This document shows, piece after piece, positions 1 through 32,000 of a stretch of 32,000 nt of DNA. Below the pieces are notes generated by a model, which saw only the letters and a program-made list of their open reading frames with translations, was not told the origin of the DNA and made no database searches. The translations under genes and the position numbers were made by a program. This stretch comes from Staphylothermus marinus F1. GTDB lineage: Archaea > Thermoproteota > Thermoprotei_A > Sulfolobales > Desulfurococcaceae. The DNA lies in contig NC_009033.1 of NCBI RefSeq assembly GCF_000015945.1, positions 210,001 through 242,000 on the forward strand, in the 5' to 3' direction. Within the stretch, counting starts at the first letter, position 1. Every line of letters begins with the position of its first letter.

Positions 1-2049
1 AGATTCCTTGAAAAACCTAGTTGGTCCGAGGTATTTAGTGATTTAATCAATATGGGTATTTATATTTTAGAGCCTGAAGCACTAGAAATGATACCTTCAA
101 ACGAAGAATATGATTTTGCTAAGAATTTGATTCCTAAACTGTTAAGATTTGATAAGCCAGTATATGGGTGGAGAGCTGATAATTATTATTGGAGCGATAT
201 TGGAAGCATAAACCAGTATAAGGAAACACATAACGATATATTATCTGGCAAAGTAGGAATTGATACGAGTATGTTAGGTTTAGAAGTTGCTAAAGGAGTG
301 TATGTTGGCGAGAACACTAGTATAGATGATATTGATAATATTATTCCACCCGTTGTCATAGGGAAGGATACGAGAATAAAGAAAAACACTATTATAGGGC
401 CTTTCACGGTTATAGGTTCAAACAATATTATAGAAAATGGGGTAAGAATAGAGAAATCAATTATATGGGATCATAGCTATGTTGGTCCCGCAACAACAAT
501 AATTGACTCAATAATATGTAATAATGTACATATAAGCGATCACGTCGCCGTCATGGAGGGAGCAGTAATAGGTGATGATACAAGGATAGGTAGAGGATCA
601 ATTATAAGGCCTAATATTAAGATCTGGCCTTCAAAAGTAATTGATCCATATACGATTGTATCAATAAATATTAAATGGGGAATTAGATGGTATGAAACAC
701 TAATAGAGCCGTGGGGAATAACCGGTTTATTAAACATAGAAATAACTCCTGAATTAGCAACCAGAATAGGTTCTGCTTTTGGATCATCTCTTCCTAGGAG
801 CAGCTCGGTGGTTGTTGCAAGAGATACATATGCTAGTAGTAGAGTAGTAAAACACAGCATTATAGCAGGGCTAATGAGCTCTGGAATAAACATATACGAT
901 CTCGAAGTATCACCGCTTCCAGTATTAACATATTATATTAAGAAGAAAAAACTTAGAGGGGGAATACATGTTAGCTCACTAGTATATGATCCGTTGAGAA
1001 TACGTATTAAAATATTTGATCATACAGGTAAGTTCATAAATAGATCACAGGCTAAGAAAATAGAAAATATATTCTTCAAGGAAGCATTTAGAAAGGTTCT
1101 CGGAGACCAAGTAGGAGATCTTTACCCAACAATAGATCATATAGACCAATATATTTCAGACATATCAAAACATGTATCGCTCGAAAACATACGCAGACAG
1201 AGACGGGTCCTAATAGACTGCAACTATGGCTCAGCAGGTAGTTTATGGCCGAAACTAGTGAGAGAGCTGGGACTAACTGTTTACCAAGTAAACTGTAATG
1301 AACAATCTCCAATAATGCCTCCTCGAGAACCATTTATACATGCAAGTGTTGATTCAGCAATAAAAATCATCCCTCTCCTAGGCTTATCTGCTGGGTTCAT
1401 TTATGATAGTGATGCAGATAAGCTAATCGTAATTACTGATTCCGGAAAAGTTGTTTCAGGAGATCAGCTCATAGCCTTGGTAGCAAAAATATTATTGGAA
1501 ACGCATGGAAAAGGAAAAATAGTTATTCCGCATAATTCTTCAAAAGTAGTCATAGATACTATTAGAGAATACGGTGGAGAAATTATATTTGCAGAACAAG
1601 GATTAATGGGTTTATCAGAAAATATCAATGAAAATATTTTAATGGCCGCAGATGAGCGTGGAGGAATAATTTATCCATGGCTACATTACGGCTCAGATGC
1701 AATATTTACATCGCTTCTAATACTAGAATACCTTGGATCAACAGGTTATAATCTAAGCACACTTCTCGAACAACTGCCAAGGACAGCCGTGATAAAGAAA
1801 ACACTAGTTATCCCCTATGCTCAGAGAGGAAGATTCATGCGCATGATATATGAAGAATTAAGAGAAAAAGAAATAGATACACTAGATGGGATTAAGATTA
1901 TCGAGGAAAATCTTGGATCAGGATATATCAGACCATTACCTAATGAGCCTTTAATAGAAATAACCGCGGAATCAGATAATCAGGAAAGAGCGGAAAAACT
2001 TGCAAAAATGCTTCTAGACCTAGCATATAAGATCAAGTCAAAGCTTTAA
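1..2049 (+). CDS. Sugar-1-phosphate nucleotidyltransferase / left-handed beta-helix / phosphohexomutase-like fusion protein (5' end lies outside the window)
   Basis: The frame is open from nt 1 (RFLEKPSWSEVFSDLINMGIYILEPE is the end of an NTP-transferase fold), so the Met at 52 is internal. A hexapeptide-repeat (LbH) stretch spans ORF aa ~85-200. The C-terminal ~430 aa carry phosphohexomutase-like loops: DSDADK metal loop, DERGG sugar loop and RPLPNEP phosphate loop. Confidence 0.8.
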   Translation, partial: RFLEKPSWSEVFSDLINMGIYILEPEALEMIPSNEEYDFAKNLIPKLLRFDKPVYGWRADNYYWSDIGSINQYKETHNDILSGKVGIDTSMLGLEVAKGVYVGENTSIDDIDNIIPPVVIGKDTRIKKNTIIGPFTVIGSNNIIENGVRIEKSIIWDHSYVGPATTIIDSIICNNVHISDHVAVMEGAVIGDDTRIGRGSIIRPNIKIWPSKVIDPYTIVSINIKWGIRWYETLIEPWGITGLLNIEITPELATRIGSAFGSSLPRSSSVVVARDTYASSRVVKHSIIAGLMSSGINIYDLEVSPLPVLTYYIKKKKLRGGIHVSSLVYDPLRIRIKIFDHTGKFINRSQAKKIENIFFKEAFRKVLGDQVGDLYPTIDHIDQYISDISKHVSLENIRRQRRVLIDCNYGSAGSLWPKLVRELGLTVYQVNCNEQSPIMPPREPFIHASVDSAIKIIPLLGLSAGFIYDSDADKLIVITDSGKVVSGDQLIALVAKILLETHGKGKIVIPHNSSKVVIDTIREYGGEIIFAEQGLMGLSENINENILMAADERGGIIYPWLHYGSDAIFTSLLILEYLGSTGYNLSTLLEQLPRTAVIKKTLVIPYAQRGRFMRMIYEELREKEIDTLDGIKIIEENLGSGYIRPLPNEPLIEITAESDNQERAEKLAKMLLDLAYKIKSKL

Positions 2050-2136
2050 TCTTTAATACCTCTTAGCTTAATTAGAACTAACTATATCACTCAAAAATAT
2101 TGTTTATGGAATGAAAATTGAGAGGGCGATATCATA

Positions 2137-2868
2137 TTGTCTGATGTAAATATATTGATCATAAATGCGTCTCCGAGAAAATATGGAGATTCCACAAAGC
2201 TGTCCGCAATAGCTGAGAAAGGAGTATTAGATGCTGGAGGAAAACCTGAGAAGATATTCTTGTACGATTACAATATAAAAGAATGTATGGGATGCGTATC
2301 AGATGATCAAAAAATATGTAGGTTTCCATGCATAATAAGAGATGACGACTTCAATATGCTTGGAGAAAAAGTTCTAGGAAGCGATGGTTTCATCGTAGTA
2401 TCTCCAATCTACTGGTACAGTGTTCCAGGTAGACTGAAAAACTTCATAGATAGAATGACAAGCATGGAGAACATGATAGTACATATAGGGAGAAGCCTGC
2501 TTGAAGGAAAAGTAGCTGGATTCATTGTTACAGGAAGTGATAGTGGAAGTCTTTTAGAGATAGCCTATTTAATGGTTGTAATGAATAGCATGGGGATCCA
2601 TATACCTGCTTGGGCACTAGCATATCACCATTCTATGGAAGAAGTATTAAACGATGAGCAAGCAGTCCGAGACTCATATAATGTAGGATTCATAGTTACA
2701 ATAGCGGCTAAAATGTTAAAGGAAAGAAAACAATGGTATAAAAGCGATGTAGACATTGAAGAACTAAGAAAGATTGCTTCAAAGAGCATAGAGGGGTACA
2801 TTGAGGATAAACGTTTAAGACTACAATTCTATAGACAAGCATTAAGCAGGGAGGATAATGAAGGGTAA
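2137..2868 (+). CDS. Iron-sulfur flavoprotein / NADPH-dependent FMN reductase family (flavodoxin-like fold)
   Basis: N-terminal ILIINASPRK plus VVSPIYWYSVPGRLKNFIDR are typical of the FMN_red/Isf family. A compact Cys cluster CMGC-x7-C-x3-C sits where Isf proteins bind a 4Fe-4S cluster. TTG start. Confidence 0.7.
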   Translation: MSDVNILIINASPRKYGDSTKLSAIAEKGVLDAGGKPEKIFLYDYNIKECMGCVSDDQKICRFPCIIRDDDFNMLGEKVLGSDGFIVVSPIYWYSVPGRLKNFIDRMTSMENMIVHIGRSLLEGKVAGFIVTGSDSGSLLEIAYLMVVMNSMGIHIPAWALAYHHSMEEVLNDEQAVRDSYNVGFIVTIAAKMLKERKQWYKSDVDIEELRKIASKSIEGYIEDKRLRLQFYRQALSREDNEG

Positions 2869-2898
2869 AACAAGCTGTAATATTTATCGCAGCAAATC

Positions 2899-3609
2899 TT
2901 ATTGACCACATTTATGAGTTTCAACAATTTTCCTTATAATTCTCGATACACTATATAAGTTCTCATCTATCCTTTTATCAAGTCTCTCCACTTTAACACT
3001 TGATAACCCCCTTGCTTCCAATTCTTTTTTCAACTTCTCTTCCTGGGGCCACTGATCAGGCCCTAAAAGTATGATGTCTGGCTTAATGTTCTCTACTGGT
3101 TTTAAATAATCGTGTTCATCGCCGAGAACAGCTTTATAAACATACTTAATATTTTCTACAACCTTGAGCCTTTGATTCTCAGGTATTACTGGTTCTCTTT
3201 TCTTGAATTTTTTAAAGTTTTTATCTCTTGCTACAACTACGTATACTCTTCCTTTTTCCCATGCTTTTTTGAAGAGGTATATGTGTCCGGGATGAATTAT
3301 TTCGAATCCTCCAGCCACTAGTACTTTTGGCCTATTTAGAAGTTTTGATAATGGTTCCCAGAATATATTGATTTTACCGAGATACCGTAGACTATCAATT
3401 AATCCTTCAGCATAAGCTACACAGGCTAAGCTGGTCTCATAATCTTTTTTATCAAAATAATACTTAGCATCTGAGAGGTAAGCCTCAGCTATCTCGATAA
3501 GCTTTTTCTCTTTATCTCCGAGTTTTGACTTATCTATTTGGTTCAATGCTTTTTCAACATTTAATATATAAGCATCAACCCTATTTCTTAGCTGTATTTT
3601 CATAATCAT
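2899..3609 (-). CDS. ribL: FAD synthase (RibL-type cytidylyltransferase) with an N-terminal helical domain
   Basis: The C-terminal half reads VLVAGGFEIIHPGHIYLFKKA...VVVARD...VIPENQRLKVVENIKYV, i.e. an HxGH nucleotidyltransferase motif and the archaeal RibL-like layout. An ~90 aa helical domain precedes it. Confidence 0.7.
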   Translation of the reverse strand: MIMKIQLRNRVDAYILNVEKALNQIDKSKLGDKEKKLIEIAEAYLSDAKYYFDKKDYETSLACVAYAEGLIDSLRYLGKINIFWEPLSKLLNRPKVLVAGGFEIIHPGHIYLFKKAWEKGRVYVVVARDKNFKKFKKREPVIPENQRLKVVENIKYVYKAVLGDEHDYLKPVENIKPDIILLGPDQWPQEEKLKKELEARGLSSVKVERLDKRIDENLYSVSRIIRKIVETHKCGQ

Positions 3610-3757
3610 TCATCTCCATCAACTATATATCTCTATAAAAATATTTGTTAAACACTCAGACCCCTATTCCGATTACTCCTAGCTAGGTAAAAGTTATTTT
3701 TGCCTTATGTTAACTCTATATGTTATGATAATAATTGCTTCCCAGGGATAAAGCCTA

Positions 3758-5527
3758 ATGGTTTGGGGTAAGGGATTAGCCAGGAGATTATATGGTTTAA
3801 CAGGGGTAGTGTGGTCCAAGTATTTAGATATAGATGAAAGGGGTAGGCTCATAGTTAAACTAAAGGGGTACAAGATAGACATAGCAAAACTAGTATCTGA
3901 CAAGCAATTGCCAGGAGCCCATATACGAATACTGCCTATTATACGATACATGATGGATCAAGTCTATGAAGCATTCATGGAAGCATTTAGGAAATTTGGG
4001 TACAAGGGAGCATTTAAACCAGTATACCCATTGAAATCCAACTCTACTCCTATAGTAGTCGATACTATCTGGCGATATGGTATAAAATATAGTTGGGGAT
4101 TCAATGCTGGAACATATCCAGAAGTAAAACTTATTTCTAAATATATAAATGAAAAACCAAGACTTCTAGTTGTTGATGGTATTAAAGATAATAAATTGCT
4201 TGATCTACTTTCAAAGATGTGTGATAGCTGGGAGATAATTGTAGATATCGAAAGCATGAGAGACGCTGACCTATTATCGAAATATCAAGATCTAAATATT
4301 GGTTTAAGAGTTAAAGTTACCTCCAAAAGTTCTGGTTTATGGAGCCATTCAAGCGGTTTAGACTCCAAATTTGGACTATTAATTAACACGTTAGACGAAA
4401 TGGTTGAAAAACATCCGTGGGTACCTAATAGAACAGTTTTATTGCATGTACATGCAGGATCACAAATTACAGATAAGAACAGATTAGAGGATATTATTAG
4501 AGAAACAATAATCTTATATAATAACTTAGTAAAAACTGGTTTTAAGAATATTAGATACATTGATTTCGGCGGCGGTCTTGCATATCCCTATATTGAAGCA
4601 TCTAATCATGTGTTCTCAGCTAATTATAGCTTAAACGAATATGCTGAGATACTAGTTAAAGAATTGGTTAAATCAGCAGAAAATACACCGGATATAGTTT
4701 TTGAGGGTGGAAGATATATAGTTGCTCCACATAGAATAACGGTTACAAAAATAATAGATACAAGGCCTTATTCTACCTCTGACCGTGGTGAAACAAGTTA
4801 TCCTATTGTGGAGGAGATTAAGAATACAGAGAATATTAAGGAACTCGTATATGTATCTAGGAAGGCTAGAGAAGTAATTACTAGGCTAATGCTTAAATTC
4901 CCAATAAATATTGAGTCTAGGAGAATACTTGAAAAGCTGTTAACCTCGATAAACGAGGCAATAACTAGTAAGGCATATGAGATAATACATAGAGATAATG
5001 ATAAGGCATTAGAGGAGTTGATTAAAACACCAAACTATGTACTTGAAGAACTAGTGAGTCCTACCCGTCGATTCTTTGCATCATTCTCATTATTTTCGCA
5101 CTTACCAGACACAATAATTGCGGATCAATATTTCAAGATTATTCCGTTGCAGAGACTTAACGAAAAACCAGAAGTCCTAGGTGTAATAAGTGATCTTACA
5201 TGCGACAGTATGGGCGAATACAGTTCATTCATAACGTTTTTACCAAACAATATTGAATATGAAACAGAAGATCTATTTACATCGCTGGATCACAAACTCA
5301 TGTTTATCCCTGGAAAAACTTTAAGACTAAAAGGAGTACCCCTACATATTCCGCGGAAAAACGAAGATTATTATATAGCATTTCTAGACACTGGTGCCTA
5401 TCAGGATATGCTCTCAATGAATCATAACTTATTAAACGGATATCCAGAAATCATTATAGATATAATTAATGATAATTTAAAAATAATCTATGAAAATCTA
5501 GAATCTGCAGAAAACTATCCATTATGA
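3758..5527 (+). CDS. speA: PLP-dependent biosynthetic arginine decarboxylase (SpeA-like, Orn/DAP/Arg decarboxylase fold)
   Basis: VYPLKSNS (PLP-lysine motif, cf. YPIKVNQ), HVHAGSQI (cf. HFHLGSQ) and DFGGGLAYPY (cf. GGGLGVDY). The N-terminus (YGL...YLDIDERGRLIVK) resembles the SpeA N-terminal region. Confidence 0.75.
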   Translation: MVWGKGLARRLYGLTGVVWSKYLDIDERGRLIVKLKGYKIDIAKLVSDKQLPGAHIRILPIIRYMMDQVYEAFMEAFRKFGYKGAFKPVYPLKSNSTPIVVDTIWRYGIKYSWGFNAGTYPEVKLISKYINEKPRLLVVDGIKDNKLLDLLSKMCDSWEIIVDIESMRDADLLSKYQDLNIGLRVKVTSKSSGLWSHSSGLDSKFGLLINTLDEMVEKHPWVPNRTVLLHVHAGSQITDKNRLEDIIRETIILYNNLVKTGFKNIRYIDFGGGLAYPYIEASNHVFSANYSLNEYAEILVKELVKSAENTPDIVFEGGRYIVAPHRITVTKIIDTRPYSTSDRGETSYPIVEEIKNTENIKELVYVSRKAREVITRLMLKFPINIESRRILEKLLTSINEAITSKAYEIIHRDNDKALEELIKTPNYVLEELVSPTRRFFASFSLFSHLPDTIIADQYFKIIPLQRLNEKPEVLGVISDLTCDSMGEYSSFITFLPNNIEYETEDLFTSLDHKLMFIPGKTLRLKGVPLHIPRKNEDYYIAFLDTGAYQDMLSMNHNLLNGYPEIIIDIINDNLKIIYENLESAENYPL

Positions 5528-5541
5528 TTTTTAGTAGACAA

Positions 5542-5781
5542 TCATTTCTTTATCTTTTTCGAGATAACTACTAGTGTAGATGTTGATACTACATTAGTTA
5601 TAGAGCGTATTTTCTCTATAATTTTCTTTAACTGCTCGAGACTTATATCTTGAGTAACAACTATTAGATCATAATCTCCGAAAACTCTATATATTCTACT
5701 AACATGTTCTATGCTGAAAATTTTATCCATAACTTCTTTTTCATATCCTGGTTTTATCCTAACAAATATTATTCCAGACAA
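5542..5781 (-). CDS. Stand-alone Lrp/AsnC-type ligand-binding (RAM) domain protein
   Basis: 79 aa with a beta-alpha-beta-beta-alpha-beta pattern (IFVRIKPG...FGDYDLIVVTQDISLEQLKKIIEKIRSITNVVSTSTLVV), typical of the AsnC_trans_reg domain. There is no HTH domain. Confidence 0.65.
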   Translation of the reverse strand: MSGIIFVRIKPGYEKEVMDKIFSIEHVSRIYRVFGDYDLIVVTQDISLEQLKKIIEKIRSITNVVSTSTLVVISKKIKK

Positions 5782-5861
5782 TTATTTCTCATCCTTGTAA
5801 ATTATTTTATCCAACCTAAAATTTATGTATGTAACTAAGCTTTAAAAGTATGAATCATTCT

Positions 5862-7412
5862 CTATGTTGGAGTAGCTATTATGCTTTTTGCAGCAACTTT
5901 CTTGACTCTAACATCTATTATTTTCCTTAATGGGAGCTTACCAGGTATTTTCACTATTATAGGGTAGCTTGCTGGTTGTCTAGCAATAGTATATTCTCCC
6001 ACTTGTTTCTCAGTATATAGATATCTTAGAATACTATTTATGGGTGCTATTTTCTGAAGCATTGCACGATCAATTTCGTTCATTATCTTTATTCGGTATA
6101 TATTATATATTCTTTTGTGTTTTCTCAATAATTGTTCAACTGTTTTCTTATGCATCCATAGAGGCGTATTTTCCAGCACTGATACCTTCCGTATATTTAT
6201 TCTTCTAATAAGTAATCCTTCTTCATATATTTTCTTTAAGTATTCATAGTTAATCCTGAATGTATTCTTGGTTTCTCCGGGCAAACCATATAGTAGATTT
6301 ACACCTGGAAGCAGATGGGGTAAACCATTCCATCCCCTATGTCTTCCAATCTCATTTATAATTTTAATGACTACTAGTGCTTCTTCGGGATAAACTTTTA
6401 AATTATTCATTCTAACAACTTTTTCATCGAAAGACTCTATTCCGAGAGCAGCTACATCACCTGGTGTATGATATTTTACGATAGTCTTTAGTGCTTTAAT
6501 CGATTTTTCAGGGTTATGTATAATTGTCCCAGGATTAACATTGTCAATATGTAGAACTCTCAGTCCCGGTGCTACGTTTCTTATCCCATGAAATAGTTTC
6601 TCTAAAGCTTCAATGTTTGGTTCAGGATACTCTTTCTCTCCAACACCTTTACCCATATATGCCAATATATCTGGTTGACGGCCTATTCTGAAATGCCGTG
6701 CTCCAAACCGGTATAGTTGTTCTATTTCCTTCACAATGTTTTCGGGATTCCTCATCAATGGCCTACCATATCTTGGTTCTGTGCAGAAACTACATCCACC
6801 AACTACCCATCTAGGGCATCCACGGAAAGTTTCTATTTCAACTATTAGGTTCCAGCCATAGTTCGGGTGTTGTTTAATTATTTTTGCTCCTAGAATAAAT
6901 GCTTTATTAGCTAGTTCATAGTTTTCCCTGAGCTTCCATGGCTCAGCTTTTTCGGCACCATATTTGATTAGATTATAAAAGTATATTTCTGGATCACCAT
7001 ATACGAGCTCATCAAATATTCTATATAATATTTTTCTTTCAACAGCAACTGAGCCCCCGCCTATTCCAAAACCATATCTCGCAGCCGGACCGACAAGTAT
7101 TTTGAAAGTATCTTTTAAGAGGAAAGCTAGTTTCTCAGCTTCTCTGTAACTTAGTGGTTTTCCACCAATATATTTTCCTGGAACTTCTGGCCCCGCAATA
7201 AATACGGCAAGATCAGATTTTCTTGCTTGATCTATGAATGATTCAATATTATTTCTAACCTCATCAATAGTCCAATAAATTATATTAACATCTTTTTTAG
7301 CCATCCAAACTGCTCCAGCAATAAGCCTGGGATAAACATCAATATATGGAGGAACACCTAAGCCTGCTGGTTCATCATTGTATCCATCAACGATTATTAT
7401 TTTACTATACAC
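5862..7412 (-). CDS. Radical SAM protein with an N-terminal Rossmann/B12-binding-like domain (function unknown)
   Basis: FRGCPRWVVGGCSFCTEPRYGRPLMRNPENIVKEIEQL resembles the RGC..GGCSFC cluster region of the YgiQ/UPF0313-like radical SAM enzymes. TIM-barrel-like motifs follow (HFRIG, HIDNVNPG). Confidence 0.6.
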   Translation of the reverse strand: MYSKIIIVDGYNDEPAGLGVPPYIDVYPRLIAGAVWMAKKDVNIIYWTIDEVRNNIESFIDQARKSDLAVFIAGPEVPGKYIGGKPLSYREAEKLAFLLKDTFKILVGPAARYGFGIGGGSVAVERKILYRIFDELVYGDPEIYFYNLIKYGAEKAEPWKLRENYELANKAFILGAKIIKQHPNYGWNLIVEIETFRGCPRWVVGGCSFCTEPRYGRPLMRNPENIVKEIEQLYRFGARHFRIGRQPDILAYMGKGVGEKEYPEPNIEALEKLFHGIRNVAPGLRVLHIDNVNPGTIIHNPEKSIKALKTIVKYHTPGDVAALGIESFDEKVVRMNNLKVYPEEALVVIKIINEIGRHRGWNGLPHLLPGVNLLYGLPGETKNTFRINYEYLKKIYEEGLLIRRINIRKVSVLENTPLWMHKKTVEQLLRKHKRIYNIYRIKIMNEIDRAMLQKIAPINSILRYLYTEKQVGEYTIARQPASYPIIVKIPGKLPLRKIIDVRVKKVAAKSIIATPT

Positions 7413-7539
7413 ATTACCCTCCCACTTTCATAATTAAAGAAACAATCTTTTATACTGTTATATTTATCTAGAATGTTCAGAAGAGGATTGTTTTAGATAA
7501 AAAACTTTATATTAATCAATACCATAACCATATAGTTTA

Positions 7540-8928
7540 TTACGATTTTCCAGCCTCTTCTGTTGATTTTGAAGCCTCTCTCCATGCTAGCCTAGTATAA
7601 TGAAATACCACGGGTATTAGTACTAGTGCGAATGCTATGCTTAGACCCCAAGCTATTGTGTTTATCACACTTGTTGCTCCAACAAACTGTGAGAATATAC
7701 CGCTTGCACCGATCACTATAAATATTAATACTATCAATGATTCTATAAATGGTGCTAGCCTCTTATATGTTGGATAAGTCTCAGCCAGTACTGATCCAAC
7801 TGTTCCAGCTACATATACTCCCACAACTATTACTATAATACCAAGTATTAATGGGTAAATAAGTGATCCTTGCAACAACATGATGTTTAATGATATAGTT
7901 AATATAACCGTTATTAAGCCGAGCAGTATAAGGTTCTCCGCTAAACTAGCCAGTCCAGAGTATTTCTCCTTAAACATTGCATGCAAGAACTTTCCAACAT
8001 ACCTCGCTAAAGCAACGCTAAGTATTAAGCCAAGTGTTAATAGTGTTATTCCCCCTATCAGCTTAGGCAGATATAATGCTATCTGGTATACTAGTTCGCC
8101 AGTCAATCCTCCAAGATTAATAATCTCCACTGCTGCAACAATTGATACCACAATTACAAAGGCTTTAGTCAAGCCACCTATTAGACCAGATAAATCAATA
8201 TTCATAGACTTAATGCTTTGACCAATATCTGTTGCTTCAAGGGGTTTCTCCACAATTGCATCAATGATCTTATCAACAATTTTACCAATAGCATCTCCTA
8301 GGACATATCCTATAAACAATATTATAGAGGCTGTAATAAAGCCCGGTGCCGCCGACACTATGTAGTCGAGGAGTAAATTATACTGAAACATAACCTTAAC
8401 CGCTAAAGCTATGACAAAGACAGACAATACTAGTGCTGTAATATCATAAATTAATGAAACAGCTAATTCATGTTTATCCTTGAAAGAGCCCCCGAAAAAG
8501 TTTGCAATATACTCAGCAAATATTATTGATACAGGGATACCTATGGCTAGTATTGTTATGCCTGCAGTTATGTTGAGTATAGCTATTGCTATAGCTCTCA
8601 CCAATTCGCCTGTATAACCTGTCAATGATAATATATCGATGGCAGCTACGATAGAAATAATGATTACAAGAGCCATCACCAAGATCCCTATTAAATTACC
8701 GAGATCAACACCTGCCTCCTTAATAGATTTTCCAAATTTTGTCTTCTCTAATGGTTTTTCAAATAATTTATTTATGATAATACTTGTAGCATCCTTTACA
8801 AGAACACCAACAATATAACCAATCAATACTATAATAATTGCACCTATGATTTTCGGCAGATAATATATTATCTGCGAGATCGCTTCGTTAAACGAAGAAG
8901 ATAAGTTCCCTAGTACGTCACTCAACAA
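7540..8928 (-). CDS. Polytopic membrane protein with an internally duplicated TM-helix module (resembles the N-terminal repeat of mechanosensitive-channel proteins)
   Basis: Two clearly homologous ~170 aa halves: LPKIIGAIIIVLIGYIVG...EKPLEKTKFGKSIKEAGVDLGNLIG...SIVAAIDILSLTGYTGELV versus FITASIILFIGYVLG...EKPLEATDIGQSIKSMNIDLSGLIG...SIVAAVEIINLGGLTGELV. Strongly hydrophobic throughout. Confidence 0.6.
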   Translation of the reverse strand: MLSDVLGNLSSSFNEAISQIIYYLPKIIGAIIIVLIGYIVGVLVKDATSIIINKLFEKPLEKTKFGKSIKEAGVDLGNLIGILVMALVIIISIVAAIDILSLTGYTGELVRAIAIAILNITAGITILAIGIPVSIIFAEYIANFFGGSFKDKHELAVSLIYDITALVLSVFVIALAVKVMFQYNLLLDYIVSAAPGFITASIILFIGYVLGDAIGKIVDKIIDAIVEKPLEATDIGQSIKSMNIDLSGLIGGLTKAFVIVVSIVAAVEIINLGGLTGELVYQIALYLPKLIGGITLLTLGLILSVALARYVGKFLHAMFKEKYSGLASLAENLILLGLITVILTISLNIMLLQGSLIYPLILGIIVIVVGVYVAGTVGSVLAETYPTYKRLAPFIESLIVLIFIVIGASGIFSQFVGATSVINTIAWGLSIAFALVLIPVVFHYTRLAWREASKSTEEAGKS

Positions 8929-9369
8929 CGATCACCATAGATCACGTAAATTATACTATATATCTCTTTTTCAATACAAGAAATAAAAAGATTCCATCTA
9001 ATTTATAAACATTAAATCAATAATTAATTTAGTAAATATTAAAATTAAAAATATCCATTAGAAATTAGAAAAAGATAATAATATAATGAATTTAATACAG
9101 AAAATTTTTCTAGCTAACAAATATTTCATTGTATTATTTCATATTCGAATTGCTGTTACAAGCTTAACATTCTCCTCAATAATACTTCATATTTATATGT
9201 AAACAAGATAGTTAAAGAGTTAATAAGTGACCTACTCTAATGCATAATAGTATTTTACAACGGTAACGATCATCTATGGATTATAGAAAAGATTATTTCT
9301 AACAAGTTAGATAGAGACTATTTGCTTATTTGGATATTATGGTTGTTTTGATGGATTGGCGGGGTTCGT

Positions 9370-9377
9370 TTTATAAA
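9370..9377 (+). promoter_or_regulatory. TATA-like box (TTTATAAA) conserved in both repeat copies, ~30 nt upstream of the conserved GC-rich core
   Basis: The same octamer occurs at the equivalent position of copy 2 (24136-24143). Its spacing is compatible with an archaeal promoter firing into the conserved core. Confidence 0.35.
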
Positions 9378-9408
9378 TCCTCACTAATATAATGGTTAAT
9401 GATTTGGG

Positions 9409-9555
9409 AAATGCGGATGAAGGGCTCAAAGTGGTCTATGTGGAGCCCCGATAGCCCCCACGATGAAGGGATGAAGCCCCAACCCAAGAGGGGGAAGCCC
9501 GTGCAGATATCCAAAATTTCCAAAACAACCAAAAAAATAAAGCACGGGCAACCAC
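9409..9555 (+). ncRNA. Candidate structured non-coding RNA (unclassified), copy 1
   Basis: A GC-rich island in AT-rich intergenic DNA. Stems are gggctc(9422-9427)/gagccc(9443-9448) and gcccgtgc(9497-9504)/gcacgggc(9542-9549). GATGAAG occurs three times (9416, 9462, 9470). A T5 run at 9577-9582 follows. Ends are approximate. Confidence 0.35.
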
Positions 9556-10205
9556 GAAATTAAACAGCATCCTAATGTTTTTGTTGAAAACTATTTGTTA
9601 CCTAGCAGATTCAGTATAAATAATTTCAAGCATAATATTTCATCTCAACCAGTATTGATACACTTTCTAGGACTTACTGAGGAATACGGTTATAACAATG
9701 ATTGTTGGAACAGGTTGGTCTAGCTGATAGAATTCACCATAAACCAACAGAGAGTTGCGATTGCTGTTGCAACTGTTGCTTTAGCAAATAGTCCCCTGGC
9801 ACTATTGACGGATAAGCTCACAGCAGAGCTTGACATCGAGAATGCTTTAAAAATAACTAAATTATATGCAGACCTAAGCGTTAAGCATGAAAAAACAATT
9901 ATTGTTTCACACGTGATCCAAGAATAGCTGTTAGGGCTTCTCATATATTTAGGCTTGAGGGTGAAAGAATAATTGAAGTATATAAGCCATCAGATCTAGG
10001 TGTAATGTATGGAAGTAGAGGGAAAGAGGAGGACTTAGCAGAAATAATTAAGAATAAGCTTACCTCAATCAAAAAAGTTGTGGAGGAGCTCGTGAAGAAG
10101 CTTAGGGATGGCGAGATAGGTATGGAAGAATTTGATCTTAGATATAATAAGTTAAAGCATCAAATGAAAGCTTTAAAGGAACTATTAAGGAGTCTTGAAC
10201 ACTGA
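9556..10205 (+). pseudogene. ABC transporter ATP-binding protein remnant (5'-truncated, at least 2 frameshifts, LSGG signature lost)
   Basis: Three frames together give ...VFVENYLLPS... / LEQVGLADRIHHKPTE / QQRVAIAVATVALANSPLALLTDKLTAELD...KTIIVSHVIQE* / AVRASHIFRLEGERIIEV...LEH*. This matches the order Q-loop region, pre-signature, QQRVAIA, Walker B (catalytic E replaced by K) and H-loop of ABC ATPases. There is no Walker A. The annotated 66-aa ORF 10005-10205 is its C-terminal tail. Confidence 0.6.
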
Positions 10206-10209
10206 GCAA

Positions 10210-12381
10210 CTATATTAATCCCTTTTCTCTCAACTGCTCATATAATGATCTCACAAGTCTCGATCCAAACCCGGGCAATGATTCTATTTTGGATGGCGGA
10301 GTACTCGCTAGATCCTTAAGAGATTTAATGCCATGTTTAATTAGTGTTCTAGCTCTCACTCTACCTATACCTTGCAACTCTACTAGTTCTAATGCATCTT
10401 CTTTAACCCCATATTCTAGTCTAATACTTAGTTTCTCAAGATTATTAGCTCTAACAGTGTTGCCCAATACTTTTTCAACACGGCTAAGAGCACTAGCTAT
10501 CCATGAAGCTGTATCTCTAGCAGAATAAATATCGCCGGGCCCAACACCGTATTTCTCAGCTATTTCATCTTCATCTATCTCATTTATCCAGTCATGAAGC
10601 ATTTTTGCTTGAACAAAGCTTTGCAACCATACATAGTAATCATAGTATTCAAATGTTTTAGGAGGCTCTGGTATAATGTCTTCATCGCTAAGCTCTAATG
10701 CTTCTTCTTCGTATAGTTCAACTAGTTTATTGCTTATATAGGGTTTGCTCCTCAAATAATCGGGTGTCTGTGTTATAAGCATTAGATAGTATAAGTCACC
10801 TACATTATCTTTTATATTTTCTAAGTACCGGTTAACAGATAGTGGATCGAGATATGTTATCGAAGTTATTAATCCAAGCTTTGTGGCAATAAATTTATTG
10901 TTTCCAATAGACTCTATCATACCCCACTCTAATAGATCATCTAGTACTATGTCTATTGTAGACTTCAAATAGGCAAGATCTCTATATTCTGCTACAAATA
11001 ATGTGTTCTTGAAAACATTAATGATTTCTTCTAGAGTATTAGCATCTTTCGAGGCTATTAACGCTAATACATGTATTCTCAAACTACGCTCATTGTTCAA
11101 CTTACTAGTTATGGGTTCTAGTTTTCCATGAATAAACTTCAATCCCTCAGATAAACTAGAAGCATCATAGATTATGGCTTCACCATATGGGTCATATGTT
11201 GGTCTACCGGCTCTGCCAGCCATTTGTTTATATTCATAAACAGCAATATTCACAGTCTGCCTTCTCATAGGACTATATCTTTTAATAGAGACGAGAACTC
11301 TTCTAGCAGGAAGATTTACTCCAGCAGCTAATGTTGGAGTCGCGAATACTGCTCTAATTATTCTCTCCCTGAAACCTTTCTCTACAACTCTACGTGCAAC
11401 ACTACTCAGTCCTGCATGGTGGAAGGCTACTCCTCTACTAATTAGGTATTCTAGTTTTTCTCTCTCCAACCTGCTTGGTGACTCTTTTAATTCTTCAAGA
11501 ATCTCTGATAACTTATTTTTATCTATAAGGTGCTTAAATAATCCCATATGTTCTGAAAGCTTAAAAGCCCATTCCTCAGCTTTTCTCCTATTATGTACAA
11601 ATACTAGTACTTGTATACCACTGGAAATGCTTTGAAGAGAAATGTTTAAGGCTGCACCGCCTATTCTATGAATTATTTTCTCTCTCCTCCCATCCCTGAA
11701 AACTATTACGTGGTTTTTCTTATCGTATACTCCTTCAACTAATTCTACAGGTCTATATGGATCGTCTACTAGTTCAGCATTAATCCATCCAGCTAAAACA
11801 TCTGGATTACCTATTGTTGCTGATAAACCAATTATTTGAGCTTGAGAACTCAGCATTTTTGCAATAATCATTTCTAGAATAGGTCCTCTTTCCGGATCAC
11901 CTATCATATGGAATTCATCAATAACAACAACTCCTATTCTATTCAACCATTTAGGTTTAAGTCTTAATAAACTATCGAATCTCTCATAAGTAGCTATAAC
12001 TATATTGTATCTACCCAAATACTCTGCTGGCGACTCATAATCTCCCGTTGTTATCCCAATTCTTAAACCTAGTTTTTCTAATTCCTTGAATTCATCATAT
12101 TTCTCAGAAGCCAGTGCTCTTAGTGGAACAAGGTATAAACCAATCATGTCCTTATTAATTGTGTTATGGACAAGCGCCATTTCACCAATTAACGTCTTAC
12201 CGCTTGCTGTCGGTGCTGATACTAAAAGATTCATACTATTGAACAATCCCTTCTTAACAGCACTTTTCTGAACAGGGTTGAGCCTTGTGATCCCTCTATT
12301 TTTCAATAATTCAATATAAGTTCTCGGAAAACCATATTCTAAAAGCTTCTCAACATCCAACTCTTTACCACACCCATCCAT
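10210..12381 (-). CDS. hel308: Ski2-like DNA helicase Hel308/Hjm
   Basis: All SF2 motifs are present: APTASGKT (I), VVIDEFH (II, DExH), LSAT (III), TPTLAAGVNLPARRV (V) and QMAGRAGRP (VI). The C-terminal winged-helix/ratchet/HhH region and the 723 aa length are typical of archaeal Hel308. Confidence 0.92.
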   Translation of the reverse strand: MDGCGKELDVEKLLEYGFPRTYIELLKNRGITRLNPVQKSAVKKGLFNSMNLLVSAPTASGKTLIGEMALVHNTINKDMIGLYLVPLRALASEKYDEFKELEKLGLRIGITTGDYESPAEYLGRYNIVIATYERFDSLLRLKPKWLNRIGVVVIDEFHMIGDPERGPILEMIIAKMLSSQAQIIGLSATIGNPDVLAGWINAELVDDPYRPVELVEGVYDKKNHVIVFRDGRREKIIHRIGGAALNISLQSISSGIQVLVFVHNRRKAEEWAFKLSEHMGLFKHLIDKNKLSEILEELKESPSRLEREKLEYLISRGVAFHHAGLSSVARRVVEKGFRERIIRAVFATPTLAAGVNLPARRVLVSIKRYSPMRRQTVNIAVYEYKQMAGRAGRPTYDPYGEAIIYDASSLSEGLKFIHGKLEPITSKLNNERSLRIHVLALIASKDANTLEEIINVFKNTLFVAEYRDLAYLKSTIDIVLDDLLEWGMIESIGNNKFIATKLGLITSITYLDPLSVNRYLENIKDNVGDLYYLMLITQTPDYLRSKPYISNKLVELYEEEALELSDEDIIPEPPKTFEYYDYYVWLQSFVQAKMLHDWINEIDEDEIAEKYGVGPGDIYSARDTASWIASALSRVEKVLGNTVRANNLEKLSIRLEYGVKEDALELVELQGIGRVRARTLIKHGIKSLKDLASTPPSKIESLPGFGSRLVRSLYEQLREKGLI

Positions 12382-12460
12382 GTTCCAGATAATACTAAAA
12401 TGGTTTAAAACCCGGATATATTATTTGTAATCAATTAGTTTATAATTGGGGGACTAAATA

Positions 12461-14437
12461 GTGGAACGTAAAATTTTTCACCAACTAATAGGGTTGAATG
12501 AAGTTTTCAAAGTTGTAGAAAAATATTATCCCTTGAAGCCTCTCGGCGAAGAATATGTTGACCTAATTAATTCTTCTGGCAGAGTATTAGCCGAAGATAT
12601 TTATGCACCAATAGATCATCCTCCATTTGATAGAAGCGAAGTCGATGGTTATGCTGTTAGGAGCATGGATATTAGAGGAGCAGACGATCTACACCCTGTT
12701 AAGCTAAAAGTTATAGGGGGAATCGAGCCTGGGGAGAAACCATCTACAGAGATTAGAAAAGGAGAAGCTGTAGAAATCGCTACAGGAGCAATGATCCCTA
12801 GAGGAGCAGATACTGTAGTCATGGTCGAATACACTAGGCGGGAAAATAATGAAGTAGAAATATATCGTGCAGCCGCTCCAGGAGAAAATATTGCTTCTAC
12901 GGGAAGCGATATATCTATGGGAGACCTTGTATTATTGAAGGGGACTATTATAACCCCAAATATAATTGGCTTACTCTCCGGTCTAGGGGTTAACAAGGTA
13001 AAAGTATATGTTAAACCAAAAGTAGCAGTATTCTCAACGGGCAACGAAGTAGTAGAGCCCGGAGAAAAACTTGTTGCAGGAAAAGTATTTGATGTTAATG
13101 GATATCTTGTTACTTCATCTCTAAACGAGATGGGTGTAGATGCTAAATTTATTGGTAGACTCCCAGATAACGAAGAAATTATTTACTCTGAGATCAAGAA
13201 AGCCCTTACATGGGCAGACATAGTTATTACAAGCGGAGGAACAAGTGCTGGATTAGGAGACACTATTTATAGAGTATTCGAAAAACTAGGCGAACCAGGA
13301 GTAATTGTTCACGGATTAAAAACGAAGCCTGGAAAACCAACAGTTATCGCCGTTGCAGATAAGAAACTATTATTTGGTTTACCTGGATTCCCACTATCAT
13401 GCTACATGATATTCGACCAAATCGTAAAGCCTATAATGTATAAACTATTGGGAACAAGGCCTCCTAGAAGAAGAAAAATACGTGCTAGACTAGCTTATAG
13501 AATTAAGAAACCCCTAGGTAAAACATGGCTATTACCAGTATCCCTCATAGAAACCCCTCAAGGATACACAGCATATCCCGTCTCAATTAAGAGTGGTAGC
13601 ATATCACCATTTATTTATAGTGATGGATACGTTATTCTCCCAGAAAATACTGATCTACTCCTCGAAGACTCAGTTGTGGAAACAGTATTGTTCAGAGACC
13701 TAGAAAGCCTACCTAGACTCGTGATTATAGGTAGCAATGATATCTTACTTTACCATATACTTGTACAGTATGGTTTAGCTGATCAAACAAGAATGATATC
13801 TACCGGGAGCATGGGGGGATGGAGAGCTATAAAGAGAGGAGAAGCAGATATAGCACCAACACATCTACTAGATGAAGAAACACTCGAATACAATGTTCCA
13901 TTCTTAGAAAAATTCGGTCTAAAAAGAAAAGCCGTCTTATTACGAGGATATGAGCGAAGACTTGGAATACTTGTTGCAAAAGGTAATCCTAAGAAAATAA
14001 CGGGGATCAGGGATTTCCTTAGAAACGACATAGTGATCGTGAATAGAACAAGAGGCTCTGGAACACGCGTATACCTAGACTATGTATTGAGAAAACTAGC
14101 TGAGAAAGAAAATATATCGTTTCAAGACATAGTTGAGAAAATCAATGGATACATGTATGAAGTGAAAACACATACAGCTGTTGCAGCAGCTATAGCTCAG
14201 GGTAGAGCAGATGCAGGAATAGCTGTTGAAATGGCTGCTAAAATGTATAATCTAGACTTTATACCCTTAACTTGGGAAAAATATGACTTCCTCATATTGA
14301 GGGAACGCATGGATAAAAAACTAGTCAGAGAATTCATCAATACACTTAAGTCGCTAGGAGAGAAGAAAAATGAAATCCAGAACCAGTTCCCAGGCTATAG
14401 ATTACCAAATAATATTGGAGAGATCATTGCTGAGTAG
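12461..14437 (+). CDS. moeA: Molybdopterin molybdenumtransferase MoeA fused to a C-terminal periplasmic-binding-protein-like (oxyanion-binding type) domain
   Basis: The MoeA N-terminus (FDRSEVDGYAV, ATGAMIP.GADTVV) and MoCF-biosynthesis domain (VFSTGNE...GGTSAGLGD) are present. A ~230 aa PBP-like domain follows (LVIIGSND...NRTRGSGTR). GTG start. Confidence 0.85.
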   Translation: MERKIFHQLIGLNEVFKVVEKYYPLKPLGEEYVDLINSSGRVLAEDIYAPIDHPPFDRSEVDGYAVRSMDIRGADDLHPVKLKVIGGIEPGEKPSTEIRKGEAVEIATGAMIPRGADTVVMVEYTRRENNEVEIYRAAAPGENIASTGSDISMGDLVLLKGTIITPNIIGLLSGLGVNKVKVYVKPKVAVFSTGNEVVEPGEKLVAGKVFDVNGYLVTSSLNEMGVDAKFIGRLPDNEEIIYSEIKKALTWADIVITSGGTSAGLGDTIYRVFEKLGEPGVIVHGLKTKPGKPTVIAVADKKLLFGLPGFPLSCYMIFDQIVKPIMYKLLGTRPPRRRKIRARLAYRIKKPLGKTWLLPVSLIETPQGYTAYPVSIKSGSISPFIYSDGYVILPENTDLLLEDSVVETVLFRDLESLPRLVIIGSNDILLYHILVQYGLADQTRMISTGSMGGWRAIKRGEADIAPTHLLDEETLEYNVPFLEKFGLKRKAVLLRGYERRLGILVAKGNPKKITGIRDFLRNDIVIVNRTRGSGTRVYLDYVLRKLAEKENISFQDIVEKINGYMYEVKTHTAVAAAIAQGRADAGIAVEMAAKMYNLDFIPLTWEKYDFLILRERMDKKLVREFINTLKSLGEKKNEIQNQFPGYRLPNNIGEIIAE

Positions 14438-15212
14438 AGTCTAGAAACTCTCTAGACTTCCTAATATAGTTTATCTTGAACAATCTATAATTTTTCCTAT
14501 GCTTAACAATATGTTCATCTAAGTATGCATCCACCTTTGCATATAAAGCTATAAGATATGTTCCAAGAGAAATTATAGATAATAAAACATCTTTTAATCC
14601 AAGAATGAATGGTTCGTAATCATCATATTCATTATTATTGATTCTATTAAATAATTCACGAGTAATCTTATTCTCATATACAATATGTCTATTAAATAAT
14701 TCTATCTGGAAAAATAAAAGGATCGAGAGAGAAGCATGGAAAAGAAGTATAAGCAGTATCGAAAAAAATGGGTTTTCCGCTATGAGAAGAGATAAATATG
14801 GAACAATTAATAGGACAGGCATATATTTTAAAGGAGACTTCTCAATAGCTAGAAACTTTATAAGATAATTATATGATTCCCCTCTTAACCCTAAGTTTAT
14901 TATTTTCAACATATCCTCTATATGTGAGTGTAGATATTTGGAAACCTCTATGTGATTATTTAGCTTTCTAAGAATAAGTATATGAAGTACGAATATAATT
15001 GTTGATCCAAGCAGTCCTACCAGTAACTCGGCAACATAAATGAATTGATTCCATTTAATAAAATATGATAAAATAAGGAATAAAGCGTAAACAGTGATTA
15101 AGGAAGAAGAATATATTAGTGAACTAGGTATTCTCCTAAAACTATGCAATCTCTTAGAAATAATATCACATGCCCTCAGTAGATCACTAATTTTCGTCTC
15201 GAAACTTGACAT
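14424..15212 (-). CDS. Hypothetical multi-pass membrane protein
   Basis: 262-aa ORF, very AT-rich, with several hydrophobic segments. It lies 8 nt downstream of the 145-aa ORF on the same strand (probable operon). No recognisable motif. Confidence 0.5.
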   Translation of the reverse strand: MSSFETKISDLLRACDIISKRLHSFRRIPSSLIYSSSLITVYALFLILSYFIKWNQFIYVAELLVGLLGSTIIFVLHILILRKLNNHIEVSKYLHSHIEDMLKIINLGLRGESYNYLIKFLAIEKSPLKYMPVLLIVPYLSLLIAENPFFSILLILLFHASLSILLFFQIELFNRHIVYENKITRELFNRINNNEYDDYEPFILGLKDVLLSIISLGTYLIALYAKVDAYLDEHIVKHRKNYRLFKINYIRKSREFLDSTQQ

Positions 15213-15220
15213 TATATGTT

Positions 15221-15658
15221 CTAGCCCTCCATAACTAGTTTATGCACCTTGTATAAGTACCGGCTTGTTTTAACTGCTTTAACGGATACTTCATATAGTT
15301 TCCCATGATAAATAACAAAGTGTCTTCGTTTAATACTGTTCCCCCGAAGGATCTTAATTACTTCTTCAACCATCCAATGAAGCTGTGTACAATGAAGACT
15401 TCCATCAACTGTTAAAACTGATACTTCATCATATTTTCCACGAGCAAGTATTCCTGCAAGCTTAAACCCAACCATATTTACGTGTTCCGCTTCTAGACAA
15501 ACAGATAATAAGGCATACTCATTTTTAAACTTCTCCAATGTTTCAGGATGCTCTAGCTCAACGCATCTCCCAATAATTAATAACTTCTTCTTATCTCTAA
15601 AAATCCTCGATTTAGCATTAATATCTATGAGTCTAGGTATTCTATACATACTTTTCAC
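15221..15658 (-). CDS. Hypothetical protein (Cys/His-containing, alpha/beta)
   Basis: 145-aa ORF with conserved-looking GRCVELEH, SVCLEAEH and DGSLHCTQLH segments. I do not recognise a family. Confidence 0.5.
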   Translation of the reverse strand: MKSMYRIPRLIDINAKSRIFRDKKKLLIIGRCVELEHPETLEKFKNEYALLSVCLEAEHVNMVGFKLAGILARGKYDEVSVLTVDGSLHCTQLHWMVEEVIKILRGNSIKRRHFVIYHGKLYEVSVKAVKTSRYLYKVHKLVMEG

Positions 15659-15745
15659 AACTCTTCTATCTCTTTTAACAGAGTTCTTAATGATAAAGAA
15701 TATATTTTACAATTGGATCAATATATAATATGGGTGTTATAAGAA

Positions 15746-16081
15746 TTGCCCGAGGTAAGAACTGGGCCAGTTAGAGTAAGTGGTTACGCGTTAAAACTCA
15801 GAAGAGTCGTTAATGCTGCTCTCCGCGATTATTATAAGCAAAAAACACTGGATGCTAAAGAAATAAATAATATTATTAGCGACTTGAACGCTAAAATCTT
15901 TAATGTTCTAGTAGAAAGATTTGAAATTCCTAAAGATGCTATTGTAAATATTATACTTAACTACGAAGTAGAAAACAATAAATTCGTCATAAAAGATATC
16001 AAGGTTGAAGTCTACGATCTCAACGAGATCCTTACAAGAAACGCCACAACCGAAATCAAGAAAATCATTGGATTACAGTAA
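15746..16081 (+). CDS. Hypothetical small protein
   Basis: 111-aa ORF with a TTG start, divergent from the 145-aa gene. Composition looks coding, but I recognise no motif. Confidence 0.45.
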   Translation: MPEVRTGPVRVSGYALKLRRVVNAALRDYYKQKTLDAKEINNIISDLNAKIFNVLVERFEIPKDAIVNIILNYEVENNKFVIKDIKVEVYDLNEILTRNATTEIKKIIGLQ

Positions 16082-16136
16082 TCAGTTATTTATGCGAATC
16101 TATAGAGAGATTATTTGAAAAGGTGTCATATGGGTA

Positions 16137-16958
16137 TTGAATGAGATATTTGTAGGTATATTACAAGATGAATTCACAGTTGATCCTATGGAGAATTATA
16201 AGAGAATCAGAGAATTGCTAGAAGAAAAACACCAAGTCGCAGATATTGTTGTCGTCCCAGAATACTCAATGATAAACATTCTTGCCGGATTGAAGCCTAG
16301 TGATGTATATGAGCGTGCTGAGAGGATAAATGATAGTATATATATTTCTAAGATAAGCGATCTCGCGGCGAAACTTGACACATATATGCTTATACATTTC
16401 ATTGAAAAAACAGATACTCCGCCAAAAACAATGAGTTCAAGCATACTTGTTCATCCAAGTGGTAGGATTGATAAAGTATATAGTAAAATGCACTTATTTG
16501 ACGCATATGGTTATCGGGAATCAGATTATTTTCTGCCTGGTAGAACTCTTTCTCGACCATTAGTATTTAACCATGTTAGATTCTATGTAGCTATATGTTA
16601 TGATCTACGCTTCCCAGAGCTTTTTAGAAGCTATGCGCGAAAAGATGCTTATGGAGTATTTATTCATGCAGGATGGGTTAGAGGCCCATTGAAGGAGGAA
16701 ATACTCGACTTACTAGCTAGAGCTAGAAGCCATGAAAACACTATGTATATTATATTATCTGACCAAACAGGAAAACAATACGTTGGCAGAAGCGGTGTAT
16801 TTAGCCCACATGGTTTTAGAGAAATAGATATGGGTTATAGAAGAGGATACGTTGAATGGCCAATTAACCCAGACGATGTTTTAGAAGCGAGAAAAGTTGT
16901 GCCCGTAGTTGAACAATCAAGAACTCGATGGGATATTGTTTTGAAAACCGCTAAATAA
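16137..16958 (+). CDS. Carbon-nitrogen hydrolase (nitrilase superfamily amidase)
   Basis: The catalytic E-K-C triad sits in its usual contexts: VVVPEYS, YSKMHLFD and VAICYDLRFPE. TTG start. Confidence 0.8.
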   Translation: MNEIFVGILQDEFTVDPMENYKRIRELLEEKHQVADIVVVPEYSMINILAGLKPSDVYERAERINDSIYISKISDLAAKLDTYMLIHFIEKTDTPPKTMSSSILVHPSGRIDKVYSKMHLFDAYGYRESDYFLPGRTLSRPLVFNHVRFYVAICYDLRFPELFRSYARKDAYGVFIHAGWVRGPLKEEILDLLARARSHENTMYIILSDQTGKQYVGRSGVFSPHGFREIDMGYRRGYVEWPINPDDVLEARKVVPVVEQSRTRWDIVLKTAK

Positions 16959-16984
16959 CATAGCATAATTTATAGATTAAAGAA

Positions 16985-17503
16985 CTATTTCTCCTCAATT
17001 GAAACATTACTTTTACATTCATTTCTAATCATGCATTCATGAAGCATTCTTATAGTTTCCGATGCTAAATCTTCGTTTCCTGGATTATTCATATAGTTTA
17101 TAAATGATTCATGAGTTTCTGCTCCGCAACAATTATATATTATATCAGATAATAGATCAACCTTACTTAATAAACTATCAAGCCTCCAAGCAACACCATA
17201 TTCATCTCTACGGTTACTCAAATAATTAATAATTGCTACTAGCTCAGCTGATTCCCTGAGAGCACCGCATTCTTTTCTCTCACACAAATTCCTCAACCCC
17301 TGTTTTGGAGGGCTCCGCCATACTATATAGTCTATAATGGCTATTAAACCCCACACTACAGCATATAAGAGATAAGCTTCAATCTCGTATATTAAGAATA
17401 CCAAGAGAGAACCTATAGATGCACAAGTAGTTGATATTATTGCAGATAATCCTAGATAATAATATATCCTACCAAGCTTGCTCAATAAGTTCACCAGTCT
17501 CAT
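16985..17503 (-). CDS. Hypothetical membrane-anchored Cys-rich protein
   Basis: Two N-terminal TM segments are followed by a soluble domain with CERKEC, NCCGAETHE and HECMIRNEC. Its start overlaps the upstream amidohydrolase stop by 35 nt, suggesting co-transcription. Confidence 0.5.
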   Translation of the reverse strand: MRLVNLLSKLGRIYYYLGLSAIISTTCASIGSLLVFLIYEIEAYLLYAVVWGLIAIIDYIVWRSPPKQGLRNLCERKECGALRESAELVAIINYLSNRRDEYGVAWRLDSLLSKVDLLSDIIYNCCGAETHESFINYMNNPGNEDLASETIRMLHECMIRNECKSNVSIEEK

Positions 17504-18767
17504 AATTGATCCTCTGAGAAATATGCTCTAAATAAACTATACTATCCTCTAGCCTCTTAACTAGTTCATCGTGTTTAGAACTATCATATATAATATGGCC
17601 ATCCACTACTATATAATGTGGAATAAAACCATTGCCTAAAATAAACCTACTTAAAAGATTCCCGGAGTGTAATGGCGTATTCTTCAAAGCATCTATATCA
17701 TAAACTACTAGGTTAGCTGGATAACCCTCTTTAATGTATCCACCCTTAATACCCATTACTCTATATCCATTCAAAACAACATAGGAATAAGTCGCTCCAA
17801 GTCTAAGCCTAGTATCCTTATAATAATGCCTATATAGAAGTAATAGTTCTCTAATCTCGGACAAAATATTTATTTTATCACCTGTAAAATCACCGGTACC
17901 AACAGTTAATGGAATATTCTTCCTAATAGCCTCATATACTGGTGCAAAACCTCCAATAGCGAGCCTCATAGATCTATGGGGACATAATATTATAGAAGCT
18001 CTCTCTTCAGAAATATACTCGAGTTCAGTACTTGAAACCCAATTAGGATTTACTAAGTAAACATTCTCACCTAATAATTTATTCTTATATAGATATTCTA
18101 TTGGCCAATGCTCTGTATATTTCTTGAATAAGAAAACTTCTCGCCTAGTTTCCGAAACATGTAATTGTATTTTTAAACCATATTTTTTAGCTAAACTAAA
18201 AATATTATCGAGCTCCTCTAGCCTTGAATAATTCATATTAGGGATATTAATGATCGGAAATACCCTATCAACATTTTTGAACTTGGATAGAAAAAGCTTT
18301 AGCTCCTCTTCCACCGGCATAATCGGGCCCGTTGAAACATACAGTCCTAGATCAATGCATGCTTTAATTGTTTCTTCAGGGTAATGATACATATCTATGA
18401 AACCTATAATGCCGTTCAATAACATTTCAGCACAGGATAATCTACTCGAATGAAAAACTAGTTCTGGAGTTAACAGTTTTTCTTCAATAACTTTTTGGGT
18501 TTTAATTAAATCCCAATACTCGTGATCAGGAATAGAGCCTCTTAGAAATGATGTTCCTGCATGAGTATGTGCATTTATATATGCTGGAGTAACAACTTGT
18601 TTTGATGCATCGATAACTAGTGATCCTCTAGGCTTCGAACAATGATCACCTATACAAGTTATTACTCCATTCTCAACAATGATGTCCTTCCTTTCATAGA
18701 TAATAGTGTTGTTAAGATCATTAGGAGTTATAATGAACCTAGCATTTCTAATACGTAGGTTTTCCAA
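17469..18767 (-). CDS. Metal-dependent amidohydrolase, nucleoside/nucleobase deaminase-like (MtaD/DadD/SsnA-type)
   Basis: INAHTHAGTSFLRG (HxH), LHVSETRRE (H..ET), CPHRSMRLAIGGFAPV (cf. CP.SN..L..G.aP) and VGTGDF (cf. GTD). Confidence 0.65.
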   Translation of the reverse strand: MENLRIRNARFIITPNDLNNTIIYERKDIIVENGVITCIGDHCSKPRGSLVIDASKQVVTPAYINAHTHAGTSFLRGSIPDHEYWDLIKTQKVIEEKLLTPELVFHSSRLSCAEMLLNGIIGFIDMYHYPEETIKACIDLGLYVSTGPIMPVEEELKLFLSKFKNVDRVFPIINIPNMNYSRLEELDNIFSLAKKYGLKIQLHVSETRREVFLFKKYTEHWPIEYLYKNKLLGENVYLVNPNWVSSTELEYISEERASIILCPHRSMRLAIGGFAPVYEAIRKNIPLTVGTGDFTGDKINILSEIRELLLLYRHYYKDTRLRLGATYSYVVLNGYRVMGIKGGYIKEGYPANLVVYDIDALKNTPLHSGNLLSRFILGNGFIPHYIVVDGHIIYDSSKHDELVKRLEDSIVYLEHISQRINYETGELIEQAW

Positions 18768-18798
18768 TTATATTCACCGAACCAATAATAAGTAATAA

Positions 18799-19215
18799 TT
18801 ACTCTAATTGAAAAGCCCTCGATAATATGGATAATGCTTCTTTTGAACCAGATATTTCTATTGTTCCATTTCTAATTTTTATGACTGTGCCCTCAAATGG
18901 ATTGTTCGGGGGGTCTGGTAGTTTTTTATCAGGTTTTTCCTTGCCGACATAGATCCACTTGAGCCTTTTCTTTTTTCCTTTAACATATTCTATTCTATAC
19001 CAGTATCTTCCGTAGTAATAGTATTTTACAGTCTCATTTCCAGACTTCTTAACAACTATATGTACAGGTTTCAGGTAGTAGCCATAGTTTTTAACAATAT
19101 TATTGTATTCATAAATTGGGCGGAGACCATCAGATATAATTAGGCTTATTCTGTTGAAAACATCATCTCTATACTTGATTCTCTTATGATCTCCGCTTCT
19201 AACGTTATCAGACAT
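18799..19215 (-). CDS. Hypothetical protein, aromatic-rich beta-hairpin motif
   Basis: 138-aa ORF containing VKYYYYGRYWYRIEYVKGKKKRLKWIYVGKEKP. The family is not recognised with confidence. Confidence 0.5.
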   Translation of the reverse strand: MSDNVRSGDHKRIKYRDDVFNRISLIISDGLRPIYEYNNIVKNYGYYLKPVHIVVKKSGNETVKYYYYGRYWYRIEYVKGKKKRLKWIYVGKEKPDKKLPDPPNNPFEGTVIKIRNGTIEISGSKEALSILSRAFQLE

Positions 19216-19272
19216 GTTTCAATCACCTGTATCGAGTGCTCCATTATATAGTATCCTAGGCGGGTTCGAAGA

Positions 19273-20247
19273 TTAATAATGTATATTCATTAGTGAATCT
19301 TGAAGTTCTATAACGCCTTTCTCAACGGGCTTCACAATAATGGGTTTGTAACCTATATTTTTTAATTTATGAATTGCTTTGTTAAGGTTGTTTTCCATAA
19401 ATAATCCGTAAACTATTCCTCCTCTACCAGCACCACTAATTTTAGCTCCTAATGCACCATTCTCAATCATAGCATAAATGATCTTGTCTGTCTCATATAT
19501 AGAAACTCCTATGGATTCTAGTAATCCTTGGTTTATACTTATTAGCTCGCCTAAATCATAAAAACGACCAGATAAGATCAAATTCCTAGCTTTATTAACA
19601 AGTTGTTCGGCTGCATCGTATATGTGCTTCATTATTTCTTTGTGTCTCTCATATCTCTCCAAGACATCCATTACAACTTTTCCCGTATTTCTCTTGATAC
19701 CCGAATCAACAACTACTAATGACAGGTTTTGAGGCCATTTAACATTTAGTTTCTCCATATATCCTCTCTTATAATATATTATTCCACCATATGTTGAAAC
19801 AGTATTATCTATACCGCTAGGTTTTCCGTGAACTAGTTTTTCTGCTTCATAAGCTATATTATTTATATCCTCTAGTTCGAATTCTACCCCTAAGAATCTC
19901 AGTAATGAATATGTAAAGGAAACTGCAGTTGCTGCCGACGATCCCATGCCGGAAGATACGGGTATATCGGAATCAATAAACGCTTTAAAACCCCTTGTAA
20001 TCCCATATTTGTCATTAATGATTTCATATATATGTTTGAATTGTGCCAGTTGTTCAGGAACACGATCTTTATCAATGTCAGTTTCTAGTCGGAGCTGCTT
20101 AGAGATAAGCAGATGTTTTTCACTCTCCAATTCCGTAATACATGTTTTAGCATATAGATTCACAGCTGTAACTATTGCTGGCTTATCCTTTACAACGAAG
20201 TGTTCCCCGAACAAAATAACTTTTGCAGGTGCTGCGCTACATATCAA
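19273..20247 (-). CDS. mvk: Mevalonate kinase
   Basis: GHMP kinase motifs: APAKVILFGEHFVV (N-terminal mevalonate kinase signature), PVSSGMGSSAA (motif 2) and KISGAGRGG (motif 3). Confidence 0.9.
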   Translation of the reverse strand: MICSAAPAKVILFGEHFVVKDKPAIVTAVNLYAKTCITELESEKHLLISKQLRLETDIDKDRVPEQLAQFKHIYEIINDKYGITRGFKAFIDSDIPVSSGMGSSAATAVSFTYSLLRFLGVEFELEDINNIAYEAEKLVHGKPSGIDNTVSTYGGIIYYKRGYMEKLNVKWPQNLSLVVVDSGIKRNTGKVVMDVLERYERHKEIMKHIYDAAEQLVNKARNLILSGRFYDLGELISINQGLLESIGVSIYETDKIIYAMIENGALGAKISGAGRGGIVYGLFMENNLNKAIHKLKNIGYKPIIVKPVEKGVIELQDSLMNIHY

Positions 20248-20333
20248 ATTGTTACACCACGACTTTACTATTTATGTATTTATGTAGTATTATGTATAAG
20301 TATTCATTAATGAATTTCTAGTTTATATTAATA

Positions 20334-21545
20334 CTAAGCCATTAATATGGAAATAATCAAGTTAGCGGTTAAAATGTATATGATTGTGCCTATAATGTCT
20401 ATCATGCTGGTTAGAATAGGTGACATAACATTATCGGGATCAAAACCTATTTTAAAGCTTAAATAAGCAAATATTTGTATCAAAAGCCATAGAATAGGTG
20501 TTATAACTATAGATGATACTAGCGATATAAGTATTGCGATACCTATCGACAATACTGAGCCGCCAGTTATAATATATGCTAGAGCATAACCAATCATTAA
20601 TATTAAAAACGATGTATAAATTGACAAAACATACATGTAAGGGAGATAGCTTAGCTTTTTCTTATCCGGCTTAAGACTTGTTAAGCCTATATGATAGAGA
20701 ACATTCTGTCTTATTGCATAGATTGATGTCAAAGACCCCATTAATCCATTAAAAACAGACACAGTCAATATTATGAAGGGATAAGATACTAGGAGATCAA
20801 TATTTCTAGCTAGAAAAGCACCTGCTCCAACATCTAGGAACAAGCAAAAAATAAGAACTAATTGGCTCTCACCTATAGTTCTAAAAGTTTCACGTAATTT
20901 ATACATGTATGATATATAGGCTAAAAACACAGTAACCAACAATATGATTACGAAAACTATGTGTCTAATAATACTATTAAATAATACCAATAATGAATAA
21001 CCAATAAGTGTCGGTGTAGTAATAATATCTGCTAACAGAAAGATCACAGGTAACATTAAGCTTTCAGGCTCAAATCCATGACGGTAAAGATATATGGATG
21101 AATAAGATGTGAACGGGTACAGTATGATTGATACAAAAATCATTGCTGGTAAAGCGACTTCAAATATTAATAATAAATCACCACCAATAAGGAACCAAGT
21201 AATAAATAATATGATTGTACTTGTCATGACAAGTGTGGATAACACAACTAATATATTACTTATTACTACTTTATCTCTAAGTCTAGGTTTAATTGATCCA
21301 AGGTATAATCCACTGTTTAAACGAGATAATAAGCTTGAATAAATGTTTCCATTAAGATCCTTCAATGGAGGATTAATTGCTAGAATCCATGGATTCTCTC
21401 TTATAAAGAACCTGTACATGCCTAAAAATATGCTTGAAGCAAATCCGCCTAAAGCATTAATTGTTAGGCTGATGAACTGTTGTTTTAAAAGCTTTTTTGA
21501 AACCATAGCGTATCTTTCATCATTGCTCAAAATCATCAACACCAT
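20334..21545 (-). CDS. MgtE-like divalent cation transporter, two tandem TM modules and no cytosolic sensor domains
   Basis: Two repeats of the MgtE/SLC41 membrane-domain pattern. One has LNGNIYSSLLSRLNSGL...EPESLMLPVIFLLADIITTP. The other has VFNGLMGSLTSIYAIRQ...DPDNVMSPILTSMIDIIGT. Confidence 0.6.
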   Translation of the reverse strand: MVLMILSNDERYAMVSKKLLKQQFISLTINALGGFASSIFLGMYRFFIRENPWILAINPPLKDLNGNIYSSLLSRLNSGLYLGSIKPRLRDKVVISNILVVLSTLVMTSTIILFITWFLIGGDLLLIFEVALPAMIFVSIILYPFTSYSSIYLYRHGFEPESLMLPVIFLLADIITTPTLIGYSLLVLFNSIIRHIVFVIILLVTVFLAYISYMYKLRETFRTIGESQLVLIFCLFLDVGAGAFLARNIDLLVSYPFIILTVSVFNGLMGSLTSIYAIRQNVLYHIGLTSLKPDKKKLSYLPYMYVLSIYTSFLILMIGYALAYIITGGSVLSIGIAILISLVSSIVITPILWLLIQIFAYLSFKIGFDPDNVMSPILTSMIDIIGTIIYILTANLIISILMA

Positions 21546-21657
21546 TTCCTAAATAAATGTAAAGATTTATGTTGTGCTTATCTCTCCTAACATTATTATT
21601 CCTTACAAGTAATCATTTATCATGTTTTATTAAGGGTTTAAATATTATATTAGAGCT

Positions 21658-22557
21658 ATGAATCAGCTAATAGTTAGTTATAGGATGATCAACATGAGCT
21701 ACAATATTAGTCGATCTCCAACCCAACAGAGAACATATACTCCTATATTTAAGTTGATCAATGATGCTAGGGAGAGATTAAGCAAGACCAAACATAAAAT
21801 AATAGTTTTAAGCGGGAAAGGAGGAGTAGGAAAAACATTCGTATCTGCAATGCTCAGCTTAGCACTAGCCTCTGAAGGGTATAGAGTGGCTTTATTTGAT
21901 GCAGACATCCATGGTTCCTCGATACCTACTGTTCTCGCAATGCATGGTATGAGACTATATGCTAGTGAAAACGGTATAGAGCCAACTCCGGGTCCTTTAG
22001 GAATAAAAGTTGTAGCTACAAACTTAATGCTTGATTCCCCAGATTTACCGATCATATGGAGGGGGCCATTAAAATCTAAAGCTATAACAGAGTTATTGGC
22101 TAAGGTGAACTGGGGAGAAAACGATTTCTTAATAATCGATCTTCCCCCGGGAACAGGTGATGAAGCGATCACTATTGTTCAGACAATAAAAGATCTCGAT
22201 GGAGCAATCATCGTTACAGCCCCAAGTATATTGTCCGAAGTAATTGTTGCTAAAGCAATAAATTTCGTAGTAAATAATGGAGTTAAATTGCTAGGTATTG
22301 TGGAGAATATGAGCTACTTTAAATGTCCTAAATGCGGATCAGTATACTATTTATTAGGGAAAAGCACAGGCGAAGAACTAGCTAAAAAATACAATACAAA
22401 ACTTCTAGCGAAAATACCTTTAGACCCCTATATCGGCGAAGCACTAGATAGAGGTGTTCCATATTATATTGAATATCCTGATGCAGAAGCTTCAAAAGCA
22501 ATTAGAGAGTTAGCAAGAAAGCTCATAGAAATTTTCCAAGAGAAGACTCCAGAGTAA
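21658..22557 (+). CDS. Mrp/NBP35/ApbC-family Fe-S cluster carrier ATPase
   Basis: Deviant Walker A SGKGGVGKT, DLPPGTGD, and a CPKCG pair downstream. The true start may be one of the downstream Met codons (aa 10 or 13). Confidence 0.88.
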   Translation: MNQLIVSYRMINMSYNISRSPTQQRTYTPIFKLINDARERLSKTKHKIIVLSGKGGVGKTFVSAMLSLALASEGYRVALFDADIHGSSIPTVLAMHGMRLYASENGIEPTPGPLGIKVVATNLMLDSPDLPIIWRGPLKSKAITELLAKVNWGENDFLIIDLPPGTGDEAITIVQTIKDLDGAIIVTAPSILSEVIVAKAINFVVNNGVKLLGIVENMSYFKCPKCGSVYYLLGKSTGEELAKKYNTKLLAKIPLDPYIGEALDRGVPYYIEYPDAEASKAIRELARKLIEIFQEKTPE

Positions 22558-22693
22558 TAAGTAACTCTATTTTACAAATCTATTTTAACAGTTACTTTCA
22601 TAGATTATTTTTCCTAATCCCATTTCAGCTAGTATTATAGAAATAAATTTATTAATAGGAACTAAACCATGTTTATTTATCTGGTGAAAAAGC

Positions 22694-23371
22694 TTGGCTA
22701 ATAACCTGGGAAATCTCAGCAAGAAACCAAACTGGATGATACTTAAGGAAGCAGCAGAACAACTAGTCAAATCAGGCAAGAAAAGATTTAGTAGAAAAGA
22801 ATTAACAAAATTCGCTAAAACACTTGATCCAACACGTCCTGAGACCAGTCTAGATTTCGAAATAGACTTAGTAACAGTTAATAGTAATAGTAAAGACCGG
22901 TATCGCGACCCAGATAAGCTCTTCCTCTTCAGAATTGCTAGGGGTAGATATACGCTTTACGACCCAGAAATACATGGACCATTAGAGAAGTATTTAGAAG
23001 AACATAGATTTATACCTACTAGAAAATATTTATTAGCACAAATAATTGAGGAGCTCAAGAAGATCGGGTATGAAGCTTATGAGAACCAGTATAATAGAAA
23101 ACCATTAGCACCAGACATTATTGCTAAGGAAAACAATGAAAGAATAGGTGTATGGGTAATCGATCCAGCAATTGATAAACCTACACAGCTGAAAGCATTA
23201 GCATATGCTCTTGGCTCAGCAATTCTCAACAAGAAGTTTAATAGACACATAATAACTATGCCTATTGATTTAGTATCAAGTATTCCACCTGAGCTTAAAG
23301 AATTATTGAAGAAACTCAGAGTTGAGATAGTATTATTGAAGGAGGAGAAGAAGTATGCTCTTATCCTATAA
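22694..23371 (+). CDS. Hypothetical protein (possible N-terminal winged-helix-like domain plus C-terminal alpha/beta domain)
   Basis: 225-aa ORF with a TTG start (alternative ATG at 22736). LFLFRIARGRYTLYDPE resembles the C-terminal hairpin of wHTH domains. The C-terminal half (APDIIAKENNERIGVWVID) is weakly nuclease-fold-like, and I do not rely on that. Confidence 0.5.
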   Translation: MANNLGNLSKKPNWMILKEAAEQLVKSGKKRFSRKELTKFAKTLDPTRPETSLDFEIDLVTVNSNSKDRYRDPDKLFLFRIARGRYTLYDPEIHGPLEKYLEEHRFIPTRKYLLAQIIEELKKIGYEAYENQYNRKPLAPDIIAKENNERIGVWVIDPAIDKPTQLKALAYALGSAILNKKFNRHIITMPIDLVSSIPPELKELLKKLRVEIVLLKEEKKYALIL

Positions 23372-23375
23372 ACAA

Positions 23376-23936
23376 TTAGTAGTTGTTATCATTACTAACA
23401 GCTAATTCTGTCTCCAATTTCTTCTTAATGATTTCTCTAGCCTCCATAAGTATCTTTTCAGAATCAGTGTAGTCCTCTACAATAAATGAGGAACCTATAT
23501 CTGGTACTTCATAACTAGACATTTCTAGGTTTCTAAGAGTTGATTCTAAATTGGCAAATAACAAACCTATGTCTGGAATAGTTGCTTCTGGAAGCTTCTT
23601 TAATTCATTAGTTAGATTCAGAACTTCTTTGGCTATGCCTTTGAAATTATGTATAGTCATAGCATATTCGAGGCTTAAAACTATTTTTTCAAGAACCAAT
23701 CTTAGATCCGCAAGTCTAGAATGGATCTTGTCAAGTTTCGCTATTTCGGATGCATATTTCTTGGCTAGAAAAGTTTCACCACGCATTTCAAGCTGAGCGG
23801 CTATTTCAAGCATGCGGTGTCTGCGACTTTTAATTCTATCCATTAAAGCCTCTATACGGCTCATTCCCTGCTTAACATTATAAATAGCGTATAAAGTCTC
23901 CTTATATGGATTAACCTTTCTACGCCTAAATACCAA
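23376..23936 (-). CDS. ESCRT-III / Snf7-superfamily protein (CdvB-paralog-like)
   Basis: 186 aa. A basic N-terminus (MVFRRRKVNPYK) is followed by a long helical hairpin whose heptad pattern parallels ESCRT-III helices 1-3 (GETFLAKKYASEIAKLDKIHSRLADLRLVLEKIVLSLEYAMTIHNFKGIAKEVLNLTNELKKL). The C-terminus is acidic. Assigned by pattern only. Confidence 0.5.
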   Translation of the reverse strand: MVFRRRKVNPYKETLYAIYNVKQGMSRIEALMDRIKSRRHRMLEIAAQLEMRGETFLAKKYASEIAKLDKIHSRLADLRLVLEKIVLSLEYAMTIHNFKGIAKEVLNLTNELKKLPEATIPDIGLLFANLESTLRNLEMSSYEVPDIGSSFIVEDYTDSEKILMEAREIIKKKLETELAVSNDNNY

Positions 23937-23997
23937 TATACTACACCCGCTTAAATTATCTATAAAAGATTTTATTAAAAGGGAGTGGATACATTAT

Positions 23998-24117
23998 GTG
24001 GTTGCCCGTGCTTTATTGTTTGCAGGCTCCCCCTTTTGGGTCGGGTTTTTCACTCTCTTCATTGAGAGGCTATTGGGGCTCCACATAGACCACTTTTGAG
24101 CCCTTCATCTGCATTTT
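23998..24117 (-). ncRNA. Candidate structured non-coding RNA (unclassified), copy 2
   Basis: On the minus strand the gggctc/gagccc stem is conserved, ctctc-aatgaa-gagag forms a hairpin, and gcc-tgc/gca(cg)ggc forms a stem with only a 10-nt loop. Ends are approximate. Confidence 0.3.
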
Positions 24118-24135
24118 ACAAACAATTATAAAGTG

Positions 24136-24143
24136 TTTATAAA
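24136..24143 (-). promoter_or_regulatory. TATA-like box (palindromic TTTATAAA) of repeat copy 2
   Basis: The same octamer as at 9370-9377, located 18 nt upstream (minus strand) of the conserved core. Confidence 0.3.
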
Positions 24144-24196
24144 GCGAAAACATAAACACTACAAAACAACCATAGTATCCAAATAAGCAAATAGTC

Positions 24197-26602
24197 TTAG
24201 CTTCTCGTCGTATCTGGCATTGTTACTTGATAAATACTTATTACCTCTACAAGTGTTCCGCCGCTTCTAAGTGTTATACCATAGAATGGCTTAGCGATCA
24301 CCATATACGGCTTGATGTAAGGATCATTGGCAAGCGGCCTATCTGCCAATGTCAATGTCTTAGTTTGATAAGCGTCTATTTCATACTTTATATTTAATCC
24401 ATACCTGCTAAGCCTGCTTTGAAGCTCATAGCTTAAAGTAGTGGGTGAACCAGTATACCATGCAAAGTAATATGTATGGTTCTTGTCCTGAATGTTTAGG
24501 TAGAGTATACTGTCTACTAGGATCTTATATATTAATGGTAGTGTATCTGGTTCGTCAAATCTGGGTGCAAGAACTATACCGCCGTTTGGATCTCTGTAGA
24601 GGTAGAAGTATTGGCTCATATCTCTACCTCCAATCTCTATCATCCACCTGCTCTTAGGAATATCTACTAATCCAATGATAAGCCCGGCTTTTACAGGATA
24701 TACTAGATAAGAATTCTCCTGCTGAGGCAGGAACTGGAAAACATCGAATACTAGAATATATGTTTTGTTTGCTGGTGCTTTTAGTTTCTTCAAAAGCTCT
24801 ACTGCTTCAGAGGAGTTCTTTGCTGTTAATATTTTTGCTAATAATGAGATCTGTGTAGAGTTAAGGGTTGCACCATCCGCAACTGTTGCTCTATGTGCAC
24901 CCACGCTTATCCAGTATCCATAATCCCACCAAGCAACAATTAATGAGTCCTTACTAGTATTTGTTCTTAGGAAATCTAGTGTTTGATACCATGCATCTGT
25001 CCGTGCATTAATTGGTGCTCCTCCACTCATTATAGAGTATATCATATGATCATATTGCGTATAAATATTATAGCCGCTGAATCCAAGATTAATAAATAAT
25101 AGAATAACTAATACTCCAGCAATTATTCTAAACCCTGAATCAGTCTTAATCCTAGCCCTCCCCCTCTTCCACTCATTAACTTCCCGTCTCGTGGGAACCA
25201 CTTTACTCCACAAATATCCTGCAAATACTCCTGCAACCAATAATCCATAAGATGCTGCTAAAGCTTCGAAGTAAGCAGCGTTGAAATACGCATAGAATGC
25301 AATCAAGAAACCGATGGCAACATATATTCGATCAGCTCCTCCCTTATACAATAAGTATAAAGCCCCGAAAAACGCTAGGAATAGTGGCGAAACAAAGAAT
25401 AACCAGTAGACCCCTGTACCCCATGAATGAAGTACTCCGAGTATTCCAGCAGCCTCAATAGCCGGCTGATGCTCTTCGACACTTCTAACCAAGGGTGGAG
25501 CCTTAACAAAGTGTAAGCCTAGAGCCCATGCATATCTAGCACCAATATTGATTACTCCCACGGAGATGAGGGCTAAACCAGTGATCACCACGATCACTAG
25601 TATTCCAAAATAATGCCATGTCCCGATCAATGGCTTCTTGAGGTGTAAATGCTTGTAACCGTTATGGAATAAATAGAATAGTACAGGTAATAATAATAGT
25701 CCAAGCATTAACGTTGCTAATCCATGCAGTCTAAACGGATATAGTCCTAGATGAAATATTATTGAAGGAGATAAGCTGACAAATAATAGTGAGAGAATCA
25801 CCACAAGTATATTATACTTTATAAAATCTAAAGTTATCTCTTTAGGAGCAAATAATGGATACAACATAAGGAATAAAATAAAGCTTCCAAGCAAATAGCT
25901 GTATCCACCCCAGAACCATCCAACAACAGCCATTGAAAGACTTGCTAGAACAGCATATTTTATCTTAGCAGTCTCCCCTCCTCCCTTATTATTAATATTC
26001 TTAACCAACTTAGCATAGAAGTATACAAATAAGAATATAAAGCCTAAAGCTATACCCTCTTTCTCAACGAAACCAACAATATTTCTATCACTAGCAGCAG
26101 GGACTACAGCATACATTAAAGCAGCAAAGAGCCCGGCAAAAATATTTCCTCCAGTAAGTTCTTTAGCCGCCAAGAATATAGTAATGAAAGCTATTACTGC
26201 GAATAATAATGGTTGTAGAACTATCCAGTCCTTAATCGTTAAGCCAAATGGTTTAACAAGAGGATAAGTTAAAGCAGTCCATAACGGGAGGCCTGGATAG
26301 CTTGATCTAGTGAAGTCTCTGCCCCATGGATACCAGAATAAATGTGTGTCAGGATTCTGCTTTGTTAAAGTATACCATGATAATAAGCCATGCGTATATG
26401 TATAGTTTGCTTGCCAATACTCAATCCACGGATCATTAGCATGTAGCTCCAACCCATAATTTATAGCTGGTAATCCACGCACATATATACCAAAAGCAAT
26501 AATCAATAATAGGACAAGATATGTTAATGCCTTACCTGCATTAGGTCTTTTATCAAACCATAAATAGATCTTATCGGCCATTTTATAAAATGTTTTGCTC
26601 AT
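24197..26602 (-). CDS. aglB: Archaeal oligosaccharyltransferase AglB (STT3 family)
   Basis: The hallmark WWDYGYWI motif (LIVAWWDYGYWISVG), a ~13-TM N-terminal domain with the acidic first loop (HANDPWIEYW), and a C-terminal soluble domain. 801 aa. Confidence 0.92.
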   Translation of the reverse strand: MSKTFYKMADKIYLWFDKRPNAGKALTYLVLLLIIAFGIYVRGLPAINYGLELHANDPWIEYWQANYTYTHGLLSWYTLTKQNPDTHLFWYPWGRDFTRSSYPGLPLWTALTYPLVKPFGLTIKDWIVLQPLLFAVIAFITIFLAAKELTGGNIFAGLFAALMYAVVPAASDRNIVGFVEKEGIALGFIFLFVYFYAKLVKNINNKGGGETAKIKYAVLASLSMAVVGWFWGGYSYLLGSFILFLMLYPLFAPKEITLDFIKYNILVVILSLLFVSLSPSIIFHLGLYPFRLHGLATLMLGLLLLPVLFYLFHNGYKHLHLKKPLIGTWHYFGILVIVVITGLALISVGVINIGARYAWALGLHFVKAPPLVRSVEEHQPAIEAAGILGVLHSWGTGVYWLFFVSPLFLAFFGALYLLYKGGADRIYVAIGFLIAFYAYFNAAYFEALAASYGLLVAGVFAGYLWSKVVPTRREVNEWKRGRARIKTDSGFRIIAGVLVILLFINLGFSGYNIYTQYDHMIYSIMSGGAPINARTDAWYQTLDFLRTNTSKDSLIVAWWDYGYWISVGAHRATVADGATLNSTQISLLAKILTAKNSSEAVELLKKLKAPANKTYILVFDVFQFLPQQENSYLVYPVKAGLIIGLVDIPKSRWMIEIGGRDMSQYFYLYRDPNGGIVLAPRFDEPDTLPLIYKILVDSILYLNIQDKNHTYYFAWYTGSPTTLSYELQSRLSRYGLNIKYEIDAYQTKTLTLADRPLANDPYIKPYMVIAKPFYGITLRSGGTLVEVISIYQVTMPDTTRS

Positions 26603-26716
26603 TTCTTTACACCATCATAATAAACAACTAATTCATAAAACTTATTTCAACTTTTAAAAAGATAATCTCTCGAAAAAAATAAAACTATTTCCCTTAGGTT
26701 ATACATATACTTTGTT

Positions 26717-27676
26717 CTATGGAATAATAAGCGCAAGAATGGCCTTTTGTACGTGTTTACGATTCTCTGCTTGATCCCAAACAATACTCCATTTACCATC
26801 AATTACTTCATCGACAACTTCCTGCCCTCTATGTGCTGGTAGGCAATGCATAAATACAGCATCCGACTTAGCATGTTTCATTAACTCAACTGTTACTCGA
26901 TATGGTTCCAGATCTTTTATCCTCTTCTCTTTTTCAGCCTCCTGCCCCATACTAACCCATACATCGGTGTACACTACATCAGCATCTCTAACTGCTTCAT
27001 AGGGATCACGTATTATCTCGTACTCTCCACCATTAGGTACGGCTTTTTCCTCGAATAATTTAATAATCCTTGGATCAGGATCGTATCCTTTCGGAGAAGA
27101 TATAATTATCTTGCCCCCTAGAATCCCTATTCCAAGCATTAAGCTGTGTAGGACATTGTCGCCTCCATCTCCTATGAATACTATTTTTAATTTACTTAGA
27201 TCAGATCCTTTCTTCTCCATAATAGTATAAATATCTGTTAATGCCTGTGCTGGATGCAGTAGATCGCTTAATCCATTAATTACTGGTACACGACTATATT
27301 GTGCAAGCTTTTCAAGTTTCTCATGCTCATAAACTCGCGCCATAATACCGTCAACATATCTAGATACTACACGAGCTGTATCCTCAATAGTTTCCCCTCT
27401 TCCTAGCTGTAATTCTTTCCAGCCAAGATATAAAGCGTCTCCTCCAAGCTCCCTCATAGCTGTCTCAAAACTTATCCTCGTCCTCGTGCTTGATTTTTCA
27501 AAAATCATTGCTAGATGTCGACCTGGAAGTAGAGGAATTACTCTTTCGCCTGCTAAGTATCTTTGTTTAAGATGCTTAGCTGTCTCAAGAACAAATAATA
27601 ATTCTTCGCGGGAATAATCCGCTAATGTTAAGAAGTCTCTCCCTTTAAGGCTTGTAACCATATTAGATCCCGCCAA
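26717..27676 (-). CDS. argF: Ornithine carbamoyltransferase
   Basis: FEKSSTRTR (carbamoyl-phosphate site), SDLLHPAQ, DVWVSMGQE (ornithine SMG loop) and HCLPAHRGQEV. 319 aa. Confidence 0.9.
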   Translation of the reverse strand: MAGSNMVTSLKGRDFLTLADYSREELLFVLETAKHLKQRYLAGERVIPLLPGRHLAMIFEKSSTRTRISFETAMRELGGDALYLGWKELQLGRGETIEDTARVVSRYVDGIMARVYEHEKLEKLAQYSRVPVINGLSDLLHPAQALTDIYTIMEKKGSDLSKLKIVFIGDGGDNVLHSLMLGIGILGGKIIISSPKGYDPDPRIIKLFEEKAVPNGGEYEIIRDPYEAVRDADVVYTDVWVSMGQEAEKEKRIKDLEPYRVTVELMKHAKSDAVFMHCLPAHRGQEVVDEVIDGKWSIVWDQAENRKHVQKAILALIIP

Positions 27677-28856
27677 CTACATGTTTTGTCTTATATATTA
27701 ATATTAATGACAAAATAAATCCTATAACTGCTACTATAGCAGAATATGTAAAAGCATATGCGTATCCCATTGAATCATATATTTTGCCTAGAATATAGTA
27801 TCCAATGAGAGCTGATAACCCATATGTTCCATGCATATATCCATATGCTTTAGCTCTAACACTCCTCTTAACATAGAAACTCGTGACAATCCTTATAAGA
27901 GTGTCGTGGAAAGCCATGTATATACCATATATGATGAAAAAGACTATAGCAATATAGCTATACGTAAACAATACTATAATAATTGATCCTGTAAACTGTA
28001 AAACAAACACTAATGGATATAACTTATCAAATCCTTTAACATCGCTAATAAACCCTATTGGATAAGCTAGTGATGCATAAACTATATTAGCAATGACTAG
28101 AAACAATATAGAGAACCCCTCACTCCAACCAATCTCCTTAGCTCGTAATAATAAATATGCTTGAGTATATCCCGCTAAACCACTAACAGCAACAGTAGCT
28201 ATGAATAACCAGAAATATGGATTCATACCTGTCTGTGAAAGCCCAGATTTCTTAGAAACATTCTTTTTTACACCTACTTCTTCAACGAAAAACAACAATA
28301 TTAGAATAGCAGGTAATCCAGGTATTATACTGAATATGAAAACACCTATGTATCCAAAAAATAATAACAGAAATATAGCTAGTAAAGGACCAATAGTTCC
28401 ACCAACAGTATCAAGTGCTCTATGAAGACCAAATGCTCTCCCTCTATATTCTGAACTAGCACTTGCTGCAAGCAATGTGTCTCTAGGAGAAGTCCTTATA
28501 CCTTTGCCTGTTCTATCTAATACTTTAATTAACAAGATGCCTAACGAGCTACGAGTAATAGCGAAAAATGGCTTGATAAAGTTAGATAAGGAATAACCAA
28601 TCAGAGTCAATAACTTATATTTGTGTATTTTATTAGCAATGAATCCACTTAAATACTTAAATATGCTAGCAACAAGCTCTCCAGCCCCTTCCACTAGACC
28701 TACAACTTCTTTTCCATAACCTAGGCTTTGAATATAGAATGGTAAAACAGCATAAACAGACTCACTAGATATATCGGTTAAAAGACTTGTAGTACTTAGT
28801 GCTAAAATATTTTTCTTTAAATACTGTTTACCTTCACCCGACATCTCATGGATCAT
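27663..28856 (-). CDS. Major facilitator superfamily transporter (substrate unknown)
   Basis: About 12 TM segments and an MFS motif-A-like loop (LDRTGKGIRTSPRD). Its stop overlaps the argF start by 14 nt. Confidence 0.7.
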   Translation of the reverse strand: MIHEMSGEGKQYLKKNILALSTTSLLTDISSESVYAVLPFYIQSLGYGKEVVGLVEGAGELVASIFKYLSGFIANKIHKYKLLTLIGYSLSNFIKPFFAITRSSLGILLIKVLDRTGKGIRTSPRDTLLAASASSEYRGRAFGLHRALDTVGGTIGPLLAIFLLLFFGYIGVFIFSIIPGLPAILILLFFVEEVGVKKNVSKKSGLSQTGMNPYFWLFIATVAVSGLAGYTQAYLLLRAKEIGWSEGFSILFLVIANIVYASLAYPIGFISDVKGFDKLYPLVFVLQFTGSIIIVLFTYSYIAIVFFIIYGIYMAFHDTLIRIVTSFYVKRSVRAKAYGYMHGTYGLSALIGYYILGKIYDSMGYAYAFTYSAIVAVIGFILSLILIYKTKHVVGGI

Positions 28857-28858
28857 CT

Positions 28859-30340
28859 CTATTTATTTTTGTTATTAGAAATTACCCTATCTATATATTT
28901 GAAATCAATATTAGCTATTTTCTCATAATTCCTCGATAGACTATATAAAATATTCTTAACATCTGAGTAAGAAACCCTATTAAGTAGATCATGTTTTACT
29001 AGTTCAATATAATTGCTCTTAGCAAGGTCAATTATTTGTCTAAATATTTTTTTAGACAATAAATATCTTCTAATATTTACATAGTATTTCGTCCTAAACG
29101 CATCTCTGGCTATATAGCTAGGAGTAATCTTGAAAGGTGTTATGATCTCAAAGTGGTTATTTGTGTCCTGCACTAAATATGTTCTTAGAAAGTATATGCC
29201 GCTTCTCATTTTAGGAGTTATAATAGTTATTTCTTCGAGTCTTCTAAAATATGAGTGAAGCTTATCAATTAGTCTATAAGATAATGATTCGATCTCCGAT
29301 AATAAAGCCAGTAAATGATTTATTAAACTAATAGCATTCCTCGATACTCTATCCTTCTCGGATTCTATTAGATCGAGCCTCTTCTCTTCAACACTGATCA
29401 TCTTAATATATTTGTTTCTCACCGATTCTAAATCTTTTTTAAGCGACTTCTGTAATTTTTTAATTCTTACTTGGAGCTTTCCTCGTTGGTGTTCAAGCTC
29501 CTTAATGAGCTCAGCATGTCTTTTTTTATTTCTGAACATTGATTGTTCACTAATTAATCTACGGATCTCATTATCAATAGTTCTAATTTGAACTTCTATA
29601 CCACTTATTATTCTTTGATATCTTCGCTCAGTGTTTTTAAGTTCTGAAACCATTTCTGTACTTAAAAGGTTAATTTTTTCCTTAATCAATTCTTGTGTTT
29701 CGTTAATGCTTCTATCTATTCTCCCATGGATTCTAGAGTATTTTTCTTTAATATCGTTTATTGCAATAAATGATTGATATGATAGATCCTCTATAATCTT
29801 CATAATATCCATGATTGTTTTAGTAATGAGGTATATGAATTGGTTTATTTGATTAACATACTCCTCTATATCTATGCTAGTAGGTGCTATGTTTATTTCA
29901 TATCCGCTGGATATATCGTATCCGCACCTACTTATTATTTCTGATAATTCATTAATAATTGACTTATATGGTATTACCTTAGGTAAAACAAGTTCTCCAT
30001 CTACAGAGTATTTTCCTCGAATGTATTCTTTGAGAATTTCACGAATACTAATTAAGGCATTTTCATTTAATGAATCTATAGTGATAGACTTAATGTAGTC
30101 GGTGTTAGGTACTTTATATTTCAGCCTGAAATCCTTCTTGTTTAGATAATCTAGTATAAATGTCCTATTATCGTATCCTTCAAGAAATAATAGGGGGTAG
30201 TATATGGGTATTATCCTAGAGAGCTTCTTGCCCTTAACAGAGTATAAATATGTGATCAATGCTGCTTCTCTGTATTGGTCAAAATAGATGAGCGAATCTG
30301 GATCTATTATTGTAGGAATTATTGGGTATTTATAGGTCAT
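28859..30340 (-). CDS. Hypothetical protein: N- and C-terminal globular domains joined by a ~200 aa coiled coil
   Basis: 493-aa ORF, the most AT-rich coding stretch in the window. The central region (aa ~170-370) is heptad-rich and charged (KELEHQRGKLQVRIKKLQKSLKKDLESVRNKY). Its stop lies 2 nt before the MFS start. No recognisable catalytic motif. Confidence 0.6.
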   Translation of the reverse strand: MTYKYPIIPTIIDPDSLIYFDQYREAALITYLYSVKGKKLSRIIPIYYPLLFLEGYDNRTFILDYLNKKDFRLKYKVPNTDYIKSITIDSLNENALISIREILKEYIRGKYSVDGELVLPKVIPYKSIINELSEIISRCGYDISSGYEINIAPTSIDIEEYVNQINQFIYLITKTIMDIMKIIEDLSYQSFIAINDIKEKYSRIHGRIDRSINETQELIKEKINLLSTEMVSELKNTERRYQRIISGIEVQIRTIDNEIRRLISEQSMFRNKKRHAELIKELEHQRGKLQVRIKKLQKSLKKDLESVRNKYIKMISVEEKRLDLIESEKDRVSRNAISLINHLLALLSEIESLSYRLIDKLHSYFRRLEEITIITPKMRSGIYFLRTYLVQDTNNHFEIITPFKITPSYIARDAFRTKYYVNIRRYLLSKKIFRQIIDLAKSNYIELVKHDLLNRVSYSDVKNILYSLSRNYEKIANIDFKYIDRVISNNKNK

Positions 30341-30533
30341 AATATTCAGCCATTAAAACCTTATTGTTATGTCTGCATCGTTAAACTAATGGTTCTTTTA
30401 ATTATTCACTATCTATTATTTATTTTTCACCGTATCAAGATATATCTGTTCCCATGTGATCAGCATAGACAATATATATTTGGACCGACAGTATAAGTGT
30501 ATATTGACAAATAGGACTTGGAGGCAAAGTGTT

Positions 30534-31607
30534 ATGAGTGAACCTTGGTTCCTAGGATATCTGGAAGGAAAACATTGGCTAACAAATGTCGACTATAATA
30601 TAGACACAATATTCAAGGTACTACAAGCAGCGAAAGAGCTGAAGGAAATGTATCATAAAGGCGTAAGGAAAGTTAACTGGTTAGATGGGAAGACATTGTA
30701 TCTACTATTCTACAACAAGAGTCTCCGTACAAGAAACAGTTTCCAAACAGGAATCTATCAGTTAGGTGGTCAAGGCATCTATATAGCTGCAGACCAAGTA
30801 TATAGACCAACACTTCCAGAAGACATGGTACCATATCAGACAGAAGCAATACGTGACGTATCACGAGTTCTAAGCAGGTATGGTAGTGGAATAGCTATAC
30901 GTATCTATGGAGACGCTGCTAAATGGATTATTGGACGTGGACACAAGATTATACAGGAATTTGCTAAGTGGGCAAGTATACCAGTACTTAATATGGAGGA
31001 CGATATCTATCACCCATTCCAGGCATTAGCCGATGCACAAGCAGCTCTAGAAGCACTTGGATGGCCCAAGGATCTAAGAGGAAAGAAATTCGTTGTCAGC
31101 TATGCATATAGTGGTGGGTTAAAACCATTAGCAGTTCCACAGAGTGTAGCATTAATAGCTGCTATGCTGGGAGCAGACGTTTATATTGCTCATCCACCAG
31201 GTTTTGAATTATTAGATGACGTACTAGCAAAGGTTAAACAATACACTGAGCACTGGGGTAGTGAGTTCAAGGTAGTACATGATATGGATGAAGCATTCGA
31301 AGGAGCAACCTTCGTGTATCCAAAGGCTTGGAGCCCGAAAGGATTCTTCCCACCATTCAACAACGTAGTTGATAAGGAGGGTGCTAAAGCGTATCAAGCA
31401 AAGTTTAAAGACTGGATAGTAACTATGGAGAGACTCGAAAAAGCCGGCAAACCTTTCTACATGCACTGTGGACCAGCAGACCGTGGACAAGAAGTTACAG
31501 ATGAAGTACTAGACAGCTATGAGAAGAGCCTATACTTTGAAGAAGCTGAGAACCGTCTGCATGTACAGAAAGCTGTAATGGCCATGGTAATGGGTAGTAA
31601 GAAGTAA
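30534..31607 (+). CDS. Carbamoyltransferase of the YgeW-like (non-OTC, non-ATC) type, substrate unknown
   Basis: NKSLRTRNSF (variant STRTR), IYHPFQALAD (HPxQ) and MHCGPADRGQEV (variant HCLPA). A long insert AYSGGLKPLAVPQS and the ~360 aa length recall E. coli YgeW (from memory). I prefer the ATG at 30534, preceded by GGAGG at 30521-30525, over the listed GTG at 30456. Confidence 0.75.
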   Translation: MSEPWFLGYLEGKHWLTNVDYNIDTIFKVLQAAKELKEMYHKGVRKVNWLDGKTLYLLFYNKSLRTRNSFQTGIYQLGGQGIYIAADQVYRPTLPEDMVPYQTEAIRDVSRVLSRYGSGIAIRIYGDAAKWIIGRGHKIIQEFAKWASIPVLNMEDDIYHPFQALADAQAALEALGWPKDLRGKKFVVSYAYSGGLKPLAVPQSVALIAAMLGADVYIAHPPGFELLDDVLAKVKQYTEHWGSEFKVVHDMDEAFEGATFVYPKAWSPKGFFPPFNNVVDKEGAKAYQAKFKDWIVTMERLEKAGKPFYMHCGPADRGQEVTDEVLDSYEKSLYFEEAENRLHVQKAVMAMVMGSKK

Positions 31608-31680
31608 TTTTTCTCTTAATAATATTTTTCTTTTTCTTATCCTTTCTTCTCTCCTATTTATCTCTGATCTGTGAGAATTA
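31608..31680 (+). terminator. T/C-rich tract downstream of the carbamoyltransferase gene (probable archaeal oligo-T terminator region)
   Basis: The tract tttttctcttaataatatttttctttttcttatcctttcttctctcc begins at the stop codon. Archaeal termination uses oligo-T runs. Confidence 0.35.
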
Positions 31681-31792
31681 TGTTTATATATATAAGAATA
31701 ACTGTTGGATCACAGGCTTTTGTAGAGATATAATTGGTTGCAACCCTAGGATAACTAGAATATTAACTTTAGGAGTAAAGTTAGTGATCAAA

Positions 31793-32000
31793 CTATTTGG
31801 GTAAGTATATGATCAAGGATATAATATATAATATTATAGATGCCAGTAATATCATTGTTAATATTGATTCTGTGTTTATATTTAATTTAAAGCGCAGAAC
31901 AGGCCTGTGTATTGGTTTAACTTGTCTCGTTTGCTCCTTATATTCTTTTACCCAAAGAGCTGGGGGAGTAGTCTTCTCGATCTCGGTGCTCTCAACACAT
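31793..32000 (-). CDS. 3' end of a gene running in from beyond the window (C-terminal TM anchor); product unknown
   Basis: The minus-strand frame is open from the window edge to the stop at 31793-31795: ...EIEKTTPPALWVKEYKEQTRQVKPIHRPVLRFKLNINTESILTMILLASIILYIISLIIYLPK*. It is absent from the ORF track because no start codon lies in the window. Confidence 0.3.
   Translation of the reverse strand, partial: CVESTEIEKTTPPALWVKEYKEQTRQVKPIHRPVLRFKLNINTESILTMILLASIILYIISLIIYLPK

Follow-up and report, generated by a model that had tools for sequence, protein, structure and literature searches.

The question raised by this locus is what kind of genetic entity forms a sharply GC-rich island in an otherwise AT-rich stretch of the Staphylothermus marinus F1 chromosome. 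The window analysed here, i.e. the whole stretch of 32,000 nucleotides, carries genes that match this organism: a 186-aa open reading frame is exactly Smar_0222, AglB is identical to Smar_0223 at 801 of 801 positions, MscS agrees with Smar_0207 at 460 of 461, and Hel308 is the exact S. marinus RefSeq protein WP_052833774.1. The window contains no tRNA or tmRNA, nor a gene for TnpB or a transposase. The original prediction had read the island, together with a second copy on the opposite strand, as an undescribed family of structured RNAs. GC content is 0.62 at 9413-9504, compared with 0.22 (8929-9318) and 0.30 (9556-9700) in the DNA flanking the element.

All statements made about the sequence of this element were borne out, and every block listed for it is present in both copies. 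Pairwise alignment gives 77% identity over 184 nt (E=1.6e-30), with a separate 3' block in addition. The 5' block GACTATTTGCTTATTTGGATA[T/C]TATGGTTGTTTTG of copy 1 is identical to 24196-24162 at 34 of 35 positions, the TTTATAAA box occurs in both copies, the core differs by two substitutions and one indel, and the 3' block AATAAAGCACGGGCAACCAC is the same at 20 of 20 positions. The GGGCTC/GAGCCC stem is also unchanged (9422-9427/9443-9448 in copy 1; 24103-24098/24081-24076 in copy 2), an 8-bp stem closes a 37-nt loop in copy 1 and has a counterpart with a 10-nt loop in copy 2, and copy 1 indeed contains GATGAAG three times. Copy 2 is a deleted variant with a 29-nt internal deletion. Across three variants, i.e. 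these two copies and one from a second strain (contigs L002/L003), identity in the left part is about 75%. Short repeats of the element (TATGGTTGTT) and a module in its GC-rich part (GGGCTC...GCACGGGCAACCAC) can be recognized, and the motif TTATGGTTGTT is present twice in the second-strain copy. Short-read contigs of the same strain as the window break inside both copies. About 500 nt past the end of the window lies a probable further repeat.

Table 1. Features of the two copies and of the surrounding gene remnants (positions in the window).
Feature	Position	Strand	Details
Copy 1, sequence shared with copy 2	9316-9555	+	
Copy 2, sequence shared with copy 1	24196-23998	-	
Copy 1, insertion	9319..9555	+	237 nt, TATTTGC...CAACCAC
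Copy 2, insertion	23998..24193	-	196 nt
Permease pseudogene remnant	9187..9318	+	aa 16-59; tblastn E=1.4e-7; upstream of copy 1
Permease remnant joined to ABC ATPase remnant	9556..10202	+	permease aa 60-104, to 9690
ABC ATPase pseudogene remnant	9702-10202	+	aa 151-322; stops and frameshifts
Left-end block	9316..9350	+	34/35 conserved; contains motifs TTTGGATAT and TTATGGTTGTTTTG
Subterminal inverted repeat, 5' arm	9323..9350	+	imperfect; partner 9521-9545
TATA-like boxes (by sequence only)	9370-9377; 9386-9393	+	TTTATAAA; AATATAAT
Stem 1	9422..9448	+	6-bp hairpin GGGCTC/GAGCCC, 15-nt loop
Variable middle	9457..9492	+	hairpins CCC-ACGATGAA-GGG (9457-9470) and CCC-AAGA-GGG (9483-9492)
Terminal hairpin	9497..9549	+	GCCCGTGC / 37-nt A-rich loop / GCACGGGC
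Terminal ACCAC	9551..9555	+	last 5 nt of the element; complementary to GTGGT in the stem-1 loop
Right flank to first T5 run (9578-9582)	9556..9582	+	native permease coding sequence

The genomic context of the two copies reveals how they came to lie where they are. What had been described as a 1.07-kb intergenic gap does hold the GC-rich island, but it is not plain spacer, as it contains what is left of two genes, one for an ABC permease and one for an ABC ATPase (table 1). Copy 1 cleanly interrupts the permease gene, now a pseudogene, at codon 59: in tblastn, residues 16-59 of the permease of related species align with 9187-9318 and residues 59-104 with 9553-9690, in the same reading frame. 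In S. hellenicus, the sister species, the corresponding empty site reads AGA GAT|GAA GTT AAA. The permease and ATPase genes are intact in contigs L035, L036, L039 and L040 of the relatives, compared with which about 3.2 kb are missing from the S. marinus locus. Copy 2 is placed between the AglB stop codon (TAA, 24199-24197) plus GAC on one side and ATAATGTATCC on the other; the empty site reads AGCTAAAAC|ATAATTAAACATGATGTATCC in S. hellenicus contig L038, and contigs L004 and L006 are empty here as well. Altogether, both syntenic sites are unoccupied in four to five relatives, which comprise S. hellenicus and more distant species. Because both sites are empty in relatives and one copy lies within coding sequence, the element is an insertion rather than a resident RNA gene, and its insertion into these two unrelated sites postdates the split between S. 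marinus and S. hellenicus.

The boundaries of the insertions can be defined closely. The conserved sequence ends sharply at borders common to both copies, and the coordinates originally given were within 3 nt of these. Sequence shared by the copies begins at 9315/9316 (AGAC) in copy 1, i.e. in flank or crossover sequence. Homology of the flanks past the element, as expected for a segmental duplication, was not significant, with 33 of 300 shuffles reaching the same score. A single AC in the empty sites is matched by AC at both junctions when the sites are occupied, and this repeated AC could be either a 2-bp target duplication or a crossover dinucleotide. In addition, both targets have AATTAAACA in common at the same offset after AC, which is reached by only 2 of 4668 AC sites.

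Taken together, the element is very probably a mobile insertion, i.e. a non-autonomous miniature transposon of the MITE/PATE type. It has no conserved open reading frame, reading frames being inconsistent between the copies, and at least two copies of it (237 and 196 nt) are found within 32 kb. As a repeat it is ordinary, and almost certainly it is the 14-copy family that was already reported in 2009: in the F1 genome paper, 14 copies of a putative MITE of ~260 nt with inverted repeats are described that disrupt open reading frames (Anderson et al. 2009, BMC Genomics 10:145; PMC2678158). With this identity, the family is not undescribed. According to that paper, the MITE resembles DNA upstream of the TnpB-only ‘IS607-family’ genes Smar_0083, Smar_0767, Smar_1150 and Smar_1546, and the insertion elements listed for F1 are IS607-family only (PMC2678158). 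Of the original prediction of a structured RNA family, the repeat with its modular conservation, promoter-like box and hairpins is confirmed and an RNA product is plausible, but the whole is a mobile insertion and not a resident RNA gene. Movement would rely on a transposase supplied in trans, and the left third may be an old transposon left end that retains a tnpB promoter in the form of its TATA boxes. The AC-AC junctions would fit the 2-bp crossover of a serine recombinase (like GG in IS607) or a 2-bp target duplication.

What, then, does the GC-rich part of this element represent? In copy 1, a subterminal inverted repeat pairs TGC-TTATTT...TGGTTGTTTTG with the reverse complement of 9521-9545 (p~0.1), and its 3' arm is mostly deleted in copy 2. 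At the very termini there is no inverted repeat: the terminal 20 nt match at 7 of 20 positions, and the local score does not exceed that of shuffles (p=0.34-0.9). The segment 9370..9393, with counterparts of its two boxes in copy 2 (TTTATAAA at 24143-24136 and TTTATAAT at 24132-24125), is a putative internal promoter located 29-52 nt upstream of stem 1. Stem 1 is invariant in copy 1, copy 2 and the second-strain copy except for one loop base and a 1-nt indel; its loop contains GTGGT (9431-9435), the proposed strand of a pseudoknot with the terminal ACCAC. Such a 5-nt complement to ACCAC would arise by chance with a probability of 0.013 in random loops and 0.06 in shuffled loops, and the AC of the terminal ACCAC is itself the repeat of the left-junction AC. 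The middle hairpins of copy 2 are CTCTC-AATGAA-GAGAG (24068-24053) and CCC-AAAA-GGG (24040-24031). The former had been taken as a compensatory change relative to CCC.../GGG of copy 1, and one pair does differ on both sides, but the comparison comprises two sequences only. The terminal hairpin, which in copy 2 consists of GCCTGC, 10 nt and GCACGGGC (24027-24004), has its 3' arm at -14 to -7 from the boundary and a DNA fold z-score of -3.8. MFE z-scores of -0.83 and -1.87 give an RNA fold weak support, and in the two full and two partial sequences on which stems and pseudoknot were assessed all pairs are invariant, hence without covariation. A left-end DNA hairpin with two seemingly compensatory pairs (GGATT/AATCC versus AGTGTTTAT/ATAAACACT), noticed by eye, folds inconsistently across the three variants and was discarded.

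This arrangement brings to mind the omega RNAs of TnpB. The GC-rich part, which spans 106-134 nt and has its last position precisely at the right boundary, may represent an omega RNA-like scaffold, a reading from two sequences that we regard as tentative and place just short of probable. In such a scaffold, stem 1 would be followed by the short hairpins and the terminal hairpin, and the last five bases would pair with the stem-1 loop. An RNA started at the internal promoter would continue into the flank as an orphan guide RNA, possibly used by one of the five TnpB proteins from other loci of the genome. Given such outward transcription, 9556..9582 would by position serve as a ‘guide’ of 22-27 nt; the flank of copy 2 has a TTTT at 23980-23977. 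PATE elements often code for omega RNAs with which TnpB works in trans (PMC10055086), and archaeal PATE RNAs are expressed (PMC4615843). Counting against an omega RNA are the missing Rfam match, the low fold z-scores, the invariant pairs, a pseudoknot that may have arisen by chance, middle hairpins unlike the nested stem 2/3 of ISDra2 and a window with neither a TnpB nor a transposase gene. The reading would also be weakened if the GC-rich part did not occur in the right ends of the transposons; the similarity published concerns only regions upstream of tnpB, not downstream. As a whole, a S. marinus F1 MITE with an omega RNA-like scaffold is the best explanation and a reasonably probable one, in which the omega RNA-like layout would be the new point beyond the published MITE. 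Rather unlikely is a bolder version, in which the MITE, complete in itself and driven by its own promoter, constitutes an orphan guide-RNA gene for a hyperthermophilic archaeal TnpB, with the right flank of each copy as guide, and in addition inserts site-specifically at AC plus a motif like NNAATTAAACA. Such insertion is explained by neither IS605- nor IS607-type transposition and, if true, would imply that TnpB-associated elements of Crenarchaeota use a targeting step not yet described.

Among the alternatives, one accepts the same MITE but denies its GC-rich core any RNA function, so that hairpins and repeats act at the DNA level in transposase binding or end recognition and the TATA-like boxes are relics of the parental promoter. 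We consider it improbable on the whole, even though it is served by the insertion evidence at both sites, by a terminal hairpin that folds well as DNA at a distance of 6 nt from the end, a position also seen in IS200/IS605 right ends, and by the low RNA fold scores without covariation or an Rfam match. It would have to dismiss as coincidence a three-way match with omega RNAs (complementarity between loop and 3' end, hairpin position and scaffold length). Moreover, in the three variants the stem-1 loop is as strictly conserved as the stem, in contrast to the left part with its ~75% identity, and the matching left-end hairpin that a Y1 transposase needs was not found. A free-standing family of structured small RNAs, i.e. 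two paralogous genes with their own promoter and perhaps bound by L7Ae via K-turns, could account for a GC-rich island with a promoter-like box, a conserved hairpin and three GATGAAG motifs in copy 1. Yet this explanation is largely refuted by the empty sites and is very improbable: both copies are clean insertions missing from the sister species, one of them interrupting coding sequence, and the conserved region has sharp common boundaries and takes in, ahead of the promoter, an AT-rich block of 35 nt. Nor did the proposed K-turn/L7Ae sites hold up, as the GA motifs read AATGAAG and GTGAAAA in copy 2 and GATAAAG in the second strain, and copy 2 has an A where a G is required opposite the first motif (CGA to CAA). 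Features of C/D or H/ACA RNAs are likewise missing, with no CUGA box, an ACA that is not conserved between the copies and no Rfam match. For the 19-nt core, the other 185,579 species representatives and JGI metagenomes contain only unrelated chance matches.

Slightly more remote still is a target-programmed element resembling a bridge RNA, in which an encoded segment pairs with the insertion site and directs a recombinase. The motif shared by the two targets at the same offset after AC would fit, and the variable segment immediately before the TATA box shows, in each copy, complementarity with the junction of that copy (TTCGTTTT with GAGAC|GAA, TTATGTTTT with AAGAC|ATAA). This complementarity is AT-rich, however, and on its own not significant (p~0.06 with G-U pairs, 0.16-0.25 without); the second-strain copy, at the same site, differs in that segment, and no IS110-type recombinase is known in the genome, for which the genome paper lists only the IS607 family (PMC2678158). 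The least credible proposal is a small protein-coding gene or coding remnant, e.g. the 54-aa frame at 9399-9563 or a TnpB- or ZnuA-like ‘KVVYVEP’ fragment. Copy 1 does contain an open reading frame, and the 19-mer matches a Methanobacterium binding-protein gene encoding VVYVEPQ. Against this, a 1-nt indel breaks the frame in copy 2, the common 3' block lies in different frames, and no frame of the element has a match in Pfam, in PDB or among 5.8 billion proteins. A ZnuA-like pseudogene, as suggested by the Methanobacterium match, stays at chance level (tblastn E=0.66). The stretch ADEGLKVVYVEPR resembles a TnpB motif, yet as a TnpB coding remnant it had no match in Pfam or PDB, and a chimeric six-frame protein query, designed to detect further copies via called ORFs, produced no match at E<=10 and no overlap with TnpB. 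A bulge-helix-bulge intron was rejected too, as the cofolded junctions of both copies do not form a bulge-helix-bulge.

Searches at the nucleotide level had no relevant match either. The Rfam check proposed for both copies was carried out: the whole window, scanned at gathering score, gave nothing relevant, and at E<=10 copy 1 had no hit and copy 2 three weak unrelated ones (TCV_Pr, nqrA-Marinomonas, mir-122). HgcC, IS605-orfB, RAGATH-18 and the IS605/IS607-associated families are thus without a match. Scans of genome contigs and metagenomes with GTGGTCTRTGTGGAGCCCC produced chance matches in Microvirga and Methanobacterium genes, viral contigs contained no match to GTGGTCTRTGTGGAGCCCC and four chance matches to the 3' block, and blastn against plasmids and phages returned nothing relevant.

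Overall, the element accounts in S. marinus F1 for the GC-rich island, for a defunct ABC transporter operon and for two breaks in assemblies. It also illustrates that screens for RNAs in GC islands of AT-rich hyperthermophiles pick up transposon ends, of which HgcC is an earlier example (PMC4615843). Should the omega RNA reading be true, a compact guide-RNA scaffold, naturally fused to a promoter, would be at hand from an organism growing near 90 C and with five candidate TnpB partners; the literature searched contained no link between Staphylothermus and TnpB. AC at both junctions and the motif common to the two targets provide small clues to the movement of TnpB-only elements in a genome with a single TnpA, which is reported to be truncated.

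With the F1 MITE the element shares its genome, a similar length (full or deleted), multiple copies, disruption of open reading frames and a promoter-like left part, which agrees with the published resemblance to DNA upstream of the TnpB-only genes; the imperfect repeat near the ends of copy 1 may correspond to the inverted repeats described. Disruption of the permease, an RNA product and AC junctions do not appear in that paper (PMC2678158). From a classical MITE it differs in having no terminal inverted repeats, and the AC repeated at its junctions might be a 2-bp target duplication. The ISDra2 omega RNA has a 116-nt scaffold with a 6-bp stem 1 and a 19-nt loop (Nakagawa et al. 2023; PMC10097598); there, positions -105..-103 of the loop form pairs with -5..-3, stem 4 reaches to about -7, and the right boundary marks the beginning of the guide (PMC10097598). 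Similarly, the scaffold proposed here (134 or 106 nt) ends at the right boundary, its 6-bp stem 1 has a 15-16-nt loop whose GTGGT would pair with the terminal ACCAC (-5..-1), and a hairpin with a length-tolerant loop ends ~7 nt before the boundary (3' arm at -14..-7). In contrast to ISDra2, there is no sequence similarity and no adjacent tnpB, the middle consists of two small independent hairpins instead of a nested stem 2/3, and the scaffold is a prediction from sequence.

PATEs, i.e. protein-less derivatives of IS200/IS605/IS1341 (TnpB) elements that consist of left and right ends (Haloquadratum, Halobacterium VNG_R0052, Geobacillus), encode omega RNA or sotRNA-like transcripts, for which there is an expressed archaeal precedent. 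Like them, the S. marinus element has neither an open reading frame nor an inverted repeat at its very termini, its left end would be fused to a putatively structured right end with a GC-rich part that finishes in a hairpin at the boundary, and TnpB genes are present in the host genome. Unlike them, it resembles neither HgcC nor other described right-end RNAs in sequence or in Rfam, its left end has no hairpin like the one on the right, the scaffold is directly preceded by a strong TATA box, and its parent is classed as IS607-like and not IS605-like. IS607 has no terminal inverted repeats and no target duplication, but features subterminal repeats and an identical dinucleotide at its ends and in the target (Chen et al. 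2018; PMC6188088). Relative to IS607 with its serine recombinase TnpA, the element has AC instead of GG and a longer motif, AATTAAACA, common to two targets, and the only TnpA of F1 is reported truncated; what the two have in common are multiple short subterminal repeats, ends without terminal inverted repeats and a dinucleotide that is the same at either junction and single in the empty target.

The GC-rich island within the permease remnant of S. marinus F1 recurs on the opposite strand behind aglB, and the two copies align with 77% identity over 184 nt (E=1.6e-30) and share a further 24-nt match at the 3' end; GC content is 0.62 at 9413-9504 and 0.22-0.30 in the surroundings. The original prediction had recognized a real feature and set its limits correctly, and the alignment also bears out its modular anatomy, i.e. 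a 5' block matching at 34/35 positions, a TTTATAAA box in both copies, a core differing by 2 substitutions and 1 indel, a 20/20 3' block, an identical GGGCTC/GAGCCC stem, an 8-bp stem GCCCGTGC/GCACGGGC closing a 37-nt loop in copy 1 (10 nt in copy 2) and three occurrences of GATGAAG in copy 1. The proposed undescribed structured RNA family did not hold up: the element is no new family of cellular RNAs but a miniature transposon, already known and restricted to the species. RNA folds predicted for the two copies are not better than those of shuffled sequences (z = -0.83 and -1.87). Each copy has the strand of the host gene in or behind which it lies (permease +, AglB -), which with n=2 may be chance.

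Between Hel308 and the channel gene, genes for an ABC ATPase (322 aa) and an FtsX-type permease (1006-1031 aa) are intact in S. hellenicus and two further relatives. In F1 the permease residues on both sides of copy 1 lie in one frame, and copy 1 is thus a clean 237-nt insertion (9319-9555) at permease codon 59. The stretch 9187-10202 is a decayed ABC transporter operon, in which permease residues 16-104 are split by the element, about 3.2 kb have been lost in a separate deletion after copy 1, and ATPase residues 151-322 remain; a 66-aa ORF at about 10005-10205, which one assembly annotates as a gene, is simply the ATPase C-terminus. Window genes near the element have housekeeping functions (AglB/STT3, Hel308, MoeA, OTCase, an MscS-like channel, a radical SAM protein), with AglB identical to Smar_0223 (801/801), the channel protein matching Smar_0207 at 460/461 residues, all but the first, and the 186-aa ORF being Smar_0222 (exact cluster match); these identities place the window in S. 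marinus F1.

Positions of the element copies, host-gene remnants and associated motifs
Feature	Sequence	Positions	Remark
Copy 1	F1 window	9316-9555 (+)	
Copy 2	F1 window	24196-23998 (-)	
Permease residues 16-59	F1 window	9187-9318	same frame as residues 59-104
Permease residues 59-104	F1 window	9553-9690	same frame as residues 16-59
ATPase residues 151-322	F1 window	9702-10202	stops and frameshifts
Subterminal inverted repeat, copy 1	F1 window	9323-9350 with 9521-9545	imperfect
T-rich variable segment, copy 1	F1 window	9365-9372	TTCGTTTT
T-rich variable segment, copy 2	F1 window	24155-24147	TTATGTTTT
Element variant, AglB site	second strain, contig L002	6409-6547	
Element variant, AglB site	second strain, contig L003	4277-4402	
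Right-flank motif, site of copy 1	F1 window	9556-9567	GAAATTAAACAG
Right-flank motif, AglB site	S. hellenicus, contig L038	2929-2949	ATAATTAAACAT

At the AglB site, the spacer to the Smar_0222 homologue measures 74 nt in S. hellenicus (AGCTAAAAC|ATAATTAAACATGATGTATCC) and 75-83 nt, without the element, in two more distant relatives; in F1, 196 nt (TATTTGC...CAACCAC) stand between TAAGAC and ATAATGTATCC. Judged by these spacers, copy 2 is an insertion as well. Directly adjoining it, immediately downstream of the insertion point, is a 10-nt indel: TAAACATGAT of S. hellenicus (L038 2929-2948) is missing in F1 (23997-23993). Homology between the copies ends at common boundaries, and same-strain short-read contigs terminate within both. 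Where the element is present, AC stands at both junctions; in the empty sites AC occurs once (F1, inferred) or the position reads AT/AC (S. hellenicus). No inverted repeat was found at the very termini; the 3' arm of the subterminal repeat of copy 1 falls within a 29-nt segment absent from copy 2. The same-strain short-read AglB contig ends about 500 nt past the window end (equivalent to ~32513), while that of a second S. marinus-like strain runs 5 kb more; in F1, the DNA next to the window may hold a further copy of the repeat or an IS element.

IS607 transposition involves no terminal repeats and no duplication; it uses subterminal repeats, and the element ends have the dinucleotide of the target, GG (PMC6188088). 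The AC-AC junctions fit this pattern. The 2009 genome paper describes five IS607-family elements in F1, four with a single (TnpB-type) ORF, and a ~260-nt repeat in 14 copies, 'likely to be MITEs', which disrupts two genes (PMC2678158). Since genome, size, repeats and behaviour all agree, the element almost certainly belongs to this family.

The second strain, whose AglB gene is ~98% identical to that of F1 (mostly near-identical, with 6 substitutions in the final ~120 nt), carries at the AglB site a third variant, ~75-77% identical to either F1 copy, in which the TATGGTTGTT and TTATGGTTGTT motifs are doubled. This suggests ectopic conversion, a tract of recombination or a renewed insertion at this position. 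Both targets have AATTAAACA equally far behind the AC. Among 4668 AC sites in DNA of Staphylothermus, only 2 attain such a 9-nt run, namely the target of copy 1 and the one in S. hellenicus, which suggests that more than the dinucleotide determines the target. Each copy has, just before the TATA box, a T-rich variable segment that is complementary, G-U pairs allowed, to its own junction (GAGAC|GAA and AAGAC|ATAA, respectively); with p ~0.06 for each copy this is not significant and may be chance in AT-rich DNA.

Rfam gave no match at gathering score in the whole window and, at E<=10, none for copy 1 and three weak, unrelated ones for copy 2, so that the suggested Rfam comparison yielded nothing relevant; a tRNA search of the window found none. 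In scans of 185,579 species genomes and JGI metagenomes, which did not return the F1 genome itself, a 19-nt core pattern had only chance matches, and the core is therefore absent from other species representatives, including S. hellenicus. Matches of 19-23 nt in a Methanobacterium periplasmic-binding-protein gene encoding ...ITVVYVEPQYDP (L009, L013, L019, L028, L030, L031) and of the 19-mer in seven Microvirga genomes are chance, conserved within each genus. K-turn/L7Ae-type sites, also proposed originally, were rejected, as the GA motifs and their partners vary among copies. A coding gene was discarded as well (frames unlike between copies, no protein match in any frame), as were a ZnuA-like remnant (a chance match), a BHB intron (no such motif) and a plasmid or virus origin (no similarity found).

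Protein-less LE+RE derivatives of TnpB transposons (PATEs) 'often encode omega RNAs', i.e. TnpB guide RNAs that serve in trans (PMC10055086). Archaeal PATEs are expressed, and HgcC, an RNA family from a GC screen, bears the right-end-like tetraloop motif of TnpB-derived elements (PMC4615843). The new point, which we consider plausible, is that the element would be an orphan guide-RNA gene, with a retained left-end promoter driving an omega RNA-like scaffold in its GC-rich half. The end of this half coincides exactly with the right boundary; TATA-like boxes precede stem 1 by 29-52 nt, and T runs follow 18-27 nt past the boundary. Across the three variants, the loop of stem 1 is conserved to the same degree as the stem, although the left part is only ~75% identical. 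The model is coherent, but it is weakened by the two full sequences without covariation, a chance probability of 0.013-0.06 for the pseudoknot complement, middle hairpins unlike those of ISDra2, and the 2009 paper, which reports similarity to the transposons for the upstream region only (PMC2678158). In other respects the scaffold resembles the ISDra2 omega RNA (PMC10097598): its length is 134 nt (copy 1) or 106 nt (copy 2) compared with 116 nt, and stem 1 has 6 bp in both, with a loop of 15-16 nt compared with 19 nt. Where ISDra2 forms a pseudoknot between loop positions -105..-103 and -5..-3, the loop GTGGT of the element is complementary to the terminal ACCAC (-5..-1); the last hairpin ends at about -7 in ISDra2 and has its 3' arm at -14..-7 here, and just as the ISDra2 guide starts at the boundary, so does the flank of the element.
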